This document shows, piece after piece, positions 1 through 64,000 of a DNA stretch of 64,000 nucleotides (positions are counted from its first letter, which is position 1; each line of letters starts with the position of its first letter). The position numbers were made by a program, and so were the translations under genes. The notes under the pieces are model-generated. The model was not told the DNA's origin, did not search any database, and saw nothing but the letters and a program-made list of their open reading frames with translations. Source of the stretch: Escherichia coli (GTDB lineage: Bacteria > Pseudomonadota > Gammaproteobacteria > Enterobacterales > Enterobacteriaceae); assembly GCF_045037415.1 (NCBI RefSeq), contig NZ_CP173438.1. One strand, written 5' to 3'.

Positions 1-437
1 GCGGCAGCCAGCTGGTCACGGAAGTTTTCATTGCTGGCGCTTTTTTCGTCCAGCAGCAGGCGTGGATCGAGAATGCACAACGTGGCGCGCAGATCTATCC
101 ACGGTTCATAGACTGGCGCGGTTAAGAGATCGAGGATCTGTTTCGGATGGCCCAGCCCGGTCGGCTCTATCAACAAGCGGTCTGGTTTTCCCTGACGCAG
201 TAAGGTATTCAACCCTACCTGCATGGGTAAACCATTAACGCAGCACATGCAACCGCCGGGGATCTCTTTCAGCAGTGCGCCGCTATCGGCGAGCAAAGCA
301 CCATCAATTCCGACTTCCCCAAATTCATTAACCAGTACCGCCCATTTTTCGTTGGGATCTTTATGGGCTAACAGATGAAGAATCGACGTAGTTTTCCCGC
401 TGCCGAGAAAACCGGTGATGAGGTTGGTTCTGGTCAC
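1..437 (-). CDS. yeiR: CobW/HypB-family zinc-binding GTPase, N-terminal part (gene runs past window start)
   Basis: Minus-strand frame starting at GTG (435-437) after GGAG; translation VTRTNLITGFLGSGKTTSILHLL carries a P-loop GxxGSGKTT typical of CobW-like GTPases; position downstream of yeiQ matches K-12 order (memory). Not in ORF track because it is partial and GTG-initiated. Confidence 0.6.
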   Translation of the reverse strand, partial: MTRTNLITGFLGSGKTTSILHLLAHKDPNEKWAVLVNEFGEVGIDGALLADSGALLKEIPGGCMCCVNGLPMQVGLNTLLRQGKPDRLLIEPTGLGHPKQILDLLTAPVYEPWIDLRATLCILDPRLLLDEKSASNENFRDQLAA

Positions 438-554
438 AACGGCTCCGCAATACTCTGGTAAGTTAACTGAGCGTTAATCCTGGCTAAAAAAGGCAGAAAA
501 GAGAAGGGGAGAGCGGACGAAGGCGAGCTTCATCCGCTTTAACCGCAGAAATCG

Positions 555-2030
555 TTAAATTTTGAGGGTGTTTAATAGCGCCTGATGCGCGCCGAATTGT
601 GCGATTTGTTGCCAGGCTTGTTCGATGACCTGCACAAAATGCGGGTTATCTGGCAGATCATCACCGAAAATTTCACGCAGGGAAAGCAGGGCGGTTACGC
701 GTTGTTCACTGCTGCTGCCTGCAACAAGTTCACGAATTTTATCGCTAAGCGGATCGCGAACATCAATGGCATTTCCGGCATCATCAACGCCGCTGACGTA
801 ACGCATCCAGCCTGCAACGCCTAATGCCAGCAACGACCAGTCCGTTTCGCGCCCCAGATGTATGCGAATACCTGCCAACATGCGTTGCGGTAATTTCTGG
901 CTGCCATCCATCGCGATTTGCCAGGTCTTATGTTTCAGTGCCGGATTAGCAAAACGTGCAATTAACTTATCCGCATATTGTGTTAAATCGACATCTTTAA
1001 TCCGCAGTGTCGGCGCTTGCTCATCCAGCATTAATGTTCTGGCGGCATGGCGAAATGCGCGATCCTGCATGCAATCACTGATATGGGCGAATCCTGAGAG
1101 GTAACCCAGATAAGCGAGAAAAGAGTGGCTGCCATTAAGCATCCGCAGTTTCATCTCTTCCCATGGCAGGACATCATTCACCATTTGTACACCTGCGACT
1201 TCCCAGGCAGGACGCCCAGCGACGAAGTTATCTTCAACCACCCACTGGATAAACGGTTCGCAGCTAATCGCGCAGGGATCATTCACCCCCAGATGCTGGC
1301 TTATTTCCGCCAGTGATTCGTTTGTTGCAGCCGGAACAATGCGGTCGACCATGGTTCCCGGAAAACTGACGTGTTCTTTTATCCACCCGGCGAGTTCTGG
1401 CGAACGTTTTTCTGCCATTCCCAGCACCGCGTTTTTCACCACATGGCCATTGTCGGGAATATTGTCGCAGGAGAGCACGGTAAACGGTGTATGGCCGCGC
1501 TCACGGCGGCGTTTCAGTGCTTCGACGAGAATACCTGGCGCGGAGTGAGGTTCTTCAGGGTTTTGTAGATCGTGAATAATACGCGGATTGCTGGTGTCGA
1601 GTGCACCGGTGGCCGGGTCAATACAATAGCCTTTTTCGGTAATTGTCAGGGAAACAATTGCCACCTGTGGCTCGCAAAATTTCTCAATAATTGCCGCTAA
1701 GGAATCCAGTTTTGCATTCAGACATTCGTGAACGGCACCGACAATTATCGCCTGATTGCCGTCCGCACCTTTCTCCAGCACGGTATATAAATGGTTCTGT
1801 GCGCGGAGCTGGCTCATCAGTTGATCGCCGCTGAACAAGCTGATTTCACAGATCCCCCAGTCGCCGCCCTGGGCATTCAGCACACGATCGGTCAGTAATG
1901 CCTGATGTGCGCGGTGAAAGGCTCCAAAGCCAAAATGAACGATACGTGATTGCAACTGCTGTCGATCGTAGCGTGGAGCGTGTACATGATGCGGGAGCGT
2001 AACGGAGGCGATTGTATTCATAGGAGTCAC
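555..2030 (-). CDS. yeiQ: Mannitol/mannonate dehydrogenase-family NAD-dependent oxidoreductase
   Basis: 491-aa ORF in track; N-terminal Rossmann-like HFGFGAFHRAH motif of long-chain mannitol dehydrogenase family; true start may be a few codons internal (MNTIASV). Confidence 0.8.
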   Translation of the reverse strand: MTPMNTIASVTLPHHVHAPRYDRQQLQSRIVHFGFGAFHRAHQALLTDRVLNAQGGDWGICEISLFSGDQLMSQLRAQNHLYTVLEKGADGNQAIIVGAVHECLNAKLDSLAAIIEKFCEPQVAIVSLTITEKGYCIDPATGALDTSNPRIIHDLQNPEEPHSAPGILVEALKRRRERGHTPFTVLSCDNIPDNGHVVKNAVLGMAEKRSPELAGWIKEHVSFPGTMVDRIVPAATNESLAEISQHLGVNDPCAISCEPFIQWVVEDNFVAGRPAWEVAGVQMVNDVLPWEEMKLRMLNGSHSFLAYLGYLSGFAHISDCMQDRAFRHAARTLMLDEQAPTLRIKDVDLTQYADKLIARFANPALKHKTWQIAMDGSQKLPQRMLAGIRIHLGRETDWSLLALGVAGWMRYVSGVDDAGNAIDVRDPLSDKIRELVAGSSSEQRVTALLSLREIFGDDLPDNPHFVQVIEQAWQQIAQFGAHQALLNTLKI

Positions 2031-2189
2031 GTCTTAGTAACGATTAATTAACAATGACAGTGTAAAGTTATATGACAGCAATTGAAATTGGTCTGGATTG
2101 TTAATGCGATGAAGTGTGAGGGCGATCAATCAACGAGTGAAAATTGCGGGCGTAAGGTGTTCAGGAAGCGCAAAATAGAAGATTGGTAT

Positions 2190-2224
2190 AATAAATTAAA
2201 AAAGGGACAGCCTGAGCTATCCCT
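2190..2224 (-). terminator. Intrinsic terminator downstream of efpL
   Basis: 9-bp imperfect stem agggacagc/gctatccct with 4-nt loop; on the minus strand followed by a U-tract (plus-strand aaaaaa at 2190-2197). Confidence 0.45.
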
Positions 2225-2243
2225 TTTCTGCATGCGGCTGAAG

Positions 2244-2816
2244 TTAGTCAGCACGACCCATATAACGGCGTTCTTCGATATGGATACGAATTTTTTCGCC
2301 CGGGCTTAAGTATTCTGGTACCTGAATCACCAGACCAGTGCTCAATGTCGCCGGTTTGTTACGGGCGCTGGCAGATGCCCCTTTGATACCTGGTGCAGTT
2401 TCAACGATTTCCAGATCAACGGTCTGCGGCAGCTCAAGCGCCAGCAACTGACCGTCCCAGGTCAGCACCTGCATGTCCGGCATGCCGCCCTCAGGCATAA
2501 ACAGCAACTCTTCTTCAATCTGATCTTTGGTGAAGGTATACGGGGTATAGTCTTCTTTATCCATAAAGACATATTCGTTGCCATCGACATAGGAGAAGTC
2601 AACGTAACGGCGGGTCAGCGTCACGGTGTCAACGATATCATCACCTTTGAAACGCTCTTCTACTTTCAGCCCGGTACGGACATCAGAAAAACGCATTTTG
2701 TACAGCGTAGCGGCACCGCGGGCAGTGGGCGACTGAATATCAATGTCCTTAACCAGCAGCAGTTTGCCGTTGTAATTCAGTACCATACCTTTTTTAATTT
2801 CGTTCGCTCTTGGCAT
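2244..2816 (-). CDS. efpL: Elongation factor P-like protein
   Basis: Track ORF 2244..3071 trimmed to internal ATG ([20 protein letters not shown]...) giving 190 aa, the expected EF-P-like length; KOW-like N-terminus. Confidence 0.85.
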
Positions 2817-2970
2817 CGAAAAATTCCTGTAGTCAAAAATGTCAAAAATATCGCGACAAAGTACTCGCGACGGGCCTTTCGGGCAAGTGGTATTCGCACT
2901 TTTGCTGGTGCAAAAAAGGTGGTACTGTGCGCGCTCATCAATCCGGTGGTTAACCTTAAGAGAACAACGT

Positions 2971-3225
2971 ATGGAATGCCGTCCGGGTTGCGGGGCGTGT
3001 TGCACTGCCCCTTCAATTTCCAGCCCTATTCCCGGTATGCCAGATGGCAAGCCCGCCAATACTCCCTGCATTCAGCTTGATGAACAGCAACGCTGTAAAA
3101 TTTTCACCTCGCCACTGCGACCGAAAGTCTGTGCAGGCTTACAAGCCAGCGCTGAAATGTGCGGTAACTCGCGTCAGCAGGCCATGATCTGGCTTATCGA
3201 TCTGGAAATGTTGACCGCGCCTTAA
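2971..3225 (+). CDS. yeiW: Cysteine-cluster (YkgJ/UPF0153-like) protein
   Basis: Track ORF 2839..3225 trimmed to [15 protein letters not shown]... (84 aa); CxxC-rich; overlaps setB stop by 4 nt convergently. Confidence 0.65.
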
Positions 3226-4403
3226 ACATCTTTAATTCGCAGTAAGCAAAACAGAGTGGCGATAATCATCACCATCGCAAACCAGAACACAGCGTGATAA
3301 TTCCAGATCTCGGCGACGATGCCCGCCACTGATCCTGCGATGATCCAGCCCACGCGCGAAGTGTTGGTATAGAGCGTGGTGGCTGAACCTGCCTGACCGG
3401 GCATCAAATCCTGAAAATAGAGCATCCCGATGCCGCCAAGAATGCCAATAAAAATAGCATTTAGCAGCTGCAAGCCCAACAGAATGACAGGTGAATGCGC
3501 CATCAGCATTCCTGCGTAAAAACAGACGCCACCCACGGCAGCAACGCGCATTAAGAAGCGCTTACCCAGACGTTTGGCAAAATATCCGGCGATCAACATG
3601 GTCGGGATTTCCAGCCCGGCGGCGGTCCCCATCATCACACCGGCCAGTTTCTCGGGAAGATGCAGTTCGTTGATAATAAATAGCGGCATGTTGATGATGT
3701 ACAGGCTGTTCGAGCCCCACATCAATGTACAAATGACAAACAGCAGCAACGTATCGCGACGGTTACGGCGCGGCGCTTCAACCGTGCCGGTCGCCAGCGG
3801 AAGCTCTTTTTGCATCGACGGCAAAAACAGCCACACCATCACGCCGCAAACAATAAACGCTACCGCTGCGCTCAGATACATTACCGTAAAGCTGAAACCC
3901 ATCGCTAAGGCATAAGCCAGCGGTGGGCCAATGACCCATGCCAGTGAAACCTGAGCGCGTAAAAAAGAGCTGAACATCACCGCCTCACGTCCGGTTTTGT
4001 CAGCATGTTCACGGGCAAGGGCAAACATTTGCGGGTTAGCGGTCGAGCCAAAGCTGCTAAGAAAGACGCCAACGAATAGCAAAACAAAGTAGTTGCGATT
4101 CCAGGCAAAAAGGGTGCAGGCCAGCACGCCTAACAGGCAGCAAAAGACAATCAGCGATTTGCGATCGCCGCGCTTATCAGAGCGCCCGGCGAGAAACTGA
4201 CTCACCAGAATCCCAATGACAGCGCTGCCGGTAAAGAAGAATCCCACCATCGCCGGACGGGCATGTACTTCATCAGTAAGAAAAATACTGAGTGTCGGGG
4301 TTTGCAGAGCGCCCGCAATACCGGTGAGAAAGGCAACGATTAAAAACGCCGTCGAGGTCAGGTCAAACGATTTCGCGCTGGTGACTGTGGGGGAGTTATG
4401 CAT
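3222..4403 (-). CDS. setB: MFS sugar efflux transporter
   Basis: 393-aa polytopic membrane ORF; SET-family MFS features; conserved neighbour of fruB. Confidence 0.85.
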
Positions 4404-4668
4404 GCTGGTCGATCACTGGAAGAGGAAGACGCGGAGTTTACGCTGCTTGTCAGAAAATAAACAGACAGCGAAATCAAAAGCGCCACGAATAATCAAAATG
4501 CCATTTCACTGTTGCTGATTGGCTGCTGACACTGCTGAAATGAAATTGCTGATAACGGATTTTCCCATCAGCAATTAGGAAAAATGACAAAAAATTGTGC
4601 AGCACATCAAACTTTTGCTCATAACTTTACGGCTTTCCTTGCGCGCTGAAACAGAAGTATTATGCTTC

Positions 4669-4684
4669 CTTGAAACGTTTCAGC
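4669..4684. promoter_or_regulatory. Cra (FruR) operator O1 in fruB promoter
   Basis: cttgaaacgtttcagc, near-perfect palindrome matching Cra consensus GCTGAAACGTTTCA. Confidence 0.7.
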
Positions 4685-4735
4685 GCGATCTTGTCTTTAA
4701 CCCTAAGCCAGGTTGGCGCTTTTTTTCTCATAGAA

Positions 4736-4756
4736 GCTGAATCGTTTCAATTCAGC
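4736..4756. promoter_or_regulatory. Cra (FruR) operator O2 in fruB promoter/leader
   Basis: gctgaatcgtttcaattcagc, imperfect Cra palindrome ~15 bp upstream of fruB ATG. Confidence 0.65.
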
Positions 4757-4770
4757 AAGAGAGGAGAACT

Positions 4771-5901
4771 ATGTTCCAGTTATCTGTACAGGACATCCAT
4801 CCGGGCGAAAAGGCCGGAGACAAAGAAGAGGCGATTCGCCAGGTCGCTGCGGCGCTGGTGCAGGCCGGTAATGTAGCTGAAGGCTACGTCAATGGCATGC
4901 TGGCGCGCGAACAGCAAACCTCAACGTTCCTCGGCAATGGTATTGCTATTCCACACGGCACTACCGACACCCGCGATCAGGTGCTGAAAACCGGCGTTCA
5001 GGTATTTCAGTTCCCGGAAGGCGTCACCTGGGGGGACGGCCAGGTAGCGTACGTGGCGATCGGTATTGCTGCCAGCTCGGATGAACATCTGGGCCTGCTA
5101 CGCCAGCTGACCCACGTACTGAGCGATGATTCCGTTGCTGAACAACTGAAGTCAGCAACAACAGCAGAAGAACTTCGCGCATTGCTGATGGGCGAAAAGC
5201 AGAGTGAGCAGCTGAAGCTCGACAACGAAATGCTGACGCTGGATATCGTCGCCAGCGATCTGCTGACTCTTCAGGCGCTGAACGCTGCGCGTCTGAAAGA
5301 AGCGGGGGCAGTTGACGCCACTTTCGTCACCAAAGCCATCAATGAACAACCGCTGAACCTCGGACAGGGTATCTGGCTGAGCGATAGCGCCGAAGGCAAT
5401 CTGCGTAGCGCGATTGCGGTAAGCCGTGCGGCAAATGCTTTTGATGTGGACGGCGAAACGGCAGCCATGCTGGTGAGTGTGGCAATGAATGACGATCAGC
5501 CCATCGCGGTTCTTAAGCGTCTCGCTGATTTGTTGCTCGATAATAAAGCTGACCGCTTGCTGAAAGCGGATGCGGCAACGTTGCTGGCGCTGCTGACCAG
5601 CGATGATGCGCCGACCGACGACGTGTTAAGCGCGGAGTTTGTGGTGCGCAATGAACACGGCCTGCATGCTCGTCCAGGTACCATGCTGGTCAATACCATT
5701 AAACAATTTAACAGTGATATTACCGTGACAAACCTTGATGGCACCGGCAAACCGGCAAACGGACGTAGTCTGATGAAAGTTGTGGCACTTGGCGTTAAGA
5801 AAGGTCATCGCCTACGCTTTACCGCCCAGGGTGCAGATGCTGAACAGGCGCTGAAAGCCATTGGCGACGCTATCGCTGCTGGTCTTGGGGAGGGCGCATA
5901 A
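4771..5901 (+). CDS. fruB: Fructose PTS multiphosphoryl transfer protein (IIA-FPr)
   Basis: 376 aa; N-terminal IIA-like domain and C-terminal HPr-like domain (GLHARPG...); overlaps fruK start. Confidence 0.9.
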
Positions 5902-6839
5902 TGAGCAGACGTGTTGCTACGATCACCCTTAATCCGGCTTATGACCTTGTTGGTTTCTGCCCGGAAATTGAACGCGGCGAAGTGAACCTGGTGAAAACCA
6001 CCGGTCTGCATGCGGCGGGTAAAGGCATCAACGTGGCCAAAGTATTAAAAGACCTGGGAATTGATGTCACCGTTGGCGGCTTCCTGGGTAAAGACAATCA
6101 GGATGGTTTTCAGCAACTGTTCAGCGAGCTGGGCATTGCCAACCGTTTCCAGGTTGTACAGGGGCGCACCCGAATTAACGTTAAGCTGACGGAAAAAGAC
6201 GGCGAAGTGACCGACTTCAACTTCTCGGGTTTTGAAGTTACCCCCGCCGACTGGGAACGCTTTGTGACTGATTCTCTGAGCTGGCTCGGTCAGTTCGATA
6301 TGGTCTGTGTCAGCGGAAGCTTACCGTCAGGCGTCAGCCCGGAAGCGTTCACCGACTGGATGACTCGCCTGCGTAGTCAGTGTCCTTGCATTATCTTTGA
6401 TAGTAGCCGTGAAGCGTTAGTAGCAGGTTTGAAAGCGGCACCGTGGCTGGTGAAACCTAACCGCCGCGAGCTGGAAATCTGGGCAGGCCGTAAACTGCCT
6501 GAAATGAAAGATGTGATTGAAGCTGCACATGCGCTACGTGAACAAGGTATTGCGCATGTTGTTATTTCACTGGGTGCCGAAGGCGCGCTTTGGGTTAATG
6601 CCTCCGGCGAATGGATCGCCAAACCACCGTCAGTCGATGTCGTAAGCACCGTTGGCGCAGGGGATTCTATGGTTGGTGGCCTGATTTATGGCTTGCTGAT
6701 GCGTGAATCCAGTGAACACACACTGCGTCTGGCGACAGCTGTTGCAGCCCTGGCGGTAAGTCAAAGCAATGTGGGTATTACCGATCGTCCGCAGTTGGCC
6801 GCAATGATGGCGCGCGTCGACTTACAACCTTTTAACTGA
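5901..6839 (+). CDS. fruK: 1-phosphofructokinase
   Basis: 312 aa PfkB-family kinase; C-terminal GAGDSMVGG motif; ATGA overlap with fruB stop. Confidence 0.9.
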   Translation: MSRRVATITLNPAYDLVGFCPEIERGEVNLVKTTGLHAAGKGINVAKVLKDLGIDVTVGGFLGKDNQDGFQQLFSELGIANRFQVVQGRTRINVKLTEKDGEVTDFNFSGFEVTPADWERFVTDSLSWLGQFDMVCVSGSLPSGVSPEAFTDWMTRLRSQCPCIIFDSSREALVAGLKAAPWLVKPNRRELEIWAGRKLPEMKDVIEAAHALREQGIAHVVISLGAEGALWVNASGEWIAKPPSVDVVSTVGAGDSMVGGLIYGLLMRESSEHTLRLATAVAALAVSQSNVGITDRPQLAAMMARVDLQPFN

Positions 6840-6855
6840 CAGCAGGAGAGGCATA

Positions 6856-8547
6856 ATGAAAACGCTGCTGATTATTGACGCTAATCTCGGTCAGGCACGC
6901 GCCTATATGGCGAAGACCCTGCTGGGCGCGGCGGCGCGAAAAGCAAAACTGGAAATCATCGACAATCCGAACGACGCAGAAATGGCGATTGTTCTCGGTG
7001 ATTTCATCCCGAATGACAGCGCGCTGAACGGTAAAAATGTCTGGCTGGGCGATATTTCCCGGGCAGTTGCGCACCCTGAGCTGTTCCTGAGTGAAGCCAA
7101 AGGCCATGCGAAACCTTACACTGCGCCGGTCGCTGCGACAGCACCGGTTGCTGCTAGCGGTCCGAAACGCGTAGTTGCGGTGACTGCTTGCCCGACTGGT
7201 GTAGCACACACCTTTATGGCGGCTGAAGCCATTGAAACCGAAGCGAAAAAACGTGGCTGGTGGGTGAAAGTTGAAACCCGTGGTTCTGTTGGCGCGGGTA
7301 ATGCAATCACACCTGAAGAAGTCGCAGCAGCGGATCTGGTGATTGTGGCGGCAGATATCGAAGTGGATCTGGCGAAATTTGCTGGTAAACCGATGTATCG
7401 CACCTCTACCGGTCTGGCGCTGAAGAAAACTGCGCAGGAACTGGATAAAGCGGTTGCTGAAGCAACGCCGTATGAACCAGCGGGCAAAGCTCAAACAGCG
7501 ACCACTGAAGGTAAGAAAGAGAGTGCAGGCGCTTACCGTCACTTGCTGACGGGCGTCTCTTACATGCTGCCGATGGTTGTTGCAGGTGGTCTGTGTATCG
7601 CGCTTTCTTTTGCTTTTGGTATCGAAGCGTTTAAAGAGCCGGGTACGTTGGCAGCGGCGCTGATGCAGATTGGTGGTGGTTCAGCCTTTGCGCTGATGGT
7701 GCCGGTACTGGCAGGTTATATTGCCTTCTCCATTGCCGATCGTCCGGGTCTCACGCCGGGTCTGATTGGCGGTATGCTGGCGGTTAGCACCGGTTCTGGC
7801 TTCATTGGCGGTATTATTGCGGGCTTCCTGGCGGGTTACATTGCGAAGTTAATCAGTACGCAACTGAAACTGCCACAGAGTATGGAGGCACTGAAACCGA
7901 TCCTGATCATTCCGCTAATTTCCAGTCTGGTGGTCGGTCTGGCGATGATCTACCTAATCGGTAAACCGGTTGCTGGCATTCTCGATGGGTTGACTCACTG
8001 GCTGCAGACCATGGGGACTGCGAATGCGGTTCTGCTGGGGGCGATCCTCGGTGGCATGATGTGTACTGACATGGGCGGTCCGGTAAACAAAGCAGCGTAC
8101 GCATTCGGTGTGGGTCTGCTGAGTACTCAAACCTATGGCCCGATGGCGGCGATTATGGCGGCAGGTATGGTGCCACCGCTGGCAATGGGTCTGGCAACAA
8201 TGGTGGCGCGTCGTAAATTCGATAAAGCGCAGCAGGAAGGTGGCAAAGCCGCTCTGGTACTTGGTCTGTGCTTTATTTCGGAAGGTGCAATTCCGTTTGC
8301 TGCTCGTGATCCGATGCGTGTGCTACCGTGCTGTATCGTTGGTGGGGCGCTGACTGGCGCAATCTCAATGGCGATTGGTGCGAAACTGATGGCTCCGCAC
8401 GGTGGTCTGTTTGTTCTGCTGATCCCTGGCGCTATTACGCCGGTATTGGGTTACCTGGTAGCAATTATTGCCGGTACGCTGGTGGCGGGTTTGGCCTATG
8501 CCTTCCTCAAACGCCCGGAAACACAAATAGTAGAAAAAAACGCATAA
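6856..8547 (+). CDS. fruA: PTS fructose-specific IIB'BC component
   Basis: 563 aa; N-terminal IIB-like domains followed by polytopic IIC membrane domain. Confidence 0.9.
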   Translation: MKTLLIIDANLGQARAYMAKTLLGAAARKAKLEIIDNPNDAEMAIVLGDFIPNDSALNGKNVWLGDISRAVAHPELFLSEAKGHAKPYTAPVAATAPVAASGPKRVVAVTACPTGVAHTFMAAEAIETEAKKRGWWVKVETRGSVGAGNAITPEEVAAADLVIVAADIEVDLAKFAGKPMYRTSTGLALKKTAQELDKAVAEATPYEPAGKAQTATTEGKKESAGAYRHLLTGVSYMLPMVVAGGLCIALSFAFGIEAFKEPGTLAAALMQIGGGSAFALMVPVLAGYIAFSIADRPGLTPGLIGGMLAVSTGSGFIGGIIAGFLAGYIAKLISTQLKLPQSMEALKPILIIPLISSLVVGLAMIYLIGKPVAGILDGLTHWLQTMGTANAVLLGAILGGMMCTDMGGPVNKAAYAFGVGLLSTQTYGPMAAIMAAGMVPPLAMGLATMVARRKFDKAQQEGGKAALVLGLCFISEGAIPFAARDPMRVLPCCIVGGALTGAISMAIGAKLMAPHGGLFVLLIPGAITPVLGYLVAIIAGTLVAGLAYAFLKRPETQIVEKNA

Positions 8548-8604
8548 TTTCTCTTCATCATCGGGGATGAGACATCTCTGCCCCGATGATGACAAACGCA
8601 AAAT

Positions 8605-8704
8605 TGCCTGATGCGCTATGCTTATCAGACCTACATGAACCCTGCAATATATTGAATTTTTGCGCTTTTGTAGGTCGGATAAGGCGTTTACGCCACATCC
8701 AGCA
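8605..8704. repeat. REP pair (BIME) downstream of fruA
   Basis: Two inverted REP units: tgcctgatgcgctatgcttatcagacctac and gtaggtcggataaggcgtttacgccacatccagca. Confidence 0.7.
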
Positions 8705-8732
8705 TGAACAAAGCGCGCATTGTCAACAATCT

Positions 8733-8761
8733 GAGGGCAGAAACATCTCTGCCCTTTTTCT
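8733..8761 (+). terminator. Intrinsic terminator of the fruBKA operon
   Basis: gagggcag-aaacatct-ctgccc hairpin followed by TTTTTC. Confidence 0.6.
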
Positions 8762-9002
8762 TGCCTGCCATATTGTGTGTTACACATCACAACTTTCTCT
8801 TTTGTTGCTGCATAAATAGACAAATTTTGTGACCGCCTTCATATCTGGCCGATTTCGTTTTTTCTGATCGATTTACATTACGTTAAACATGCTTATTATG
8901 AACATGTGTTTAAATCTGAACACATGCTCTAATAGTCTTATTGACTGTAATGACTATTTTACCCAATTTCTTCGTTGGCAATTTATTGCCAGGGGGCGTG
9001 CT

Positions 9003-9944
9003 ATGCGCGAAAAGGACTACATAGTAATTATTGGCTCGGCGAATATTGATGTGGCTGGGTATTCACATCATCCATTGAATTATGCGGATTCGAATCCCGG
9101 AAAAATTAAATTTACCCCAGGTGGCGTGGGAAGGAATATCGCTCATAATCTGGCGTTACTGGGGAAAAATGCCTGGCTTTTAAGTGCAGTAGGTGGTGAT
9201 TTTTATGGGCAATCATTACTGGCGCAAACTAATCAATCCGGTGTTTATGTCGATAAATGCTTAATTGTTCCGGGTGAGAATACATCCAGCTATTTATCAC
9301 TGCTCGATAATACAGGAGAAATGCTTGTCGCGATAAATGATATGAGTATTAGTGACTGTATTTCTGCAGAATTTCTTGCCCAGCATCAGGAGTTTATTCG
9401 CGGTGCAAAGGTTATTGTCGCGGATTGCAACCTTAGTGAAGAGGCGCTGGTCTGGGTTCTGGAAAATAGCGGGGAAACGCCTGTATTTATTGATCCGGTA
9501 TCGGCATGGAAATGCGTCAAAATCCGCGATCATCTGAGCAAAATCCATACGTTAAAACCTAACCGTCTTGAAGCCGAAACGTTGAGCGGAATTGCACTTT
9601 CCGGACGTGAAGATGTCGCAAAGGTCGCCGCCTGGTTTCATCAACACGGCCTGAACCGCCTGGTGCTGAGCATGGGAGGGGATGGCGTTTACTACAGTGA
9701 TATCAACGGTGAAAGTGGGTGGTCGGCCCCTATTAAAACGAATGTCATCAATGTTACTGGGGCAGGCGACGCCATGATGGCGGGGCTGGCCTCCTGTTGG
9801 GTAGACGGTATGCCGTTTATCGATTCTGTTCGATTTGCGCAGGGATGTTCGTCAATGGCACTTGCCTGTGAATATACCAACAACCCTGAATTATCAATTG
9901 CCAATGTTACATCGTTAGTGGAGAACACAGAATGTCTGAATTAA
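9003..9944 (+). CDS. psuK: Pseudouridine kinase (PfkB family)
   Basis: Track ORF 8889..9944 trimmed to MREKDYIVIIGSANIDV (313 aa); PfkB motifs GGVGRNIA and TGAGDAMMAG. Confidence 0.8.
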   Translation: MREKDYIVIIGSANIDVAGYSHHPLNYADSNPGKIKFTPGGVGRNIAHNLALLGKNAWLLSAVGGDFYGQSLLAQTNQSGVYVDKCLIVPGENTSSYLSLLDNTGEMLVAINDMSISDCISAEFLAQHQEFIRGAKVIVADCNLSEEALVWVLENSGETPVFIDPVSAWKCVKIRDHLSKIHTLKPNRLEAETLSGIALSGREDVAKVAAWFHQHGLNRLVLSMGGDGVYYSDINGESGWSAPIKTNVINVTGAGDAMMAGLASCWVDGMPFIDSVRFAQGCSSMALACEYTNNPELSIANVTSLVENTECLN

Positions 9945-10870
9945 CTCTGTCCCCTGAATTATTACAAATATCCGCTGAAGTACAGGATGCTTTAAAAAAT
10001 AAAAAACCGGTTGTTGCGCTGGAATCGACCATAATTTCTCACGGAATGCCATTCCCACAAAATGCCCAAACCGCAATTGAAGTAGAAGAAACAATTCGTA
10101 AACAGGGCGCAGTACCAGCCACTATCGCCATTATTGGCGGTGTGATGAAAGTGGGCTTAAGTAAAGAAGAAATCGAATTGCTGGGCCGTGAAGGACATAA
10201 CGTGACGAAAGTTAGTCGTCGTGATTTACCTTTTGTCGTTGCTGCAGGGAAAAATGGCGCGACTACCGTTGCATCAACCATGATTATTGCAGCACTGGCT
10301 GGGATTAAAGTTTTTGCAACCGGAGGTATTGGTGGTGTGCATCGCGGAGCGGAACATACCTTCGATATTTCTGCCGATTTACAGGAACTGGCAAATACCA
10401 ATGTCACTGTTGTTTGTGCGGGGGCAAAATCTATTCTCGATTTAGGATTAACAACAGAATATTTAGAAACCTTCGGTGTACCGTTAATTGGTTATCAGAC
10501 AAAAGCGCTGCCTGCGTTTTTCTGCCGAACCAGCCCATTTGATGTCAGCATTCGTCTCGACAGTGCCCGCGAAATTGCTCGCGCGATGGCAGTGAAGTGG
10601 CAAACCGGTTTGAACGGCGGCCTGGTGGTAGCGAACCCGATCCCGGAACAGTTTGCGATGCCAGAAGAAACCATCAATGCAGCAATTGATCAAGCCGTTG
10701 CTGAAGCCGAAGAACAGGGTGTTATTGGGAAAGAGAGTACACCGTTCCTGCTGGCGCGTGTTGCGGAGCTAACCGGCGGTGATAGCCTGAAATCCAATAT
10801 TCAACTGGTCTTTAATAACGCCATTCTGGCGAGCGAAATTGCCAAAGAATATCAGCGTCTCGTGGGTTAA
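9932..10870 (+). CDS. psuG: Pseudouridine-5'-phosphate glycosidase
   Basis: 312 aa; overlaps psuK 3' end by 13 nt; conserved psuK-psuG pairing. Confidence 0.85.
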   Translation: MSELTLSPELLQISAEVQDALKNKKPVVALESTIISHGMPFPQNAQTAIEVEETIRKQGAVPATIAIIGGVMKVGLSKEEIELLGREGHNVTKVSRRDLPFVVAAGKNGATTVASTMIIAALAGIKVFATGGIGGVHRGAEHTFDISADLQELANTNVTVVCAGAKSILDLGLTTEYLETFGVPLIGYQTKALPAFFCRTSPFDVSIRLDSAREIARAMAVKWQTGLNGGLVVANPIPEQFAMPEETINAAIDQAVAEAEEQGVIGKESTPFLLARVAELTGGDSLKSNIQLVFNNAILASEIAKEYQRLVG

Positions 10871-10963
10871 TTTCTGGTGGGCAGAAAGCCGTCGCCCGTA
10901 CTCATCAAACATACCAAAACCTGGCGCTGACGCCGGGTTTACTGGCATGAAGGGAAAATCATT

Positions 10964-23452: not shown

Positions 23453-24121
23453 ATGCCATCACTCAGTAAAGAAGCGGCCCTGGTTCATGAAGCGTTAGTT
23501 GCGCGAGGACTGGAAACACCGCTGCGCCCGCCCGTGCATGAAATGGATAACGAAACGCGCAAAAGCCTTATTGCTGGTCATATGACCGAAATCATGCAGC
23601 TGCTGAATCTCGACCTGGCTGATGACAGTTTGATGGAAACGCCGCATCGCATCGCTAAAATGTATGTCGATGAAATTTTCTCCGGTCTGGATTACGCCAA
23701 TTTCCCGAAAATCACCCTCATTGAAAACAAAATGAAGGTCGATGAAATGGTCACCGTGCGCGATATCACCCTGACCAGCACCTGTGAACACCATTTTGTT
23801 ACCATAGATGGCAAAGCGACGGTGGCTTATATCCCGAAAGATTCGGTGATCGGTCTGTCAAAAATTAACCGCATCGTGCAGTTCTTTGCCCAGCGTCCGC
23901 AGGTGCAGGAACGTCTGACGCAGCAAATTCTCATTGCGCTACAAACGCTGCTGGGTACCAATAACGTGGCTGTCTCTATCGACGCGGTGCATTACTGCGT
24001 GAAAGCGCGTGGCATCCGCGACGCAACCAGTGCCACAACAACGACCTCTCTTGGTGGATTGTTCAAATCCAGTCAGAATACGCGCCACGAGTTTCTGCGC
24101 GCTGTGCGTCATCACAACTGA
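23453..24121 (+). CDS. folE: GTP cyclohydrolase I
   Basis: 222 aa; TSTCEHHFV active-site region characteristic of GTP cyclohydrolase I. Confidence 0.9.
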
Positions 24122-24137
24122 TTAAAAGGCAGGAGCC

Positions 24138-25295
24138 ATGGAGCGCAACGTCACGCTCGATTTTGTTCGCGGCGTCGCCATTCTGGGGATCCTGCTATTA
24201 AACATCAGCGCCTTTGGGCTACCAAAGGCGGCTTATCTCAATCCCGCCTGGTACGGCGCTATTACGCCGCAGGATGCATGGACCTGGGCATTTCTCGATC
24301 TCATCGGCCAGGTGAAATTCCTCACGCTTTTTGCGCTGCTGTTTGGTGCGGGCCTGCAAATGTTGCTGCCCCGTGGCAGACGCTGGATCCAGTCGCGGTT
24401 AACGCTGTTAGTCTTGCTGGGCTTTATTCACGGTTTATTGTTCTGGGACGGCGATATTCTGCTGGCTTACGGACTGGTGGGCTTAATCTGCTGGCGGCTG
24501 GTGCGCGATGCGCCATCGGTAAAAAGCCTGTTTAATACAGGCGTCATGCTTTATCTGGTGGGGCTTGGCGTTTTGCTGTTATTGGGGCTGATTTCCGACA
24601 GCCAGACCAGCCGCGCCTGGACGCCGGATGCATCGGCTATTTTGTATGAAAAATACTGGAAGCTTCACGGTGGTGTTGAAGCGATCAATAATCGTGCCGA
24701 TGGTGTTGGCAACAGTTTACTGGCACTGGGCGCACAGTATGGCTGGCAACTGGCAGGGATGATGCTCATTGGTGCGGCGCTGATGCGCAGCGGCTGGCTG
24801 AAAGGGCAGTTCAGCTTACGTCACTATCGTCGTACTGGTTTTGTGCTGGTGGCGATTGGGGTGATCATTAACCTTCCTGCCATCGCCCTGCAATGGCAGC
24901 TGGACTGGGCGTATCGCTGGTGTGCCTTCTTACTTCAAATGCCGCGGGAACTGAGTGCGCCGTTTCAGGCGATTGGCTATGCGTCGCTGTTTTATGGCTT
25001 CTGGCCGCAATTAAGCCGCTTTAAGCTGGTGCTGGCAATCGCCTGTGTCGGACGGATGGCACTGACCAACTATCTATTGCAAACGCTGATTTGTACTACG
25101 CTTTTTTACCACCTCAGTTTGTTTATGCAGTTTGACCGTCTGGAGCTGCTGGCGTTTGTTATTCCGGTATGGCTGGCGAATATCTTCTTCTCTGTTATCT
25201 GGCTGCGTTACTTCCGCCAGGGGCCGGTGGAATGGCTCTGGCGTCAGTTAACTTTGCGTGCTGCCGGACCGACAATATCTAAAACATCAAGATAA
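24138..25295 (+). CDS. yeiB: DUF418-family inner membrane protein
   Basis: 385-aa polytopic membrane ORF immediately downstream of folE. Confidence 0.75.
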   Translation: MERNVTLDFVRGVAILGILLLNISAFGLPKAAYLNPAWYGAITPQDAWTWAFLDLIGQVKFLTLFALLFGAGLQMLLPRGRRWIQSRLTLLVLLGFIHGLLFWDGDILLAYGLVGLICWRLVRDAPSVKSLFNTGVMLYLVGLGVLLLLGLISDSQTSRAWTPDASAILYEKYWKLHGGVEAINNRADGVGNSLLALGAQYGWQLAGMMLIGAALMRSGWLKGQFSLRHYRRTGFVLVAIGVIINLPAIALQWQLDWAYRWCAFLLQMPRELSAPFQAIGYASLFYGFWPQLSRFKLVLAIACVGRMALTNYLLQTLICTTLFYHLSLFMQFDRLELLAFVIPVWLANIFFSVIWLRYFRQGPVEWLWRQLTLRAAGPTISKTSR

Positions 25296-25325
25296 CGATC
25301 TGGATCACATTCGTTAACAAAACGG

Positions 25326-25341
25326 CTGTAACCGTTTCCAT
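25326..25341. promoter_or_regulatory. GalR/GalS operator in galS promoter
   Basis: ctgtaaccgtttccat resembles gal operator consensus GTGTAAACGATTCCAC. Confidence 0.6.
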
Positions 25342-25344
25342 TGC

Positions 25345-25360
25345 TGTGACTCGATTCACG
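25345..25360. promoter_or_regulatory. CRP binding site in galS promoter
   Basis: TGTGA-ctcgat-TCACG matches TGTGA-N6-TCACA. Confidence 0.65.
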
Positions 25361-25436
25361 AAGTCCTGTATTCAGTGCTGACAAAATAGCCGCCAGCAAG
25401 CAGTCATTTACTGCAATCTCATAACAGGTAGTGAAT

Positions 25437-26477
25437 ATGATCACCATTCGTGATGTAGCGCGTCAGGCTGGCGTCTCTGTGGCAACGGTTTCCCGGGTGC
25501 TCAATAACAGCACGCTGGTCAGTGCCGACACGCGTGAAGCAGTAATGAAAGCTGTGAGTGAGCTGGATTATCGGCCAAACGCCAATGCCCAGGCGCTGGC
25601 AACTCAGGTTAGCGACACCATTGGCGTGGTGGTGATGGACGTTTCTGATGCTTTTTTCGGCGCGCTGGTAAAAGCGGTGGATCTGGTCGCCCAGCAGCAT
25701 CAGAAATACGTGCTAATCGGCAATAGCTATCATGAAGCGGAAAAAGAGCGTCACGCCATTGAGGTGTTAATTCGCCAGCGTTGTAATGCGTTGATTGTTC
25801 ACTCAAAAGCATTGAGTGACGATGAACTGGCACAATTTATGGATAACATTCCTGGTATGGTGTTAATCAACCGCGTTGTGCCGGGGTACGCCCATCGTTG
25901 CGTTTGCCTGGATAATCTCAGCGGTGCCCGAATGGCGACGCGCATGTTGCTGAATAACGGTCATCAACGTATTGGTTATCTTTCTTCCAGCCACGGCATT
26001 GAAGATGACGCCATGCGTAAAGCAGGCTGGATGAGTGCGTTGAAAGAGCAGGATATTATTCCGCCGGAAAGCTGGATTGGCACTGGTACGCCGGACATGC
26101 CGGGCGGTGAGGCGGCGATGGTTGAACTGCTGGGGCGCAATCTACAACTAACCGCTGTATTTGCTTATAACGACAATATGGCTGCTGGCGCACTGACAGC
26201 ATTAAAAGATAATGGCATTGCGATTCCGCTACATCTCTCAATCATCGGTTTCGATGATATTCCCATCGCCCGTTACACCGACCCGCAATTAACGACCGTG
26301 CGTTATCCCATTGCTTCAATGGCTAAATTAGCTACCGAACTGGCCTTGCAGGGGGCAGCAGACAATATTGATCCTCGTGCCAGCCACTGTTTTATGCCGA
26401 CGTTAGTGCGTCGCCATTCTGTCGCAACACGCCAGAATGCGGCGGCGATCACTAACTCAACAAATCAGGCGATGTAA
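25437..26477 (+). CDS. galS: LacI/GalR-family repressor (mgl-gal isorepressor)
   Basis: Track ORF trimmed to [23 protein letters not shown] (346 aa); LacI-type HTH. Confidence 0.85.
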
Positions 26478-26487
26478 CCGCTTTCAA
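26472..26487. promoter_or_regulatory. GalR/GalS operator of the mgl operon
   Basis: atgtaaccgctttcaa resembles gal operator consensus; overlaps the galS stop codon (26475-26477). Confidence 0.6.
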
Positions 26488-26489
26488 TC

Positions 26490-26505
26490 TGTGAGTGATT
26501 TCACA
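26490..26505. promoter_or_regulatory. CRP binding site of the mgl promoter
   Basis: TGTGA-gtgatt-TCACA, perfect match to CRP consensus half-sites. Confidence 0.7.
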
Positions 26506-26756
26506 GTATCTTAACAATGTGATGGCTATGATTGCACCGTTTTAACGTTGTAACCCATATGTAACAGTGAATAATCACTTTCACCGAGGTAATAGCGTCA
26601 TAACAACAATTAAAGCCGTTTTCTGGAGCGTTACCGGGCATGGAAGAACGAATTTTAAAAAGTGAGCTTCGGCGTTCAGTAACACTTCATTAACTCTACT
26701 GCCCCGCCGAGCATTTATCTCAAGCACTACCCTGCATAAGAAAAACCGGAGATACC

Positions 26757-27755
26757 ATGAATAAGAAGGTGTTAACCCTGTCTGCTGTGATGGCCAGCAT
26801 GTTATTCGGTGCCGCTGCACACGCTGCTGATACTCGCATTGGTGTAACAATCTATAAGTACGACGATAACTTTATGTCTGTAGTGCGCAAGGCTATTGAG
26901 CAAGATGCGAAAGCCGCGCCAGATGTTCAGCTGCTGATGAATGATTCTCAGAATGACCAGTCCAAGCAGAACGATCAGATCGACGTATTGCTGGCGAAAG
27001 GGGTGAAGGCACTGGCAATCAACCTGGTTGACCCGGCAGCTGCGGGTACGGTGATTGAGAAAGCGCGTGGGCAAAACGTGCCGGTGGTTTTCTTCAACAA
27101 AGAACCGTCTCGTAAGGCGCTGGATAGCTACGACAAAGCCTACTACGTTGGCACTGACTCCAAAGAGTCCGGCATTATTCAGGGCGATTTGATTGCTAAA
27201 CACTGGGCGGCGAATCAGGGTTGGGATCTGAACAAAGACGGTCAGATTCAATTCGTACTGCTGAAAGGTGAGCCGGGGCATCCGGATGCAGAAGCACGTA
27301 CCACTTACGTGATTAAAGAATTGAACGACAAAGGCATTAAAACTGAACAGTTACAGTTAGATACCGCTATGTGGGATACCGCTCAGGCGAAAGATAAGAT
27401 GGACGCCTGGCTGTCTGGCCCGAACGCCAACAAAATCGAGGTGGTTATCGCCAACAACGACGCGATGGCAATGGGCGCGGTAGAAGCACTGAAAGCACAC
27501 AACAAGTCCAGCATTCCGGTGTTTGGCGTCGATGCGCTGCCAGAAGCGCTGGCGCTGGTGAAATCCGGTGCACTGGCGGGCACCGTACTGAACGATGCTA
27601 ACAACCAGGCGAAAGCGACCTTTGATCTGGCGAAAAACCTGGCCGATGGCAAAGGTGCGGCTGATGGCACCAACTGGAAAATCGACAACAAAGTGGTCCG
27701 CGTACCTTATGTTGGCGTAGATAAAGACAACCTGGCTGAATTCAGCAAGAAATAA
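26757..27755 (+). CDS. mglB: Periplasmic galactose/glucose-binding protein
   Basis: 332 aa with signal peptide ([23 protein letters not shown]). Confidence 0.9.
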
Positions 27756-27763
27756 GACTGATT

Positions 27764-27792
27764 GGGCGCAGTCGTTTACTGCGCCCTTATTG
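27764..27792 (+). terminator. Intra-operon hairpin between mglB and mglA
   Basis: gggcgcagt-cgttt-actgcgccc 9-bp GC-rich stem followed by ttattg. Confidence 0.5.
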
Positions 27793-27815
27793 TATGACCA
27801 ACAAGGTAAAATTAT

Positions 27816-29336
27816 ATGGTCAGCTCAACGACTCCGTCATCAGGTGAATACTTGTTGGAAATGAGCGGTATCAACAAGTCTTTTCCTGGTGTTAAGGCAC
27901 TTGATAACGTTAACTTAAAAGTCCGGCCACATTCTATCCATGCATTAATGGGGGAAAACGGTGCAGGAAAATCGACATTATTAAAATGCCTGTTTGGTAT
28001 TTATCAAAAAGACTCCGGCACCATTTTATTCCAGGGTAAAGAGATCGATTTCCATTCCGCCAAAGAAGCACTGGAAAATGGTATTTCGATGGTACATCAG
28101 GAGTTAAACCTGGTATTACAACGTTCGGTGATGGACAACATGTGGCTGGGGCGATATCCCACCAAAGGCATGTTTGTCGATCAGGACAAAATGTACCGCG
28201 AAACCAAAGCGATTTTTGATGAACTGGATATTGATATCGATCCGCGTGCGCGCGTCGGTACATTATCTGTTTCGCAAATGCAGATGATCGAAATCGCCAA
28301 AGCGTTTTCCTATAACGCGAAAATTGTGATTATGGATGAACCGACTTCTTCGTTAACCGAAAAAGAGGTCAATCATCTGTTCACTATTATTCGTAAATTA
28401 AAAGAGCGCGGCTGCGGTATTGTTTATATCTCGCATAAAATGGAAGAAATCTTCCAGTTATGTGATGAAGTTACCGTATTGCGCGACGGTCAGTGGATCG
28501 CTACCGAACCGCTGGCAGGACTGACGATGGACAAAATCATCGCCATGATGGTTGGGCGTTCTCTTAACCAGCGTTTCCCTGACAAAGAAAACAAGCCGGG
28601 CGAAGTGATTCTGGAAGTGCGTAACCTGACGTCGCTGCGCCAGCCGTCGATTCGCGATGTCTCGTTTGATCTGCATAAAGGGGAGATCCTCGGTATTGCC
28701 GGTCTGGTGGGAGCGAAACGTACCGATATTGTTGAGACGTTATTTGGTATTCGCGAGAAATCGGCTGGCACCATTACGTTGCACGGCAAAAAGATCAATA
28801 ACCATAATGCCAACGAAGCCATAAACCACGGATTTGCACTGGTAACTGAAGAGCGCCGCTCAACGGGAATTTATGCCTATCTGGATATTGGCTTTAACTC
28901 GTTAATTTCCAATATCCGCAACTATAAAAATAAAGTTGGTTTACTGGATAACTCGCGGATGAAAAGCGATACCCAGTGGGTGATTGATTCGATGCGGGTA
29001 AAAACACCGGGGCATCGGACGCAAATTGGTTCGCTCTCCGGTGGTAATCAGCAAAAAGTGATTATTGGTCGCTGGCTGTTAACGCAACCAGAAATATTAA
29101 TGCTCGATGAACCGACGCGCGGTATTGATGTTGGGGCTAAGTTTGAGATTTATCAGTTAATTGCCGAACTGGCGAAGAAAGGCAAGGGGATTATTATTAT
29201 CTCCTCCGAAATGCCAGAGTTGTTAGGGATAACAGACCGTATTCTGGTCATGAGCAATGGTCTCGTTTCCGGAATTGTCGATACAAAAACAACAACGCAA
29301 AGCGAAATTCTGCGTCTTGCGTCTTTGCACCTTTAA
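27816..29336 (+). CDS. mglA: Galactose/methyl-galactoside ABC transporter ATPase
   Basis: 506 aa; two ABC cassettes (GENGAGKST Walker A; LSGGNQQK signature). Confidence 0.9.
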
Positions 29337-29351
29337 GATTAGGGGCTTCCC

Positions 29352-30362
29352 ATGAGTGCGTTAAATAAGAAAAGTTTTCTTACTTACCTGAAAGAGGGCG
29401 GTATTTACGTCGTTCTTTTAGTTTTGCTGGCGATTATTATTTTCCAGGACCCAACATTTTTAAGTCTGTTGAACTTAAGTAATATTCTCACCCAGTCATC
29501 GGTGCGTATTATTATCGCGCTTGGTGTGGCAGGGTTAATTGTCACCCAGGGGACTGACCTTTCCGCAGGTCGCCAGGTGGGGCTGGCGGCAGTAGTAGCA
29601 GCGACGTTATTGCAGTCCATGGATAACGCCAACAAAGTGTTCCCGGAAATGGCGACGATGCCGATTGCGCTGGTTATTCTGATTGTCTGTGCCATTGGTG
29701 CGGTGATCGGTTTGATCAACGGCTTGATTATCGCCTATCTCAACGTGACGCCGTTCATTACCACGCTCGGTACGATGATTATCGTCTACGGCATTAACTC
29801 GCTCTATTACGACTTTGTCGGGGCGTCGCCAATTTCCGGTTTTGACAGTGGTTTCTCCACTTTTGCCCAAGGCTTTATTGCGCTGGGGAGTTTCCGTCTC
29901 TCTTACATCACCTTCTATGCGTTGATTGCGGTGGTGTTTGTCTGGGTGTTATGGAACAAAACCCGCTTCGGCAAGAACATTTTTGCCATTGGCGGTAACC
30001 CGGAAGCGGCGAAAGTATCTGGTGTCAACGTCGGCCTGAACCTGCTGATGATCTACGCGTTGTCTGGTGTGTTCTATGCCTTCGGCGGGATGTTAGAAGC
30101 CGGACGTATCGGCTCTGCCACCAACAACCTCGGCTTCATGTATGAGCTGGATGCTATCGCAGCGTGCGTGGTAGGCGGCGTATCGTTCAGCGGCGGTGTA
30201 GGGACGGTGATTGGCGTGGTGACCGGGGTGATTATTTTTACCGTCATCAACTATGGCCTGACGTACATCGGCGTAAACCCGTACTGGCAGTACATCATCA
30301 AAGGGGCAATTATTATCTTTGCCGTGGCGCTGGATTCACTGAAATACGCGCGTAAGAAATGA
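29352..30362 (+). CDS. mglC: Galactose/methyl-galactoside ABC transporter permease
   Basis: 336-aa polytopic permease following mglA. Confidence 0.9.
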   Translation: MSALNKKSFLTYLKEGGIYVVLLVLLAIIIFQDPTFLSLLNLSNILTQSSVRIIIALGVAGLIVTQGTDLSAGRQVGLAAVVAATLLQSMDNANKVFPEMATMPIALVILIVCAIGAVIGLINGLIIAYLNVTPFITTLGTMIIVYGINSLYYDFVGASPISGFDSGFSTFAQGFIALGSFRLSYITFYALIAVVFVWVLWNKTRFGKNIFAIGGNPEAAKVSGVNVGLNLLMIYALSGVFYAFGGMLEAGRIGSATNNLGFMYELDAIAACVVGGVSFSGGVGTVIGVVTGVIIFTVINYGLTYIGVNPYWQYIIKGAIIIFAVALDSLKYARKK

Positions 30363-30421
30363 TGTGAATGTGGTCCGCATTCGTTCATAAACGCACATAA
30401 CATCATGATCTGTGTGGTTTT

Positions 30422-30604
<183 letters not shown>

Positions 30605-30605
<1 letters not shown>

Positions 30606-31840
30606 TACAACGTTACCGGGTGTTCTTTCTCGCCTTTCTTAAACTTCACTTCCCCAAGATCAATACAACCTACCGGGCAGACGTGACCACAAAGCAGACA
30701 ACCCACGCATTTCTCGGTATTACAATGCGGTGTGCGGGTTTTCTCGCTCCATTCCATCGCCTGGTGACCGCCGTCGTAACAGGAAATATAACAGCGTCCA
30801 CAGCCAACACATTTATCAAGATTGATATGGGGATAGACAATATAACTGCGGTCTAAATCTTCCGCCGGGACAATATTGTGATTCGCCAGACCTACCATCT
30901 CCTGCAACGAATCAAACCCTTGATCGGCGAGATAATGCGACAACCCGCTTGCCATATCTTCCACTATCCGATACCCGTACTGCATAATGCCGGTGGTCAC
31001 CTGCAACGTCGCTGAACCGAGCAATAAAAACTCCGCCGCATCTTCCCAGGTTTCAATGCCGCCGATACCGCTGATCGGGAAATCGCGCAGTTCTGGATGG
31101 GTGCGCATTTGCTGAATAAAGCGTAGGGCGATCGGTTTTACCGCTTTACCGGAATATCCGGAAATACTCGATTTACCGTTAACGATCGGCATACCAATTT
31201 TCTGATTAAGATCGATATTGGTGATGGATTTAACGGTGTTAATCGCCGCAATGCCATCTGCGCCGCCGCGCTTCGCCGCCAGCGCCACTTCGCACATATC
31301 ACCAATATTCGGCGTCATCTTCGCCAGCATTGGCAGCGTGGAACCACGTTTTACTGCCCGACAATATTTTTCTACCAGCTCCGGGCTTTGCCCGACATCG
31401 CTACCCATCGCATGAGAAGTCATTTGCGGACAGGAGAAGTTACACTCGATCATATCCGCGCCAGCTTCTTGCACCAGACGCGCCAGCTCTTCCCATTGCT
31501 GCTCATTTTCGCCCATGATTGAAGCGATCAATACTTTGTCCGGGTAATCTTCTTTCAGCCGACGCAGGGCGGCCAGATTCTCTTCCAACGGATGTTCAGC
31601 AATCTGCTCCATATTTTTGAAGCCGATAAAACCGGTATCTTCTTTCACCAGATGATCAAAACGCGGCGAGACTTCGTTGGCGATAAAAAAACCGATCGTT
31701 TTAAACACCACGCCGCCCCAACCTGTGTCGTAGGCTTTGGCGCACATCTCATAGCAGTTGCCTACCGGCGAAGAAGAAAGGCAGAACGGGTTGGGAAACT
31801 TCACGCCGCAAAAAGTAATCGAAAGATCTTTCGTTAACAT
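30605..31840 (-). CDS. preA: NAD-dependent dihydropyrimidine dehydrogenase subunit PreA
   Basis: Track ORF trimmed to [10 protein letters not shown] (411 aa); DHOD-like barrel plus C-terminal 4Fe-4S ferredoxin cysteines (CVGCGRC...[12 protein letters not shown]). Confidence 0.85.
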
Positions 31841-33072
31841 GAGCAAGCTCCCTCTAAATAGTGATGAATCGCCCCGGCGGCTTCTTTCCCGGTTTTCACT
31901 GCATAGACCACGGTTTTGTCACCCTCAACAATATCGCCAGCAGCAAAGACTTGCGGGTCGCGGGTCTGGTAATGTTGCGTTTCGATGGTGTTACGTTGCG
32001 GTTCCAGTGCGGAAAAAGCAGCAAGTTCGGCATGTTGACCTACAGCGAGAATAATTTTGTCCGCCGCTATCGTTAGTTCACCCGGTAAACGAACATGCTT
32101 AAAGGTGACTTTATTGCCTTCCACGGCTACTGGTGTAAATCCATCGATGATCGAAACGCCCAGCTCTCTGGCGCTGGTAAACTCTTTTTCGCTTGCCGGA
32201 AACTCATCTAACTCTTCACGCGCTACGCAGGTTACCGCCTGACAGCCGAGAACTTTCAGCGTGCTGGCTACGTCCATCGCGACATCACCGCCGCCGATAA
32301 TTAATGCGCTTTGTTGAATGCTGATATCGCCTTGCGCCTGTCGTGCACGTTGCAGGAAGTCAACGGCAATCTCAACGTCGCTATGCTCAAACAGCGATAA
32401 CCCGGAACCGCTCGATAACCCTACGGTGACCAGTACCGCGCGGTTTTCCGCTTTCAGCTGCTCCAGGGTGAGTGTTTTACCGATTTCGTTATTGCACTTA
32501 ATGGTCACGCCCATTTTTTCTATACGGGCGATTTCTGCATCCAGCACCGATTGCGGTAACCGGAATTGCGGAATGCCGTTACGCAACCAGCCACCGGGTT
32601 GTGCTTCTTTCTCATAGATCGTGACGTCATAACCCTGGTTTGTCAGCGTCACACTGGCCTGCAATCCGGCAGGACCTGCGCCAATAATGGCGACTTTGCC
32701 GAGCGTTTTAGTACCGGGCTGATAAATTTCCATCCCAGTTTGTTGTTCAAAATCAGTAACAAAACGCTGTAAGCGACCGATATCAATGGGAGCATCAACA
32801 CCGGCACGTGTACAACCGCTTTGGCATAATTTCTCCGTCGGGCACACTCTGGCACAAACGGCACCGAGGGCATTATTTTCGCGAATTGTCTCGGCAGCGC
32901 CTTTAAAATTACGAAAGTAGATTGAGCGAATAAATTTCCCCGGATCGGTCTGTGCCGGGCAAGCCTGACTACAGGGAGCGTCATGACATAATAAACAGCG
33001 AGAGGCTTCTTTAATCGCCAGTAAAGGCGTAAAAGCCGGAGTGAGTTCATCCAGATAATTTTGTTGCGGCAT
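31834..33072 (-). CDS. preT: NAD-dependent dihydropyrimidine dehydrogenase subunit PreT
   Basis: 412 aa; GltD-like (IIGAGPAGL dinucleotide motif); stop overlaps preA start. Confidence 0.85.
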
Positions 33073-33164
33073 GTGATCTTCCTTAATGCTATGAGTAATT
33101 AAGGCGAACGCTAAATAAATATTGCGTGCTGATATTAAGGCTATGCGCGTGGGGAAATTTAAAC

Positions 33165-33180
33165 TGTGAAAGGATTCACA
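33165..33180. promoter_or_regulatory. CRP binding site upstream of preT
   Basis: TGTGA-aaggat-TCACA perfect consensus half-sites ~95 bp upstream of preT start. Confidence 0.6.
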
Positions 33181-33265
33181 AATAGCTGCGGTTCAGAATG
33201 TTATATCCGCAGCTTATTGAGTGAAGTAATAATTATTCTCAATAATTAACAGAAAAGAGAAAATA

Positions 33266-35261
<1,996 letters not shown>

Positions 35262-35390
35262 GGCGTTGCCTCATAATCATGTAATGGGATAACAGTTTAC
35301 GAACCCGCTATGGCTTTATATGTGATCTGAATCTCATTAATTATGCAACGCGTGAAACTTACATCAAAAATGCGCGACGCATCGCAAATT

Positions 35391-36517
<1,127 letters not shown>

Positions 36518-36678
36518 TTAATTCGTAAAACGTGCTACCGATCACATTAAGAAATCAGCGCTTATTTTTTCGCTCCCCGGTATTACGCAATGCGCAGCGA
36601 ACTCAGGCATACATCAAGCATAGAGAGGGATTGCAGTTTGCAGCAATCCCTCTTTGCAGACCTTTAATCCGTTGACCG

Positions 36679-36708
36679 GAGGCGCTAACATAGCGCCTCA
36701 TTTTTTTG
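36679..36708 (+). terminator. Intrinsic terminator-like hairpin in dusC leader
   Basis: gaggcgct-aacat-agcgcctc stem followed by ATTTTTTTG, ending 12 nt before dusC ATG. Confidence 0.5.
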
Positions 36709-36719
36709 CGGGTGATGAT

Positions 36720-37670
36720 ATGCGTGTGTTACTGGCTCCGATGGAGGGTGTACTTGACTCTCTGGTGCGGGAATTACTGACCGAAGTTAACGACTACGAT
36801 CTGTGCATCACCGAGTTTGTCCGCGTGGTGGATCAACTGCTGCCAGTAAAAGTCTTTCATCGCATTTGCCCTGAGCTACAAAATGCCAGCCGGACACCAT
36901 CCGGTACGCTGGTTCGCGTGCAGTTGTTAGGGCAGTTCCCACAGTGGCTGGCAGAGAACGCCGCCCGTGCGGTGGAGTTAGGTTCCTGGGGCGTGGATCT
37001 TAACTGCGGCTGCCCGTCGAAAACGGTTAACGGTAGCGGTGGTGGGGCAACGTTACTGAAAGATCCTGAACTCATCTACCAGGGTGCAAAAGCGATGCGC
37101 GAAGCTGTACCGGCGCATTTGCCTGTCAGCGTAAAAGTGCGTCTGGGCTGGGACAGCGGTGAGAAGAAATTTGAAATCGCCGATGCGGTTCAACAGGCTG
37201 GTGCTACGGAGCTGGTAGTACATGGGCGGACAAAAGAGCAGGGTTACCGCGCGGAACATATTGACTGGCAGGCGATTGGCGAGATTCGCCAGCGGCTTAA
37301 TATTCCGGTGATTGCCAACGGTGAAATCTGGGACTGGCAGAGTGCGCAACAATGCATGGCGATCAGCGGCTGCGACGCAGTGATGATTGGTCGCGGGGCG
37401 CTCAATATTCCCAACCTGAGCCGTGTGGTGAAATATAACGAACCGCGAATGCCGTGGCCGGAGGTGGTTGCTTTGCTGCAAAAATATACCCGTCTGGAAA
37501 AGCAGGGCGATACCGGGTTATATCACGTTGCGCGGATTAAACAGTGGTTGAGTTATTTGCGTAAAGAATACGATGAAGCAACGGAATTATTTCAGCATGT
37601 TCGGGTGTTGAATAATTCCCCTGATATTGCAAGGGCTATTCAGGCCATTGATATCGATAAGCTGCGATAA
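36720..37670 (+). CDS. dusC: tRNA-dihydrouridine synthase C
   Basis: Track ORF trimmed to [13 protein letters not shown] (316 aa); Dus-family TIM barrel. Confidence 0.85.
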
Positions 37671-37759
37671 TAGTGGAATCGCAGCTTATCTGAGACAATG
37701 AATCGCTTATTCAGCTTCATCATCTTGTTGCGCTCCTTTCATGAGCTAAGCCACATATT

Positions 37760-37965
37760 GCCACTGGCGCAAGGAGCGCGCAGGGGGAGGACAATCGCCT
37801 CCTCCCCCTGCACCCCCGGGCTCTGGCGAACAAAATCGCCGCTGCGCGGTACCTTCAGCTTATCCCCTTCGGCTACCGGGTCGGGCGCGAGGTAACGTCC
37901 TTGTAAGACGCGCCCTCAGCCCACATCCATGTGGGCTGCCCCGGCCTTCGGGGAACGCTTCAGCG
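37760..37965. repeat. GC-rich dyad-dense intergenic block of unassigned family
   Basis: Successive dyads (gggggagg...cctccccc; cagcccacatccatgtgggctg; ccccggccttcggggaa) in ~200 bp with sharply higher GC than flanks; no credible coding frame. Confidence 0.35.
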
Positions 37966-38057
37966 ATTTTGACGCCACCAACACCGGAGCTGTTTGCAAA
38001 TCAAGTACACAAAATATCTAGTTCCTGACCTGACAACTTATATGCCATATCTGATTT

Positions 38058-38141
38058 TTAAAATATCATCTTAAATACGCCAGTCACCACCAGTAGCCCA
38101 ATCAGGAAAATAATCAATACAGCCCAGAGTATAATTTTCAT
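38058..38141 (-). CDS. yohP: Small hydrophobic membrane protein (27 aa)
   Basis: AAGGAA SD 7 nt upstream of ATG; translation MKIILWAVLIIFLIGLLVVTGVFKMIF; below the ORF-track size cutoff; position between dusC and mdtQ matches K-12 yohP (memory). Confidence 0.55.
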   Translation of the reverse strand: MKIILWAVLIIFLIGLLVVTGVFKMIF

Positions 38142-38364
38142 TGGCGTTCCTTTATTTGTGAGTGCTGAATAAGTATAGGAAAAAACGAAGCCCTTTGCCG
38201 CTATCCATAAACGATTAAGATAAATCGGAAGATATCATTCACTTAGTGTATATTTTTCTGGATATGTCGTTTTATTGCTACTGATGTATTGCCACGCGAA
38301 ACTAAAAAATATATCGCAACACACGGTAATCTCCGCGCACCTTTTCTTACCTGATTATTCCCCC

Positions 38365-39801
38365 ATGAATCGTGATTCCTTTTATCCCGCCATCGCCTGT
38401 TTTCCGCTGTTACTGATGCTGGCCGGGTGTGCACCTATGCATGAAACCCGCCAGGCGTTAAGCCAGCAAACGCCCGCTGCACAAGTTGACACCGCATTAC
38501 CCACGGCGCTGAAAAATGGTTGGCCAGACAGCCAATGGTGGCTGGAGTATCACGATAATCAACTCACTTCCTTAATTAACAATGCACTACAGAACGCACC
38601 GGATATGCAGGTGGCTGAACAGCGCATTCAACTGGCTGAAGCCCAGGCGAAGGCAGTTGCTACTCAGGATGGTCCGCAGATCGACTTTTCTGCGGATATG
38701 GAGCGGCAAAAAATGTCTGCAGAAGGGTTAATGGGGCCGTTTGCTCTGAACGATCCTGCCGCAGGTACGACCGGTCCGTGGTACACCAACGGTACTTTTG
38801 GCTTAACGGCGGGCTGGCATCTCGATATCTGGGGAAAGAATCGGGCAGAGGTAACTGCTCGCCTGGGTACGGTTAAAGCACGAGCGGCGGAACGCGAGCA
38901 AACCCGCCAATTGCTGGCTGGCAGCGTAGCCCGCCTGTACTGGGAGTGGCAAACCCAGGCGGCGTTAAACACTGTCTTACAGCAAATCGAAAAAGAGCAG
39001 AACACCATTATCGCCACCGATCGCCAGCTATATCAGAACGGGATTACTTCTTCAGTTGAAGGTGTGGAAACCGATATTAATGCCAGCAAAACCCGGCAGC
39101 AGCTCAACGATGTCGCGGGGAAAATGAAAATTATTGAGGCACGGTTAAGCGCACTTACAAATCACCAGACAAAGGCATTGAAGCTTAATCCGGTCGCGTT
39201 GCCGAAAGTGGCAAGTCAGCTTCCTGATGAACTGGGGTACTCCTTACTGGCCCGGCGGGCAGATTTGCAGGCGGCGCACTGGTACGTTGAGTCATCGTTA
39301 AGCACTATTGATGCGGCAAAAGCGGCATTTTATCCTGACATCAACCTGATGGCCTTCCTGCAACAGGATGCGTTGCACTTAAGCGATCTGTTCCGTCATT
39401 CCGCGCAGCAAATGGGCGTTACGGCAGGCCTGACGCTACCCATTTTCGATAGTGGTCGTCTTAACGCCAACCTCGATATCGCAAAAGCCGAAAGCAACTT
39501 GTCTATCGCCAGCTACAACAAAGCGGTGGTTGAAGCGGTGAATGACGTGGCGCGGGCAGCCAGTCAGGTTCAGACACTGGCGGAGAAAAACCAGCATCAG
39601 GCGCAAATTGAGCGCGATGCCTTGCGTGTAGTAGGTCTTGCGCAGGCGCGCTTTAACGCGGGCATCATTGCGGGTTCCCGCGTCAGCGAAGCCAGAATCC
39701 CCGCGCTGCGTGAGCGGGCCAATGGCCTGTTATTGCAAGGGCAGTGGCTGGATGCCTCCATTCAACTCACTGGTGCGTTGGGCGGGGGTTACAAACGCTG
39801 A
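38365..39801 (+). CDS. mdtQ: Outer-membrane efflux lipoprotein (OprM/NodT family), apparently intact
   Basis: Track ORF trimmed to MNRDSFYPAIACFPLLLMLAGC lipoprotein signal (478 aa); single uninterrupted frame. Confidence 0.75.
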   Translation: MNRDSFYPAIACFPLLLMLAGCAPMHETRQALSQQTPAAQVDTALPTALKNGWPDSQWWLEYHDNQLTSLINNALQNAPDMQVAEQRIQLAEAQAKAVATQDGPQIDFSADMERQKMSAEGLMGPFALNDPAAGTTGPWYTNGTFGLTAGWHLDIWGKNRAEVTARLGTVKARAAEREQTRQLLAGSVARLYWEWQTQAALNTVLQQIEKEQNTIIATDRQLYQNGITSSVEGVETDINASKTRQQLNDVAGKMKIIEARLSALTNHQTKALKLNPVALPKVASQLPDELGYSLLARRADLQAAHWYVESSLSTIDAAKAAFYPDINLMAFLQQDALHLSDLFRHSAQQMGVTAGLTLPIFDSGRLNANLDIAKAESNLSIASYNKAVVEAVNDVARAASQVQTLAEKNQHQAQIERDALRVVGLAQARFNAGIIAGSRVSEARIPALRERANGLLLQGQWLDASIQLTGALGGGYKR

Positions 39802-39853
39802 TGATATGCGCCTTCTATACTTAACGTTTATTCAGCGTTAAGTGGAGAACTCG

Positions 39854-40615
39854 ATGGCACAGGTCGCGATTATTACCGCCTCCGATTCGGGGATCGGCAA
39901 AGAGTGCGCGTTATTACTGGCGCAGCAGGGGTTTGATATTGGCATTACCTGGCACTCAGATGAAGAAGGGGCAAAAGATACCGCGCGTGAGGTAGTTAGC
40001 CACGGCGTACGTGCGGAGATCGTGCAGCTGGATCTCGGCAATCTACCAGAAGGGGCACTGGCGCTGGAGAAACTCATTCAACGGCTGGGGCGTATTGATG
40101 TGCTGGTGAATAATGCGGGCGCAATGACCAAAGCGCCGTTTCTTGATATGGCTTTCGATGAGTGGCGCAAGATTTTTACCGTTGATGTCGATGGTGCATT
40201 TTTATGCTCGCAAATTGCTGCCCGCCAGATGGTGAAACAAGGGCAGGGTGGTCGCATCATCAACATTACGTCGGTGCATGAACATACGCCGTTGCCGGAT
40301 GCCAGCGCCTACACAGCCGCTAAACATGCGCTCGGCGGGTTAACCAAAGCGATGGCGCTGGAGCTGGTCAGGCATAAGATTTTGGTGAATGCGGTTGCAC
40401 CTGGGGCGATCGCCACGCCAATGAACGGCATGGATGATGGCGACGTGAAGCCCGGCGCGGAGCCTTCGATTCCCTTGCGGCGTTTTGGCGCAACGCATGA
40501 GATTGCCAGCCTGGTGGTGTGGCTTTGTTCGGAGGGCGCAAATTACACCACTGGGCAGTCGTTGATAGTGGATGGCGGCTTTATGCTGGCGAATCCGCAG
40601 TTCAACCCAGAATAG
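39854..40615 (+). CDS. yohF: Short-chain dehydrogenase/reductase
   Basis: Track ORF trimmed to MAQVAIITASDSGIGK (253 aa); TGxxxGIG cofactor motif and YxxxK catalytic motif (YTAAKHAL). Confidence 0.8.
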   Translation: MAQVAIITASDSGIGKECALLLAQQGFDIGITWHSDEEGAKDTAREVVSHGVRAEIVQLDLGNLPEGALALEKLIQRLGRIDVLVNNAGAMTKAPFLDMAFDEWRKIFTVDVDGAFLCSQIAARQMVKQGQGGRIINITSVHEHTPLPDASAYTAAKHALGGLTKAMALELVRHKILVNAVAPGAIATPMNGMDDGDVKPGAEPSIPLRRFGATHEIASLVVWLCSEGANYTTGQSLIVDGGFMLANPQFNPE

Positions 40616-40654
40616 CGCAGTGAGGTGCGTGGTTATTTCAATGGGTAATATTTG

Positions 40655-40736
40655 GGTAGGCATGATAAGACGCACAAGCGTCGCATCAGGCATGGTGCAC
40701 CGGATGTCGGATGCGGCGCGAACGCCTTATCCTAGG
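40655..40736. repeat. REP pair (BIME) between yohF and yohD
   Basis: gggtaggcatgataagacgcacaagcgtcgcatcaggcatg and ccggatgtcggatgcggcgcgaacgccttatcc. Confidence 0.7.
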
Positions 40737-40744
40737 CAATGGTT

Positions 40745-41323
40745 TTACGCCTGATTATCCGGCTTTTTCTTCCCGCGTCGTTTCAGCCACCAGCGCACGC
40801 CTACCACCAGAACCACGACCAGAATCAACCAGACCCAGTGCTTCAAATGCTGGTCGAGATTATGCAACCACGGCGCAATCACCTGACCACCAGCGTAACC
40901 GATAGTGGTAAAAATCAACGCCCAGGCAAATGCGCCGAGGATATTCAGTGGCAGAAAGATTTTCGGCGGCAGCTGGCTGGCACCAATCAGCGTCGGGCCA
41001 ATGACCCGAAAGCCATACATAAAACGCGTACCAATGACAAACAGATACGGATGGCGTTGGATCAGTTTCTGCGCCCGCTCAATTTTATCCTGATGTTTCG
41101 AGAAACGGCGTAATAGCTTGCCGCCAAACCGCCGCCCGCACAGATAAAGCACCTGGTCGCCAATCATGCCGCCAAGCGCCACAGAAAGTACCACCAGCGG
41201 GAACTTTAATAGCCCCTGATGTGCCGCAACGCCTCCCAGCAAAGTCACGGTTTCACCTTCCGCCAGGCTACCGATCACCAGCGCGGCATAACCATATTGT
41301 GAGATGAGTGTATTGAGATCCAT
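40745..41323 (-). CDS. yohD: DedA-family inner membrane protein
   Basis: Track ORF trimmed to MDLNTLISQYGYAALVIGS (192 aa); DedA/SNARE-associated topology. Confidence 0.8.
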   Translation of the reverse strand: MDLNTLISQYGYAALVIGSLAEGETVTLLGGVAAHQGLLKFPLVVLSVALGGMIGDQVLYLCGRRFGGKLLRRFSKHQDKIERAQKLIQRHPYLFVIGTRFMYGFRVIGPTLIGASQLPPKIFLPLNILGAFAWALIFTTIGYAGGQVIAPWLHNLDQHLKHWVWLILVVVLVVGVRWWLKRRGKKKPDNQA

Positions 41324-41492
41324 AGGACAGTCTGTCTCCCTTTGCTTGCCTGTAAGCATACACCCTGTGAATCATTCACGCTGAAAAAGGACGTACATCA
41401 GACGGTGCAAATTACATGAGTGAACAAAAAATAATCACAAGCTGACTTATACTTGAACTGTCAGGTTCATGAACTCACAACAAGGGGGCGGT

Positions 41493-42080
41493 ATGAGCCA
41501 TGTCTGGGGACTGTTTTCCCATCCCGATCGTGAAATGCAGGTGATTAATCGCGAAAACGAAACGATTTCTCATCACTACACCCACCACGTTTTGCTGATG
41601 GCGGCGATTCCGGTGATTTGCGCCTTCATTGGCACTACACAGATTGGCTGGAATTTTGGCGATGGCACTATCCTGAAGTTATCCTGGTTTACCGGACTGG
41701 CGCTGGCTGTCTTGTTTTACGGCGTTATGCTGGCTGGGGTTGCGGTGATGGGGCGGGTCATCTGGTGGATGGCGCGTAATTATCCGCAGCGTCCGTCACT
41801 TGCGCACTGCATGGTCTTCGCGGGCTACGTTGCAACTCCGCTGTTTTTAAGCGGTCTGGTGGCGCTTTACCCGCTGGTCTGGTTGTGTGCGCTGGTCGGC
41901 ACGGTGGCGCTGTTTTACACCGGCTACCTGCTGTATCTCGGTATTCCGAGCTTCCTGAATATCAACAAAGAGGAAGGACTTAGCTTCTCCAGTTCGACAC
42001 TGGCGATAGGCGTGCTGGTGCTGGAAGTGCTGCTCGCCCTTACCGTTATACTATGGGGCTACGGTTATCGTTTGTTCTAG
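41493..42080 (+). CDS. yohC: Yip1-family inner membrane protein
   Basis: Track ORF trimmed to MSHVWGLFSHP (195 aa); 5 TM segments. Confidence 0.75.
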   Translation: MSHVWGLFSHPDREMQVINRENETISHHYTHHVLLMAAIPVICAFIGTTQIGWNFGDGTILKLSWFTGLALAVLFYGVMLAGVAVMGRVIWWMARNYPQRPSLAHCMVFAGYVATPLFLSGLVALYPLVWLCALVGTVALFYTGYLLYLGIPSFLNINKEEGLSFSSSTLAIGVLVLEVLLALTVILWGYGYRLF

Positions 42081-42253
42081 AAAGTTCTTTTGCGCTGCAT
42101 TGCTGGCGTAAATGTCAGCAATGCAGCATTTCCTCACGATTCTCCTTTGACGATCGCACTTTTTGCTCGTTATGATGGCGTCGCTAGCCTCAGTAAATCC
42201 TTACTCCGGCGGTGCGCAACCCGTGCGCGTGAACCACTATCTGAATGCTCATC

Positions 42254-43186
42254 ATGCCGAAATTTCGAGTTTCTTTATTTAGCCTGGCCCTGATGCTGGC
42301 TGTGCCTTTTGCACCGCAGGCCGTTGCGAAAACGGCAGCCGCTACCACCGCGTCACAACCGGAAATTGCCTCCGGTAGCGCGATGATTGTTGATCTGAAT
42401 ACCAACAAAGTGATCTATTCGAACCACCCGGATCTGGTGCGTCCGATTGCGTCTATCAGCAAATTAATGACCGCGATGGTTGTGCTGGATGCACGACTGC
42501 CGCTGGATGAAAAACTAAAAGTGGATATCAGCCAGACGCCGGAGATGAAAGGGGTCTATTCGCGCGTACGACTGAACAGCGAAATCAGCCGTAAAGATAT
42601 GCTGTTGCTGGCGCTGATGTCTTCAGAAAACCGCGCGGCGGCAAGCCTTGCGCACCATTATCCCGGTGGTTACAAAGCCTTTATTAAGGCGATGAATGCG
42701 AAAGCGAAATCGCTCGGAATGAACAACACGCGCTTTGTTGAACCAACCGGATTGTCGGTGCATAACGTTTCAACCGCCCGTGACTTAACCAAACTACTCA
42801 TTGCCAGCAAACAATATCCGTTGATCGGGCAGTTAAGTACTACCCGGGAAGATATGGCAACCTTCTCTAACCCGACGTATACGCTGCCGTTCCGCAATAC
42901 TAACCATCTGGTGTATCGTGATAACTGGAATATTCAGTTAACCAAAACCGGTTTTACCAATGCGGCGGGCCATTGTCTGGTGATGCGCACGGTTATCAAT
43001 AATAAACCGGTGGCGCTGGTAGTGATGGACGCGTTTGGCAAATATACCCATTTTGCCGATGCCAGCCGCCTGCGTACCTGGATTGAAACCGGTAAAGTGA
43101 TGCCTGTTCCGGCAGCAGCGTTGAGCTATAAAAAACAAAAAGCCGCCCAAATGGCGGCGGCGGGGCAGACGGCACAGAACGATTAA
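42254..43186 (+). CDS. pbpG: D-alanyl-D-alanine endopeptidase (PBP7)
   Basis: Track ORF trimmed to [20 protein letters not shown] (310 aa); SxxK active site (SISKLMT) and SxN (SSEN) motifs. Confidence 0.85.
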
Positions 43187-43224
43187 ATGAATGACGGATG
43201 GCGATACTCTGCCATCCGTAATTA

Positions 43225-44940
43225 TTACTCCACTTCCTGCCAGTTTTTCCGCTTACTGGTTTTACCGATCCCCGGATTCATACTGTTGGTCGGATCGTTC
43301 TCGCGATAAAACTTCTGCAACGTCTCCGGTGCTTTATACAAATGACCGACGTTATGTTCGGCAGGGTATTGCGCGCCACGCTGCTGAAGCAGTTCCAGCA
43401 TCTGTTCTTTCAACGCATGCACATCCACGCCTTTTTTCACGATGTAATCCTGATGGAAGACATAGCACATAAAATGGCCGTAATAGAGCTTGTGCACCAG
43501 CTGGCTGTCGATCTCCGGCGGTAAATGCTCATACCATTCGGTGTCGTTACGCCGCAGAGCGATATCCAGCGCCAGAATGTCTTCGACTTCATCGGAATGC
43601 ACAGCCTGATAACGAATTGCTGCGCCCGCAGCGGCGAAACGGTGTAAAAACGCTTTGCTGCCTTCCTCCGGCGTACAGACAAAGAAATCGCCCTCGGCCT
43701 GTTTGAAATAATCCACCAGCCACGATTTGGCTTCACCGACGCCATCGCCCGCCATTTTTAACAGCAGATGATGCTCGTATTTATCGCGCCAGTTTTTCAT
43801 GCGCGGCGGTAAATGGCTGGGGAACAGGTGACCGAATTTTTGCATTGCACGGTCGGTAAAATGCGGACGGAAGAATTTCACTTTCTCCAGCATCGCATCG
43901 GTGCGTCCCTTGAGATTAAAGAAGAACGGCATCTTGTCGGTGCCTAACTTATCAATCATCAGGAAGGTGTCTTTGCCGTATTTTTCCGCAATATCGTAGA
44001 TATCCCGGTGCATATATTCCCCGGCAACCGGCAGATTTTCGAAATTAGCCAGAATATGACGGCGGATTTCGGTCAGCACTTCCGGCTGGTTGGTGCCGAT
44101 ATAAAACACCTGCTGATTTTTTTCCGCTTCGAAGGTATCAAGACGTACTGCAAAGACGGCCAGCTTCCCTGCGCAACCAGAAGATTCAAATAACCGATCC
44201 GGATCAGCGTTATAACGTGCGGGCGTGTCGGCTTCAATATCACGAACGCGGTGGACATAGTCATAATCGTGGGCGTGACGACCATCGTGGCGCACATCGT
44301 CATCTTTGATGCGATCGTCATCCAGCTTGCTAAGGATCTGCTCCGGCGTTTCGCCCAGATCAATCCCCAGATGGTTCACCAGCGTCAGTTTGCCATCTTC
44401 ATTTATACGCGCGAATAACGACATTTCGGTATACGCCGGGCCACGTTGCACCAGCGAGCCGCCGGAGTTGTTACAAATACCGCCGATGACCGATGCGCCT
44501 ATACACGATGATCCAATCACTGAGTGCGGTTCGCGTCCCAGCGGTTTGAGGGCTTTTTCCAGTGAATAGAGCGTGGTGCCCGGATAGGCCAGCACCTGTT
44601 CGCCCTTACCGAGTACGTGCAGCTTGTCGAGACGCAGGGTGCTGATGATCACGATATCGCGATCATAATCGTTACCGTTTGGCGTCGATCCTTCGGTCAG
44701 GCCTGTATTGGCCGCCTGCATCAGAATAATTTTGTCAGCGGTGACGCAGGCTTTCAGCACCCGCCACAATTCCAGTAGTGAGCCAGGGAAAACGACAGCC
44801 AGCGCGTCGCCCTGACCAGAACGGAAGCCCTTGCGATAGCGGGCCGTTTTTGCGGGATCGGTGAGCAGGTGTGAATGACCGACCAGACGGGAAAGTTCAT
44901 TCAAAAAGGCTTTATTATCAGTTGTTGTCATGGAAGACAT
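43225..44940 (-). CDS. dld: FAD-dependent D-lactate dehydrogenase (quinone)
   Basis: Track ORF trimmed to MSSMTTTDNKAFLNEL (571 aa); FAD-binding PCMH-type domain. Confidence 0.9.
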   Translation of the reverse strand: MSSMTTTDNKAFLNELSRLVGHSHLLTDPAKTARYRKGFRSGQGDALAVVFPGSLLELWRVLKACVTADKIILMQAANTGLTEGSTPNGNDYDRDIVIISTLRLDKLHVLGKGEQVLAYPGTTLYSLEKALKPLGREPHSVIGSSCIGASVIGGICNNSGGSLVQRGPAYTEMSLFARINEDGKLTLVNHLGIDLGETPEQILSKLDDDRIKDDDVRHDGRHAHDYDYVHRVRDIEADTPARYNADPDRLFESSGCAGKLAVFAVRLDTFEAEKNQQVFYIGTNQPEVLTEIRRHILANFENLPVAGEYMHRDIYDIAEKYGKDTFLMIDKLGTDKMPFFFNLKGRTDAMLEKVKFFRPHFTDRAMQKFGHLFPSHLPPRMKNWRDKYEHHLLLKMAGDGVGEAKSWLVDYFKQAEGDFFVCTPEEGSKAFLHRFAAAGAAIRYQAVHSDEVEDILALDIALRRNDTEWYEHLPPEIDSQLVHKLYYGHFMCYVFHQDYIVKKGVDVHALKEQMLELLQQRGAQYPAEHNVGHLYKAPETLQKFYRENDPTNSMNPGIGKTSKRKNWQEVE

Positions 44941-45135
44941 TTTCCACTCCTTGTGGTGGCGAAAAAATATCACAAACTAGAATAGCGCCTTGTATGACAA
45001 TTCAGCGAGTGAATATTTTGAAAATTCAGACAATAAACTGAGCATTCTTTTTCTCTCTCCATCATGCTTATGGCAAACTACGGTTTTTGCACCATTTTCG
45101 CTGCCACGTCGGGCAACAAAGGAAGAAAAATCCAT

Positions 45136-47433
45136 ATGAAATGGCTATGTTCAGTAGGAATCGCGGTGAGTCTGGCCCTGCAGCCAGCACTGGCGGATGA
45201 TTTATTCGGCAACCATCCATTAACGCCCGAAGCGCGGGATGCGTTCGTCACCGAACTGCTTAAGAAAATGACAGTTGATGAGAAAATTGGTCAGCTGCGC
45301 TTAATCAGCGTCGGCCCGGATAACCCGAAAGAGGCGATCCGCGAGATGATCAAAGACGGTCAGGTTGGGGCGATTTTCAACACCGTAACCCGTCAGGATA
45401 TCCGCGCCATGCAGGATCAGGTGATGGAATTAAGCCGCCTGAAAATTCCTCTTTTCTTTGCTTACGACGTGCTGCACGGTCAGCGCACGGTGTTCCCGAT
45501 TAGTCTCGGTCTGGCCTCGTCTTTTAACCTCGATGCGGTGAAAACAGTCGGGCGTGTCTCTGCTTATGAAGCGGCAGATGATGGCCTGAATATGACCTGG
45601 GCACCGATGGTCGATGTCTCGCGCGATCCGCGCTGGGGACGTGCTTCCGAAGGTTTTGGCGAAGATACGTATCTCACCTCAATAATGGGTAAAACCATGG
45701 TGGAAGCGATGCAGGGTAAAAGCCCGGCAGATCGCTACTCGGTGATGACCAGCGTCAAACACTTTGCCGCATACGGCGCGGTAGAAGGCGGTAAAGAGTA
45801 CAACACCGTCGATATGAGTCCGCAGCGCCTGTTTAACGACTATATGCCGCCGTACAAAGCGGGGCTGGATGCAGGCAGCGGTGCGGTGATGGTGGCGCTG
45901 AACTCGCTGAACGGCACGCCAGCCACCTCCGACTCCTGGCTGCTGAAAGATGTTCTGCGCGACCAGTGGGGCTTTAAAGGCATCACCGTTTCCGATCACG
46001 GCGCAATCAAAGAACTGATTAAACATGGCACGGCGGCAGACCCAGAGGATGCGGTACGCGTGGCGCTGAAGTCCGGAATCAACATGAGCATGAGCGACGA
46101 GTATTACTCGAAGTATCTGCCTGGGTTGATCAAATCCGGCAAAGTGACGATGGAAGAGCTGGACGATGCTGCCCGCCATGTACTGAACGTTAAATATGAT
46201 ATGGGATTGTTTAACGATCCATACAGCCATTTGGGGCCGAAAGAGTCTGACCCGGTGGATACCAATGCCGAAAGCCGCCTGCACCGCAAAGAAGCGCGTG
46301 AAGTGGCGCGCGAAAGCCTGGTGTTGCTGAAAAACCGTCTCGAAACGCTGCCGCTGAAAAAATCTGCAACCATTGCGGTGGTTGGCCCGCTGGCAGACAG
46401 CAAGCGTGACGTGATGGGAAGCTGGTCGGCAGCAGGTGTCGCCGATCAATCTGTTACTGTGCTAACCGGGATTAAAAACGCCGTCGGTGAAAACGGTAAA
46501 GTGCTGTATGCCAAAGGGGCGAACGTTACCAGTGACAAAGGCATTATCGATTTCCTGAATCAGTATGAAGAAGCGGTCAAAGTCGATCCGCGTTCGCCGC
46601 AAGAGATGATTGATGAAGCGGTGCAAACCGCGAAACAATCTGATGTGGTGGTGGCTGTGGTCGGTGAAGCTCAGGGGATGGCGCACGAAGCTTCCAGTCG
46701 TACCGATATCACTATTCCGCAAAGCCAACGTGACTTGATTGCGGCGCTGAAAGCCACCGGTAAACCGCTGGTGCTGGTGCTGATGAATGGGCGTCCGCTG
46801 GCGCTGGTGAAAGAAGATCAGCAGGCTGATGCGATTCTGGAAACCTGGTTTGCGGGGACTGAAGGCGGTAATGCAATTGCCGATGTATTGTTTGGCGATT
46901 ATAACCCGTCCGGCAAGCTGCCGATGTCCTTCCCGCGTTCTGTCGGGCAGATCCCGGTGTACTACAGCCATCTGAATACCGGGCGTCCGTATAATGCCGA
47001 CAAGCCGAACAAATACACTTCGCGTTATTTTGATGAAGCTAACGGGGCGCTTTATCCGTTCGGCTATGGGCTGAGCTACACCACTTTCACCGTCTCTGAT
47101 GTGAAACTTTCTGCGCCGACCATGAAGCGTGACGGCAAAGTGACGGCCAGCGTGCAGGTGACGAACACCGGTAAACGCGAAGGGGCCACGGTAGTACAGA
47201 TGTACTTGCAGGATGTGACGGCTTCCATGAGTCGCCCGGTGAAGCAGCTGAAAGGCTTTGAGAAAATCACTCTGAAACCGGGCGAAACTCAGACCGTCAG
47301 CTTCCCGATTGATATTGAGGCGCTGAAGTTCTGGAATCAACAGATGAAATATGACGCCGAGCCTGGCAAGTTCAATGTCTTTATCGGCACTGATTCCGCA
47401 CGCGTTAAGAAAGCCGAGTTTGAGTTGTTGTAA
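45136..47433 (+). CDS. bglX: Periplasmic beta-glucosidase (GH3)
   Basis: Track ORF trimmed to MKWLCSVGIAVSLALQPALA signal peptide (765 aa); GH3 catalytic region. Confidence 0.9.
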   Translation: MKWLCSVGIAVSLALQPALADDLFGNHPLTPEARDAFVTELLKKMTVDEKIGQLRLISVGPDNPKEAIREMIKDGQVGAIFNTVTRQDIRAMQDQVMELSRLKIPLFFAYDVLHGQRTVFPISLGLASSFNLDAVKTVGRVSAYEAADDGLNMTWAPMVDVSRDPRWGRASEGFGEDTYLTSIMGKTMVEAMQGKSPADRYSVMTSVKHFAAYGAVEGGKEYNTVDMSPQRLFNDYMPPYKAGLDAGSGAVMVALNSLNGTPATSDSWLLKDVLRDQWGFKGITVSDHGAIKELIKHGTAADPEDAVRVALKSGINMSMSDEYYSKYLPGLIKSGKVTMEELDDAARHVLNVKYDMGLFNDPYSHLGPKESDPVDTNAESRLHRKEAREVARESLVLLKNRLETLPLKKSATIAVVGPLADSKRDVMGSWSAAGVADQSVTVLTGIKNAVGENGKVLYAKGANVTSDKGIIDFLNQYEEAVKVDPRSPQEMIDEAVQTAKQSDVVVAVVGEAQGMAHEASSRTDITIPQSQRDLIAALKATGKPLVLVLMNGRPLALVKEDQQADAILETWFAGTEGGNAIADVLFGDYNPSGKLPMSFPRSVGQIPVYYSHLNTGRPYNADKPNKYTSRYFDEANGALYPFGYGLSYTTFTVSDVKLSAPTMKRDGKVTASVQVTNTGKREGATVVQMYLQDVTASMSRPVKQLKGFEKITLKPGETQTVSFPIDIEALKFWNQQMKYDAEPGKFNVFIGTDSARVKKAEFELL

Positions 47434-47446
47434 TTTTCGATGTTTG

Positions 47447-47481
<35 letters not shown>

Positions 47482-47622
47482 GAAACGCCGGGCAAAATAT
47501 GCCTTTTAAGTATTTATCTGATTCTGCAACTGAATCCACCCAGACAGGCTAACCCTGTCATTATCAACTATGCTTTTCTCTTAATTCGCTGAAAACAACA
47601 GTAAAAGAATGAGGAAAGCATC

Positions 47623-48540
47623 ATGCCACTCTCAAAGGTCTGGGCAGGTTCACTGGTTTTGTTGGCAGCCGTGAGCCTGCCGCTACAGGCAGCTTCCCCC
47701 GTTAAGGTTGGTTCAAAAATCGATACGGAAGGCGCGCTGCTCGGCAATATCATTTTGCAGGTGCTGGAAAGTCACGGCGTTCCTACGGTAAATAAAGTGC
47801 AACTTGGAACGACTCCTGTGGTGCGCGGCGCGATCACTTCTGGCGAGCTGGATATCTATCCGGAATATACCGGCAATGGGGCGTTCTTCTTTAAAGATGA
47901 AAACGATGCAGCGTGGAAAAACGTGCAGCAAGGTTACGAGAAAGTCAAAAAACTCGATGCAGAGCAAAACAAGTTAATCTGGCTGACGCCCGCACCTGCA
48001 AATAACACCTGGACCATCGCCGTGCGTCAGGATGTGGCAGAGAAAAACAAGCTCACTTCGCTTGCCGACCTGAGTCGTTATCTGCAAGAGGGCGGCACCT
48101 TCAAACTGGCAGCCTCGGCAGAGTTTATTGAACGCGCCGATGCCTTACCCGCGTTTGAAAAAGCCTATGGCTTTAAGCTCGGTCAGGATCAGTTGCTGTC
48201 ACTGGCTGGTGGCGACACGGCGGTAACGATCAAAGCCGCTGCCCAGCAAACCTCTGGCGTTAATGCCGCAATGGCTTACGGCACTGACGGCCCGGTCGCG
48301 GCGCTGGGGCTGCAAACCTTAAGCGATCCGCAAGGCGTGCAACCTATCTACGCGCCTGCACCAGTGGTGCGTGAGTCGGTGCTGAAAGAGTATCCACAAA
48401 TGGCACAGTGGCTACAGCCAGTCTTCGCCAGCCTCGATGAAAAAACATTGCAGCAACTGAATGCCAGCATTGCTGTGGAAGGACTGGATGCCAAAAAAGT
48501 GGCTGCCGACTACCTGAAACAAAAAGGGTGGACGAAGTAA
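47623..48540 (+). CDS. osmF: Glycine betaine/osmoprotectant ABC transporter periplasmic binding protein
   Basis: 305 aa with signal peptide; first gene of a four-gene ABC cluster. Confidence 0.85.
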   Translation: MPLSKVWAGSLVLLAAVSLPLQAASPVKVGSKIDTEGALLGNIILQVLESHGVPTVNKVQLGTTPVVRGAITSGELDIYPEYTGNGAFFFKDENDAAWKNVQQGYEKVKKLDAEQNKLIWLTPAPANNTWTIAVRQDVAEKNKLTSLADLSRYLQEGGTFKLAASAEFIERADALPAFEKAYGFKLGQDQLLSLAGGDTAVTIKAAAQQTSGVNAAMAYGTDGPVAALGLQTLSDPQGVQPIYAPAPVVRESVLKEYPQMAQWLQPVFASLDEKTLQQLNASIAVEGLDAKKVAADYLKQKGWTK

Positions 48541-48546
48541 TTTCCC

Positions 48547-49704
48547 GTGACTTATCTACGTATTAATCCTGTTCTGGCGCTGCTGCTGTTGCTGACGGCA
48601 ATCGCAGCGGCGCTGCCGTTTATCAGTTACGCGCCTAATCGTTTAGTTTCGGGTGAGGGGCGTCATCTCTGGCAGCTGTGGCCGCAAACTCTCTGGATGC
48701 TGGTGGGCGTTGGTTGCGCCTGGCTGACAGCCTGTTTTATTCCCGCTAAAAAAGGCAGCATTTTTGCACTCATTCTGGCGCAATTCGTCTTCGTATTGCT
48801 GGTGTGGGGAGCTGGAAAGGCGGCGACACAACTGGCGCAAAATGGCAGTGCGCTGGCACGTACCAGCCTCGGCAGTGGTTTCTGGCTGGCTGCGGCGCTG
48901 GCACTGCTGGCCTGTAGCGATGCCATCCGCCGAATCTCCACGCATCCGCTGTGGCGCTGGTTGTTGCATATGCAGATTGCCATTATTCCGCTGTGGTTGC
49001 TGTACTCCGGCACGCTTAACGATCTCTCGTTAATGAAAGAATACGCCAACCGTCAGGATGTGTTTGACGACGCTCTGGCACAACATCTGACGTTGCTGTT
49101 TGGTGCGGTGCTGCCTGCGTTAGTGATTGGTGTGCCGTTGGGCATCTGGTGCTACTTTTCCACCGCGCGGCAGGGGGCGATTTTTTCTCTGCTGAATGTC
49201 ATTCAGACCGTGCCTTCGGTAGCGCTCTTTGGCCTGCTGATTGCGCCGCTTGCCGCGCTGGTTACGGCCTTTCCGTGGCTGGGAACGCTCGGCATAGCAG
49301 GAACCGGAATGACACCCGCACTTATTGCGCTGGTGCTCTATGCCTTGCTGCCGCTGGTGCGCGGCGTAGTAGTCGGCTTGAACCAGATCCCGCGCGATGT
49401 GCTGGAGAGCGCCAGAGCGATGGGGATGAGCGGGGTGCAGCGTTTCCTGCATGTTCAGTTACCGCTGGCGTTACCGGTATTTCTGCGCAGCCTGCGGGTG
49501 GTGATGGTGCAAACCGTTGGCATGGCGGTGATTGCGGCGTTAATCGGCGCAGGCGGTTTTGGTGCGCTGGTTTTCCAGGGGCTGCTAAGCAGTGCCATTG
49601 ATTTAGTGTTGCTGGGGGTGATCCCGGTAATTGTTCTGGCGGTGCTTACCGACGCGCTGTTCGATTTGCTTATCGCACTGCTGAAGGTGAAACGTAATGA
49701 TTGA
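48547..49704 (+). CDS. yehY: Osmoprotectant ABC transporter permease
   Basis: 385-aa permease with EAA-loop region ([14 protein letters not shown]). Confidence 0.85.
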
Positions 49705-50623
49705 ATTTAGCCATGTCAGCAAACTGTTCGGCGCACAAAAAGCCGTTAACGATCTCAATCTCAATTTTCAGGAAGGGAGTTTTTCGGTGCTGATTGGTAC
49801 ATCAGGCTCCGGTAAATCCACCACTCTGAAAATGATTAACCGCCTGGTGGAGCATGACAGCGGGGTGATCCGCTTTGCCGGAGAAGAAATTCGCTCGCTG
49901 CCAGTACTGGAGTTGCGCCGCCGGATGGGCTATGCCATTCAATCTATTGGCCTGTTTCCCCACTGGAGCGTGGCACAAAACATCGCCACCGTGCCGCAAT
50001 TGCAAAAATGGTCACGGGCGCGGATCGACGATCGTATCGACGAATTAATGGCGCTACTGGGGCTGGAGCCAAATTTGCGTGAGCGTTATCCGCATCAGCT
50101 TTCCGGTGGTCAGCAGCAACGTGTGGGAGTGGCGCGCGCACTGGCTGCCGATCCGCAAGTCTTACTGATGGATGAACCTTTTGGCGCGCTGGACCCGGTA
50201 ACGCGCGGCGCGTTGCAACAAGAGATGACGCGCATTCACCGTTTGCAGGGGCGTACCATTGTGCTGGTCACTCATGATATTGATGAGGCGCTACGGCTGG
50301 CAGAACATCTGGTATTGATGGATCACGGTGAAGTCGTGCAGCAGGGCAATCCTCTGGCGATGCTGACTCATCCGGCGAATGATTTTGTCCGCCAGTTTTT
50401 TGGTCGTAGTGAGCTGGGTGTACGCCTGCTTTCGTTACGTAGCGTGGCAGATTACGTGCGCCGTGAAGAACGGGCTGAAGGTGAGGCACTGGAAGAAAGG
50501 ATGACGCTACGCGATGCGCTTTCTCTGTTTGTCGCGCGGGGATGCGAGGTGCTGCCGGTGGTGAACACGCAGGGCCAGCCTTGCGGCACGCTGCATTTTC
50601 AGGATCTGCTGGAGGAGGCGTAA
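49697..50623 (+). CDS. yehX: Osmoprotectant ABC transporter ATPase
   Basis: 308 aa; Walker [10 protein letters not shown], signature LSGGQQQRV, Walker B LLMDEP. Confidence 0.85.
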
Positions 50624-50627
50624 GCGT

Positions 50628-51359
50628 ATGAAGATGTTGCGCGATCCGCTGTTCTGGCTCATTGCTTTGTTTGTGGCACTGATTTTCTGGCTACCTTATA
50701 GCCAGCCGCTGTTTGCTGCCTTGTTCCCACAACTGCCACGACCCGTTTATCAGCAAGAAAGTTTTGCAGCTCTGGCACTGGCTCATTTCTGGCTGGTGGG
50801 AATTTCGAGTTTGTTTGCGGTGATCATTGGTACTGGTGCCGGAATTGCTGTCACTCGCCCGTGGGGTGCGGAATTTCGCCCACTGGTGGAAACTATTGCC
50901 GCCGTTGGGCAGACTTTTCCGCCCGTCGCGGTGCTGGCGATTGCCGTTCCGGTGATCGGCTTTGGTCTGAAACCAGCGATTATCGCCTTGATCCTTTACG
51001 GCGTGCTGCCCGTCCTGCAGGCGACACTTGCCGGGCTGGGAGCGATTGATGCCAGCGTGACAGAAGTTGCGAAAGGTATGGGAATGAGTCGTGGTCAGCG
51101 ACTGCGTAAGGTCGAGCTACCGCTGGCGGCTCCGGTGATTCTGGCTGGCGTGCGAACTTCGGTGATTATCAACATTGGTACGGCGACGATCGCCTCAACG
51201 GTAGGGGCCAGCACGCTGGGTACGCCCATCATCATCGGACTTAGCGGATTTAATACCGCGTATGTGATCCAGGGAGCGTTACTGGTGGCACTGGCGGCGA
51301 TCATCGCAGACCGCCTGTTTGAAAGGCTGGTGCAGGCGTTCAGCCAGCACGCAAAATAA
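50628..51359 (+). CDS. yehW: Osmoprotectant ABC transporter permease
   Basis: 243-aa permease with EAA-loop ([14 protein letters not shown]). Confidence 0.85.
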
Positions 51360-51447
51360 AGGTATAACCTGCGAGCATGACGCCACCAATTCCGCCTAAC
51401 GCCATAAACAGGAACAGGGCGATGACCCCAATTTTAGCTATGCGCAT
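51340..51447 (-). CDS. yohO: Small hydrophobic membrane protein (35 aa)
   Basis: Minus-strand ATG at 51445-51447; translation [35 protein letters not shown]; stop overlaps last 20 nt of yehW convergently; below ORF-track cutoff; gene name from memory of K-12 layout. Confidence 0.5.
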
Positions 51448-51506
51448 AATGCACTCCTTATGTTAACGAAAGGATTGTACAGTAAAGCGCATTTGTTAAC
51501 GAATCA

Positions 51507-52238
51507 TTAAATGCCGAGTGGGAAAATATCATGGCCTTGTTCTTGCCAACTGGTGAGTTGCTGCTGTTGGGCGGAGGTTCGATTATCACCGCACCACACC
51601 AGCAATGTACGGCCTTCGAACAGTTCAGGGCGTAGTTGATTGAGCGAGTGGGCGAGGACATCAATGCGCCATCCTTGTTGACTGGCAATCCAGCCCTCCA
51701 GCCACAGACGAGTGGTATCCTGAATATTCCAGCCAACCACCAGTGCATCTTTACCCTGTTTTTTGCGCGCCGAAGCCAGGCAAATAGAGATGTAGTTGAT
51801 CAGTACGCCGTCGAGGATCGCCAGCAGCGTCTGGAGAGTCGGTTGTTGGCACTGAAGCCGTCGGCGCAGAGGAATAAACAGATGTGTGGTGAGTGTCTGG
51901 GCGGGGTAATCCTGACCGCGCTCTTTGATCCACGTTCGCAGGCTATGCAGATTGCCGCTTTGCAGGTAAGTCAGTAATGTTTCTTGCTGATCGCGCCAGC
52001 CGTTCTGCACATCAACATTTTCATTACTGAGCAGCATTTTTACTTTGCTGACCTGCACGCCGTTGTCGATCCAGCGTTTGATCTCGCGGATCCGGTCAAT
52101 ATCGGCATCGTTGAACAGCCGATGGCCGCCGTCTGTCCGTTGCGGTTTCAGCAATCCGTAACGCCTCTGCCACGCGCGTAACGTGACAGGGTTAATATCA
52201 CAAAGCAACGCCACTTCACCAATTGTGTAAAGCGCCAT
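51507..52238 (-). CDS. mlrA: MerR-family transcriptional regulator (curli/csgD activator)
   Basis: 243 aa; N-terminal MerR HTH (MALYTIGEVALLCDINPVTLRAWQRRYGLL). Confidence 0.85.
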   Translation of the reverse strand: MALYTIGEVALLCDINPVTLRAWQRRYGLLKPQRTDGGHRLFNDADIDRIREIKRWIDNGVQVSKVKMLLSNENVDVQNGWRDQQETLLTYLQSGNLHSLRTWIKERGQDYPAQTLTTHLFIPLRRRLQCQQPTLQTLLAILDGVLINYISICLASARKKQGKDALVVGWNIQDTTRLWLEGWIASQQGWRIDVLAHSLNQLRPELFEGRTLLVWCGDNRTSAQQQQLTSWQEQGHDIFPLGI

Positions 52239-52459
52239 CGTCTCACCCTTGCTCGCGAGGTCCCGGTTTAACTTTAGACGCAGTTTTGCGAACCAGGTAG
52301 TTTTGCCCGTTTTTTGTGCATCTATAGGGTGATTTTATTTTTGCCAGGCGATTTTGAGTGATCGTACTCACGAATTCTCATTTTTCTGCAAGAGTTCAAA
52401 GAAAGTTAAACGCAAGCAATGTATGTTACGCATTTTAAAGGGAAGTGTGGTTTGCGGGT

Positions 52460-54145
52460 ATGTACGATTTTAATCTGGTGTTGCTGCTGCTTCAGCAGAT
52501 GTGCGTTTTTTTAGTCATTGCGTGGTTAATGAGTAAAACGCCATTATTCATACCGTTAATGCAGGTCACGGTTCGTCTGCCGCATAAATTTCTCTGCTAC
52601 ATCGTCTTTTCCATCTTCTGCATCATGGGCACCTGGTTTGGGTTGCACATTGACGATTCTATTGCCAATACCCGTGCGATAGGCGCGGTAATGGGCGGCT
52701 TACTCGGCGGTCCGGTCGTCGGTGGGCTGGTTGGTCTGACCGGCGGGTTACATCGATATTCGATGGGGGGCATGACCGCGCTAAGTTGCATGATCTCGAC
52801 CATCGTTGAAGGATTGCTCGGCGGCCTGGTTCACAGCATCCTGATCCGTCGCGGGCGCACTGATAAAGTCTTTAACCCCATTACCGCCGGTGCCGTCACG
52901 TTCGTCGCTGAAATGGTGCAAATGTTGATCATCCTGGCGATCGCCCGACCTTATGAAGATGCGGTGCGTCTGGTGAGTAATATTGCTGCGCCAATGATGG
53001 TCACCAATACCGTCGGCGCGGCGTTGTTTATGCGTATATTGCTCGATAAACGCGCGATGTTTGAAAAATACACTTCGGCTTTTTCTGCCACTGCGCTGAA
53101 AGTGGCGGCCTCGACGGAAGGCATTTTGCGCCAGGGGTTTAACGAAGTGAACAGCATGAAAGTGGCACAGGTGCTGTATCAGGAGCTGGATATTGGTGCA
53201 GTCGCGATTACCGATCGAGAGAAATTGCTGGCCTTTACCGGAATTGGTGACGACCACCATTTACCCGGCAAACCGATTTCTTCGACTTATACCTTAAAAG
53301 CGATTGAAACCGGTGAAGTGGTCTACGCTGATGGCAACGAAGTGCCTTACCGTTGCTCTTTGCATCCGCAATGCAAACTGGGGTCGACGCTGGTCATTCC
53401 GTTGCGTGGTGAAAATCAGCGAGTGATGGGTACCATCAAATTGTATGAAGCCAAAAACCGTTTATTCAGTTCAATCAACCGCACGCTGGGCGAGGGGATT
53501 GCGCAACTGCTTTCGGCGCAGATCCTCGCCGGGCAATATGAGCGGCAAAAAGCGATGCTCACCCAGTCAGAGATCAAACTGCTTCACGCCCAGGTGAATC
53601 CCCATTTTTTGTTTAATGCGCTTAACACCATTAAAGCGGTGATCCGCCGCGACAGCGAACAGGCCAGCCAGCTGGTGCAGTATCTTTCCACTTTTTTCCG
53701 CAAAAACTTAAAGCGGCCTTCGGAGTTTGTTACTCTCGCCGACGAAATTGAACATGTGAACGCTTATCTGCAAATTGAAAAGGCGCGCTTCCAGTCGCGG
53801 TTGCAGGTCAACATTGCTATTCCGCAAGAATTATCCCAGCAGCAATTGCCCGCGTTTACCCTGCAACCGATAGTGGAAAACGCCATTAAACATGGGACAT
53901 CACAACTGCTGGATACAGGGCGAGTGGCAATCAGCGCCCGACGTGAGGGGCAACATTTGATGCTGGAGATCGAAGACAATGCCGGTTTGTATCAACCGGT
54001 AACCAATGCCAGTGGGCTGGGGATGAATCTGGTGGATAAGCGTTTACGTGAACGGTTTGGCGATGACTATGGGATAAGCGTCGCCTGTGAGCCTGATAGT
54101 TACACCCGAATAACGTTACGACTACCATGGAGGGACGAGGCATGA
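52460..54145 (+). CDS. btsS: LytS-type sensor histidine kinase
   Basis: Track ORF trimmed to [17 protein letters not shown] (561 aa); 5TM receptor, GAF-like region, LytS-type HisKA/HATPase. Confidence 0.85.
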
Positions 54146-54861
54146 TTAAAGTCTTAATTGTCGATGATGAACCGCTTGCACGGGAGAACCTGCGCGTATT
54201 TTTGCAGGAGCAGAGCGATATTGAAATCGTTGGAGAGTGTTCAAACGCCGTGGAAGGGATCGGCGCGGTGCATAAACTGCGCCCGGATGTGCTGTTTCTC
54301 GATATCCAGATGCCGCGCATCAGTGGTCTGGAAATGGTGGGGATGCTTGACCCGGAACATCGCCCGTATATTGTTTTTCTCACCGCGTTTGACGAATACG
54401 CCATTAAAGCCTTTGAAGAACATGCCTTTGATTATCTGCTGAAGCCAATTGATGAAGCGCGACTGGAGAAAACGCTGGCGCGATTGCGTCAGGAGCGCAG
54501 CAAGCAGGATGTTTCGCTGTTACCGGAAAATCAACAGGCGCTGAAATTTATCCCTTGTACGGGGCATAGTCGGATTTATTTGCTGCAAATGAAAGATGTG
54601 GCATTTGTCAGCAGTCGGATGAGCGGTGTCTACGTTACCAGTCACGAAGGGAAAGAGGGCTTTACCGAACTGACATTACGTACCCTGGAAAGTCGTACAC
54701 CATTACTGCGCTGCCATCGTCAGTATCTGGTTAACCTCGCGCATTTACAGGAGATCCGTCTGGAAGATAACGGCCAGGCCGAGTTGATTTTGCGTAATGG
54801 CTTAACCGTGCCGGTCAGCCGCCGTTATCTGAAAAGCTTAAAAGAGGCGATTGGCCTGTAA
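54142..54861 (+). CDS. btsR: LytTR-family response regulator
   Basis: Track ORF trimmed to [16 protein letters not shown] (239 aa); receiver domain plus C-terminal LytTR DNA-binding domain; ATGA overlap with btsS. Confidence 0.85.
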
Positions 54862-54907
54862 AAGACTGCTAAAATGGCTTTTTGCCTCATCAACACCTGA
54901 AGGCCTC

Positions 54908-55378
54908 ATGCTAAGTAACGATATTCTGCGCAGCGTGCGCTACATTTTGAAAGCCAATAATAATGACCTGGTGCGTATTCTGGCGCTGGGTAATGTCGAA
55001 GCCACCGCGGAACAGATCGCCGTCTGGCTACGTAAAGAAGACGAAGAGGGTTTTCAGCGTTGTCCGGACATTGTTTTGTCTTCATTCCTCAATGGCCTGA
55101 TTTATGAAAAACGCGGCAAGGATGAGTCTGCTCCGGCACTGGAGCCGGAACGTCGCATTAATAACAACATCGTGCTGAAAAAATTACGCATCGCGTTTTC
55201 GCTTAAAACCGATGACATTCTGGCAATCCTCACCGAACAGCAGTTCCGCGTTTCGATGCCGGAAATTACGGCGATGATGCGTGCACCGGATCATAAAAAC
55301 TTCCGCGAATGCGGCGATCAATTTTTACGTTATTTTCTGCGTGGACTGGCAGCGCGCCAGCATGTGAAGAAAAGCTAA
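54908..55378 (+). CDS. yehS: DUF1456-family protein
   Basis: Track ORF trimmed to MLSNDILRSVRYILK (156 aa); internally duplicated. Confidence 0.7.
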   Translation: MLSNDILRSVRYILKANNNDLVRILALGNVEATAEQIAVWLRKEDEEGFQRCPDIVLSSFLNGLIYEKRGKDESAPALEPERRINNNIVLKKLRIAFSLKTDDILAILTEQQFRVSMPEITAMMRAPDHKNFRECGDQFLRYFLRGLAARQHVKKS

Positions 55379-55385
55379 GACGGGT

Positions 55386-55412
55386 ATGGCGGCCATGCGA
55401 AACATGGCCGCC
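55386..55412. terminator. Bidirectional hairpin between convergent yehS and yehR
   Basis: atggcggccatg-cgaaa-catggccgccga perfect 12-bp stem between the two stop codons. Confidence 0.55.
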
Positions 55413-55418
55413 GACAGA

Positions 55419-55880
55419 TTATTTCACTTCTTTAAAACCAGCGGCTTTCATCACCAGTTCCATTTGCGCCATAGTGATACCTTTTTTGGCATCTTCAGCA
55501 GAAACATTGATTCCTGAAATACCCTGCAGGGCTTTAAAATCCACTTTTTCCATATCAATAGTCACGTTTTCCTGCGCGTAGGTATCGGTATAGGTTAATT
55601 TTTCTTCAACACCCGCGATGTTTTTGTATTTGGCGCTTAACGGCTCAAGTGTCCTGGCGGCATCTTCTTTGGTGGTTGCACCAATGGAGGCAAATTGAAT
55701 TTTGGTTTCAGAAGATTGCTTAAGCACCTTGTCACCTTTGTAGACATAGGTAATGGCAATTTCAGTGCCGTTCAGATTGGCGCTGAATTTCTTTGATTCT
55801 TCTTTGTCACCGCAGCCAGCAAGAGAGAAAACCAGAACAGATGCAACAACAAGGGAAAACAGCTTATTGAAAGCCTTCAT
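55419..55880 (-). CDS. yehR: Lipoprotein (DUF1307)
   Basis: Track ORF trimmed to MKAFNKLFSLVVASVLVFSLAGC lipobox (153 aa). Confidence 0.7.
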   Translation of the reverse strand: MKAFNKLFSLVVASVLVFSLAGCGDKEESKKFSANLNGTEIAITYVYKGDKVLKQSSETKIQFASIGATTKEDAARTLEPLSAKYKNIAGVEEKLTYTDTYAQENVTIDMEKVDFKALQGISGINVSAEDAKKGITMAQMELVMKAAGFKEVK

Positions 55881-56004
55881 GTAAAACTCCATTTTATTTA
55901 ATCAAGGAACTGGTGACTCTCACCAGGGGCTATATAGGATATGCCTAATACTGTGGCGTGAGCAGTCCGGAACAGGAGTAGAACTCTTAATAAAAAGCAC
56001 TATT

Positions 56005-58008
56005 TCATCCTTGTTGCTGAAGCATGGGGAATAATTGTTCGCAAAGCAAAACACCGTTATTCATTGCTTCTACCCGTGCCTCGCTTTCTGTATTACGAAA
56101 TTGTCCCAACACATGTGCCAGCCGATAAAAACCCACCGCGGTGAGGTCATTCGCCAGCAACTCTGCCTCACCAATAGCACTCTGTTCCTGATAGCGCCAG
56201 CCGTTATGGAGCAGTTGAATAAGTAACGCCTGGCAGCGCATCAGCAACTGATGAGCGGTAGACGGCACAGGCAGAACGCTGGCAGAAGGTAGCGGTGCCA
56301 CAGGCGCAGTTTCTGCGTCCAGCGCCCAGGCGCGGGTTTTTGTCATCATCACCCGTGGTTCCAGTGTCAATTGCCCCTCTACAAAACTGACAAAGCCAGA
56401 AACCAGACTCACGGGGTCGTCTGTTTGTTGCAAAAGCGCCGCCATGCGTTCAACGGCAAAAGGAGAACAGGCAGATGCCGGAAGGGATAACGTCAGCACA
56501 TTATCTTCTCCTTCGCCGCTGATTACCTGCGCATCCAGTGTCTGGCGGCTGCTATCCCAACCGAGCGAAATACACTCCGCTACCGGCAGAATAAATAAGT
56601 TATCGACCTGGTTGAGTGGTCGTATGCAGGCGGGGGGACGCTGGCGTAAATATTCCCGCAAAGCCACAATGCCCGGCTGGCGCAACGGCGCGCTCAACAT
56701 TTGCCAGGCGTCTGGCGACAGTGGAACAACACTACTCAAGCGGTTACGGGTCGCTAACAGCAGCTCGCCATCGGCACTGCGTTTTGCAGCTTGTGAAACA
56801 ATTTGCCCACCTGCCAGTGCGCCAGCCTGAAAACTAAACAGCCGACGCGTCGCTGCCGGTGAGTTTTCCTGTTCGCTTCTCTGCCAACTACGCGAAAGAT
56901 GCAAAATACTTCCTGTGTCGGGATCGGTAAACCAGATGCGTAAACCATACTGCTCAATATCCTGCCAGCAACGCATACCTAAAGACACCAGCCGCAGATG
57001 ATCAAGTTTTGCTTCTCCGGCAATGCCAGCGCCAACGACCGTGCGCCACGGCATGGGAGGAACTTCACCGATACTGTCGCGTCGCGCCATCTCTTGTACG
57101 CAATTTAATCGACTGTTTAATGCCGCAAGCTGACGTAAGCATTCTCCGGCATGGTAGTGGCTGGCACGGGCGTGGAAGGCATCAACACTGGCGCGCAATT
57201 GCCGTAGCGATTCACTCACCCATCGCCAGTTGCAGCGTTCCGCCGCTTGCTGCGCGCGACTGAAAGCGGCCTCGTAATGGATTGGCGGTTGACTTATCCC
57301 GCCCAGCCATAATGCCTGGCTTAATTGCTGAACATATTGACGACACGTTTTGCCTTCTTCGCTGGCAAACGGATCATCAGATGATGTCACGTGTTCACTG
57401 CGCATCTGCCAGATTAAATGAGTAAATTCCGCTTGCTGAGTTTTGGCCTCGACGAAGGCCTGCACAGCCAGTACGACATGTTCGCAAAGTGTGCCTTCAA
57501 TGCAATCACAGCGTGCGAAGCGAATGCTGCTGCGGGAATAAAAACGCACATCGCTCATCGGTAATCGGGCAGAGGGAATTTCGCCAGGCGCACAGAACAA
57601 CTCAATGGTGATGCCTTTAGCGACCAGCGCCTGCGCGCGTTTGCGGGTGGCATCGGGCAGGTTAGCCAGTTCTTTCAGCCAGATTGCTGGATCCCACTCT
57701 TCTTCTTTTTTTTCCGTAGGCTGGGCGGTGGCACAAAGTCGTTGATAACTTAACACCAGCATCACGCGATGACGGCACATGCCGCTGGCCCCGCAGGTGC
57801 ACTGAGCCTCTTTCAGTGCCTGGCCGTTCGCCAGCTGGGTACGGACACCGTCACTGAAGGTGGCGATTAAAGCGCCGTTCTCATGACTGATTTCCGGGAC
57901 GTTGCCATTTTCCAGTTCCTTAAGGCTGCGCTTAACAAAACCGGCATTGCTTAACGCCGTCAGAGCCTGCGGCGTCAGTTCTAATAATTCCGGACGTAGT
58001 GAATTCAT
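56005..58008 (-). CDS. yehQ: SWIM zinc-finger protein, last gene of yehLMPQ
   Basis: 667-aa ORF with two CxC...CxH SWIM-like motifs (AQCTCGASGMCRHRVML; ARCDCIEGTLCEHVVLA); ATGA overlap with yehP stop. Confidence 0.7.
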   Translation of the reverse strand: MNSLRPELLELTPQALTALSNAGFVKRSLKELENGNVPEISHENGALIATFSDGVRTQLANGQALKEAQCTCGASGMCRHRVMLVLSYQRLCATAQPTEKKEEEWDPAIWLKELANLPDATRKRAQALVAKGITIELFCAPGEIPSARLPMSDVRFYSRSSIRFARCDCIEGTLCEHVVLAVQAFVEAKTQQAEFTHLIWQMRSEHVTSSDDPFASEEGKTCRQYVQQLSQALWLGGISQPPIHYEAAFSRAQQAAERCNWRWVSESLRQLRASVDAFHARASHYHAGECLRQLAALNSRLNCVQEMARRDSIGEVPPMPWRTVVGAGIAGEAKLDHLRLVSLGMRCWQDIEQYGLRIWFTDPDTGSILHLSRSWQRSEQENSPAATRRLFSFQAGALAGGQIVSQAAKRSADGELLLATRNRLSSVVPLSPDAWQMLSAPLRQPGIVALREYLRQRPPACIRPLNQVDNLFILPVAECISLGWDSSRQTLDAQVISGEGEDNVLTLSLPASACSPFAVERMAALLQQTDDPVSLVSGFVSFVEGQLTLEPRVMMTKTRAWALDAETAPVAPLPSASVLPVPSTAHQLLMRCQALLIQLLHNGWRYQEQSAIGEAELLANDLTAVGFYRLAHVLGQFRNTESEARVEAMNNGVLLCEQLFPMLQQQG

Positions 58009-59141
58009 GACTGAAGATTCTCCGCAAGCCAGGAAGCCAGCTCGCCCGGTGTCATTGCGGCTATTTGTGCGCCGACATTAACCAGCGCCTGGGCCGTATC
58101 GTGGTCATAGCAAGGTGTTGCGCTGCTATCGAGCGCCGCCAGTCCCAGCACTTTGATGCCGCTCTGGACACACTTTTTCACCTGATGCGTCAGCAATGAT
58201 GATGACCCCCCTTCGTAAAAATCGCTCACGAGGATAATGACGCTTTTCGCTGGTTGTTCAATAAGTTGCCGACCATATTCCACAGCACTGGCGATATTGG
58301 TCCCGCCGCCTAATTGCACTTTCATTAATAGCTCTACCGGATCGGCAACGTCTGCCGTGAGATCAACCACGCTGGTGTCAAAAGCGACCAGATGGGTACG
58401 AATGCCGGGTAACTGCCATAAACAGGCCGCCATCACTGCGGAGTGGATCACCGAATCAACCATCGATCCGCTTTGATCAACCAGTAGGACCAGTTGCCAT
58501 TGTTCGCTATAGCGTTTTATGCGGCTGTTAAAGCGGGGGGATTCGATATACAACTTGCCGTGTTGCGGGTGCCAGTGTTGCAGGTTGGCGCGCAGAGTAC
58601 TTTTGAAATCAAAGTTTCGCGCCAGTGAAATAAATGAGCGGCGACGGCGATCGCGTACTCCAGAAAAAGCCTGACGAACTTCCTTTGCCAGTCGAGCCAT
58701 AATTTCTTCCACAACCTGGTGCACTATCCGGCGGGCGGCAGCCAGTACTTCGGGATTCATCAGATGTTTGGTGTGCAAAACGGCGCGTAGCAGGCTTTCA
58801 GAAGGCTGCATACGTTCCAGCACGTCGAGATTCGTCACCACATCTTCAATGCCGTAGCGCAGCACGGCATCGCTTTCCAGCCGCTCAATCACCTGTTGCG
58901 GAAACAGCGTGTGAATGCTGTTAATCCACTCAGGGGTGGTGAGATTTGAACGACCTAATCCACCGTAACGTTCACCACGCTGGAGCCGTTCAGGATCGCG
59001 CCCATACAGCCACTCCAGCGCGTGGTCTATCTGCCGGGCGTTGTCATCCAGCCCACAAAGGGTCGTTTCTGCCGCTTCGCCAAGAATTAATCGCCAGCGT
59101 TGTAGCTCACGGGTGGTCAGAAGATCGTTCAGTTCAGACAT
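58005..59141 (-). CDS. yehP: von Willebrand factor A (vWA) domain protein
   Basis: Track ORF trimmed to MSELNDLLTTRELQRW (378 aa); MIDAS motif in LVLLVDQSGSMVDS; start overlaps yehM stop by 8 nt. Confidence 0.75.
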   Translation of the reverse strand: MSELNDLLTTRELQRWRLILGEAAETTLCGLDDNARQIDHALEWLYGRDPERLQRGERYGGLGRSNLTTPEWINSIHTLFPQQVIERLESDAVLRYGIEDVVTNLDVLERMQPSESLLRAVLHTKHLMNPEVLAAARRIVHQVVEEIMARLAKEVRQAFSGVRDRRRRSFISLARNFDFKSTLRANLQHWHPQHGKLYIESPRFNSRIKRYSEQWQLVLLVDQSGSMVDSVIHSAVMAACLWQLPGIRTHLVAFDTSVVDLTADVADPVELLMKVQLGGGTNIASAVEYGRQLIEQPAKSVIILVSDFYEGGSSSLLTHQVKKCVQSGIKVLGLAALDSSATPCYDHDTAQALVNVGAQIAAMTPGELASWLAENLQS

Positions 59142-61413
59142 GGAAAACTCCCCAGTGTTGCAGCGATGCCAGTGCCTGCTGTTCGAGTTGTTGATGATGT
59201 GCAATGGCTTGTGGTGGACAATGCAACAGCATTTGCAGCGCTGAAACGGGAAGCTGTGTGAGCTGGTAATGCTCAAGCACCTGATGCGCCAGCGTCCCGC
59301 GTTCTCGTGGTGGTAGCCAGGCCATCGCCGCGCGTAAATCGGGCAGGGCATTGATAAAATCGGCATCACTCAGTTGATTTAAATGACTGCTGAAACCGGC
59401 GATAAATACCGGCTGACAGGCCAGTTGATGACGGGCTAATGCCAGCAAACCGTGCAGCGCCTCGCCGGATTGTGCCGGGGATAACTGCGCCAGCATCGTC
59501 AGCGCCGCTTCGGCACTGGCGTTGGGATGTTCCAGACGCATCAGTGCGCCAAGAGTCGCGCCGCGATCCAGCGCCGGGGCATGAATCGCCTGACTGCGGC
59601 GCTCCAGTAAGGCTACCGCCGCAGAAAGCGAAACGCCGGGTAAATTAACGCCGCTATGTAGATCGCGCAGGATATGGCAAAGCGCCTGCCAGCTATGCAG
59701 GTGAGCGTGAAACTCCTTTTCATCCGGTCTGCCGTTGGATTCACATAGCCACAGCGTGCGATCGATGGCCGCGCATAATGTCGTTTGTAATATCTGCGCG
59801 CCTTGCATACCGCTAATTTCATCCAGCCGCCATAAGGCATATAGCACTTCCAGCGCCTGGCCCATTTCGGCGAATTGATTTTCCTGGGCAATTAATAATG
59901 TGAGTTGTTCCAGTAATTGCTGACTGAAAGACGCCAGACCCGCTAACGCTGCCTGGCTAAGACATGTGGTGATACAGCCGATTCCACCCGCGTCCAGCAT
60001 ATCGGCTTCTAATTTATGGCGTGCGGCTTCCTGGAGTGTGGCACCAAAGCAGGCGGCCTCAATCAATGCCGCATGCTGGCTAAGCGGGCGGGTTAATTTC
60101 CAGCATTCTTCACCGTTGCCTGCAAGTGTCAGCGTACTTCCCTGCTGGCGCACAACCCCTGGGATCTCCAGTATTGCCAACCGATGTAACACCTGACTTT
60201 GCGCCAGTCCATCGGGGGTAAAGCGATTTAAGGTAAGCTCCGCCGGAAGAGAGATTCCGGTACGTTCCAGTTCGCAGGTGACATCTTTTGGCAGAGGCGG
60301 TTGTGGCGTAGAAGGGGAAAGTTTACCGAATCCGTCACCCGCTAATGTGTCTATCACCGTTAGCAAAATCGGATCGGTATCGGGATGAATAACTCCGCGA
60401 TAGCTCCACGGCAACGGCGCATTCAGGGCTTCTTTAATCAGCGAGCCAGCTATGGCATCCAGCCAGTCAGTGCGTAGAGGTAGTGTATGGCCGCGCAACT
60501 GTGCCAGTGCCATCGCATGCAGATGAGCAGCAGCCATATCAGCGGTAGAAGCGGGCAATTTGTGCTGGCGCAAACGGGTAAGAACCGTTTTCAGCAGTTG
60601 TTCACCTGCCTGCTGTAAGCCACACTGCCAGCACCAGTTTTGCCAGACCGGGGCAGGCATTCCGGAAAGGTATCCTGCCAGCACATCAAGGCGCTTTTCA
60701 CTGTAGGGTGTGAGATAACAACCTGTAACGCCATCTGCCAGCGAGGACAATTCTGGCTTGTTCATTTCCTGCGGGCATTTGCGCCACATTTTTGCCAGTG
60801 CAGGAGCGTGCCAGCCGCCGCAGACGACTAACACGTCGCCATTGTTTTGCTGCATCGCCCATGTAATCCAGCGAGCCATAAAGGCTTCGCGCTGACGATT
60901 GAGAGCATCTCCGGGGGAATCGCCCCGCAGTTGGGCAAAATAGTGCGCCAGCGTAGAGGGTAATGCAGTTTGCTGGCTTTCATCTTCGAATAAGTGATCC
61001 CACAGGGTATCGCTGTTATCCATGCGGGTGGCACGCAGCAGTAAGGTCTGGCTTTCATCTTGTGTATCAGGCGAATCGTCCTCTTCTTCACTCTGCGCCC
61101 AGCAAGGCAAATCGATGAAGTAAGTTTGTGCCTGAATACGACGTGCGGCTTGTAGCGCCTGCCACTCCGGCGAAAATTCAGCAAATGGCGTCCAGGCACC
61201 ACGCCCGGGGGCCGCACCGTCCTGATACTGGCAATAACTGTAAATAGCTACCGGAAGCTGGTGGGCTAAAAACAGTTCGTCTACCCGGTCATTAAAATCA
61301 GCCGGGCCTTCAATCAATACGTATCGTGGCCGCTGGCTTTCGATTAACGATTTCACCAGCCGGGCGCAGGCCGGGCTATGATGCCGGATGCCGACAATTA
61401 ACGGCTCGCTCAT
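59134..61413 (-). CDS. yehM: Large protein of unknown function in yehLMPQ
   Basis: Track ORF trimmed to MSEPLIVGIRHHSPACARL (759 aa); no motif recognised by eye; start 10 nt after yehL stop. Confidence 0.7.
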   Translation of the reverse strand: MSEPLIVGIRHHSPACARLVKSLIESQRPRYVLIEGPADFNDRVDELFLAHQLPVAIYSYCQYQDGAAPGRGAWTPFAEFSPEWQALQAARRIQAQTYFIDLPCWAQSEEEDDSPDTQDESQTLLLRATRMDNSDTLWDHLFEDESQQTALPSTLAHYFAQLRGDSPGDALNRQREAFMARWITWAMQQNNGDVLVVCGGWHAPALAKMWRKCPQEMNKPELSSLADGVTGCYLTPYSEKRLDVLAGYLSGMPAPVWQNWCWQCGLQQAGEQLLKTVLTRLRQHKLPASTADMAAAHLHAMALAQLRGHTLPLRTDWLDAIAGSLIKEALNAPLPWSYRGVIHPDTDPILLTVIDTLAGDGFGKLSPSTPQPPLPKDVTCELERTGISLPAELTLNRFTPDGLAQSQVLHRLAILEIPGVVRQQGSTLTLAGNGEECWKLTRPLSQHAALIEAACFGATLQEAARHKLEADMLDAGGIGCITTCLSQAALAGLASFSQQLLEQLTLLIAQENQFAEMGQALEVLYALWRLDEISGMQGAQILQTTLCAAIDRTLWLCESNGRPDEKEFHAHLHSWQALCHILRDLHSGVNLPGVSLSAAVALLERRSQAIHAPALDRGATLGALMRLEHPNASAEAALTMLAQLSPAQSGEALHGLLALARHQLACQPVFIAGFSSHLNQLSDADFINALPDLRAAMAWLPPRERGTLAHQVLEHYQLTQLPVSALQMLLHCPPQAIAHHQQLEQQALASLQHWGVFHV

Positions 61414-64000: not shown

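What the first reader, a model, noticed from the sequence alone, without database searches (positions are those of the whole stretch)
8555..8761. Two related hairpins flank the REP pair downstream of fruA
catcggggatgagacatctctgccccgatg (8555-8590, no U-tract) and gagggcagaaacatctctgccc plus TTTTT (8733-8761) share the core acatctctgccc. This looks like a duplicated stem-loop on either side of a BIME, with only the distal copy forming a canonical terminator, perhaps a footprint of REP insertion into an ancestral terminator.
Basis: seen in the sequence. Interest (0 to 1): 0.2.

Follow-up and report, generated by a model that had tools for sequence, protein, structure and literature searches.

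The report
Terminator hairpin duplicated by BIME insertion
A 148-bp repetitive element (BIME-1) sits inside the transcription terminator of the fructose operon, flanked by two copies of the terminator's hairpin; the same footprint recurs at other BIME-1 copies, which hints at how these abundant bacterial repeats insert.

Summary
Hairpin 1 (8555-8592, no T-run) and hairpin 2 (8733-8756 plus T5) share 17 of 20 bases, more than any of 300 shuffles gave.

They are two copies of the fruBKA intrinsic terminator. In 31 loci from other genera, one stem-loop GGGCAGAGAtttCTCTGCCC plus T6-8 lies 16-29 nt after the fruA stop.

Here and in E. albertii, a complete BIME-1/RIP element (8587-8734) fills the interval between the two copies. 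Only the distal copy keeps the T-run.

The footprint is general. In 8 of 17 BIME-1 sites I could examine, the element is flanked by a direct repeat that is the local hairpin (18-21 bp, once 35 bp). Three further sites have an unoccupied form with a single hairpin: fbaA-mscS, metE-ysgA and yeiQ-yeiP. The yeiQ-yeiP empty site lies in this window near 2200.

One complication remains. The K-12-type allele, in 77% of E. coli genomes, has no REPs yet also has two related hairpins, around a unique 118-nt foldback of unknown origin.

I found no description of the hairpin-length duplication in the papers I could read. The insertion mechanism and the role of hairpin 1 are inferred.

The parts
6856..8547 (+). 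fruA (PTS fructose IIBC), last gene of fruBKA; stop codon at 8545-8547
   Evidence: ORF list; RefSeq annotation of an identical strain
8555..8592 (+). Hairpin 1: the proximal copy of the terminator stem-loop (repeat core 8564-8583), with no T-run. Its outer 7 bp pair the stop-proximal linker CATCATC with GATGATG (8585-8591), most of which (8587-8591) is the first bases of the inserted element
8587..8605 (+). BIME-1 left flanking motif ('A'): TGATGACAAACGCAAAATT
   Evidence: conserved in the copies at entD-fepA, ridA-mgtA and other sites
8606..8634 (+). Y-type REP / palindromic unit: GCCTGATGCGCTATGCTTATCAGACCTAC
8635..8669 (+). L linker of BIME-1, with CCTGCAATATATTGAAT. On the minus strand ATTCAATATATTG matches the IHF consensus WATCAANNNNTTR with one mismatch
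   Evidence: the IHF consensus is from established knowledge
8670..8704 (+). Z1-type REP with 5' GTAG: GTAGGTCGGATAAGGCGTTTACGCCACATCCAGCA
   Evidence: sub-threshold Rfam hits to REP-derived families
8705..8734 (+). BIME-1 right flanking motif ('B'): TGAACAAAGCGCGCATTGTCAACAATCTGA. Its reverse complement shares the 10-nt core TGWTGACAAA with the A motif
8733..8759 (+). Hairpin 2: the distal copy of the stem-loop (repeat core 8735-8754) plus T5. It is the intrinsic terminator of fruBKA and the ortholog of the single terminator of other genera
8872..8899 (+). Promoter-like site upstream of psuK (TTTACA-16-TATTAT). It marks the next transcription unit and is not part of the element
   Evidence: consensus match only

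Best explanation
The two hairpins are two copies of one ancestral structure, the Rho-independent terminator of the fruBKA operon.

In the ancestral state, still seen in Citrobacter, Enterobacter, Klebsiella and others, one stem-loop GGGCAGAGA-ttt-TCTCTGCCC followed by T6-8 lies 16-29 nt after the fruA stop.

In the lineage of this window (22% of E. coli genomes, and E. albertii), a complete BIME-1/RIP element of about 148 bp was inserted at the foot of that stem-loop, and the 20-nt stem-loop was duplicated. The arrangement is now: stop, linker, hairpin copy 1, BIME-1, hairpin copy 2, T-run, psuK promoter region.

Shown:
- the homology of both copies to the single ancestral hairpin;
- the exact abutment of the element ends on the two copies;
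- an added intergenic length equal to the element plus one hairpin;
- recurrence of the same footprint at other BIME-1 sites, with single-hairpin empty sites.

Inferred, insertion mechanism: the target was opened at both feet of the hairpin, or the hairpin was copied twice by a template switch, giving a hairpin-length target duplication.

Inferred, transcription: fruBKA transcripts read through hairpin 1, which has no U-tract, and through the BIME, and stop at hairpin 2. Hairpin 1 and the REP stem-loops then act as barriers to 3'-5' exonucleases, so the mRNA can be trimmed back to them.
For: - Ancestral state: 31 non-Escherichia fruA loci have exactly one core hairpin, 16-29 nt after the stop. 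L008 and L026 have a stem one base shorter.
- Where psuK follows, the intergenic region is about 283-325 nt in other genera. It is 422 nt in K-12 and 455 nt here. The excess here (about 172 nt) equals element plus one hairpin.
- The sequence downstream of hairpin 2 is homologous to the post-terminator sequence of Citrobacter and Enterobacter, for example TTGTGA..TTCATATCTGGC.
- The linker upstream of hairpin 1 resembles ancestral stop-to-hairpin linkers, for example CTCTTCA in L068.
- Against the commonest single-hairpin core GGGCAGAGATTTCTCTGCCC, E. albertii hairpins 1 and 2 each match 18 of 20. The window's match 16 and 17 of 20 (sequences).
- The repeated element runs from TGATGAC... (8587) to ...CAATCTGA (8734), exactly between the repeat cores.
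- Generality: the flanks of 17 distinct BIME-1 sites were compared with a cross-site null (mean 12.6, 99th percentile 19.5). Six sites score 30-35 (p <= 0.003) and two score 17-18 (p 0.03-0.06). In each case the repeat is a local hairpin.
- Empty sites with one hairpin: fbaA-mscS within E. coli (3719 occupied genomes; the remaining ~1,700 lack a full-length match, and all 12 sampled were the 284-bp single-terminator form), metE-ysgA, yeiQ-yeiP.
- The repeats are direct, not inverted. Loop sequences (AAC, CTAAATG, TATCr) and the T-run plus GCCAAAAGCAA at fbaA keep their orientation.
- Only hairpin 2 meets terminator criteria.
- Stable stem-loops without a U-tract define and protect mRNA 3' ends in E. 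coli (PMC6061677).
Against: - The K-12-type allele (4196 of 5426 genomes, and three other Escherichia species) has two hairpins of the same core flanking a 118-nt spacer with no REP. That spacer shows no significant similarity to BIME-1: no nhmmer hit, alignment p 0.06-0.9. The duplication at this locus could therefore predate the BIME.
- No window-type E. coli with an empty site was seen. All full-coverage rows among 30 sampled of 1200 spanned 321 bp, the occupied form.
- The duplication length varies (18-21 bp, and 35 bp at fbaA), unlike a classical transposase footprint.
- IS200/IS605-type Y1 transposases, the relatives of the REP-associated transposase, make no target duplication (PMC3333891).
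- No transcript 3'-end data exist for this allele, and the Term-seq supplement I could search has no fruA entry.
- Three of 11 BIME-1 copies with both ends intact have no flanking repeat.
Confidence: 0.72

Rival explanations
1. The duplication is older than the BIME. An earlier insertion in the Escherichia ancestor split and duplicated the terminator around a different foldback, which the K-12-type allele preserves. In the window/albertii lineage that spacer was later replaced by a BIME-1.
For: - Both allele lineages have two hairpins. On psuK+psuG DNA they are sister lineages, with single-hairpin genera outside them. One duplication event is therefore the more parsimonious count.
- The K-12-type spacer is a conserved imperfect foldback of about 95 nt, closed by invariant TTTGATGA/TCATCAAA.
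Against: - The BIME-1 ends abut the hairpin copies here exactly as at seven other sites. Three of those have empty forms with a single hairpin and nothing else.
- A replacement would have had to reproduce those junctions precisely.
- No intermediate allele was seen.
Confidence: 0.15
2. There was one event and one element. The Escherichia ancestor acquired a BIME-1 with hairpin duplication, and the K-12-type spacer is that BIME-1 decayed or stripped of its REPs.
For: - Compared with a REP-less skeleton (A + L + B motifs), the K-12-type spacers give p = 0.015, 0.10, 0.005 and 0.22.
- The closing stem TTTGATGA resembles the BIME-1 terminal core TGATGACAAA.
- The central TGTAATTTTATGAATTT resembles TGCAATATATTGAATTT.
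Against: - The skeleton test was devised after seeing the data and is weak.
- Full-element comparisons are not significant.
- Neighbouring intergenic DNA of the two alleles still aligns at 58-71%, so simple decay should have left more signal.
Confidence: 0.25
3. The two hairpins are unrelated structures: an mRNA-stabilising stem-loop and a terminator. They resemble each other by chance or because G+C-rich stems converge.
For: Each arm constrains its partner, so the number of independent matching positions is smaller than 17.
Against: - No shuffle of 300 reached 17 of 20.
- Both match the single ancestral hairpin, loop included.
- Outgroups have only one hairpin.
- The same pattern, with locus-specific sequences, occurs at seven other sites.
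Confidence: 0.03
4. The flanking copies arose by outward growth of a long palindrome: fold-back priming that copies one flank, inverted, onto the other side of the BIME.
For: BIME-1 is itself a long imperfect palindrome (A/B and Y/Z1 are inverted pairs). A palindromic hairpin looks alike in either orientation.
Against: Asymmetric loops and the T-run plus GCCAAAAGCAA at fbaA-mscS are kept in direct, not inverted, orientation.
Confidence: 0.03

Closest known systems
BIME-1 / RIP / RIB elements of E. coli (Y and Z1 palindromic units around an IHF-binding L linker)
   Same: - Y REP, L linker with CCTGCAATATATTGAAT, Z1 REP with GTAG, and conserved outer motifs.
- Single copy, about 140-150 bp, at the 3' end of a transcription unit.
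- Present or absent among strains (PMC3333891; PMC1187871).
   Different: The K-12 reference has no BIME at fruA-psuK. The flanking duplication of the local terminator hairpin is not mentioned in any paper I could read.
Rho-independent (intrinsic) terminators
   Same: Hairpin 2 has a 9-bp G+C-rich stem, a 6-nt loop and a T-run. It lies downstream of the last gene and is the ortholog of the conserved fruA terminator.
   Different: Hairpin 1 has the stem-loop but no U-tract, so it fails the definition.
Stem-loops without a U-tract that define steady-state 3' ends of E. coli mRNAs (Dar and Sorek 2018)
   Same: Hairpin 1 is a very stable stem-loop without a U-tract, directly after a stop codon (PMC6061677).
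   Different: No 3'-end data exist for this allele. The role is inferred.
Target-site duplications of MITEs and insertion sequences
   Same: Direct repeats abut the element ends, the unoccupied site holds one copy, and the element has short terminal inverted repeats (TGWTGACAAA).
   Different: The length is not fixed (18-21 bp, and 35 bp once) and coincides with a structure, the whole stem-loop, rather than a set number of bases.
REP-associated Y1 transposase (RAYT/TnpA-REP) and the IS200/IS605 family
   Same: These enzymes recognise DNA hairpins in single strands and are the proposed mobilisers of REP/BIME (PMC3333891).
   Different: The family is described as making no target duplication. 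No link between RAYT and these junctions was tested here.
Bacterial class C group II introns (from memory, not checked here)
   Same: These mobile elements choose the foot of intrinsic-terminator stem-loops as their insertion site.
   Different: They are ribozyme-based, much larger, and cause no duplication of the hairpin.

Membership tests
BIME-1 / RIP element | One Y-type and one Z1-type palindromic unit in inverted orientation | tested here: met
   Arms 8621-8635 / 8669-8683 are 93% complementary. The sequence aligns along its whole length with BIME-1 copies at entD-fepA, fbaA-mscS and ridA-mgtA.
BIME-1 / RIP element | Long conserved L linker carrying an IHF consensus site | tested here: met
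   CCTGCAATATATTGAAT is exact at 8641-8657. The minus strand matches WATCAANNNNTTR with one mismatch. IHF binding itself cannot be tested with these tools.
BIME-1 / RIP element | Single copy (not a tandem array), extragenic, at the 3' end of a transcription unit | tested here: met
   There is one element between the fruA stop and the psuK promoter region, and it is the only L motif in the 64-kb window.
BIME-1 / RIP element | Conserved outer motifs flanking the two palindromic units | tested here: met
   8587-8605 and 8705-8734 are shared with other copies. Consensus: ACTGATGACAAACGCAAAACTGCC / ...GCGCACTTTGTCAACAATCTGA.
Intrinsic terminator (hairpin 2) | G+C-rich stem of at least 5 bp, loop of 3-8 nt, and at least 5 T in the 8 nt that follow | tested here: met
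   9 pairs, 5 of them G-C, loop of 6 nt, tail TTTCTTGCCT after the stem with T5 overlapping its end.
Intrinsic terminator (hairpin 2) | Stops transcription in vivo | not testable with these tools
   No 3'-end data. Adams 2021 supplements have no fruA entry.
Intrinsic terminator (hairpin 1) | U-tract directly after the stem | tested here: not met
   ACAAACGC follows it, and the terminator scan did not report it.
Classical transposon target-site duplication | Direct repeats immediately abutting both element ends, with one copy at the unoccupied site | tested here: met
   fruA. Empty sites at fbaA-mscS, metE-ysgA and yeiQ-yeiP.
Classical transposon target-site duplication | Fixed duplication length characteristic of the transposase | tested here: not met
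   18-21 bp at most sites, about 25-29 bp at ridA-mgtA and yeiQ-yeiP, 35 bp at fbaA-mscS. The length follows the hairpin.
RAYT-mobilised REP/REPIN | REP with 5' GTAG, recognised by TnpA-REP, with cleavage at C|T | tested here: inconclusive
   GTAG is present at 8670-8673. C|T dinucleotides occur near some junctions (..AATC|TGA) but not consistently. Whether this genome carries a RAYT gene was not examined.

The most novel reading that the evidence does not exclude
BIME-1 elements are foldback elements that integrate at the foot of intrinsic-terminator hairpins and duplicate the whole stem-loop. One possible route: both strands are opened at the feet of the extruded hairpin by a hairpin-recognising enzyme such as the REP-associated Y1 transposase. 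The hairpin-length direct repeat would then be a general, previously unrecognised footprint of how REP/BIME repeats colonise 3' ends of genes. It would also be a source of paired 'stem-loop without U-tract plus true terminator' 3' UTRs.
Probability: 0.35. Interest if true: 0.75.

Novelty: new variant of a known kind. Interest (0 to 1): 0.55.

Why it matters
REP/BIME repeats are the most abundant repeats of E. coli, yet how they reach new sites is still unknown. The literature I could read describes them as lacking insertion footprints.

A recurrent duplication of exactly the local terminator stem-loop, backed by empty-site alleles, gives a concrete junction structure that any insertion model must explain. 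It also offers an easy computational marker for dating and counting insertions.

The footprint further explains a class of 3' UTRs in which a stable hairpin without a U-tract sits next to the stop codon and the real terminator lies about 170 nt further on. That arrangement should affect mRNA stability and read-through. For fruBKA, it should also affect insulation from the psuKGT promoter.

Tried and rejected
1. K-12-type spacer as a recognisable BIME-1: nhmmer with a BIME-1 profile gave no hit. Local and global alignment against 500 shuffles gave p 0.06-0.9. A REP-less skeleton test devised afterwards was weak.
2. Tandem duplication of the fruA 3' end or of the downstream region as the source of the K-12 spacer: no signal.
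3. A longer repeat in the K-12-type allele that includes the stop codon and linker: per-allele p = 0.105, 0.58, 0.0095, 0.95; profile-profile p = 0.17. Inconclusive.
4. K-12 spacer as a dispersed repeat: it is single-copy in E. coli, even with blastn at word size 11.
5. Inverted duplication (palindrome growth): rejected on loop orientation.
6. Rfam: only sub-threshold matches to REP-derived families (naRNA4 29 bits against 59.5; ES036 27 against 37.6) and nothing for either hairpin.
7. Window-type E. coli without the BIME: none among sampled rows.
8. Transcript 3' ends: Adams 2021 supplements have no fruA or psuK entry, and Dar and Sorek supplements are not held.
9. Bachellier et al. 1997 (Genetics 145:551), the paper most likely to have described flanks of BIME-1 presence/absence sites, could not be read.
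10. The 11-of-12 repeat AAACGCATAATT / AAACGCAAAATT around hairpin 1: the second copy is part of the BIME-1 A motif. The match with the fruA end is probably chance and was left unexplained.

Full report
**What is in the window**

The window is E. coli; it is 100% identical to several RefSeq genomes over 8350-8950. The genes are fruB 4771-5901, fruK 5901-6839 and fruA 6856-8547, followed by psuK (9003-9944), psuG and psuT.

Seven bases after the fruA stop begins hairpin 1, 8555-8592. Its 12-bp outer stem is CATCATCGGGG(A)/(U)CCCCGAUGAUG, with a degenerate inner part. MFE is -25.1 kcal/mol, z = -5.8, and no T-run follows.

Hairpin 2, 8733-8756, is GAGGGCAGA-aacatc-TCTGCCCTT with T5 at 8755-8759. 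It is the only terminator-like site on either strand of 8400-9100.

The two share a 20-nt direct repeat, 8564-8583 against 8735-8754, with 17 of 20 identical and 12 in a row. In 300 dinucleotide shuffles of 8500-8900, a 12-nt exact repeat arose 4 times and a 17-of-20 match never.

**What lies between the hairpins**

The repeat between them is larger than the REP pair. Aligned with copies at entD-fepA, fbaA-mscS and ridA-mgtA, the conserved unit runs from TGATGACAAACGCAAAATT (8587) to TTGTCAACAATCTGA (8734). It consists of:
- a left outer motif;
- a Y-type REP (8606-8634);
- the L linker with CCTGCAATATATTGAAT (an IHF-type site);
- a Z1-type REP with GTAG (8670-8704);
- a right outer motif.

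This is a complete BIME-1/RIP element, described as about 140 bp (PMC1187871) with Y, L and Z1 (PMC3333891).

The outer motifs are short terminal inverted repeats, TGATGACAAA against TGTTGACAAA.

The element fills exactly the interval between the two repeat cores. The 3' arm extension GATGATG of hairpin 1 (8585-8591) is largely the first bases of the element (from 8587).

**The ancestral state**

A scan of one genome per species with the FruA C-terminus gave 80 loci. In 31 non-Escherichia loci there is one core hairpin, and only one, 16-29 nt after the stop. These include Citrobacter, Enterobacter, Klebsiella, Buttiauxella, Atlantibacter and Silvania. The hairpin is mostly GGGCAGAGAtttCTCTGCCC with T6-8. 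L008 and L026 have a stem one base shorter.

Where psuK follows fruA, the intergenic region is about 283-325 nt. It is 422 nt in K-12 and 455 nt here. The excess here equals the element plus one hairpin copy.

The sequence after hairpin 2 is homologous to the post-terminator sequence of those genera. The linker before hairpin 1 resembles their stop-to-hairpin linkers.

Against the commonest outgroup core, E. albertii's two copies each match 18 of 20 and the window's match 16 and 17 of 20. Both hairpins therefore descend from one terminator: copy 1 kept the upstream context, and copy 2 kept the T-run and the downstream context.

**Age and distribution**

In total, 1193 of 5426 E. coli genomes carry this allele and 4196 carry the K-12-type.

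E. albertii (L003 and the metagenome contig L157) has the same hairpin-BIME-hairpin arrangement. Its divergence from the window is about 85-97%, uniform across yeiQ to psuT. The arrangement is therefore at least as old as the split between those lineages.

**Generality**

I collected BIME-1 copies in two ways: a metagenome scan for the L motif, and an nhmmer search with a BIME-1 profile over all 1.57 Mb held. This gave 17 distinct sites.

I compared the 60 nt outside the two element ends with a cross-site null (mean 12.6, 99th percentile 19.5).
- Six sites score 30-35: fruA, fbaA-mscS, metE-ysgA, ridA-mgtA, chbG-katE and yeiQ-yeiP.
- Two score 17-18: priC..mscK and a site next to satP.

In every case the repeat is a locus-specific stem-loop that abuts both element ends. 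It is 18-21 bp at most sites, about 25-29 bp at two, and 35 bp at fbaA-mscS, where it also includes the T-run and GCCAAAAGCAA.

Of 11 copies with both ends intact, 8 have the repeat. Four of the six truncated copies still have a hairpin against the intact end.

Loop sequences keep their orientation, so these are direct repeats.

**Empty sites**

- fbaA-mscS is polymorphic in E. coli. 3719 genomes are occupied. The remainder, about 1,700, did not cover 80% of the query, and all 12 sampled rows were a 284-bp form with one terminator.
- metE-ysgA is empty in E. coli, with the single hairpin CGGGTGGTAATACCACCCG. It is occupied, with two copies, in an Escherichia-like metagenome contig.
- yeiQ-yeiP is empty in this very window (hairpin 2204-2223). 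It is occupied in the E. albertii-like contig L157.

The copy next to the T-run tends to stay a good hairpin, or even gain one. There are two A-T to G-C compensatory pairs at yeiQ-yeiP and one at metE-ysgA. The other copy tends to decay, as does the inner stem of hairpin 1 here.

**The complication**

K-12 and its allele class diverge from the window from about 8510, the last roughly 12 codons of fruA, to about 12300, the end of psuT. Identity there is 75-92%, against 98-99% outside.

That allele has no REP. It nevertheless has two hairpins of the same core, AGGGCAGAAATTTCCTGyCCT and AGGGCAGATTAwTTTCTGCCCT plus T6. They lie around a single-copy 118-nt spacer.

The spacer is not detectably BIME-1. 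It does fold as one roughly 95-nt imperfect foldback closed by invariant TTTGATGA/TCATCAAA in four Escherichia species. A skeleton comparison devised after seeing the data is only suggestive.

On psuK+psuG DNA the two allele classes are sisters, with the single-hairpin genera outside them. Three histories remain open:
- one old insertion whose BIME decayed in the K-12 class;
- an older foldback later replaced by a BIME;
- two independent hits on the same hairpin.

I favour BIME-caused duplication for the window allele, because its junctions are those of the other sites. The locus alone does not prove it.

**Function (inferred)**

Hairpin 1 has no U-tract, so RNA polymerase should read through it and the BIME and stop at hairpin 2, upstream of the psuK promoter-like site at 8872-8899.

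The whole 3' UTR is strongly structured: -79.8 kcal/mol, z = -6.0.

Stable stem-loops without a U-tract mark and protect E. coli mRNA 3' ends from PNPase and RNase II (PMC6061677). Hairpin 1 and the REPs are therefore expected to be processing end-points. No 3'-end data for fruA were available.

**Prior knowledge**

Presence/absence polymorphism of BIME-1 is known (PMC1187871, citing Bachellier 1997). IS200/IS605 relatives are said not to make direct repeats (PMC3333891). A review states that REPs lack MITE signatures (PMC3184786).

None of the papers I could read mentions duplicated terminator hairpins at BIME-1 ends.

**Verdict**

The locus itself is a modest case. The recurring hairpin-length duplication is the interesting part and needs a genome-wide census.

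Noticed in passing
window 8510-12300: The last ~12 codons of fruA, the intergenic region and all of psuKGT form a deeply divergent allele block against K-12: 75-92% identity, against 98-99% on both sides. Relative to E. albertii the window shows uniform species-level divergence (~85-97%). The K-12-type block, in 77% of E. coli, is therefore the deeper lineage. This is a trans-specific polymorphism or an old import.
   Followed up: partly
window 2198-2227: A single bidirectional-looking terminator hairpin between yeiQ and yeiP: AAAAAGGGACAGCCTGAGCTATCCCTTTT. It is the unoccupied form of a BIME-1 site. The E. albertii-like contig L157 (3948-4097) has a BIME-1 there, flanked by two copies. The right copy differs by two A-T to G-C compensatory pairs.
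   Followed up: yes
L084 1440-1830 and L086 360-590 (fbaA-mscS): A BIME-1 presence/absence polymorphism within E. coli. 3719 genomes are occupied and the remaining ~1,700 lack a full-length match (12 sampled rows were the short form). The occupied form has a 34-35-bp direct repeat covering the whole fbaA terminator, its T-run and GCCAAAAGCAA. The left junction lies in a stretch resembling the element's own outer motif.
   Followed up: yes
window 8518-8547: The FruA C-terminus here and in E. albertii (..ETQIVEKNA / ..ETQVVAKNA) differs from the ..AKAA ending shared by K-12 and other genera, although the rest of FruA is conserved. The DNA AAAAACGCATAATT resembles the BIME-1 outer motif ACAAACGCAAAATT (8592-8605), 12 of 14.
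   Followed up: no
L002 5236-5353 (K-12 fruA-psuK spacer): A single-copy 118-nt AT-rich spacer between the two K-12 hairpins. It folds as a ~95-nt imperfect foldback closed by TTTGATGA/TCATCAAA and is conserved in four Escherichia species. Its origin is unknown.
   Followed up: partly
L087 (strain 7_56_38A, ridA-mgtA): An IS621 (IS110-family) transposase gene lies within ~100 bp of the truncated ridA-mgtA BIME-1 in this strain, in line with the known REP targeting of that IS.
   Followed up: no
L006 3098-3300 (Escherichia sp. MOD1-EC7003): A deletion runs from inside the K-12-type spacer into psuG. It removes hairpin 2 and psuK, so only the hairpin without a T-run remains after fruA.
   Followed up: no
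window 8555-8592: Natural variants of hairpin 1's inner stem: GGGGATGAGA (window), GGGGCTGAGA (metagenome L088) and GGGGCAGAGA (E. albertii). The inner stem is decaying while the 11-bp outer stem stays intact.
   Followed up: partly

What the first reader, a model, noticed from the sequence alone, without database searches (positions are those of the whole stretch)
8900..8926. Strong inverted repeat in the psuK promoter region
gaacatgtgtt and aacacatgctc form 11-bp arms (one mismatch) separated by 8 bp, about 80 bp upstream of the psuK start. This looks like a dimeric transcription-factor operator, and I know of no assigned regulator for the pseudouridine operon; the neighbouring CRP/FNR-family yeiL is one candidate.
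Basis: inference. Interest (0 to 1): 0.3.

Follow-up and report, generated by a model that had tools for sequence, protein, structure and literature searches.

The report
Pseudouridine operon operator, likely YeiI-bound
The inverted repeat is real and is part of a deeply conserved two-box operator lying over the start of the pseudouridine-catabolism (psuKGT) promoter. Comparative evidence points to the uncharacterized kinase-like protein YeiI, not the neighbouring YeiL, as the repressor that binds it.

Summary
The repeat exists: arms 8900-8910 and 8919-8929, 10/11 complementary, 8-nt gap.

It directly follows a conserved sigma-70-like promoter (TTTACA-16-TATTAT, 8872-8899), so it covers about -6 to +24.

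Across 76 psu loci, from Enterobacteriaceae to Woeseiaceae and marine metagenomes, the conserved unit is not one long dyad. It is two tandem near-palindromic boxes, (C)AAAC-N4-GTTT(G), in E. coli RAACA-NN-TGYTY, with centres 18-19 bp apart. The middle bases vary freely. The long repeat in this strain is a by-product of two self-symmetric boxes.

The box pair occurs once per locus, always just after the -10 hexamer. It is present in every locus that has a YeiI-type protein (winged HTH_24 + PfkB pseudouridine-kinase domain) and absent from 5 psuK-psuG loci without one.

yeiL is missing from most loci that carry the boxes. It has its own, different palindrome in the yeiL-rihB spacer.

Best model: YeiI represses psuKGT by occupying the transcription start, and pseudouridine (or its 5'-phosphate) releases it. 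Binding, repression and the inducer are inferred, not shown. No paper in the held library assigns this regulator.

The parts
8872..8877 (+). -35 hexamer TTTACA of the predicted psuKGT promoter (TTTACT in most relatives)
   Evidence: Consensus scan, 10/12 match with a 16-nt spacer. TTTAC is invariant or nearly so in 34 Enterobacteriaceae and in 26 Yersinia-type loci.
8894..8899 (+). -10 hexamer TATTAT; predicted transcription start near 8905-8907
   Evidence: The TAnnAT pattern is conserved in alignment A3. No experimental start-site data could be obtained.
8900..8929 (.).
8901..8910 (.). Box 1, AACATGTGTT (AACA-NN-TGTT), overlapping the predicted transcription start
   Evidence: AACA and TGTT are invariant or nearly so across 34 species, while the central NN varies.
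8919..8928 (.). Box 2, AACACATGCT (AACA-NN-TGYT), centre 18 bp from box 1
   Evidence: It is the only 0-mismatch box pair in the 64-kb window, and none occurred in 60 simulated windows.
8929..8934 (+). Conserved tail CTAATA after box 2 (CTCTAATAA in most Enterobacteriaceae); role unknown
   Evidence: Alignment A3.
8976..8991 (+). Leader hairpin TGGCAA-TTTA-TTGCCA, abutting the Shine-Dalgarno AGGGGG (8991-8996)
   Evidence: All 6 pairs show changes on both sides across 33 species; covariation score 0.42 against 0.25 +/- 0.03, reached by 0 of 500 shuffles. Predicted in the minimum-free-energy fold.
9003..9944 (+). psuK (pseudouridine kinase), first gene of the controlled operon
   Evidence: RefSeq annotation of the identical strain; Pfam PfkB.
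9932..10870 (+). psuG (pseudouridine-5'-phosphate glycosidase)
10964..12214 (+). psuT (nucleoside transporter)
14318..15406 (-). yeiI: HTH_24 winged helix (residues 1-48) plus PfkB domain (58-348); proposed repressor of the operator
   Evidence: Pfam. HTH and pseudouridine-contact residues are conserved. Co-occurs with the boxes.
   Evidence: Pfam; phylogenetic profile; it has its own distinct palindrome.

Best explanation
The repeat is a repressor operator built from two tandem near-palindromic boxes: RAACA-NN-TGYTY in E. coli, (C)AAAC-N4-GTTT(G) family-wide, with centres 18-19 bp apart. The boxes begin 1-5 bp after the -10 hexamer of the psuKGT promoter and so cover the transcription start.

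The protein that binds them is most likely YeiI, a winged-helix (HTH_24) domain fused to a pseudouridine-kinase-like PfkB domain. It probably binds as two dimers, one per box. Bound YeiI would block open-complex formation or promoter escape. Binding of pseudouridine (or pseudouridine 5'-phosphate) in the kinase-like pocket would release it and induce the kinase, glycosidase and transporter.

In Yersinia, Serratia, Hafnia, Photorhabdus, Woeseiaceae and marine Gammaproteobacteria, one fused HTH-kinase sits behind the same operator and presumably autoregulates. In Enterobacteriaceae that role is split between PsuK (no HTH) and YeiI (HTH kept, catalytic motif altered).

Shown: the repeat, its position relative to a conserved promoter-like site, its box structure, its conservation, and its co-occurrence with the HTH-PfkB protein.

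Inferred: binding, repression, the inducer, the stoichiometry and the transcription start.
For: (1) Position. TTTACA-16-TATTAT ends at 8899 and box 1 starts at 8901. The same order, -35 then -10 then boxes, holds in 34 Enterobacteriaceae, 26 Yersinia-type loci and Woeseiaceae or metagenome loci. In the fused-gene loci box 2 ends 3-8 nt before the ATG. That leaves no room for a downstream promoter, so only repression fits.

(2) Sequence-specific conservation. AACA and TGTT are invariant while the central dinucleotide is free. Between the two E. coli alleles the segment is 82% identical against 32-50% in the flanks.

(3) Specificity. A scan for two boxes (at most 1 mismatch each, spacing 17-19) over about 700 kb of loci plus the 64-kb window found one site per locus, always at this promoter. 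There was one overlapping extra hit. No 0-mismatch pair occurred in 60 simulated windows.

(4) Co-occurrence. Boxes are present in all 76 loci that have a YeiI-type HTH-PfkB gene in or beside the psu cluster. They are absent from 5 psuK-psuG loci without one: L066, L070, L071, L073, and L079, whose kinase is 65% identical to a fused one.

(5) The regulator. The HTH segment (REKQIL..LRRxPLIxQxEIAxxLGISRSxVAGHIMxL..KGxIKGKGY) is nearly invariant from E. coli YeiI to Woeseiaceae. PsuK residues S30, N143 and K170, named as pseudouridine-binding or closure residues in PMC9061257, are invariant in YeiI.

(6) Physiology. PsuG/YeiN is among the most induced proteins of a B2 uropathogenic strain in urine, which contains pseudouridine (PMC9149909; also PMC2928814). 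A psuK mutant cannot use pseudouridine, so YeiI does not replace the kinase (PMC12506659).
Against: There is no binding, expression or start-site experiment. The promoter is only a consensus match, though a conserved one.

yeiI has no box pair in front of it in Enterobacteriaceae, so it is not autoregulated there the way the fused genes would be.

AAC-N4-GTT half-sites are close together for a classical HTH dimer. Other parsings are possible, for example the inner dyad TGTTT-N6-RAACA. The stoichiometry is therefore open.

yeiL or another factor encoded elsewhere in those genomes could not be excluded, because whole genomes were not scanned. The loci are phylogenetically related, so the co-occurrence counts are not independent.

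The GADD variant of the GAGD motif in YeiI is allowed by the PROSITE PfkB signature as I recall it. Loss of kinase activity is therefore not established.
Confidence: 0.6

Rival explanations
1. The boxes are bound by YeiL, the neighbouring Crp/Fnr-family regulator. It would act as repressor or activator of psuKGT.
For: yeiL lies 3.3 kb away, just after psuT, and has cNMP-binding and Crp-type HTH domains. The AACA-NN-TGTT core resembles the box of the Crp/Fnr-family protein PrfA (TTAACANNTGTTAA; from memory, not tested).
Against: The boxes are conserved in about 60 loci with no yeiL in the cluster: most Citrobacter, Klebsiella oxytoca group, Enterobacter, Kosakonia, Leclercia, Buttiauxella, E. 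albertii, Yersinia, Serratia, Photorhabdus and Woeseiaceae. yeiL-rihB(-nupX) is an inserted block. The yeiL-rihB spacer has its own invariant palindrome, TATGAGATTTCTCATA (TGAGA-N2-TCTCA), which has no good copy at psuK. The boxes do not fit TGTGA-N6-TCACA or TTGAT-N4-ATCAA.
Confidence: 0.08
2. Another transcription factor encoded outside the locus binds the boxes, and the association with YeiI-type proteins is only shared ancestry of the gene cluster.
For: Whole genomes were not scanned and no binding data exist. yeiI itself carries no box pair.
Against: The association holds across very distant lineages and different gene neighbourhoods: Enterobacterales, Woeseiaceae and marine metagenomes. 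It breaks exactly where the HTH is missing, as in L079. I recalled no E. coli factor consensus that fits.
Confidence: 0.15
3. The repeat acts as nucleic-acid structure, either an RNA stem-loop at the 5' end of the psuK message (stability or translation) or a DNA cruciform, rather than as a protein site.
For: It folds at -12.3 kcal/mol, z = -5.7. 88% of cells in the 34-species alignment can pair in the long helix, and a few sequences show changes on both sides. From the predicted start, a 7-bp 5'-terminal hairpin still forms.
Against: Covariation is weak: score 0.123 against 0.108 +/- 0.009, reached by 27 of 500 shuffles. An A.C mismatch is conserved in 22 of 34 sequences, and the helix is broken in K-12-type and Yersinia-type sequences. 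The pairing follows automatically from two self-symmetric boxes. The conserved positions keep their identity rather than their complementarity. By contrast, the true leader hairpin 70 nt downstream covaries strongly in the same species set. The predicted start lies inside the left arm. There is no Rfam match and no U-tract.
Confidence: 0.05
4. The repeat is a chance palindrome or a REP/BIME-type repeat with no function.
For: REP elements lie 180-300 bp upstream (8600-8720; one search gives sub-threshold naRNA4/ES036 matches). Inverted repeats of this size occur about 16 times in the window.
Against: It is unique in the window, unlike REP. It is conserved in 76 loci over great evolutionary distance, at a fixed position relative to the promoter.
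Confidence: 0.01

Closest known systems
ROK-family repressors NagC and Mlc of E. coli (established knowledge, from memory)
   Same: One-component regulators that join an N-terminal HTH to a sugar-kinase-fold sensor related to the pathway's own kinase. Their operators overlap catabolic promoters, and a pathway metabolite relieves repression.
   Different: The ROK sensor has the ASKHA (actin-like) fold, whereas YeiI has the ribokinase-like PfkB fold (Pfam). The operator sequences are unrelated. YeiI matched no ROK model.
Bifunctional enzyme-repressors BirA and NadR (from memory)
   Same: An enzyme of the pathway carries an HTH and represses its own pathway genes. The fused HTH-PsuK proteins of Yersinia, Serratia and Woeseiaceae keep the GAGD kinase motif and sit behind the operator.
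   Different: The enzyme folds and ligands differ. In Enterobacteriaceae the two roles appear to be split between paralogues, PsuK and YeiI. No member of this family has been tested.
Lrp/AsnC-type and archaeal FL11 regulators, which carry the related HTH_24/HTH_AsnC winged helix (from memory)
   Same: The same HTH clan (Pfam HTH_24 E = 1e-11; weak HTH_AsnC and MarR matches). They bind short A/T-rich palindromes of the 5-N3-5 type, often in tandem.
   Different: Their effector domain is a RAM domain, not a kinase. The consensus differs.
PrfA box of Listeria (Crp/Fnr family), TTAACANNTGTTAA (from memory)
   Same: It shares the AACA-NN-TGTT core.
   Different: PrfA boxes are single activator sites near -41.5. 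Here there are two boxes directly downstream of the -10 hexamer, and they do not co-occur with the Crp/Fnr gene yeiL.
E. coli pseudouridine kinase PsuK (PDB 7vkp and related entries)
   Same: It is the closest solved relative of the YeiI sensor domain (E = 2e-69). Substrate residues S30, N143 and K170 are shared (roles from PMC9061257).
   Different: PsuK has no HTH. No solved structure includes the HTH-PfkB fusion.

Membership tests
Repressor-type operator overlapping a core promoter | Lies between about -10 and +30 of a promoter | tested here: met
   The boxes at 8901-8928 directly follow TTTACA-16-TATTAT (8872-8899). The arrangement is conserved in all groups. The promoter is predicted, not mapped.
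Repressor-type operator overlapping a core promoter | Dyad symmetry, with conservation of base identity in orthologous promoters | tested here: met
   AACA/TGTT invariant, centre free.
Repressor-type operator overlapping a core promoter | Specific protein binding, and derepression when the site is mutated | not testable with these tools
   Needs EMSA or footprinting and reporter assays.
Operator of YeiI-type HTH_24-PfkB regulators (proposed, uncharacterized family) | Co-occurrence of the box pair with an HTH_24-PfkB gene in the psu cluster | tested here: met
   Present in 76 of 76 loci with the gene and 0 of 5 without. The loci are not phylogenetically independent.
Operator of YeiI-type HTH_24-PfkB regulators (proposed, uncharacterized family) | A conserved DNA-recognition segment that matches a conserved operator | tested here: met
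   The HTH columns are at least 90% conserved from E. coli to Woeseiaceae.
Operator of YeiI-type HTH_24-PfkB regulators (proposed, uncharacterized family) | A sensor domain able to bind pseudouridine | tested here: inconclusive
   S30, N143 and K170 are invariant (their roles come from PMC9061257). Ligand binding was not measured. GAGD is changed to GADD/GADE in Enterobacteriaceae YeiI.
Crp/Fnr-family (YeiL) binding site | 5-bp half-sites of the TGTGA-N6-TCACA or TTGAT-N4-ATCAA type | tested here: not met
   The sequence reads AACA-NN-TGTT twice. It is not in the genome-wide CRP footprint list, which mentions yeiL but not psuK.
Crp/Fnr-family (YeiL) binding site | Co-occurrence with the regulator gene | tested here: not met
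   yeiL is present in only 9 of the box-bearing loci. A different palindrome is conserved next to yeiL.
Structured RNA element or Rfam family | Match to a curated covariance model | tested here: not met
   No match at 8860-9002 even at E <= 1.
Structured RNA element or Rfam family | Compensatory base changes that support the helix | tested here: inconclusive
   Weak covariation: 27 of 500 shuffles reach the score, and there is a conserved A.C mismatch.
Intrinsic terminator | G+C-rich stem followed by a U-tract | tested here: not met
   The scan finds only the fruA terminator at 8733-8756. The repeat is A+T-rich and is followed by TAATAG.
REP/BIME repeat | Multiple dispersed copies with the REP consensus | tested here: not met
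   A single copy in the window with up to 3 mismatches allowed. The REP-like matches lie at 8610-8709.

The most novel reading that the evidence does not exclude
HTH_24-PfkB proteins, currently annotated only as 'pseudouridine kinase' or 'PfkB carbohydrate kinase' (more than 3000 database relatives), may be an uncharacterized and widespread family of kinase-derived transcription factors. On this reading they control pseudouridine catabolism through a two-box operator, (C)AAAC-N4-GTTT(G) x2. The ancestral form would be a bifunctional, autoregulating kinase-repressor. In Enterobacteriaceae it would have split into the enzyme PsuK and the sensor-repressor YeiI. That gives the E. coli orphan gene yeiI a function, a target and a probable ligand. 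It would also explain the urine-induced expression of psuKGT in uropathogenic strains.
Probability: 0.5. Interest if true: 0.6.

Novelty: new variant of a known kind. Interest (0 to 1): 0.5.

Why it matters
psuKGT has no assigned regulator, and YeiI is repeatedly listed as function unknown (PMC9061257, PMC12506659, PMC6055005). A defined 30-bp operator with a specific candidate repressor and ligand turns both gaps into one simple experiment.

Pseudouridine is abundant in urine, and PsuG is among the proteins most induced in uropathogenic E. coli growing there (PMC9149909). The switch is therefore relevant to growth in the urinary tract.

The system would be the first regulator family built on a PfkB kinase sensor. 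It would also be a clean case of a bifunctional enzyme-repressor splitting into an enzyme and a regulator.

It could serve as a pseudouridine-responsive biosensor, which would help strains engineered for pseudouridine production for mRNA vaccines. It also shows that many 'pseudouridine kinase' annotations may describe regulators.

Tried and rejected
- **Long hairpin or single dyad.** Tested on 34 species. Covariation was weak, and the pairing is explained by two self-symmetric boxes.
- **Rfam.** Searched at E <= 1. Only REP-derived sub-threshold matches upstream.
- **Other copies in the window.** Looked for the repeat, single boxes and the general box AAACNNNNGTTT. None near yeiI, yeiL or rihB, so no local regulon beyond psuKGT.
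- **YeiL as regulator.** Rejected on phylogenetic profile and because it has its own distinct palindrome.
- **Activator geometry.** Considered the boxes at about -43/-61 of a downstream TATTTT-like hexamer at 8955-8960. Rejected because the distance is not conserved (27 nt in the window against 21 nt in K-12). In fused-gene loci the boxes also abut the ATG.
- **CRP or CytR site.** TGTGT-N10-ACACA has the wrong spacing, and psuK is absent from a genome-wide CRP footprint list.
- **Literature.** Searched for a known regulator, a YeiI function or HTH-fused pseudouridine kinases. Nothing found.
- **Papers not held.** Preumont 2008, Breitman 1970 and Thomason 2015 (start sites) could not be read. 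No experimental transcription start could be checked.
- **Solved structures.** None contains the HTH-PfkB fusion.
- **Not attempted.** No structure prediction was run, because only monomers can be modelled and the open question is the dimer or tetramer geometry.

Full report
**Context**

The window is E. coli. The spacer is 100% identical to strain SK1144 and 99.3% to Nissle 1917. The gene order is:
- fruBKA (4771-8547, +)
- REP elements (about 8600-8720)
- the fruA terminator (8733-8756)
- psuK (9003-9944), psuG (9932-10870) and psuT (10964-12214), all on +
- yeiL (12281-12979, -), rihB (13109-14050, +), yeiI (14318-15406, -) and nfo (15410-16267, -)

**The observation**

The repeat is present. 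Its arms are 8900-8910 (GAACATGTGTT) and 8919-8929 (AACACATGCTC), 10/11 complementary with an 8-nt gap. The repeat centre is 88 bp upstream of the psuK ATG.

The pattern is unique in the window and absent from shuffles. It folds well: -12.3 kcal/mol, z = -5.7. Inverted repeats of this size are not rare here, though. There are about 16 places, against 6.5 +/- 3.9 register hits expected, and most of the others are terminators. Symmetry alone is therefore weak evidence.

**Position**

A sigma-70-like site, TTTACA-16-TATTAT, ends at 8899, one base before the repeat. A start about 7 nt after the hexamer would fall at 8905-8907, inside the left arm. The repeat would then span roughly -6 to +24. No experimental start site could be consulted.

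**Conservation inside E. coli**

psuK and its upstream spacer exist as two deeply diverged alleles.
- Only 1199 of 5426 complete genomes carry the window's type at 95% identity or better. These are phylogroup B2-like strains such as Nissle, 83972 and ATCC 25922.
- The rest, including K-12 and O157, are 77-79% identical.

The two spacers were aligned by segment:

| Segment | Identity |
|---|---|
| -35 to box 2 | 82% |
| Leader hairpin plus Shine-Dalgarno | 82% |
| Intervening and upstream segments | 32-50% |

In K-12 the sequence is GAGCACATGTTTAAATATGAACACATGTTT. The long inverted repeat drops to 7/11 and becomes a direct repeat of CACATGTTTAA instead.

**Conservation across species, and the real unit**

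PsuK relatives were collected from one genome per species. Upstream regions from 34 Enterobacteriaceae were aligned.

The invariant or nearly invariant positions are TTTAC(T) at -35, TAnnAT at -10, and two copies of AACA-NN-TG(T/C)T whose centres are 18 bp apart. These are followed by CTCTAATAA.

The two central bases of each box vary freely. The combinations seen are CA/TG (17), CG/TG (3), CA/CA (2), TG/TG (2), TG/TA (2), TA/TG (2) and several singletons. TG/CA occurs only in the window.

Each box is itself a near-palindrome, so any two boxes are automatically inverted repeats of each other. Treated as one long helix, the alignment shows 88% pairable cells but little covariation: 0.123 against 0.108 +/- 0.009, reached by 27 of 500 shuffles. 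It also shows an A.C mismatch conserved in 22 of 34 sequences.

A different element 70 nt downstream gives a useful contrast. The leader hairpin TGGCAA-TTTA-TTGCCA (8976-8991) abuts the ribosome-binding site. In the same species set, all 6 of its pairs change on both sides, and 0 of 500 shuffles reach its score.

So a true RNA-type signal is detectable at this depth, and the boxes do not show it. They keep base identity, which is the signature of protein recognition. Rfam has no match for either element.

**Which protein**

A scan for two boxes (at most 1 mismatch each, spacing 17-19) covered all fetched loci (about 700 kb) and the 64-kb window. It found exactly one site per locus, always at this promoter, plus one overlapping extra hit. 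No 0-mismatch pair appeared in 60 simulated windows.

Gene content was mapped by tblastn.
- In most Enterobacteriaceae the cluster is fruA | psuK psuG psuT | <- yeiI, with no yeiL. This holds for Citrobacter, Buttiauxella, Enterobacter, Kosakonia, the Klebsiella oxytoca group, Leclercia, Kluyvera, Pseudocitrobacter and E. albertii.
- yeiL-rihB(-nupX) is an insertion between psuT and yeiI. It is seen only in E. coli and close Escherichia, one C. amalonaticus, Phytobacter diazotrophicus and Entomohabitans.
- In Yersinia, Serratia, Hafnia and Photorhabdus (26 loci) the kinase itself carries the N-terminal HTH. The boxes (CAAACnnATGTTTAAAAACAAACAAGTGTCC) follow a TTTACT-N(15-17)-TAAAA-type promoter and end a few bases before the ATG.
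- The same holds in three Woeseiaceae or Proteobacteria genomes.
- It also holds in five metagenomic Gammaproteobacteria loci retrieved through the protein alone. There the boxes read CAAAC-N4-GTTTG twice, 19 bp apart.
- Five psuK-psuG loci without any HTH-PfkB gene have no boxes. They are one alphaproteobacterium, three Lachnospiraceae, and L079, whose kinase is 65% identical to a fused one.

Pfam assigns YeiI an HTH_24 winged helix (residues 1-48, E = 1e-11) plus PfkB. The HTH segment is nearly invariant from E. coli to Woeseiaceae.

The PsuK residues S30, N143 and K170 are invariant in all YeiI-type proteins. PMC9061257 ties these residues to pseudouridine affinity and loop closure. The fused proteins keep the GAGD catalytic motif, while Enterobacteriaceae YeiI has GADD or GADE. 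As I recall, the PROSITE signature tolerates D at that position, so loss of activity is only a suggestion. A psuK mutant cannot use pseudouridine, so YeiI does not replace the kinase (PMC12506659).

**YeiL**

YeiL has cNMP-binding and Crp-type HTH domains. The yeiL-rihB spacer contains an invariant palindrome, TATGAGATTTCTCATA (12993-13008), across eight loci whose flanks diverge. No good copy lies at psuK. YeiL more plausibly serves that inserted nucleosidase and transporter module.

**Mechanism proposed**

YeiI occupies the two boxes over the transcription start and blocks initiation. I infer two dimers, one per palindromic box, because PfkB kinases dimerize. Pseudouridine or its phosphate binds the kinase-like pocket and releases the DNA.

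Induction is consistent with PsuG being among the most up-regulated proteins of UTI89 in urine (PMC9149909). It is also consistent with raised yeiC/yeiN expression in a urine-adapted 83972 re-isolate (PMC2928814).

An activator geometry was considered, with the boxes at about -43/-61 of a weak downstream hexamer. It was rejected because the spacing is not conserved, and because the fused-gene loci leave no room for a downstream promoter.

**What is shown and what is inferred**

Shown:
- the repeat itself
- its placement against a conserved promoter-like site
- the two-box architecture
- identity-type conservation
- uniqueness within each locus
- co-occurrence with HTH-PfkB genes, and lack of co-occurrence with yeiL

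Inferred:
- the transcription start
- binding by YeiI
- repression
- the inducer
- the stoichiometry
- the duplication-and-split history

That history rests on three observations. PsuK is 58% identical to the fused kinases, YeiI about 50%, and PsuK and YeiI 39-40% to each other.

**Comparison with known systems**

It works like the enzyme-derived one-component repressors: NagC/Mlc of the ROK family, and BirA and NadR. It is not a member of any of them. The sensor is a PfkB fold, and no solved structure contains the fusion.

The AACA-NN-TGTT core recalls the PrfA box of a Crp/Fnr protein (from memory). Position, duplication and phylogenetic profile all argue against a Crp/Fnr site.

Searches of the held literature found no regulator for psuKGT, no function for YeiI and no description of HTH-fused pseudouridine kinases. 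RegulonDB, EcoCyc and RegPrecise could not be queried directly.

**Verdict**

'Operator' is supported, but it is redefined as two tandem boxes. 'YeiL' is not supported, and YeiI is the better candidate.

This is a new variant of a familiar kind of switch. It is of moderate interest because it gives an orphan operon a regulator and an orphan E. coli gene a function, both testable with a gel shift and one deletion.

Noticed in passing
window 8976-8991: Leader hairpin TGGCAA-TTTA-TTGCCA directly abutting the psuK Shine-Dalgarno sequence. All 6 pairs show compensatory changes across 33 Enterobacteriaceae, and 0 of 500 shuffles reach the covariation score. It may control translation or stability, or be a second palindromic site.
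   Followed up: partly
window 12993-13008: A perfect palindrome, TATGAGATTTCTCATA, in the yeiL-rihB divergent spacer. It is invariant in 8 loci from Escherichia to Phytobacter and Entomohabitans while its flanks diverge. It is a likely YeiL (Crp-type) site controlling rihB and/or yeiL.
   Followed up: partly
window about 8760-9944: psuK and its upstream spacer form a deep allelic dimorphism in E. coli. 1199 of 5426 genomes carry this B2-type allele and the rest are only 77-79% identical. PsuK protein is 88% identical to K-12 but 96% to E. albertii, while flanking FruA, PsuG and PsuT are 97-100% identical. This suggests an old recombination import or balanced alleles.
   Followed up: partly
window 14051-14317: nupX (the psuT paralogue that follows rihB in related Escherichia loci L006, L008 and L016) is absent here. 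rihB is followed after 268 bp by the 3' end of yeiI.
   Followed up: no
window 8889-9002: The psuK reading frame stays open for 38 codons upstream of the annotated ATG, and three in-frame ATGs lie inside the -10/operator region. ORF callers may over-extend psuK (ORF listing gives 351 aa).
   Followed up: no
window 8600-8720: REP/BIME elements lie between fruA and its terminator-proximal region. They give sub-threshold Rfam matches to the REP-derived sRNAs naRNA4 and ES036. This segment is replaced by unrelated sequence in K-12.
   Followed up: no
L075-L078, L080 (about 4530-5560 in each): In marine and soil Gammaproteobacteria, the HTH-PfkB gene and psuG are followed by a 2OG-Fe(II) oxygenase gene (DIOX_N + 2OG-FeII_Oxy), apparently in the same operon. 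It may be an additional, undescribed step linked to pseudouridine or uracil catabolism.
   Followed up: no
L070 3290-3385; L071 4905-4995; L073 40-135: Lachnospiraceae psuK genes (no HTH) share a conserved upstream block, CAGTATAATAnTTTACTATAGTGGCGAAATATGTATTTATAAGGA. This points to a different, uncharacterized control element in Firmicutes.
   Followed up: no
A4 columns 11-24 (about 40-55 nt upstream of psuK ATG in Citrobacter, Enterobacter, Kosakonia and Kluyvera): A TTAACGAACTCATT block in the psuK leader is conserved in many genera but absent from both E. coli alleles. Its function is unknown.
   Followed up: no

Follow-up and report, generated by a model that had tools for sequence, protein, structure and literature searches.

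In the analysed DNA (a stretch of 64,000 nucleotides, called the window here), positions 26472-26505 make up the upstream half of the promoter of mglBAC in E. coli; this assignment, together with the explanation of the site as a whole, is given a probability of about 0.93. The control region consists of an operator for the galactose isorepressor GalS and its paralogue GalR, mglO, followed directly by a CRP site. It is real and strongly conserved, and it has already been mapped and annotated; nothing is added here to knowledge of the gal regulon. This part of the window matches E. coli chromosomes at 100% identity, under the annotation yeiB-galS-mglB, and 5425 of 5426 complete genomes contain it. 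The order of genes in the RefSeq annotation is cirA, yeiG, folE, yeiB, galS, mglBAC. Features of the region are collected in the table.

Table. Features of the galS-mglB region, in window coordinates.
Feature	Position	Strand	Centre and distance from start	Basis or remark
galS promoter (external) operator, CTGTAACCGTTTCCAT	25326-25341		25333.5, -61.5	PWM 21.4 bits, ChIP-chip, RegulonDB
galS promoter CRP site, TGTGActcgatTCACg	25345-25360		25352.5, -42.5	RegulonDB, Reg-Seq footprint
galS CDS (galactose isorepressor)	25437-26477	+		RefSeq annotation, identical E. coli sequence
galS internal operator (third gal-regulon operator)	about 25479-25494		about +91.5	PWM 15.4 bits (rank 3), ChIP-chip, RegulonDB
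mglO, GalS/GalR site, ATGTAACCGCTTTCAA	26472-26487		26479.5, -59.5 from mglB transcription start	sequence, PWM, ChIP-chip, RegulonDB, conservation
galS stop TAA, inside mglO	26475-26477	+		annotated CDS end 26477
mgl CRP core TGTGA-N6-TCACA, TGTGAgtgattTCACA	26490-26505 (22-mer 26487-26508)		26497.5, -41.5
mglB -10 hexamer TATGAT	26527-26532	+		sequence; 5/6 columns invariant, the sixth nearly so (35 taxa)
mglB 5' leader, about 218 nt	26539-26756	+		start inferred from annotated site positions
mglB CDS	26757-27755	+		first gene of the regulated mglBAC operon

Operator and CRP site at the mglB promoter

The operator-like sequence that the sequence-only reading had placed across the galS stop codon was found on reading the letters, with the TAA inside it. 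It is a hyphenated dyad of 16 bp with a central CG. Ten of the 12 specified positions of GTGNAANCGNTTNCAC, the consensus for GalR/GalS operators (PMC5110547), are matched, and the mismatches lie only at the outermost positions, 1 and 16. Positions 3, 5, 9 and 15 are genetically essential (PMC5110547); G3, A5, G9 and A15 are all intact in mglO. A position weight matrix for GalR was built from 16 ChIP-chip sites of Qian et al. 2016 (PMC5110547), with the three galS/mgl sites left out. Scores on this matrix were not poor: among about 128,000 window positions the galS promoter operator ranked first (21.4 bits), mglO second (16.6 bits) and the galS internal operator third (15.4 bits). The training sites themselves span 14.5-21.6 bits, a range that includes mglO, and 0.145 matches of at least 16.5 bits are expected in 64 kb of random first-order sequence. 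When TGTAACCGNTTNCA was searched with up to one mismatch allowed, it was found in the window only at the mgl and galS promoters, exactly in both cases.

Occupancy and mutant data from earlier work lead to the same site. The GalR ChIP-chip study lists TTGAAAGCGGTTACA as bound, with a score of 9.5 (PMC5110547), and this sequence is the reverse complement of the mgl operator. The signal is modest in comparison with the scores of 78-115 at galE and galP (PMC5110547), which fits GalS, not GalR, as the main repressor of mgl. Mutations in the operator and in the CRP site raise mgl expression in chemostats (PMC2763269, PMC7863352). A G-to-T change described as '3 bp from the end of mglD' renders mgl semi-constitutive (PMC2763269), and the chemostat mglO mutation, recurrent under glucose limitation, maps to window position 26480, the central G at operator position 9. 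The CRP-site mutation, located 17 bp from the operator mutation (Kinnersley et al. 2021, PMC7863352), maps to 26497. The base identities of three reported mutations agree with this mapping.

Operator and CRP core are separated by the two bases 'tc' (26488-89), as had been proposed, and the core follows as TGTGA-gtgatt-TCACA. The description of this CRP site as perfect holds for both pentamers (10/10 of the core) but not for the flanks, which are non-consensus. The 64 kb hold two perfect cores, where 0.08 would be expected. On a CRP matrix made from 15 sites of the classic compilation and used as supporting evidence only, the mgl site scored 17.1 bits and ranked fourth among 64,000 positions; the tandem sites of cdd, a positive control for the matrix, were recovered. 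A CRP activator footprint was recovered at both mglBp and galSp in the Reg-Seq preprint, and neither promoter is transcribed in vitro unless regulators are present (PMC4073488).

RegulonDB places GalR/GalS at -59.5 and CRP at -41.5 of mglBp (tabulated in the supplement of the 2025 Reg-Seq preprint), and the annotated positions of the mgl and galS operators fit the geometry of the window exactly. The mglB start back-calculated from them is 26539, 7 bp past the -10 hexamer. A consensus promoter scan detected no -35/-10 promoter at mglBp and likewise missed galSp, as expected for CRP-dependent promoters without a -35 element. With a CRP site near -41.5, a -10 element and no usable -35, mglBp has the layout of a class II CRP-dependent promoter. 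CRP at -41.5 is class II by the usual definition. The Reg-Seq preprint terms this position 'class I'.

Two further observations concern the promoter sequence. The hexamer TTAACA at 26511-26516 falls between the -35 and -10 regions of mglBp (-28 to -23); 5 of its 6 columns do not vary among the 35 taxa, and its flanks are variable. Across 111 bp of the control region the window differs from K-12 at a single base outside both sites, 26524 (-15 of mglBp), which is G here and A in K-12; in the majority of E. coli genomes, one base is different from the window across a 91-bp stretch holding 26524.

Conservation of the region and the galS stop codon

A genome scan with MglB yielded 80 Enterobacteriaceae loci, of which 34, from about 25 genera, were aligned with the window to give 35 taxa. 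In mglO 14 of the 16 columns are invariant in this set, and the two variable ones, positions 10 and 13, are both N in the consensus. The mgl CRP site also has 14 invariant columns out of 16, with variation in the spacer only. The spacing of 18 bp between mglO and the CRP site never changes, there being no indels between the sites, and the 18 bp directly 5' of mglO contain no invariant column at all. Within E. coli, K-12 and the most divergent of the sampled strains have the same bases as the window at both mgl sites.

These data bear on the possibility that the motifs match by chance, or serve other regulators, for instance a different member of the LacI family, and have no part in the control of mgl. 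The Reg-Seq preprint recovered a GalR/GalS footprint at neither mglBp nor galSp, and it notes that the evidence for these operators is rated as weak in RegulonDB. Set against the missing footprint are ChIP occupancy, the operator mutants, the rank on the matrix and, in about 25 genera, an invariance limited to those bases that are contacted. The cited data refute this alternative, and its probability is barely perceptible. Control of mgl by GalS and GalR, and autoregulation of GalS, both proposed in the sequence-only reading, agree with the published positions, the GalR ChIP-chip data and the operator and CRP-site mutants.

The galS stop codon lies inside the operator only in Escherichia, that is in 3 of the 35 taxa (E. 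coli, E. albertii and one further Escherichia species). In the remaining 32 the stop ends 0-11 nt upstream of the operator, with its first base 14 to 2 nt upstream. GalS outside Escherichia ends in ...ITN or one residue further, with one exception in which the stop stands directly before the operator. Escherichia has the sense codon TCA where its relatives have TAA, TGA, TTA or other codons, and its GalS carries six extra C-terminal residues (STNQAM; 26454-26477) that are without counterpart in the other 32 taxa; translation ends at the TAA supplied by the operator, within ATGTAA. The ancestral stop has been lost in Escherichia, and reading continues to a TAA that is present in the operator by chance. 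Judged from these sequences, the overlap is an incidental, recent, lineage-specific by-product in Escherichia and stands outside the conserved design; what is conserved in the alignment is how closely the end of galS is packed against the control region of mgl.

Selection for the overlap itself, for example for a coupling of galS translation termination to operator function, is very improbable. The overlap does recur in E. coli, in E. albertii, in another Escherichia species and in the sampled E. coli strains. Yet the operator sequence is the same in the 32 taxa whose stop ends upstream of it, Escherichia merely carries TCA at the old stop, which adds STNQAM, and there is no evident mechanism by which an operator acting on DNA and a stop codon acting on mRNA would be coupled.

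The packing of galS against mglO also permits a second autoregulatory loop to be considered, by analogy with lac. In the lac case LacI bound at O3 roadblocks transcription of lacI, giving a truncated, stop-less mRNA and SsrA tagging (PMC3711431). Here, a repressor bound at mglO would in addition halt the polymerase finishing galS, with a stop-less mRNA and tmRNA-tagged, degraded GalS as the outcome. Several features are in keeping with such a loop. A simple scan of 25200-26800 found no intrinsic terminator on the + strand from the galS stop to mglB, so galS transcripts must cross the operator. In 35 of 35 taxa the galS stop starts between 14 nt upstream of the operator and operator position 4, and a polymerase halted there would leave a stop at or inside the operator edge untranscribed. 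The lacI gene has the same layout, its TGA lying within O3 and 15 bp ahead of TGTGA in the lac CRP site, and for LacI both the roadblock and the SsrA tagging are well documented (PMC3711431). Against this, the literature search found no paper tying galS to roadblocking. The lac O3 effect needs O1-O3 looping by tetrameric LacI, and dimeric LacI gave a faint product only (PMC3711431). Moreover, mglO is a site of middle strength, and an active repressor already represses the galS promoter, so any extra effect may be small. Roadblocking at mglO is therefore considered unlikely. If it did occur, it would constitute a post-initiation loop parallel to that of LacI at O3, and with the repressor off, galS transcription would read through into the mglB leader.

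The galS promoter, the mglB leader and other sites in the window

A similar pair of operator and CRP site, which had been pointed out in the promoter of galS, is present at 25326-25360. RegulonDB lists GalR/GalS at -61.5 and CRP at -42.5 of galSp, with a downstream operator at +91.5/+92.5 (Reg-Seq preprint supplement). The galS start derived from the site centres is 25395, in agreement with 'mRNA start -42' given for galS in PMC2763269. The sequence ATGGAAACGGTTACA, bound by GalR in ChIP-chip with a score of 10.9 (PMC5110547), is the galS promoter operator. The three bases 'tgc' separate operator and CRP site, and the CRP core has 9 of 10 consensus bases; on the CRP matrix it reached only 9.1 bits (rank 23). 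In the alignment, 11 of the 16 operator columns are invariant and the halves of the CRP core are kept. The internal operator, absent from the sequence-only reading, sits within codons of the helix-turn-helix DNA-binding domain, and its sequence, GTGGCAACGGTTTCC, is among the GalR-bound ChIP-chip sites (PMC5110547).

Just upstream of the galS operator, a block at 25286-25322 (about -109 to -73) that overlaps the stop codon of yeiB equals that operator in conservation (mean identity 0.93, 17 of 37 columns invariant). It contains an invariant TCACA (25305-09) within a weak CRP-like 22-mer (centre -93.5, 7.5 bits), and an imperfect palindrome, TCmAGAT-AACG-ATCTGGA. A palindrome maintained by selection is poorly supported, the variation in the arms being mostly one-sided. 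The 2025 Reg-Seq preprint reports an activator signal at about -95 in galSp. The block probably corresponds to this activator site, and candidates for the activator include a second CRP dimer.

The mglB 5' UTR has been given as about 250 bp (PMC3119520), and a Spot 42/Hfq site lies in the leader near the start codon (PMC5207318). Conserved islands were seen in the leader at 26559-81 (ATGTAACrGTGAwTAATCACTTT), at about 26624-50 (CTGGAGCGTTACCG..ACGGAAGA), at 26669-84 (TTCGGCGTTCAGTAAC) and in the ribosome-binding region. A permissive Rfam scan of 25000-27000 gave no matches. RNAalifold predicted a long-range pairing between 26621-26646 and the region of the ribosome-binding site and AUG, in which the paired bases are almost invariant and show little covariation. 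No structure is claimed for the leader, and the predicted one is unproven because its pairs barely vary. The promoter scan returned one promoter-like match in the leader (26548-26575), and sigma-28-like and Cra-like matches noted there by eye only were dropped. In chemostats, mutations in rho sweep only when accompanied by the mglO mutation (PMC7863352). A long untranslated leader and the lack of an intrinsic terminator after galS make Rho-dependent termination conceivable, and it could occur in the mglB leader.

Other matches were observed elsewhere in the window. The only other perfect TGTGA-N6-TCACA, at 33165-33180, is the top match to the CRP matrix (18.3 bits); it is located between preT and yeiS, and on the minus strand the start codon of preT follows about 100 bp downstream of it. 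Two further CRP-matrix matches, 35318-35339 and 35368-35389, are 50 bp apart and precede the start of cdd, on the minus strand, by 67 and 117 bp; they fit the tandem arrangement of CRP sites already known for the cdd promoter. A GalR-matrix match of 12.9 bits, TTGTTATCGTTTGCA at 20148-20162, is the 'F13' site of chromosome conformation capture work, MG1655 2246944-59 (Qian et al. 2016, PMC5110547).

Proposed control of mgl and related systems

The annotation of K-12 mglBp (GalR/GalS at -59.5, CRP at -41.5) is reportedly named with the work of Hogg 1991 and of Weickert and Adhya 1993. The K-12 promoter (RegulonDB/EcoCyc) is the same locus as the one described here; operator and CRP site are base-for-base identical and the positions match. 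The closest relatives are galETKM P1 (OE at -60.5, CRP at -41.5) and the galS promoter, in which, as in mgl, the CRP site is flanked directly upstream by a 16-bp GalR/GalS dyad and the same repressors and the same inducer operate. The positions -60.5 and -41.5 are those of RegulonDB galEp1 (Reg-Seq preprint supplement). The distance between operator and CRP centres is 19 bp in galE and galS but 18 bp in mgl. In the gal operon there are, in addition, OI at +53.5, a second promoter (P2) and looping that depends on HU (PMC5110547). The mgl operon depends mainly on GalS.

CRP activates from -41.5, the repressor binds at -59.5 and operator mutation leads to derepression, as seen here or in the papers cited. 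In the proposed scheme, cAMP-CRP would bind its site centred 41.5 bp upstream of the start at about 26539 and bring about class II activation. A GalS dimer, or more weakly a dimer of its paralogue GalR, would occupy the dyad formed by ATGTAACC and GCTTTCAA, abutting the CRP site. Without galactose, the bound repressor would block CRP-dependent open-complex formation, and D-galactose would release it. GalS does prevent open-complex formation according to PMC7863352, which summarises the primary work. The galS gene is driven by a like module, which together with its internal operator at +91.5 results in autoregulation.

The arrangement of the two mgl sites suggests how repression may be exerted. 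By comparison with class II promoters in general and with galP1, the RNA polymerase alpha C-terminal domain would dock upstream of the class II CRP dimer, at the operator. The operator, at about -67 to -52, would cover this dock and touches the 22-mer of the CRP site; a bound repressor would thus prevent a productive complex of CRP and polymerase. Since the dock is covered, repression of mgl is probably anti-activation, as at galP1, with the physical mechanism inferred by analogy.

The arrangement resembles that of lacI, O3 and the lac CRP site: the stop codon of a gene for a LacI-family repressor lies inside that repressor's own operator, and the operator abuts the CRP site of a downstream sugar operon. 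In lac, CRP is of class I (-61.5) and O3 has an auxiliary role that depends on looping to O1. In mgl, by contrast, the main operator is the upstream one, both GalS and GalR are dimeric, and a roadblock of galS is a hypothesis.

The value of the mgl site is that of a positive control, in which a composite regulatory site was rightly recognised from raw sequence. The check makes small additions to this, namely that the overlap with the stop codon is a recent accident of Escherichia, that the 18-bp spacing is fixed across the family, and that the layout is like that of lacI, O3 and CRP.

Follow-up and report, generated by a model that had tools for sequence, protein, structure and literature searches.

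The hairpin and T-run before Escherichia coli dusC as a candidate boundary element combining an mhb-operon terminator with a weak dusC promoter

In the window, by which we mean the whole 64,000-nt stretch of Escherichia coli contig NZ_CP173438.1 that was analysed, the start codon of dusC is closely preceded by an intrinsic-terminator hairpin (hairpin 2) and a run of seven T. With somewhat more conviction than doubt, we interpret hairpin 2 together with its T-run as a conserved boundary element on the 5' side of dusC, in which the terminator of an mhb operon, located at this site in other genomes, is nested with a weak sigma-70 promoter belonging to dusC itself. This interpretation builds on the structure of the element, on its pattern of conservation across Enterobacterales and on its link to the mhb operon, all of which are directly visible in the compared genomes. 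The coordinates of the features are collected in the table.

The yohJ-dusC intergenic region comprises 238 bp within the gene order sanA-cdd-yohK-yohJ (minus strand), followed by dusC, yohP and mdtQ, such that yohK and yohJ lie on the minus strand and dusC on the plus strand. An earlier note on this DNA had described two hairpins in the dusC leader, the second being a canonical intrinsic terminator 12 nt before the start codon, and on both points sequence and folding agree. The core of hairpin 1, in which agagggattgc (36624-36634) pairs with gcaatccctct (36643-36653), extends to a total of 14 pairs (36621-36634 with 36643-36656; -21.5 kcal/mol by folding). Hairpin 2 consists of 9 pairs, 6 of them G-C, closed by a 3-nt loop (-14.5 kcal/mol by folding), and is directly followed by A36700, T36701-36707, the 12 nt gcgggtgatgat and the ATG at 36720; it thus shows the GC-rich stem of 5-14 bp, the loop of 3-8 nt and the immediately adjoining U-rich tract by which intrinsic terminators are recognised. 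A terminator scan of 35800-38400 returned it as the sole terminator-like site on the plus strand. Furthermore, the 103-nt leader folds with -44.9 kcal/mol, compared with -24.9 +/- 3.5 for shuffled versions (z = -5.8, with 0 of 200 shuffles as good), and pair probabilities are about 0.8-1.0 for both stems.

Feature coordinates in the window (plus-strand numbering)
Feature	Position	Strand	Basis
Escherichia-specific filler, 106 nt, at the mhb island site; holds hairpin 1 and the -100 start	36555..36660	+	junctions read, similarity search
Published dusC start site, 100-nt 5' UTR, 21 reads	36620	+	Kim et al. 2012 (PMC3415461), K-12 position 2228507 (-)
Hairpin 1: 14-bp stem, 8-nt loop, 5' end of the -100 transcript, poorly conserved	36621..36656	+	folding
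dusC-proximal conserved block	36661..36719	+	aligns across ~65/80 Enterobacterales loci whatever the upstream gene
-35-like hexamer TTTAAT, 17 bp before the -10-like hexamer	36663..36668	+	conservation, top PWM site in the 240-nt intergenic region
Reg-Seq 'repressor' site, protein unidentified there, -35 to -20	36675..36690	+	Ireland et al. 2020, supplements, coordinates converted
Hairpin 2, intrinsic-terminator stem-loop GAGGCGCTA-ACA-TAGCGCCTC	36679..36699	+	sequence, terminator scan, folding
-10-like hexamer TAACAT spanning the hairpin 2 loop	36686..36691	+	conservation
GC-rich discriminator AGCGCCTC = hairpin 2 3' arm	36692..36699	+	5/8 columns invariant
A + T7: terminator U-tract and predicted initially transcribed T-tract	36700..36707	+	alignment, upp/codBA comparison
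Second published dusC start, 10 nt before ATG	36710	+	Reg-Seq gene table 2230395 (reverse strand), citing Raghavan et al. J Bacteriol 2011
dusC, tRNA-dihydrouridine(16) synthase	36720..37670	+	ORF listing, PGAP annotation

The region maps onto K-12 without indels (window position x corresponds to NC_000913.3 position 2230385 + (36720 - x)) and differs from it by five substitutions; among these, the K-12 change of GG to AT at 36678-36679 costs hairpin 2 its outermost pair, so that its stem is 8 bp long there. The intergenic region was matched in 5,424 of 5,426 complete E. coli genomes. An Rfam scan of 35000-39000 with E-values up to 10 gave only sub-threshold chance hits, none overlapping the hairpins on the plus strand. 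As a separate observation, a TTG at 36654 opens a stop-free frame into dusC (36654-37670) that would add 22 codons; PGAP places the start at the ATG at 36720, and the extension is most likely a chance frame, not a real N-terminus.

Considered within this window only, hairpin 2 has no annotated co-directional unit upstream. The earlier note had stated that only the divergent yohJK precede dusC, which is correct here but does not apply to the element as such. About 500 E. coli genomes, O157:H7 included, match only the first 72 nt of the intergenic query (positions 1-72) and carry a 6.2-kb cluster between yohJ and dusC, consisting of a divergent LysR regulator followed by mhbT, a gentisate 1,2-dioxygenase gene, a fumarylacetoacetate hydrolase-family gene, a maleylacetoacetate isomerase gene and mhbM (3-hydroxybenzoate 6-monooxygenase). 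The genes from mhbT to mhbM all point towards dusC, and mhbM adjoins dusC in 492 of the 5,426 E. coli genomes (9%) as well as in relatives, among them most Citrobacter and Klebsiella: it ends 62-200 nt before dusC in Citrobacter, the Klebsiella oxytoca group, Raoultella terrigena, Pseudocitrobacter, Salmonella diarizonae and E. coli E69, the shortest distance of 62 nt being found in Citrobacter and E. coli E69. The O157-type island allele has hairpin 2, the T7 and the last 12 nt before dusC in identical form, with the mhbM stop codon about 120 nt upstream of the hairpin; across island-bearing genomes this distance ranges from 22 to 120 nt, 22 nt being that of the compact form. When the O157-type and the island-less allele are compared, the hairpin 2 5' arm is precisely where their homology sets in, and the compact allele (E. 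coli E69, Citrobacter) also has the preceding CTTTAAT...GACC stretch in common with island-less genomes. The divergent-only context seen in the window is probably a secondary state.

Where other genomes carry the island, the window carries a filler that matches only other Escherichia and resembles neither the mhb island nor any further locus compared. It diverges between Escherichia clades, with a 35-nt indel beside the start site at 36620, and the stem energy of the hairpin 1 contained in it falls from -23.6 through -18.8 and -16.8 to -10.9 kcal/mol between clades and is lost altogether in one locus (L005), with no compensating changes accompanying this degradation. Hairpin 1 is thus lineage-specific filler.

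Several further variants of the locus were encountered. In the O157-like E. coli strain 136 (L003, 6614-6731), an extra segment of about 100 nt lies between the mhbM stop and hairpin 2; it contains the GC-rich repeat-like sequence ggtcccctcgccccttcgggagagggttagggtgagggt, is missing where E. coli E69 and Citrobacter have the compact allele, and swaps the CTTTAAT box for TTGTCT, which is a better -35 match and a form also present in Serratia and Yersinia. Salmonella enterica subsp. arizonae (L038) lacks the conserved block; upstream of its dusC there are remnants of mhbT and mhbR together with an unrelated ORF of 291 aa, which looks like an island caught mid-decay. Moreover, IS200C is inserted exactly between the hairpin 2 T7 and gcgggtgatgat-ATG (equivalent to 36707/36708 of the window) in E. 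coli 09A19CPO004B (NZ_CM151352.1; two loci, L088/L089) and in E. albertii NBRC 107761 (L009), which puts about 0.7 kb between the conserved block and dusC. What appears to be an alternative hairpin before dusC in E. albertii is the right end of IS200; it reads CCTCCGGC-TAT-GCCGGAGG and then ATATTTATTT. The IS200C-bearing genomes offer natural test cases.

How strong the hairpin 2 stem is varies with whether mhbM lies upstream. With a strong stem taken as one of -12 kcal/mol or better, such a stem was found in all 20 mhbM-adjacent loci, in 8 of 23 yohJ-adjacent (divergent) loci, five of these eight being Escherichia, in 3 of 19 loci with other co-directional neighbours and in none of 5 with other divergent ones; ignoring phylogeny, the association of stem strength with mhbM gives a Mann-Whitney p of ~1e-7. 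Within Citrobacter alone, all mhb-positive loci have a stem of about -14.5 kcal/mol, while in the mhb-negative ones a shared G-to-A substitution in the 5' arm weakens it to -5 to -7.5. Most simply read, these patterns suggest a stem that is maintained for terminating the mhb operon and that weakens after the operon has gone. Island-less Escherichia, whose stem stayed perfect or nearly so despite the divergence of the filler, are an exception that descent from the mhb operon does not fully explain.

Conservation extends beyond the stem. Among 80 Enterobacterales dusC loci, the dusC-proximal block aligns in about 65 and displays a common layout, namely a CTTT-type (-35-like) box, 17-18 bp, TAnnAT, nGCGCnTC, T5-8, a Shine-Dalgarno (SD) sequence and the ATG. 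Its upstream neighbour is yohJ (divergent) or mhbM in part of the loci, a DEAD-box helicase gene in Yersinia, Buttiauxella and Erwinia, M24 peptidase genes in either orientation in Enterobacter, Leclercia and Kluyvera, and genes for a MocR-type regulator in Hafnia, an MFS transporter in Rahnella and a 2-hydroxyacid dehydrogenase in Serratia. As the block is found before dusC whatever the upstream gene, it belongs to dusC.

Within an alignment of 54 distinct 52-nt orthologues, the invariant positions resemble those of a promoter. The -35-like hexamer has an invariant first T and an almost invariant second one, with TTGTCT, TTCAAA and TGGAAA among the variants at 17-18 bp; in the -10-like hexamer T1, A2 and T6 are invariant and A5 is kept in at least 90 %, positions 3 and 4 varying freely (AC, CC, CT, TG, TC). 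The 3' arm of hairpin 2 is far more conserved than the 5' arm, and T47-T49 of the alignment, within the T-run, are invariant even in stemless genera. Indeed, the -10, the discriminator and the T-run are kept with little or no stem in Serratia, Yersinia nurmii, Pluralibacter, Kluyvera and most Enterobacter. Covariation of hairpin 2 was absent among the 54 orthologues (81.7 % paired cells, shuffles giving 80.8 +/- 0.4 %); changes in both partners of a pair were seen in only 3 cells, and every departure is a pair broken by a change in the 5' arm. In Hafnia, Y. artesiana and Rahnella the 3' arm can pair with a more distant upstream segment, and some selection for structure may act there.

With an approximate sigma-70 weight matrix (PWM), the block site is the best match within 150 nt upstream in 67 of 73 loci, a ranking that is partly circular because the loci were chosen by the TAnnAT pattern. 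The E. coli site scores 9.8 bits against a shuffled top score of 8.3 +/- 1.6, which is within chance for a single sequence, and its weak hexamers agree with the consensus at only 7 of 12 positions; the case for a promoter therefore is one of conservation. The conservation pattern looks like the footprint of a sigma-70 promoter rather than that of an RNA helix. A sigma-70 holoenzyme SELEX peak has been located in the dusC/yohJ spacer (Shimada et al. 2014). We also considered a sigma-32 reading of the CTTTCAA box, judged by eye against the consensus, and rejected it since neither the spacing nor the -10 fits. Likewise rejected was an SD-sequestering helix, suggested by the fold of the leader, in which the G-rich SD would pair with a conserved C-rich box close to the -35; it was no better than in shuffles (mean z 0.15; p <= 0.05 in 2 of 57 loci).

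One could regard hairpin 2 as a pure relic, that is, a former mhb-operon terminator left after island loss with no promoter in it, dusC being expressed by read-through from upstream starts. The position of the hairpin immediately after mhbM in island-bearing genomes, the decay of the 5' arm in several island-less lineages and the upstream-only start of Kim et al. 2012 (PMC3415461) all agree with this view. However, it leaves unexplained why the -35 T at its fixed 17-bp spacing, TAnnAT and the T-run persist in genera that have neither stem nor mhb genes, and what would drive dusC where an inducible catabolic operon ends 62 nt before it; in addition, a start downstream of the hairpin has been published (36710, Raghavan 2011 as used by Reg-Seq). 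We hence consider a mere relic improbable and favour the nesting of terminator and promoter. With mhbM ending 62 nt before dusC, a housekeeping gene needs a promoter either in that gap or inside mhbM, and the conserved motif fills the gap.

The published 5' ends of dusC disagree with each other. In Kim et al. 2012 (PMC3415461) the start at 36620, 4 nt before the hairpin 1 core (36624), is the only one given for dusC, with none nearer the gene. Reg-Seq (Ireland et al. 2020, PMC7567609) took instead 36710, which falls downstream of hairpin 2, as the only experimentally supported start. The start predicted from the motif, at about 36698-36700, is matched by neither. Conjecturally, U residues added by slippage might cause mis-mapping of a start inside the T-run.

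According to Reg-Seq, which mutagenised the equivalent of 36595-36755, mutations over a single region, 36675-36690, raise reporter expression (automatic call, 36667-36694), and the site was classed as repressor-type in a simple-repression architecture. It is the loop and 5' arm of hairpin 2 that occupy this region. The effect fits relief of a terminator, loss of an operator or a change of a GC-rich promoter spacer alike, and the Reg-Seq result does not separate them; the 5' arm of hairpin 2 is offered as a simple explanation for the 'repressor' footprint.

Taken at face value, the Reg-Seq class for -35 to -20 would make the inverted repeat GAGGCGCTA-N3-TAGCGCCTC a DNA operator, bound by a putative dimeric repressor over the dusC -10; the repeat is indeed a perfect 9-3-9 palindrome whose sequence is conserved across genera without covariation. 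The half-sites, however, are unequally conserved, the left one being lost in many genera while the right one and the T-run stay, which is unexpected for a symmetric operator, and the strength of the stem tracks an upstream mhbM, suggesting a role at the RNA level. Moreover, Reg-Seq identified no protein, and the median E. coli genome has one match to the 241-nt intergenic query, which is weak evidence as a short second copy of the palindrome would escape such a search. An operator thus appears very unlikely to us.

The earlier note had instead proposed attenuation-type control of dusC or a short leader RNA. Spelled out with the published start, transcripts would begin at 36620, mostly end at hairpin 2 as an RNA of ~88 nt with a stem-loop at its 5' end and a terminator at its 3' end, and reach dusC by a regulated read-through that sets its level. 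Part of this is supported: the start at 36620 (21 reads, the sole dusC start of Kim et al. 2012, PMC3415461) does lie upstream of both hairpins, the canonical terminator forms in the leader with the high pair probabilities given above, mutations in its 5' arm raise expression in Reg-Seq (PMC7567609), and the stem is intact in island-less Escherichia. It is the regulated attenuation that found no counterpart, as neither an antiterminator nor a sensor nor a conserved leader was seen. In constrained folding, the best fold that frees the terminator reaches -26.4 kcal/mol against -38.0, i.e. 11.6 worse, and with no comparably stable alternative there is no competing antiterminator. The stretch from 36620 to the terminator (36679) contains neither ATG nor GTG, hence no leader ORF, and no aptamer known to Rfam. 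Furthermore, hairpin 1 and the -100 promoter region are unconserved even within Escherichia, and genomes with no trace of the leader still conserve the terminator hairpin and T-run. Altogether we give regulated attenuation little credence and prefer a boundary element in which termination serves the upstream operon.

The 3' ends near the U-tract of hairpin 2 that the earlier note called for do not appear in the portions considered of the Term-seq tables of Adams et al. 2021, which give no 3' end for dusC, nor any at 22303xx or 22304xx; this is weak evidence, since expression is low and the tables may be incomplete. With no such 3' end in those portions, no Rfam family and an unconserved body, a dedicated short leader RNA finds no support, and neither does an Hfq-type small RNA. 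Literature searches by coordinates and gene-pair names retrieved no paper naming a dusC 5'-UTR or yohJ-dusC intergenic RNA, and one ROSE supplementary file has no dusC entry.

On the divergent side, two observations concern yohJ. A terminator-like hairpin, ATGCCTGCCTGTATGCAGGCAT followed by TTTCATTG, lies on the minus strand at 36405-36426 and ~36399 of the window, 82 nt into the yohJ ORF, and coincides with a 3' end classed as 'internal' (K-12 2230706 (+)) in the Term-seq tables of Adams et al. 2021, as far as considered; so a premature 3' end is documented on the yohJ side of the intergenic region and not at dusC. In addition, AATTGTATGATGAAT at ~36503-36518 on the minus strand matches the published YieP motif atTTGTaTGAcaAAT (PMC7642389) and adjoins the yohJ start of Kim et al. 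2012 (PMC3415461) at 36502; judged by this match, it is probably an operator for the repression of yohJK by YieP.

For the boundary element we propose the following model, in which we infer both the efficiency of the terminator and the use of the promoter-like motif. At the RNA level, hairpin 2 would end transcription arriving from upstream, which in relatives comes from the mhbTDHIM (3-hydroxybenzoate/gentisate) operon; in the present strain, which lacks the island, the only RNAs left for it to end would be weak ones begun in the filler, for example at 36620, and the stopped product of ~88 nt would be an unregulated by-product. At the DNA level, the same 45 bp would carry the dusC core promoter, with the -35 TTTAAT, a 17-bp spacer containing the 5' arm, the -10 TAACAT in the loop of hairpin 2 and the 3' arm as GC-rich discriminator, transcription being predicted to start at A36700 or within the T-tract. 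The RNA helix would have been built later around the -10 of the promoter. Owing to a promoter of its own within the block, dusC would be expressed whether the upstream operon is on or off.

If correct, the model carries some consequences. For annotation it is a warning, as a perfect terminator with divergent-only neighbours mimics an attenuator. Comparison across genomes instead points to a boundary element left behind after the loss of a 6.2-kb catabolic island and nested with the downstream promoter. It also provides a testable promoter model for a gene whose published starts disagree.

With respect to known systems, leader-peptide and riboswitch attenuators such as trp and the pyrBI leader share with dusC a terminator between a mapped start and the start codon, but unlike these, dusC has no antiterminator, leader ORF or aptamer, and its leader is unconserved. 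In promoter layout, dusC is close to codBA and upp, which, like pyrBI, are UTP-sensitive promoters controlled by reiterative transcription and were studied by the Turnbough laboratory (summarised in PMC12709180; dusC is not mentioned in its main text). These promoters and dusC share the succession of a -10, a GC-rich discriminator, an A, a T-run and a G: dusC reads TAACAT-agcgcctc-ATTTTTTTG, codBA TAGAAT-gcggcgg-ATTTTTTG and upp TATAAT-ccgtcg-ATTTTTTTTG (K-12 sequence). By analogy, dusC might have a T-run-start promoter whose output is tuned by UTP across Enterobacterales, either because transcription is reiterative or because the initiating nucleotide is sensed, with the hairpin adding insulation from upstream transcription; slipped poly-U 5' ends would map poorly, which could explain the disagreement between the published 5' ends. 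Nevertheless, the A lies 9 nt after the -10 in dusC instead of 7-8 nt, dusC lacks the G before the A for start-site switching, most other genera lack the A itself, and dusC is not a pyrimidine-supply gene; the T-run fits the pattern of at least 3 T from +2 or +3 only if transcription starts at the predicted A36700. We therefore rate tuning by UTP as quite improbable, even though a real start in the T-tract would, speculatively, link a tRNA uridine-modifying enzyme to pyrimidine nucleotide levels.

The intrinsic terminators of Enterobacteria resemble the dusC element in its GC-rich 9-bp stem, its short loop, the seven U directly after it and its action on one strand only, as well as, in many genomes, in its location behind a co-directional operon, whose last gene (mhbM) has its stop codon 22-120 nt upstream. 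The element differs from them in that the window has no co-directional gene upstream and that the stem is kept by sequence, the 3' arm persisting where no stem forms. Also comparable are overlaps of a terminator with a promoter at operon boundaries, as terminator and promoter-like motif occupy the same ~45 bp between mhb and dusC, an arrangement that would insulate the housekeeping dusC from the inducible mhb operon. Compared with such overlaps, the nesting is unusually tight, with the -10 in the loop and the 3' arm as discriminator of a promoter whose use we deduce from conservation. The boundary element before dusC would be an undescribed example of a recognised type.

What the first reader, a model, noticed from the sequence alone, without database searches (positions are those of the whole stretch)
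37700..37990. GC-rich, hairpin-dense block between dusC and yohP
About 290 bp of noncoding sequence carries several consecutive strong dyads (gggggagg...cctccccc; cagcccacatccatgtgggctg; ccccggccttcggggaa) and is far more GC-rich than its flanks. It is not REP or ERIC-like; it could be another intergenic repeat family or a structured RNA.
Basis: seen in the sequence. Interest (0 to 1): 0.4.

Follow-up and report, generated by a model that had tools for sequence, protein, structure and literature searches.

The report
Known RRS replication-gap element, naturally inverted
This GC-rich, hairpin-dense block is the dusC copy of the E. coli "replication risk sequence" (RRS, formerly TRIP1), a foldable DNA element already shown to make the replication machinery leave a temporary single-stranded gap; in this strain it lies in the opposite orientation to the laboratory strain K-12, and its core matches an orphan structured-RNA motif called TwoAYGGAY.

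Summary
Window 37716-~38020 is 61-69% GC against 36-45% flanks, and both strands fold far better than shuffles (z about -6).

It is not new. It is the dusC copy of the TRIP1 intergenic repeat (Rudd 1999), renamed RRS by Pham, Cox and Goodman (2023-2026). RRS is a G-quadruplex-bearing element flanking the Ter domain that triggers post-replication gaps.

- **Distribution.** Homologues occur in 5425 of 5426 complete E. coli genomes, at dusC-yohP, aqpZ-lysO and, truncated, putP-efeU.
- **Orientation.** The searchable RRS papers do not appear to report this. The window's copy is inverted relative to K-12, so the G-run lies on the leading-strand template. This allele is in 2001 genomes and the K-12 allele in 3411. 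The lysO locus is dimorphic too. At least one strain carries its two full copies as direct repeats.
- **TwoAYGGAY link.** The core (closing stem plus two hairpins) is a decayed TwoAYGGAY motif (Rfam RF01731). It scores 28 bits here, below the cut-off of 43. Kluyvera homologues score 45-54.
- **Structure.** Compensatory changes conserve it, and wobble asymmetry points to the G-rich strand as the folding strand.

Verdict: an already known element, with a modestly interesting natural variant.

The parts
37716..38020 (-). Whole RRS/TRIP1 element, dusC copy. The strand given is the G-rich (G4, TwoAYGGAY-sense) strand. The high-identity core is 37716-37999; weaker similarity to the lysO copy continues to about 38020.
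   Evidence: 93% identity to the K-12 aqpZ-lysO copy over 284 nt and 89% to the K-12 dusC copy over 272 nt. Extent taken from the alignments.
37730..37779 (.). Left-hand stem: GCGCTCCTT (37730-37738) pairs with AAGGAGCGC (37771-37779), enclosing a variable AT-richer loop.
   Evidence: 9/9 inverted repeat. Helix 13 of the consensus structure is 99.3% paired across 20 homologues.
37780..37811 (.). Perfect 12-bp hairpin, GCAGGGGGAGGA-8 nt-TCCTCCCCCTGC. Its G-rich arm belongs to the G-quadruplex run.
   Evidence: I3. Two base pairs change A-T to C-G on both sides between the window type and the K-12 type, and pairing is kept (pairs 206:221 and 209:218).
37798..37817 (-). G-quadruplex-type run 5'-GGGGGTGCAGGGGGAGGAGG-3'. 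It is the homologue of the published K-12 RRS G4, GGGGGTGCAGGGGGCGGCGG.
   Evidence: Read from the sequence. G4Hunter score is 1.92, the largest magnitude in the 64-kb window, against 1.84 for K-12. The K-12 G4 sequence is from PMC10592627.
37814..37831 (.). Direct repeat D1a (CCCCGGGCTCTGGCGAAC). With D1b it marks the apparent end points of the ~125-bp core deletion seen in truncated copies.
   Evidence: D1. The putP-efeU copy and the ATCC 11775 lysO copy join at these repeats.
37939..37956 (.). Direct repeat D1b (CCCCGGCCTTCGGGGAAC). It also forms the small hairpin CCCCG-GCCTT-CGGGG (37939-37953).
37833..37972 (-). TwoAYGGAY-like core: a closing P1 stem (37831-37846 with 37956-37971) around two hairpins.
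   Evidence: Rfam RF01731 gives 28.4 bits (cut-off 43, E = 0.046) with the whole model 1-168 aligned. K-12 copies give 30.6 and 30.9 bits. Kluyvera homologues give 54.2 and 44.6 bits.
37917..37938 (-). Hairpin 1, CAGCCCAC-AUGGAU-GUGGGCUG on the G strand, with an AYGGAY loop. It is invariant in all 20 homologues.
   Evidence: helix 8: 9 pairs, none ever varies. The same 24-27 nt occur in Lachnospiraceae TwoAYGGAY RNAs.
37883..37915 (-). Hairpin 2, GGGCGCG...CGCGCCC. Its loop here reads ACAAGGACGU, a decayed AYGGAY loop; the loop is intact (ACAUGGAUGU) in Kluyvera genomosp. 3 and in an unnamed Enterobacteriaceae genome.
   Evidence: helix 9.
36720..37670 (+). dusC, the left flank. The gene is co-oriented with the C-rich strand of the element here, and with the G-rich strand in K-12.
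38058..38141 (-). yohP (27-aa membrane protein), the right flank. In this allele the yohP transcript would read into the G-rich strand 59 nt after its stop codon.
   Evidence: The consensus scan found no terminator-like site between the gene and the element.

Best explanation
The block is the dusC-locus copy of the Replication Risk Sequence (RRS; Rudd's TRIP1 repeat). RRS is a conserved, GC-rich, non-coding chromosomal element of about 290-305 bp that acts as DNA.

Shown in K-12 by others: when the replisome unwinds the element, the exposed lagging-strand template folds (a G-quadruplex plus hairpins). This blocks the lagging-strand polymerase and leaves a post-replication gap of up to about 2 kb, which is loaded with SSB and RecA. 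The two full copies flank the Ter macrodomain, about 640-675 kb either side of dif. They influence genome-wide supercoiling and are proposed to act as a 'topological relief valve'.

Shown here: the window's copy is homologous to that element, lies at the orthologous locus and is strongly structured, but it is inverted relative to K-12. The G-run is on the leading-strand template, and the C-rich strand is the lagging-strand template.

Inferred: in this lineage the dusC copy is a weaker gap trigger. Published in vitro figures for this orientation are about 66% of encounters and gaps of about 325 nt. Engineered inversions gave no RecA or SSB peak in vivo. The lysO copy, which keeps the K-12 orientation in B2-type strains, would do most of the work.

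Also inferred: the conserved two-hairpin core, related to TwoAYGGAY, contributes to the fold in addition to the G4.
For: **Identity**
- BLAST gives 93% identity to the K-12 aqpZ-lysO copy and 89% to the K-12 dusC-yohP copy.
- The literature gives the same two loci, a 222-bp GC-rich repeat, the TRIP1 synonym and the G4 sequence (PMC10592627; PMC10287960).
- dif lies at 1,590,750 in NC_000913.3. That puts the K-12 copies 675 kb and 638 kb away.

**Structure**
- DNA folding z-scores are -6.1 and -6.4.
- The consensus structure has 77 pairs, 99% of cells paired. Seven pairs show compensatory changes, matched by 0 of 500 shuffles. Slid controls give 40-45% paired.
- On the consensus structure predicted for the G strand there are 105 G-T wobble cells against 2 A-C cells. 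Consensus energy is -119 kcal/mol for the G strand and -104 for the C strand.
- The G-run scores 1.92 on G4Hunter, the strongest in the window.

**Orientation**
- With dusC and yohP co-oriented, the element aligns plus/minus to K-12.
- GC skew of the plus strand is +0.032 and KOPS motifs are 5:0 on the plus strand, so forks move left to right. The same reasoning reproduces the published K-12 arrangement.

**Population**
- The window-type junction is in 2001 genomes and the K-12 type in 3411, of 5426.
Against: - No experiment has been done on this allele. Gap formation, RecA loading and G4 folding of the AGGAGG variant are extrapolated from K-12.
- The orientation the authors call 'native' (G4 on the lagging-strand template) is not met here. 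It is also not met at lysO in 896 genomes.
- The type strain ATCC 11775 has no full copy in that orientation at dusC or lysO, and the search found no further copy. So either orientation matters less in nature than in the K-12 experiments, or the function differs.
- The hairpin that overlaps the G-run is kept by compensatory changes. A pure G4 mechanism does not predict this.
- The core resembles a motif curated as an RNA.
Confidence: 0.85

Rival explanations
1. The element works, wholly or partly, as RNA. The G-rich strand would be transcribed, here as the 3' end of the yohP message and in K-12 as the 3' end of dusC. It would fold into a TwoAYGGAY-type structure whose GGA-containing hairpin loops bind a protein such as CsrA.
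For: - Rfam TwoAYGGAY aligns end to end on the G strand of every full copy tested (28-31 bits in the window and K-12, 38 in one other Escherichia copy). It passes the cut-off of 43 in Kluyvera homologues (54.2 and 44.6 bits).
- G-U wobbles, which need a single folding strand, all fall on the G strand.
- TwoAYGGAY has been proposed as a CsrA-binding sRNA (PMC4333381).
- The loops ACAUGGAUGU and ACAAGGACGU resemble the CsrA SELEX consensus RUACARGGAUGU. This is from my own knowledge and was not tested.
- No terminator-like site lies between yohP and the element.
Against: - Folding of a single DNA strand would give the same covariation and wobble asymmetry, so these cannot distinguish RNA from DNA.
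- The window and both K-12 copies score below the family cut-off, and the second loop has lost the AYGGAY pattern in nearly all Escherichia copies aligned.
- No promoter-like site lies within or next to the element.
- At K-12-type lysO loci the G strand is antisense to aqpZ and lysO, so there is no consistent transcription context.
- Cloned RRS blocks purified DNA polymerases and makes gaps in a reconstituted replisome with no transcription (PMC10592627, PMC13308219).
Confidence: 0.12
2. It is a selfish or formerly mobile repeat, spread and flipped by recombination or an unknown transposition process. It would persist without benefit to the host, and the replication gaps would be a side effect of its structure.
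For: - Copy number varies from 1 to 8-9 places per genome.
- Both loci carry the element in either orientation, with unrelated flanking spacers.
- The core has been deleted between short direct repeats at two loci, putP-efeU and the ATCC 11775 lysO locus.
- Elements sharing the same hairpin are multi-copy in Edaphovirga (at least 11 hits) and a Thiotrichaceae metagenome-assembled genome (4 hits), and occur in several Shewanella species.
- Kluyvera genomosp. 3 carries a homologue at a different locus, recD-argA.
Against: - The ends show no terminal inverted repeats by eye, and target-site duplications were not examined.
- The element is present at the same two loci in essentially every E. coli genome and in other Escherichia species.
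- Mean column identity is 86% across genera, with compensatory changes.
- Published work could not delete both copies cleanly in K-12 (PMC10592627).
Confidence: 0.1
3. It is a transcription terminator or insulator for the convergent genes dusC and yohP.
For: It lies between convergent genes and consists of strong GC-rich hairpins.
Against: - No hairpin is followed by a T-run, and the terminator scan found none.
- The same element sits between the co-directional genes aqpZ and lysO.
- The element is far larger and more conserved than a terminator needs to be.
Confidence: 0.03

Closest known systems
RRS-dusC and RRS-lysO of E. coli K-12 (Replication Risk Sequences; Pham, Wood, Cox, Goodman 2023/2024; Kusi-Appauh et al. 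2026), equal to TRIP1 of Rudd 1999
   Same: - Homologous sequence (89-93% identity).
- Same dusC-yohP locus.
- GC-rich with extreme secondary structure.
- Same G-run with two A-for-C changes.
- Same hairpins and closing stem.
   Different: - The element is inverted relative to its flanks and to the direction of replication, so the G-run is on the leading-strand template.
- The spacers on either side are unrelated to those of K-12.
- The G-run and its complementary arm carry paired substitutions (AGGAGG/CCTCCT against CGGCGG/CCGCCG).
- In a strain carrying this allele (AR_0017) the two full copies are direct repeats, not inverted repeats.
TwoAYGGAY RNA motif (Rfam RF01731; Weinberg et al. 2010)
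   Same: - A closing stem around two adjacent hairpins.
- The first hairpin has an AUGGAU loop, and 24-27 nt around it are nearly identical to Lachnospiraceae members.
- The whole model aligns on the G strand.
- Homologues of the element in Kluyvera pass the family cut-off.
- Both families are multi-copy in some genomes.
   Different: - The window scores 28.4 bits against a cut-off of 43.
- The second loop reads AAGGAC, not AYGGAY.
- RRS has an extra ~115-nt arm carrying the G4 hairpin that is not part of the motif.
- TwoAYGGAY is curated as an RNA of unknown function, whereas RRS activity has been shown on DNA.
Neisseria gonorrhoeae pilE G4
   Same: According to the RRS authors it is the only other bacterial G-quadruplex sequence reported to trigger gap formation (PMC10592627).
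   Different: No sequence relation is apparent. It serves pilin antigenic variation, not chromosome topology. I did not test it here.
REP/BIME elements (and ERIC, BoxC)
   Same: Intergenic, repeated and palindromic. BIME-2 elements are also linked to DNA topology (gyrase sites).
   Different: - RRS is much longer, has 1-9 places per genome rather than hundreds, and shows no sequence similarity.
- REP-type Rfam hits (naRNA4) occur elsewhere in the window and loci (30425-30502) but none was listed inside this element.

Membership tests
RRS / TRIP1 | Sequence homology to the K-12 222-bp RRS repeats | tested here: met
   89% identity over 272 nt to the K-12 dusC copy and 93% over 284 nt to the K-12 lysO copy.
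RRS / TRIP1 | Sits at the dusC or lysO intergenic locus, flanking the Ter domain about 650 kb from dif | tested here: met
   The element lies between dusC and yohP, as in K-12. In K-12 the two copies are 638 and 675 kb from dif. The distance cannot be measured inside a 64-kb window.
RRS / TRIP1 | GC-rich with unusually stable secondary structure | tested here: met
   GC is 0.61-0.69 against 0.36-0.45 in the flanks. Folding z-scores are -6.1 and -6.4.
RRS / TRIP1 | One strand carries a G-quadruplex-forming run | tested here: met
   GGGGGTGCAGGGGGAGGAGG lies on the minus strand at 37798-37817 and scores 1.92 on G4Hunter, against 1.84 for K-12. This is a sequence prediction only; folding was not shown.
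RRS / TRIP1 | The G4 strand is the lagging-strand template ('native orientation'), and the two copies form an inverted pair | tested here: not met
   The element is inverted relative to K-12. The plus strand is the leading-strand sequence by GC skew and KOPS, so the G-run is on the leading-strand template. In AR_0017 both full copies lie on the same strand. This is a feature of the K-12 arrangement, not of the sequence family, so homology stands.
RRS / TRIP1 | Triggers post-replication gaps with RecA and SSB loading | not testable with these tools
   This needs ssGap-seq or a replisome assay. Published only for K-12 sequences (PMC10287960, PMC10592627, PMC13308219).
TwoAYGGAY (RF01731) | Covariance-model score at or above the curated cut-off of 43 bits | tested here: not met
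   The window scores 28.4 bits and the K-12 copies 30.6 and 30.9. Homologues in Kluyvera score 54.2 and 44.6 bits.
TwoAYGGAY (RF01731) | Two terminal loops containing AYGGAY | tested here: not met
   Loop 1 is AUGGAU, which fits. Loop 2 is AAGGAC here and AGGGAU in K-12, which do not fit. Both loops are AUGGAU in Kluyvera genomosp. 3 and in the genome MGYG-HGUT-00110.
TwoAYGGAY (RF01731) | A P1 stem closing the two hairpins | tested here: met
   Helices 2-5 of the consensus structure are 98-100% paired, with three compensatory pairs.
TwoAYGGAY (RF01731) | Exists as a transcribed RNA | not testable with these tools
   No expression data were available. No promoter-like site was found in the element.
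REP / BIME | A ~35-nt imperfect palindrome of the REP consensus, present in hundreds of copies | tested here: not met
   The Rfam E-value scan listed no naRNA4 (REP-type) hit within 37716-38020. The family has 1-9 places per genome.
MITE | Terminal inverted repeats and target-site duplication | tested here: inconclusive
   The two ends (TTCATCATCTTGTTGCG... and ...GGAGCTGTTTGCAA) are not complementary by eye. No dedicated search for terminal repeats or target-site duplications was run.
Intrinsic terminator | A GC-rich hairpin followed by a T-run | tested here: not met
   No terminator-like sites were found in 37400-38400.

The most novel reading that the evidence does not exclude
The conserved core of RRS is a member or close relative of the orphan TwoAYGGAY motif. 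That would tie a motif of unknown function, found in gut Clostridia, Psychromonas, Shewanella and other bacteria, to the only chromosomal element shown to program replication gaps.

Two readings follow. TwoAYGGAY elements may be DNA-level replication-gap or pausing devices rather than RNAs. Or RRS may have an unrecognised RNA or protein-binding side.

In addition, natural E. coli populations carry RRS in both orientations at both loci. [quoted passage not shown]
Probability: 0.35. Interest if true: 0.65.

Novelty: already known. Interest (0 to 1): 0.4.

Why it matters
The element itself is already explained, so its identification only saves a false lead. Two side results could matter to people working on RRS.

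1. **Orientation.** The K-12 work treats G4-on-lagging-strand as the native orientation, and engineered inversions abolish RecA peaks and change genome-wide supercoiling. Yet 37% of complete E. coli genomes, including ST131-type genomes identical to this window, carry the dusC copy the other way round. The lysO locus is dimorphic too. The type strain has no full copy in the 'native' orientation at dusC or lysO, and the search found no further copy. These strains are ready-made natural experiments on whether orientation and pairing matter.

2. **TwoAYGGAY.** The link to this motif offers a testable function for an orphan motif. It also points to hairpins outside the G4, preserved by compensatory changes, as part of the active structure.

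Tried and rejected
- **Second copy in the window.** None was found. BLAST of the element against the 64 kb gave only self-hits and short chance words.
- **Rfam membership.** No family reaches its cut-off in the region. Apart from TwoAYGGAY, the weak hits (miRNA and snoRNA models, E = 1-10) are GC-hairpin noise.
- **Protein coding.** The 65-aa ORF at 37698-37895 was rejected. Copies differ by 1-nt indels, and the element occurs in both orientations relative to neighbouring genes.
- **Terminator or promoter.** None was found.
- **Simple in-place inversion.** Not supported. The spacers on both sides of the element are unrelated between the two dusC alleles. The alleles look like old haplotypes, and both occur in other Escherichia species.
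- **Locus context in other genera.** tblastn with DusC, YohP, LysO, AqpZ and other flank proteins found nothing in the Kluyvera, Pseudocitrobacter or other non-syntenic loci searched. The Kluyvera genomosp. 3 copy lies between recD-like and argA-like ORFs.
- **O157:H7 dusC allele.** I tried to find it by guessing coordinates and landed in a Stx2 prophage, so I abandoned this. A per-genome cross-tabulation of the two loci was not possible with the tools.
- **Supplement of the 2023 RRS paper.** Figure S25, on conservation across species, is not held in the library. I could not check whether orientation variants were shown there.

Full report
**1. The observation**

The region between dusC (36720-37670, +) and yohP (38058-38141, -) contains a block whose GC content reaches 0.61-0.69. 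The flanks are at 0.36-0.45.

They are a perfect 12-bp stem at 37780-37791 and 37800-37811, a perfect 10-bp stem at 37917-37926 and 37929-37938, and CCCCG-GCCTT-CGGGG at 37939-37953. Two longer-range stems also exist: 37730-37738 with 37771-37779, and 37831-37846 with 37956-37971.

Folded as single-stranded DNA, both strands are about six standard deviations more stable than dinucleotide shuffles. The values are -78.2 and -73.5 kcal/mol, and none of 200 shuffles did as well.

**2. What it is**

A megablast of the block against 5426 complete E. coli genomes finds it in 5425, with a median of three places per genome. The other places are:
- the aqpZ-lysO intergenic region, at 93% identity over 284 nt;
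- a shorter copy between putP and efeU that lacks about 125 internal bases.

A full-text search led to Pham et al. (PMC10592627) and Pham et al. 2023 (PMC10287960). [quoted passage not shown] These are named Replication Risk Sequences (RRS). They had appeared earlier as TRIP1, 'a third partial repeat' making three, in Rudd's 1999 repeat survey.

I located dif at 1,590,750 in NC_000913.3. The K-12 copies, at 915,009-915,292 and 2,229,106-2,229,376, are 675 and 638 kb from it. The window's block is therefore the dusC RRS of another strain. It is identical to the copy in ST131-type genomes. The window holds no second copy.

**3. How it works, according to published experiments on K-12**

- RRS anchors strong RecA and SSB peaks on the lagging-strand template. 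Deleting a copy removes its peak, and moving a copy creates a new peak.
- One strand carries a G4 (GGGGGTGCAGGGGGCGGCGG) that blocks Pol I, II and IV in vitro and slows Pol III in vivo.
- Both copies cannot be deleted cleanly. Double deletion or inversion alters genome-wide supercoiling.
- In a reconstituted replisome, the G4 strand on the lagging-strand template gives a gap at essentially every passage. The opposite orientation gives gaps in about 66% of passages, and they are smaller (PMC13308219).

The window retains the homologous run GGGGGTGCAGGGGGAGGAGG on the minus strand at 37798-37817. Its G4Hunter score of 1.92 is the strongest in the 64 kb.

**4. The window's copy is inverted**

When dusC and yohP are co-oriented, the flanks align plus/plus to K-12 but the element aligns plus/minus, at 89% identity. 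The spacers on either side are unrelated.

The window's plus strand has positive GC skew (+0.032) and all five KOPS motifs, so forks travel left to right and the plus strand is the lagging-strand template. The G-run is on the minus strand, which is the leading-strand template. [quoted passage not shown]

Junction-spanning queries give these counts:

| Locus | Allele | Genomes (of 5426) |
|---|---|---|
| dusC | window type | 2001 |
| dusC | K-12 type | 3411 |
| lysO | K-12 type | 4031 |
| lysO | inverted (e.g. O157:H7) | 896 |
| lysO | neither | about 500 |

Three individual cases:
- **AR_0017** combines the window-type dusC allele with the K-12-type lysO allele. Both C-rich strands lie on the same record strand, so its two full RRS copies are direct repeats.
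- **ATCC 11775**, the type strain, has the window-type dusC allele. Its lysO copy is both inverted and has lost its core.
- **E69**, a divergent Escherichia genome, has both loci inverted.

Both dusC orientations also occur in other Escherichia species, so the dimorphism is old or has spread by recombination. The RRS papers in the library do not appear to mention natural orientation variants. [quoted passage not shown] Their supplementary figure on conservation is not held.

**5. The core resembles an orphan RNA motif**

An Rfam scan at permissive threshold aligns the whole TwoAYGGAY model (RF01731, positions 1-168) to the minus strand at 37833-37972. The score is 28.4 bits against a cut-off of 43, with E = 0.046. 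Both K-12 copies give 30.6 and 30.9 bits on the same strand.

An exact-match scan of one genome per species with the first hairpin (GCCCACATCCATGTGGGC) recovered several groups:
- RRS homologues in Escherichia, Kluyvera and Pseudocitrobacter;
- the same hairpin in Edaphovirga (at least 11 hits), several Shewanella species, a Thiotrichaceae metagenome-assembled genome (4 hits) and Lachnospiraceae metagenome-assembled genomes (one with 2 hits).

The Lachnospiraceae loci are clear TwoAYGGAY RNAs at 72-79 bits. The Kluyvera RRS homologues, whose second hairpin still has an AUGGAU loop, score 54.2 and 44.6 bits, above the cut-off.

So the RRS core, a closing stem plus two hairpins, appears to be a TwoAYGGAY-type structure. 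In the window and in K-12 the second loop has decayed and the scores fall below threshold. TwoAYGGAY was described in 2010 with no function and was later suggested to be a CsrA-binding sRNA. No paper in the library connects it with RRS.

**6. Structure is under selection, on the G-rich strand**

I aligned 20 homologues from 8 or more lineages; mean column identity is 86%. The consensus fold has 77 pairs with 99% of cells paired.

Seven pairs have changes on both sides that keep pairing. None of 500 shuffles reach this, and slid controls give 40-45% paired. Two of these pairs lie in the hairpin that overlaps the G-run (A-T to C-G). This argues that the hairpin, not only the G4, is maintained.

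On that structure, non-Watson-Crick cells are overwhelmingly G-T on the G strand (105 cells) rather than A-C (2 cells). The G strand also gives the better consensus energy (-119 against -104 kcal/mol) and the better energy in every sequence. The first count leans towards the strand on which the structure was predicted. The independent fold of the C strand loses the long closing stem, which supports the asymmetry.

This identifies the folding strand but cannot tell RNA from single-stranded DNA.

**7. Rivals**

- **An RNA role** is possible but secondary (about 0.12). There is no promoter signal, the transcription context is inconsistent across loci, and the DNA alone suffices in vitro.
- **A purely selfish repeat** (about 0.1) fits the copy-number variation, the flips and the recurrent core deletions between the direct repeats at 37814-37831 and 37939-37956. 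It does not fit the near-universal retention at two loci or the K-12 genetics.
- **A terminator** is excluded.

**8. Verdict**

What may be new is modest: its natural inversion, the polymorphism at both loci, and the likely kinship of its core with TwoAYGGAY.

Noticed in passing
window 38275-39801 (+): mdtQ is an intact ORF here (508 aa in the ORF list; RefSeq annotates a 1437-nt gene in an ST131 genome identical across dusC-mdtQ). In K-12 MG1655 it is annotated as a pseudogene.
   Followed up: no
window 37656-37690: A perfect 13-bp inverted repeat (GATAAGCTGCGAT / ATCGCAGCTTATC) spans the dusC stop codon in this allele, and no T-run follows. The K-12 allele has an unrelated spacer here.
   Followed up: partly
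L095 13397-13716 (E. coli ATCC 11775, aqpZ-lysO): The type strain's lysO RRS is in the O157-type orientation and has lost the two-hairpin core, apparently by deletion between the short direct repeats; part of one hairpin arm is also missing. The G-run GGGGGTGCAGGGGGCGGCGG is kept. The putP-efeU copy has the same kind of deletion.
   Followed up: partly
L074 4104-4167, L016 2218-2281, L083 5670-5733, L042 9360-9423, L029 1594-1657: In Kluyvera, Pseudocitrobacter and an unnamed Enterobacteriaceae genome, a second short two-hairpin TwoAYGGAY match (37-49 bits, model positions 46-112) lies about 90 nt from the RRS homologue. In four of the five loci it is on the opposite strand. Nothing equivalent sits next to the window's element.
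   Followed up: no
L043-L053 (Edaphovirga cremea), L038-L041 (Thiotrichaceae MAG), L010/L013/L058/L080/L081 (Shewanella): Repeat families in these genomes share the exact 18-nt hairpin GCCCACATCCATGTGGGC, with at least 11 hits in Edaphovirga and 4 in the Thiotrichaceae genome. The sampled copies score 35-42 bits on TwoAYGGAY. Their genomic distribution relative to replication was not examined.
   Followed up: partly
L020 8812-8988, L066 8477-8609, L077 384-560, L086 906-1082: A shorter, more divergent RRS-related subfamily (about 83-85% identity, covering only positions 103-280 of the 311-nt query, or 166-296 in L066) occurs at other loci in several Escherichia species. In L077 it lies next to a REP-type match. 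It may account for genomes with up to 8-9 places.
   Followed up: no
L042 8813-11109 (Kluyvera genomosp. 3): The RRS homologue that passes the TwoAYGGAY cut-off lies between a recD-like and an argA-like ORF (judged from the translations by eye), not at dusC or lysO.
   Followed up: partly
window 62624-62699 (-), 42169-42249 (+), 30425-30502 (+): Rfam matches above cut-off elsewhere in the window: OrzO-P type I antitoxin RNA (98.6 bits), Peptidase-S11 leader motif (72.8 bits), and a REP-type naRNA4 match (88 bits).
   Followed up: no
window 41733-41757 (+): This is the only other stretch in the window with a G4Hunter score near that of the RRS G-run (1.84). It is a G-rich run (GCTGGGGTTGCGGTGATGGGGCGGG) whose context I did not examine.
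   Followed up: no

What the first reader, a model, noticed from the sequence alone, without database searches (positions are those of the whole stretch)
38365..39801. mdtQ appears intact here
A single uninterrupted frame encodes a 478-aa lipoprotein with a canonical lipobox (LLMLAGC) and OprM/NodT-like outer-membrane efflux features. My recollection is that this gene is annotated as a frameshifted pseudogene in K-12 MG1655, so this strain may retain a functional efflux outer-membrane factor.
Basis: partly seen in the sequence, partly recalled or inferred. Interest (0 to 1): 0.3.

Follow-up and report, generated by a model that had tools for sequence, protein, structure and literature searches.

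The report
Intact wild-type mdtQ efflux channel gene
This is the normal, unbroken copy of mdtQ, a poorly studied outer-membrane efflux-channel gene that nearly all E. coli carry intact; the laboratory K-12 lineage is the exception, with a one-base deletion, so the finding is correct but ordinary.

Summary
Window 38365-39801 (+) is one uninterrupted 478-codon frame with a lipoprotein signal peptide (LLMLAGC, Cys22). It matches the NCBIfam MdtQ equivalog model end to end (1023 bits; cutoff 650).

K-12 MG1655 b2139 is annotated as a pseudogene. The lesion is a 1-bp deletion in an A-run: A5 at window 38512-38516, A4 in K-12. It shifts the frame after codon 50.

The intact state is the rule, not a peculiarity of this strain. 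The A5 allele is in 5017 of 5426 complete E. coli genomes. A4 is in 355, and nearly all the listed ones are K-12 laboratory derivatives. A "repaired" K-12 allele is one base away from alleles of many natural isolates, so the lesion is recent.

Pairwise dN/dS among E. coli alleles is about 0.03-0.13. Intact, syntenic orthologs occur in about 75 Enterobacteriaceae species. An AlphaFold model (pLDDT 90.9) matches VceC, OprM, CusC and TolC. No pump gene is adjacent in any species examined, so MdtQ is an orphan channel, and its partner and substrates remain unknown.

A 2025 review already notes that mdtQ is core-genome conserved despite the pseudogene label. Verdict: already known, low interest.

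The parts
38365..39801 (+). mdtQ (yohG) coding sequence, 478 aa plus stop; intact
   Evidence: ORF list and sequence. NF008524 MdtQ equivalog 1023 bits, full length. Annotated mdtQ (WP_001078132.1) in 100%-identical genomes.
38365..38430 (+). Lipoprotein signal peptide (residues 1-22). The lipobox L19-A20-G21-C22 is at 38419-38430. Ala23 at +2 implies sorting to the outer membrane.
   Evidence: Read directly from the translation. Cys22 is invariant in a 116-sequence alignment of relatives at 25-59% identity and is kept in the Enterobacteriaceae orthologs.
38512..38516 (+). A5 homopolymer run; site of the K-12 1-bp deletion (A4) that makes b2139 a pseudogene
   Evidence: Pairwise alignment with MG1655. 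Allele-specific searches: A5 in 5017 genomes, A4 in 355, A6 in none.
38677..38823 (+). First beta-hairpin of the predicted protomer (strands at residues 105-116 and 139-153), contributing to the outer-membrane barrel
   Evidence: AlphaFold2 model, pLDDT 90.9; fold matches to VceC, OprM, CusC and TolC.
39337..39435 (+). Second beta-hairpin (strands at residues 325-336 and 348-357), from the second structural repeat
   Evidence: Pfam reports two OEP stretches.
38142..38364 (.). Divergent yohP-mdtQ intergenic region. No sigma-70 consensus promoter was found, and there is no Shine-Dalgarno complementarity ahead of the mdtQ ATG.
   Evidence: Promoter scan found nothing in this interval. The anti-SD duplex energy is +0.6 kcal/mol for mdtQ and -6.4 for yohF. 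A marbox pattern search found no site here.
38058..38141 (-). yohP, a small membrane protein gene transcribed divergently from mdtQ
   Evidence: Annotated in identical genomes; translation MKIILWAVLIIFLIGLLVVTGVFKMIF.
39854..40615 (+). yohF, an SDR oxidoreductase gene 52 nt downstream on the same strand, with no terminator-like site between (possibly co-transcribed). It is absent next to mdtQ in many genera, so it is not an obligate partner.

Best explanation
The feature is the intact, ancestral allele of mdtQ (formerly yohG). It encodes one of the four E. coli TolC-type outer-membrane factors, and belongs to the lipoprotein (NodT/OprM) branch.

Shown here:
- The frame is uninterrupted and matches the MdtQ equivalog model over its full length.
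- It carries a lipobox with an invariant Cys22.
- A confident model has the two-repeat OMF protomer fold, with 4 beta-strands and long helical hairpins.
- The gene is under purifying selection within E. coli. It is kept intact and syntenic (dusC...mdtQ...yohD-yohC) across Enterobacteriaceae.
- K-12's pseudogene differs by a recent 1-bp deletion in an A5 run.

Inferred from established knowledge of the family:
- The precursor is exported by Sec and lipidated at Cys22 (Lgt/LspA/Lnt).
- It is sorted to the outer membrane by Lol, because position +2 is Ala.
- It trimerises into a 12-stranded barrel with a periplasmic helical tunnel.
- It docks on the periplasmic adaptor of an inner-membrane exporter to form a trans-envelope exit duct.

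No adaptor or pump gene lies next to it in any species examined, so it is an orphan channel that must borrow a partner. Its nearest relatives are MdtP-like proteins encoded next to FUSC/PET-type transporters, and VceC, which works with an MFS pump. This points to a non-RND partner, but that is only a lead. The missing Shine-Dalgarno sequence and consensus promoter suggest low or conditional expression.
For: - ORF and lipobox.
- Family assignment: Pfam OEP x2; NF008524 at 1023 bits over 1-478/478 and TIGR01845 at 273 bits.
- K-12 status: pseudogene annotation; lesion mapped to the A-run.
- Allele survey: A5 in 5017 genomes, A4 in 355, A6 in 0, out of 5426.
- Age of the lesion: the repaired K-12 allele is 1 nt from alleles in ATCC 8739, E. 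coli C, ML35 and others.
- Selection: dN/dS is 0.026-0.13, median 0.095, among 10 alleles, and all 8 sampled diverse alleles are intact.
- Beyond E. coli: 78 Enterobacteriaceae species loci at 65-99% identity with conserved synteny and no adjacent pump. Only 3 are clearly disrupted.
- Structure: closest solved relative by sequence is VceC, E=1.7e-39. The model has pLDDT 90.9 and pTM 0.87. Foldseek's best hit is VceC (TM 0.76/0.87), and every significant hit is an OMF.
- Lipid-attachment site: Cys22 is invariant in 116 relatives.
- Partner lead: an MdtP-like relative is encoded directly after a FUSC transporter.
- Literature: mdtQ is core-genome conserved despite the pseudogene label, encoded independently, function not elucidated (PMC11762307). 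K. pneumoniae YohG was identified in an outer-membrane proteome (PMC4404324). MdtQ protein was detected and induced in a porcine isolate (PMC12584432).
Against: - No experiment here shows expression, trimer assembly or transport in this strain.
- No recognisable promoter or ribosome-binding site precedes the gene.
- No partner pump is identifiable from context.
- The gene is dispensable in some backgrounds. K-12 has the frameshift. AVS0051, a strain 100% identical to the window over 24 kb, has an IS1 insertion at codons 1-4. CFSAN061769 has an IS-mediated deletion. S. Typhi and Paratyphi A carry independent truncations (PMC9241588).
- The only drug-susceptibility phenotypes in the literature are mild. 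They appear to come from K-12 backgrounds in which the gene is already broken, so they do not cleanly support function.
Confidence: 0.9

Rival explanations
1. The frame is intact but the gene is effectively silent or cryptic in E. coli. It would be a conserved relic that is not expressed at useful levels, so 'intact' would not mean 'functional efflux factor'.
For: No sigma-70 consensus promoter in the 223-bp upstream region and no Shine-Dalgarno pairing. Repeated independent losses without obvious cost: the K-12 frameshift, IS1 in AVS0051, the ISKpn26 deletion, and Salmonella Typhi truncations. The review states that the function is not elucidated.
Against: dN/dS of about 0.03-0.13 within E. 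coli, and intact orthologs in about 75 of 78 Enterobacteriaceae species representatives, are not expected for an unexpressed gene. The protein was detected in a K. pneumoniae outer-membrane proteome and in a porcine E. coli proteome.
Confidence: 0.08
2. The apparent intactness is an assembly artefact. On this reading a homopolymer miscall restored the frame, and the strain really carries a K-12-like or other frameshift.
For: The K-12 lesion sits in a homopolymer run, which is the kind of site where long-read assemblies make errors. Reads are not available to check.
Against: The A5 allele is present in 5017 of 5426 complete genomes made with many technologies. The window is 100% identical over 24 kb to more than 10 independent assemblies. 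A4 is confined to 355 genomes that are overwhelmingly K-12 laboratory derivatives, and the window's allele differs from K-12's at 28 other positions.
Confidence: 0.01
3. K-12 mdtQ is not really null. Some residual product (frameshift suppression at the A-run, or a restart) would explain the phenotypes of yohG deletions in K-12, so the intact/pseudogene contrast would matter less than it seems.
For: Phenotypes are reported for yohG deletions: drug susceptibility cited in the review, and the Keio delta-yohG strain in a persister screen.
Against: After the deletion the frame meets a stop about 20 codons later. Any restart in the correct frame (the first Met is residue 80) would lack the signal peptide and Cys22. 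An A4 run is a poor slippage site (general knowledge). Polar effects on yohF, or on the divergent yohP, are simpler explanations.
Confidence: 0.03

Closest known systems
MdtQ/YohG of E. coli O157:H7 (UniProt Q8X659; RefSeq WP_001078131.1) and the NCBIfam NF008524 equivalog
   Same: Same gene at the same locus (dusC-yohP-mdtQ-yohF). The EDL933 protein differs at 4 residues. The window protein scores 1023 bits over the full length against the model. The exact protein (WP_001078132.1) is already in RefSeq and is seen on at least 1000 contigs.
   Different: Nothing of substance. The window carries a minority allele: 553 of 5421 genomes are >=99% identical.
K-12 MG1655 mdtQ pseudogene (b2139)
   Same: Orthologous locus, 98% nucleotide identity, 25 synonymous and 3 non-synonymous differences.
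   Different: K-12 lacks one A of the A5 run (window 38512-38516), which truncates the protein after about 70 codons. The lesion is confined to the K-12 lineage and is recent.
MdtP (YjcP) of the mdtNOP operon, the closest E. coli paralog family (NF007390)
   Same: NodT-type lipoprotein OMF. It is the second-best NCBIfam model for the window protein (353 bits), and the nearest non-MdtQ relatives score best as MdtP-like.
   Different: The score is below the MdtP cutoff (597). MdtP is encoded with its adaptor and a FUSC/PET-type transporter, whereas MdtQ is an orphan.
VceC of Vibrio cholerae (PDB 1YC9), the OMF of the VceCAB MFS-type pump
   Same: Closest solved structure by sequence (E=1.7e-39) and by fold (TM 0.76/0.87, 26% identity).
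   Different: VceC is encoded with its pump. It is only about 26% identical to MdtQ, so substrate or partner equivalence cannot be assumed.
OprM, CusC, SilC and TolC outer-membrane channels
   Same: Same protomer architecture, and for OprM, CusC and SilC the same N-terminal lipidation.
   Different: 19-24% identity to OprM, CusC and SilC, and 13% to TolC. TolC is not a lipoprotein. Those channels have defined RND partners, which MdtQ lacks.

Membership tests
MdtQ (NCBIfam NF008524 equivalog) | Full-length match at or above the curated cutoff (650 bits) | tested here: met
   1023.4 bits, residues 1-478 on model positions 1-478 of 478.
MdtQ (NCBIfam NF008524 equivalog) | Orthologous chromosomal position (between dusC/yohP and yohF/yohD) | tested here: met
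   Gene order in the window and in annotated identical genomes. The same position holds in K-12 and across 78 Enterobacteriaceae loci.
NodT-family outer-membrane-factor lipoproteins (TIGR01845; Pfam OEP PF02321) | N-terminal lipoprotein signal peptide with a lipobox cysteine | tested here: met
   LLMLAG-C22. Cys22 is invariant in 116 relatives.
NodT-family outer-membrane-factor lipoproteins (TIGR01845; Pfam OEP PF02321) | Two tandem OEP repeats, with a score above the family thresholds | tested here: met
   PF02321, 2 stretches, 106.6 bits against 22. TIGR01845, 273 bits against 210.
NodT-family outer-membrane-factor lipoproteins (TIGR01845; Pfam OEP PF02321) | Protomer fold of 4 beta-strands plus long antiparallel helices | tested here: met
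   AF2 model with pLDDT 90.9. All 44 Foldseek PDB hits with E<=0.001 are OMFs, best VceC at TM 0.76/0.87. This rests on a prediction, not an experimental structure.
NodT-family outer-membrane-factor lipoproteins (TIGR01845; Pfam OEP PF02321) | Homotrimer forming a 12-stranded barrel in the outer membrane | not testable with these tools
   Only a monomer was modelled. Biochemistry or a structure is needed.
Tripartite efflux system (OMF + periplasmic adaptor + inner-membrane transporter) | A cognate adaptor and transporter, usually encoded nearby | tested here: not met
   No HlyD/MFP, RND, MFS, ABC or FUSC gene lies next to mdtQ in the window or in any of 78 species loci. The extra DNA in Klebsiella, Enterobacter and Kluyvera is a bgl-type PTS operon. 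This lowers 'member of a defined pump', not 'works like an OMF'. TolC is likewise encoded apart from its pumps.
Tripartite efflux system (OMF + periplasmic adaptor + inner-membrane transporter) | Demonstrated substrate export | not testable with these tools
   The literature reports only mild susceptibility changes and states that the function is not elucidated.
K-12-type mdtQ pseudogene | A4 run at the position of window 38512-38516, causing a frameshift | tested here: not met
   The window has A5 and an open frame. It is therefore not the K-12 allele.

The most novel reading that the evidence does not exclude
Almost all E. coli efflux genetics was done in K-12, where mdtQ is null. MdtQ could therefore be a functional alternative exit duct in natural isolates. 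It might serve non-RND pumps (MFS- or PET/FUSC-type) or export an endogenous metabolite under specific conditions, a role that K-12 work has systematically missed. The intact allele in this window would let that be tested directly.
Probability: 0.3. Interest if true: 0.4.

Novelty: already known. Interest (0 to 1): 0.1.

Why it matters
As a finding about this strain it matters little. An intact mdtQ is what about 92% or more of complete E. coli genomes have, RefSeq already annotates this exact protein, and a 2025 TolC review already notes the conflict between the K-12 pseudogene label and core-genome conservation.

The general point is worth keeping in view. K-12 is a natural null for one of only four TolC-family channels, so conclusions about outer-membrane-factor redundancy drawn from K-12 need not hold for wild isolates. 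Published 'delta-yohG' phenotypes obtained in K-12 probably reflect neighbouring genes (yohF, yohP) rather than MdtQ.

Tried and rejected
- I looked for a partner pump by genomic context in 78 species loci and in three metagenomic relatives. None is adjacent to MdtQ orthologs. The 4-5 kb insertion between dusC and mdtQ in Klebsiella, Enterobacter and Kluyvera is a BglG/PTS-EIIBCA/GH1 beta-glucoside operon with a methyltransferase, plus an OprB porin gene in Enterobacter.
- I tested yohF as an obligate partner. It is absent next to mdtQ in many Citrobacter, Klebsiella, Raoultella and Kluyvera genomes.
- I looked for promoter and terminator signals around the gene. None fell in the relevant intervals, and total counts were no higher than in shuffled sequence.
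- I looked for a marbox, because MdtQ protein rose with MarA and MarR in one proteome. There is no site upstream of mdtQ, and window-wide counts equal the chance expectation.
- I tested whether the A-run is a recurrent slippage hotspot. No A6 allele occurs in 5426 genomes. The one non-K-12-named A4 genome (EcN_Sk) carries a gene 1436/1436 identical to K-12's, within a K-12-like 5-kb region, so it is not an independent event.
- I tried to read Sulavik et al. 2001 to verify the strain background of the original yohG deletion. The paper is not held.

Full report
**Observation.** Window 38365-39801 on the + strand is one open frame of 1437 nt, from ATG at 38365 to TGA at 39799-39801, encoding 478 aa. 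The N-terminus, MNRDSFYPAIACFPLLLMLAGCAP, is a typical lipoprotein signal peptide. The lipobox is L-A-G-C, Cys22 would be the lipidated residue, and Ala at +2 is an outer-membrane sorting signal by the established Lol rule. Pfam finds two OEP (PF02321) stretches. NCBIfam gives a full-length match to the MdtQ equivalog NF008524 (1023 bits, cutoff 650, positions 1-478 of 478), with MdtP and the NodT subfamily as weaker hits.

**The K-12 comparison.** NC_000913.3 annotates mdtQ (b2139) as a pseudogene of 1436 bp, and RefSeq marks K-12 derivatives 'frameshifted'. A global alignment shows 28 substitutions and one gap. K-12 lacks one A of the run that is A5 in the window (38512-38516). K-12 therefore reads ...TALK-MVGQTANGG... 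and terminates at about codon 70, while the rest of MdtQ continues in another frame. Any restart would lack the signal peptide and Cys22.

**How unusual is the intact state?** It is not unusual.
- The gene region is found in 5421 of 5426 complete E. coli genomes.
- I designed short queries in which every 28-mer seed must span the A-run and both flanking bases. The A5 allele was found in 5017 genomes, the K-12 A4 allele in 355, and an A6 allele in none.
- The 60 A4 genomes listed are overwhelmingly K-12 laboratory derivatives (MG1655, BW25113, DH1, DH5alpha, JM109, MC4100, C600, J53, S17-1, TG1 and others).
- The one exception by name, 'EcN_Sk', carries a gene 1436/1436 identical to K-12's inside a K-12-like 5-kb region. 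It is not an independent event.
- A K-12 gene with the A restored is 1 nt away from alleles of many natural strains, including ATCC 8739, E. coli C, ML35 and O145 RM9872. The lesion is therefore recent and lineage-specific.
- In a rank-spread sample of 40 genomes, 36 had no net length change, 2 were K-12, 1 had an IS1 insertion and 1 had lost the gene.

**Is the intact gene maintained by selection?**
- All eight diverse alleles I extracted are open. Pairwise Nei-Gojobori dN/dS is 0.026-0.13, median 0.095. Window versus repaired K-12 gives 25 synonymous and 3 non-synonymous differences.
- A scan of one genome per species found orthologs at 65-99% identity in 78 Enterobacteriaceae loci. The genera are Escherichia, Salmonella, Citrobacter, Klebsiella, Raoultella, Enterobacter, Kluyvera, Lelliottia, Leclercia, Pluralibacter, Phytobacter, Yokenella and Superficieibacter.
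- These orthologs always lie in the same dusC...mdtQ...yohD-yohC neighbourhood. Nearly all have a full-length frame and a conserved Cys-Ala-Pro lipidation site. Only three are clearly disrupted.
- The exact window protein is on at least 1000 contigs, in a 90%-identity cluster of 11,156 members.

**How it most likely works.**
- Shown here: the sequence, fold and lipobox are those of a lipoprotein OMF.
- Inferred from the family: Sec export, lipidation at Cys22, Lol sorting, trimerisation into a 12-stranded barrel with a periplasmic tunnel, and docking on an adaptor-transporter complex.
- The partner is unknown. No adaptor or transporter gene is adjacent in the window or in any of the 78 species loci.
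- The extra 4-5 kb between dusC and mdtQ in Klebsiella, Enterobacter and Kluyvera is a bgl-type PTS operon, not a pump.
- yohF, 52 nt downstream with no terminator-like site between, is absent in many genera, so it is not an obligate partner.
- The nearest non-orphan relatives are MdtP-like. One is encoded directly after a FUSC-family transporter, and VceC serves an MFS pump. This weakly suggests a non-RND partner.
- Expression signals are weak. There is no consensus promoter, no Shine-Dalgarno pairing (+0.6 kcal/mol against -6.4 for yohF) and no marbox.
- Even so, the Klebsiella ortholog was found in an outer-membrane proteome (PMC4404324), and MdtQ protein was detected and induced in a porcine E. 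coli isolate (PMC12584432).

**Counter-evidence and caveats.**
- The gene is dispensable in some lineages. K-12 has the frameshift.
- AVS0051, which is 100% identical to the window over 24 kb, has IS1 inserted after ATGAATCGT with a TGAATCGT(G) duplication. PGAP hides this by calling a CTG start.
- CFSAN061769 has an ISKpn26-associated deletion of yohP and mdtQ.
- S. Typhi and Paratyphi A carry independent truncations (PMC9241588).
- Reported delta-yohG phenotypes are mild. At least the Keio-based one comes from K-12, where the gene is already broken. Polar effects on yohF or on the divergent yohP, whose product lowers membrane potential (PMC12719787), are more plausible than loss of MdtQ. This is inference.
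- Read support for the window's A-run cannot be checked here.

**Comparison with what is known, and verdict.** This is the already-annotated wild-type MdtQ (WP_001078132.1). [quoted passage not shown] Novelty: already known. Interest: low (0.1). The residual open question is what MdtQ does and with which pump. It is genuine, but it is not advanced by the mere presence of the intact allele here.

Noticed in passing
L011 1140-1960 (NZ_CP124429.1, strain AVS0051); equivalent to window ~38366-38374: In a strain 100% identical to the window over 24 kb, an IS1 is inserted inside mdtQ just after ATGAATCGT, with target duplication TGAATCGT(G). RefSeq/PGAP still annotates an 'intact' 478-aa mdtQ there by using a CTG start at the IS1 boundary. 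This is an annotation artefact that hides a probable knockout.
   Followed up: yes
L013 3953-5017 (NZ_CP042969.1, strain CFSAN061769): yohP and mdtQ are missing and an IS5-like ISKpn26 element sits in their place. Only the last 63 bases of the 1701-base query (window 38200-39900), at the start of yohF, still match. This is a natural deletion of the gene.
   Followed up: partly
L012 (NZ_CP172017.1, strain 'EcN_Sk'): A 5.06-Mb genome named after Nissle carries a K-12-identical mdtQ pseudogene (1436/1436) in a 5-kb region that is 99.6-100% K-12-like. The TRIP1 repeat segment is inverted or rearranged relative to K-12. Possible explanations are a recombinant, a mislabelled strain or a chimeric assembly.
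   Followed up: partly
window ~37714-38001: The TRIP1c repeat described in the literature (43 bp after the dusC/yohI stop, 363 bp before the mdtQ/yohG start) fills the dusC-yohP spacer. The 65-aa ORF at 37698-37895 is almost certainly spurious. TRIP1a/1c recombination is reported to cause chromosomal rearrangements that place yohG next to ybjE or aqpZ (PMC10888264).
   Followed up: partly
window 62624-62699 (-): Rfam match to the OrzO-P antitoxin sRNA of the zor-orz type I toxin-antitoxin family (98.6 bits, gathering score 60). From memory, this system was described in O157:H7 and is absent from K-12; I did not check that here.
   Followed up: no
window 42169-42249 (+) and 30425-30502 (+): Rfam matches to the Peptidase-S11 RNA motif just upstream of pbpG (72.8 bits) and to naRNA4, a nucleoid-associated REP-derived RNA (88 bits).
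   Followed up: no
window 63214-63530 (-): yehK is split into two short ORFs (61 aa and 39 aa) in the window, and is annotated 'frameshifted' in strain 4/0, which is 100% identical to the window over 27000-51000. This may be a pseudogene that runs the other way from mdtQ, broken here and intact in K-12. The K-12 state is from memory and was not checked.
   Followed up: partly
K-12 literature versus window 38365-39801: Deletion phenotypes are attributed to yohG/mdtQ in K-12: drug susceptibility, and reduced ciprofloxacin persistence of the Keio delta-yohG strain. They come from a background where the gene is already frameshifted. Polar effects on yohF or on the divergent small-protein gene yohP are a likelier cause.
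   Followed up: partly
L046-L056, L061, L065, L083 (Klebsiella, Kluyvera, Enterobacter): region between dusC and mdtQ: A 4-5 kb insertion encodes a BglG-type antiterminator, a PTS EIIBCA and a GH1 phospho-beta-glucosidase. A divergent methyltransferase gene is also present in Klebsiella and Kluyvera, an OprB porin gene in Enterobacter, and a KdgM porin gene after mdtQ in Kluyvera.
   Followed up: yes
L079 (CACSKA010000001.1, 'Chryseobacterium sp. 18061'): A record titled Chryseobacterium carries a typical Enterobacteriaceae dusC-mdtQ-yohF-yohD-yohC locus (DusC 83%, YohC 87% identical to E. coli). The assembly is probably mislabelled or swapped.
   Followed up: no
window 38275-38364: Some public records annotate MdtQ as 508 aa from the in-frame TTG at 38275. 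That start would place the lipoprotein signal peptide 30 residues inside the protein and is probably an over-extension.
   Followed up: partly

Follow-up and report, generated by a model that had tools for sequence, protein, structure and literature searches.

Among the systems most similar to YohO and YohP of Escherichia coli are characterized small inner-membrane regulators that work through binding to a larger membrane protein, such as those of the pairs AcrZ-AcrB, MgtS-MgtA, MgrB-PhoQ, and CydX-CydAB, which are cited as examples in PMC12719787; they share with YohO and YohP a length of <50 aa, a single-helix build, and a lack of catalytic capacity. For YohO, a conserved face of the helix suggests a specific partner; YohP differs from these regulators in that it appears to affect bulk membrane properties rather than one partner. 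The type I toxins ZorO, TisB, and DinQ form a second group of similar systems, sharing with YohO and YohP a short hydrophobic helix with charged ends and an inner-membrane location and, with YohP, an effect on the membrane potential.

YohP is a model substrate for the insertion of small membrane proteins and is the subject of several recent functional papers. Its length does not allow co-translational targeting, and it is recognized post-translationally: SRP binds YohP once the ribosome has released it, and FtsY then hands it over to SecYEG or YidC (PMC7549839). Membrane localization of the yohP mRNA does not depend on translation, and this mRNA can circumvent SRP (PMC7549839, PMC12648545); translation from mRNA already bound at SecY/YidC is the alternative route. 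Dimers form in the membrane via a glycine motif. When its level is raised, YohP reduces both the potential and the fluidity of the membrane and brings about a stringent response with (p)ppGpp accumulation as well as nucleoid condensation, while its loss reduces survival under stress and its effect is reported to be nonlethal and protective (PMC12719787). The cell is thereby shifted into a state of low metabolism in which it is protected. Stationary phase, minimal medium, and oxygen limitation each raise the level of native tagged YohP (PMC12719787), whose production falls mainly into stationary phase and into periods when nutrients or oxygen are limiting.

For YohO, no published function was found in the literature searched, and no chain in the PDB matches either YohO or YohP. 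YohO is a conserved, expressed protein without a reported function.

Identification of the two genes

The window, that is, the whole 64,000-nt stretch of DNA that was analyzed, is E. coli chromosome and showed 5 differences in 64,000 from E. coli strain SK1144. A sequence-only reading of the window had described two well-formed short open reading frames (ORFs) missing from the six-frame track and had matched them by position to the K-12 small-protein genes yohO and yohP. Both were found by ORF listing, and both are on the minus strand, which had been left unnamed. The yohO coding sequence extends over positions 51340..51447 (minus strand) from an ATG to a TGA stop (counted) and encodes 35 aa, a small single-helix inner-membrane protein of the UPF0387 family. 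The yohP coding sequence at 38058..38141 (minus strand) likewise begins with ATG and encodes the 27 aa MKIILWAVLIIFLIGLLVVTGVFKMIF (TAA stop counted), a small single-helix inner-membrane stress protein. Their absence from the ORF track was as described and is explained by length, since both are shorter than the 60-aa default floor of the ORF list; such a floor conceals real, conserved genes.

The permease gene yehW (50628..51359, plus strand) is convergent with yohO, and its last 20 nt are indeed overlapped by the 35-aa ORF on the opposite strand, the two genes sharing 51340..51359 tail to tail. On the other side, mlrA (51507..52238, minus strand) lies 59 nt upstream of yohO on the same strand. 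The yohP gene is flanked by dusC (36720..37670, plus strand) and mdtQ (38365..39801, plus strand). Gene order is the same in the window and in K-12 for both mlrA-yohO-yehW and dusC-yohP-mdtQ, and the latter organization has been described as conserved (PMC12719787).

The K-12 MG1655 counterparts are b4542 (yohO, 2215657-2215764) and b4679 (yohP, 2228982-2229065). A comparison of the peptides with the K-12 annotation, which had been named as a check, gave 100% protein identity over the 35 aa of YohO (YP_588460.1) and over the 27 aa of YohP (YP_002791249.1). The coding DNA of yohP was also identical, and the sole difference within the yohO coding sequence was the stop codon, TGA here and TAA in K-12, which on the opposite strand is a synonymous change of a Phe codon in yehW. 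The 60 nt upstream of yohO were identical to K-12, and 2 positions differed in the 140 nt upstream of yohP. YohO therefore has the same 35 aa as in K-12, the same place between mlrA and yehW, and the same 20-nt overlap, and YohP has the same coding DNA, peptide, and position relative to dusC and mdtQ, with a difference 3′ of the stop that concerns the orientation of a repeat.

Curated models gave a concordant result. YohO matched the NCBIfam equivalog NF010225 over residues 1-35 of 35 with 80.1 bits (cut-off 57), and the Pfam label of its orthologues in precomputed hits was PF27791 (UPF0387_membrane). YohP matched NCBIfam equivalog NF011345 (67.3 bits; cut-off 58) and Pfam PF25659 (50.6 bits; cut-off 27), both over the full length. 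RefSeq uses the names yohO and yohP for the two genes in matching genomes, SK1144 included, and the regions carrying them were present in 5423 (yohO) and 5421 (yohP) of 5426 complete E. coli genomes. Protein identity with K-12, synteny, RefSeq names, and HMM cut-offs all agree with the names given in the sequence-only reading, and it is virtually certain that the two ORFs are the known E. coli genes yohO and yohP. As both were already annotated and named and YohP has been studied functionally, the finding is correct and ordinary.

The detection of the products, which had also been proposed as a check, is already published. For YohP, chromosomal SPA and FLAG tagging has been reported (PMC12719787, PMC5437024). 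YohO was detected as a protein by top-down mass spectrometry (PMC12529367), and a preprint on ribosome profiling gives Ribo-seq coverage for it and, citing earlier work at second hand, counts it among the small proteins bound to the membrane (bioRxiv 10.1101/2020.05.05.079178).

Expression signals and 3′ region of yohP

The Shine-Dalgarno (SD) sequence AAGGAA ascribed to the 27-aa ORF was seen at 38152..38147 on the minus strand (feature 38147..38152), 5 nt before the ATG. A putative −10 element, CTATACT, was read directly from the sequence at 38172..38178 (minus strand), 30 nt before the ATG. A C directly ahead of the −10 hexamer, here before TATACT, is a feature associated with sigma-S promoters. 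The element would be a −10 of the sigma-S type, and this fits the rpoS dependence known from Salmonella, where tagged YohP is sigma-S (rpoS) dependent and the transcript had earlier been listed as the sRNA STnc1330 (PMC5437024). Consensus scans on the correct strand gave no −35 element, no convincing sigma-70 promoter, and no intrinsic or canonical terminator for either yohP or yohO.

A 272-bp GC-rich repeat with several hairpins lies at 37710..37981, between dusC and yohP, and is inverted relative to K-12 (89% identity). It occurs in ~3 copies per E. coli genome and had no annotation in the 10 records listed. The segment 37800..38400 was matched at ≥80% in one piece by only 2002 of 5426 complete E. 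coli genomes, from which it was deduced that the arrangement at the dusC-yohP site varies between strains. The 3′ end of yohP may thus differ between strains, the 272-bp repeat being the region 3′ of yohP.

Within this repeat, 37833..37972 (minus strand) resembled the TwoAYGGAY RNA (RF01731) over its full length (model 1-168), at a sub-threshold score (28.4 bits, E = 0.014; gathering score 43). AUGGAU is found exactly in the first hairpin loop and AAGGAC in the second, with paired outer stems; the match may be a diverged TwoAYGGAY member or a chance resemblance. On the other flank of yohP, mdtQ (38365..39801, plus strand), which encodes an outer-membrane efflux component, is an open frame in the window; it is annotated as an intact 478-aa coding sequence in SK1144 and as a pseudogene in K-12 MG1655.

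Conservation and coding signature of yohO

When 1.84 billion representative proteins were searched exhaustively with phmmer and YohO as the query, only 17 representatives were returned, a narrow family in which several members represent the E. coli protein in frameshifted form. The core GGIGGVML(A/V)GY was common to all true orthologues in this set, which contains few independent sequences. A scan of one genome per species with the degenerate DNA pattern for G-I-x-G-V-M-L-(A/V)-G-Y gave at least 120 stretches. Among the 120 matches listed, 115 were in an ORF of 34-37 aa whose ATG is exactly 18 codons ahead of the motif, and in the window peptide the core occupies residues 19-28. The remaining matches listed were a chance match within a long ORF of Pedococcus and four truncated or odd sequences. 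The 115 listed orthologues comprised 74 distinct peptides, and their hosts belong to the Enterobacteriaceae, Erwiniaceae, and Pectobacteriaceae (Enterobacterales).

The start codon was ATG in all 115 listed orthologues, and an SD-like 4-mer preceded it in 111. When only codons outside the search pattern were considered, the variability at codon positions 1, 2, and 3 was 0.98, 0.45, and 1.39 bits, respectively, and dN/dS was ~0.41. Position 5 was always Lys or Arg in the listed orthologues, while the C-terminal tail was basic only sometimes. The invariance of the core is imposed in part by the search pattern; the phmmer set, unbiased in this respect and of few independent sequences, agrees with it. 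As judged from this comparative evidence, yohO is a real coding gene whose peptide is under selection.

Proposed working of YohO

For both genes it is proposed that a promoter of their own and a strong ribosome-binding site lead to a peptide that would be barely more than one inner-membrane helix. The comparative data narrow the hypotheses for YohO through its apparent own promoter, an invariant glycine-rich face of the helix, and a frequent, nonobligatory overlap with yehW. Under the positive-inside rule, the Lys or Arg invariably present at position 5 predicts that YohO is inserted N-in/C-out. The face [G/S]-G-I-[G/S]-G-V-M-L-[A/V]-G-Y in the C-terminal half of the helix would form a glycine zipper of the GxxxGxxxA type, and such a small-residue face may pack tightly against another helix. 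By analogy with most characterized small membrane proteins, the likeliest partner would be a larger membrane protein, for which the YehW/YehY permease is the leading, if weak, candidate; self-association would be the alternative. As a whole, the proposed mechanism is offered tentatively, as possible though short of probable.

Linkage of yohO to yehW

In the first three look-ups of genomic context, the upstream neighbor of yohO varied (mlrA, a TonB-dependent receptor, metG, an HTH regulator, and btsS), and a convergent, overlapping permease of the yehW type was constant. Sufficient downstream sequence was available for 96 of the listed loci, one per species, and in 84 of these 96 species yohO was followed by a convergent homologue of yehW (66-97% identity), with an overlap of 26 nt in 44, 20 nt in 35, 23 nt in 3, and none in 2. 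The convergent yehW was also kept in 8 listed species without a detected upstream mlrA homologue. No yehW was found beside yohO in the other 12 of the 96 listed species (Dickeya, Brenneria, Lonsdalea, Erwinia, and two others), in which the YohO core was intact. For 5 of 6 inspected loci of this kind, the convergent neighbor was bglX, which in E. coli is the other flank of the osmF operon. It follows that the osmF operon is an insertion or deletion in an otherwise conserved bglX...yohO arrangement and that much of the linkage between yohO and yehW can be inherited gene order. The 78 listed loci with both flanks available had mlrA and yehW in 61, yehW alone in 8, mlrA alone in 1, and neither in 8. 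Judged by these gene neighborhoods, the link of yohO to yehW is frequent, somewhat stronger than that to mlrA, and not obligatory.

In the locus of Brenneria alni, one of those without yehW, yohO (7442..7549) overlaps a convergent ORF (7530..8132) by 20 nt; this ORF encodes 200 aa and, judged by eye, has a sequence similar to that of a Nudix/isopentenyl-diphosphate isomerase. Tail-to-tail overlaps seem to arise readily at the 3′ end of yohO.

The idea that YohO is an obligate or dedicated accessory subunit of the OsmF-YehYXW transporter was downgraded, as strict adjacency fails in the 12 of 96 listed species without yehW. A looser version, in which YohO would be dedicated to modulating OsmF-YehYXW, an osmoprotectant ABC transporter, either as a small protein or at the RNA level, draws on the overlap with yehW kept in 82 of 84 listed species and on the glycine-zipper face, which suits docking to a permease helix. 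It is considered unlikely; if true, it would give YohO a function. In lineages without the osmF operon, yohO would then be kept for a second role or be on its way to loss.

The same overlap could also be read at the level of RNA, the product of the locus being an antisense transcript that runs into the 3′ end of yehW, with mutual repression by transcriptional interference or by RNase III cleavage of the duplex and with the peptide secondary (a convergent excludon). The retention of a coding overlap of 20-26 nt in 82 of the 84 listed species with a convergent yehW is in keeping with this, as is the lack of any terminator-like site downstream of yohO within yehW. Moreover, yohO-yehW is one of 165 convergent excludons catalogued in MG1655 and belongs to the core excludome of this strain, with overlapping transcripts in ≥50% of 58 RNA-seq samples (PMC12288877). 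A purely RNA-based role nevertheless leaves unexplained that the peptide is under selection, as seen from the invariant core, the retained ATG and SD, the codon periodicity, and the dN/dS of ~0.41 in the most variable part of the peptide, that the YohO protein has been detected, and that yohO persists with an intact core in the 12 listed species without an adjacent yehW. It was therefore judged improbable that the RNA is the principal product. The two roles are compatible, and an excludon may add to the function of the peptide.

Expression signals of yohO and linkage to mlrA

The SD sequence of yohO, TAAGGAG at 51454..51460 (minus strand), is located 6 nt before the ATG and is stronger than the AAGGAA of yohP; its AAGGAG portion was conserved in the upstream alignment. 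The same alignment pointed to a putative −10 hexamer, TACAAT, at 51474..51479 (minus strand), for which the family consensus is TATAAT. The −10 columns were >90% conserved across 111 distinct upstream sequences of the listed orthologues, at a fixed distance from the SD, and the box was also kept in 30 upstream sequences without a detected mlrA homologue in the sequence available. Because the box is conserved at this fixed distance even where no mlrA was detected, we infer from the alignment that yohO has its own promoter. On the minus strand near yohO, the sole terminator-like site falls within the coding sequence of yohO itself and probably reflects chance.

Within the mlrA-yohO gap, TTCGTTAACA is present twice (51461..51506, minus strand) as a direct repeat flanking the putative −10 box, and TAACA elements are conserved at both repeat positions in the alignment of yohO orthologues. 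The repeat could be a regulator binding site.

These signals bear on the suggestion that yohO is the distal gene of an mlrA-yohO operon with a role in the MlrA/CsgD curli-biofilm pathway. The two genes share a strand and are 59 nt apart, and no terminator-like site separates them, which is compatible with such an operon, and a same-strand upstream mlrA homologue was found in 71 of 93 species among the matches listed. The retention of both the −10 box and the SD in the 30 sequences without a detected mlrA homologue argues against it, as does the distribution among the 78 listed loci with both flanks, where 8 had yehW without mlrA and only 1 had mlrA without yehW. Read-through from mlrA into yohO may occur but is not required, and an operon-based role in this pathway is regarded as quite unlikely.

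Screen of short ORFs and the type I toxin question

All ATG-start ORFs of 20-59 aa in the 64-kb window (n = 558) were screened for a 19-residue Kyte-Doolittle mean of ≥2.2 and for an SD of ≥5 nt at the proper distance. A hydrophobic stretch of this grade was found in 13 of the 558 and a qualifying SD in 5, and only yohP, yohO, and zorO had both. For YohO the 19-residue hydropathy maximum was 2.41, and the description of both peptides as single-helix and hydrophobic was consistent with the hydropathy values. A simple filter on SD and hydrophobicity thus picked out exactly three genuine small membrane-protein genes in 64 kb.

The third of these, zorO, is a true type I toxin gene. Its coding sequence at 62943..63032 (plus strand) encodes the 29 aa MDTLTQKLTVLIAVLELLVALLRLIDLLK, identical to the published ZorO peptide (PMC6669753). 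The antitoxin gene orzO (OrzO-P) was located at 62624..62699 (minus strand) by Rfam (98.6 bits; gathering score 60), and a terminator-like hairpin follows zorO at about 63055..63080.

The emergence of zorO from the same screen raises the reading that YohO and/or YohP are themselves chromosomal type I toxins, that is, membrane-depolarizing peptides countered by an antisense RNA in the manner of TisB, ZorO, and Ibs. Their size, single helix, and charged flanks are like those of type I toxins, and overproduced YohP lowers the membrane potential and condenses the nucleoid, a comparison that the authors of those studies make themselves (PMC12719787, PMC12648545). However, a scan of the whole window at the Rfam gathering threshold, which covers described families, gave an antitoxin RNA only at zorO (OrzO-P) and none near yohO or yohP. 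The predicted 5′ leaders of yohO and yohP are short (~20-25 nt), whereas type I toxins typically have long structured leaders. YohP also departs from ZorO, TisB, and DinQ in that its effect is reportedly nonlethal and protective and in that its loss lowers survival under stress (PMC12719787), and for YohO no report of toxicity was found in the literature searched. That either peptide is a type I toxin was accordingly deemed very unlikely.

The reading of one or both ORFs as chance open frames named merely from annotation habit is refuted, for although short ORFs of this kind abound (the window has 558 ATG-start candidates between 20 and 59 aa), a strong SD together with a transmembrane-grade helix occurs in only 3 of them, there is conservation between genera together with a coding signature, curated HMM cut-offs are passed, and the proteins have been seen by tagging, mass spectrometry, and ribosome profiling.

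Other features of the window

The zorO locus is unannotated in SK1144, and 9 of 12 listed genomes carry no feature beneath the match. Of the 5426 complete E. coli genomes, 3391 covered the locus to ≥80%. K-12 has the orz antitoxin only (99.9 bits; NC_000913.3, about 2204409-2204484), and this orphan antitoxin has already been described (PMC11264685). Close to this locus, yehK (63214..63530, minus strand) is annotated as frameshifted in SK1144 and is intact in K-12.

The Rfam scan at gathering threshold also placed a Peptidase-S11 RNA motif (RF03039, 72.8 bits) at 42169..42249 (plus strand), just upstream of pbpG, and naRNA4 (RF02564, 88 bits) at 30425..30502 (plus strand), between mglC and preA. 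After rihB, 14150..14215 (plus strand) corresponds to a 22-codon partial "hypothetical protein" pseudogene annotated in SK1144.
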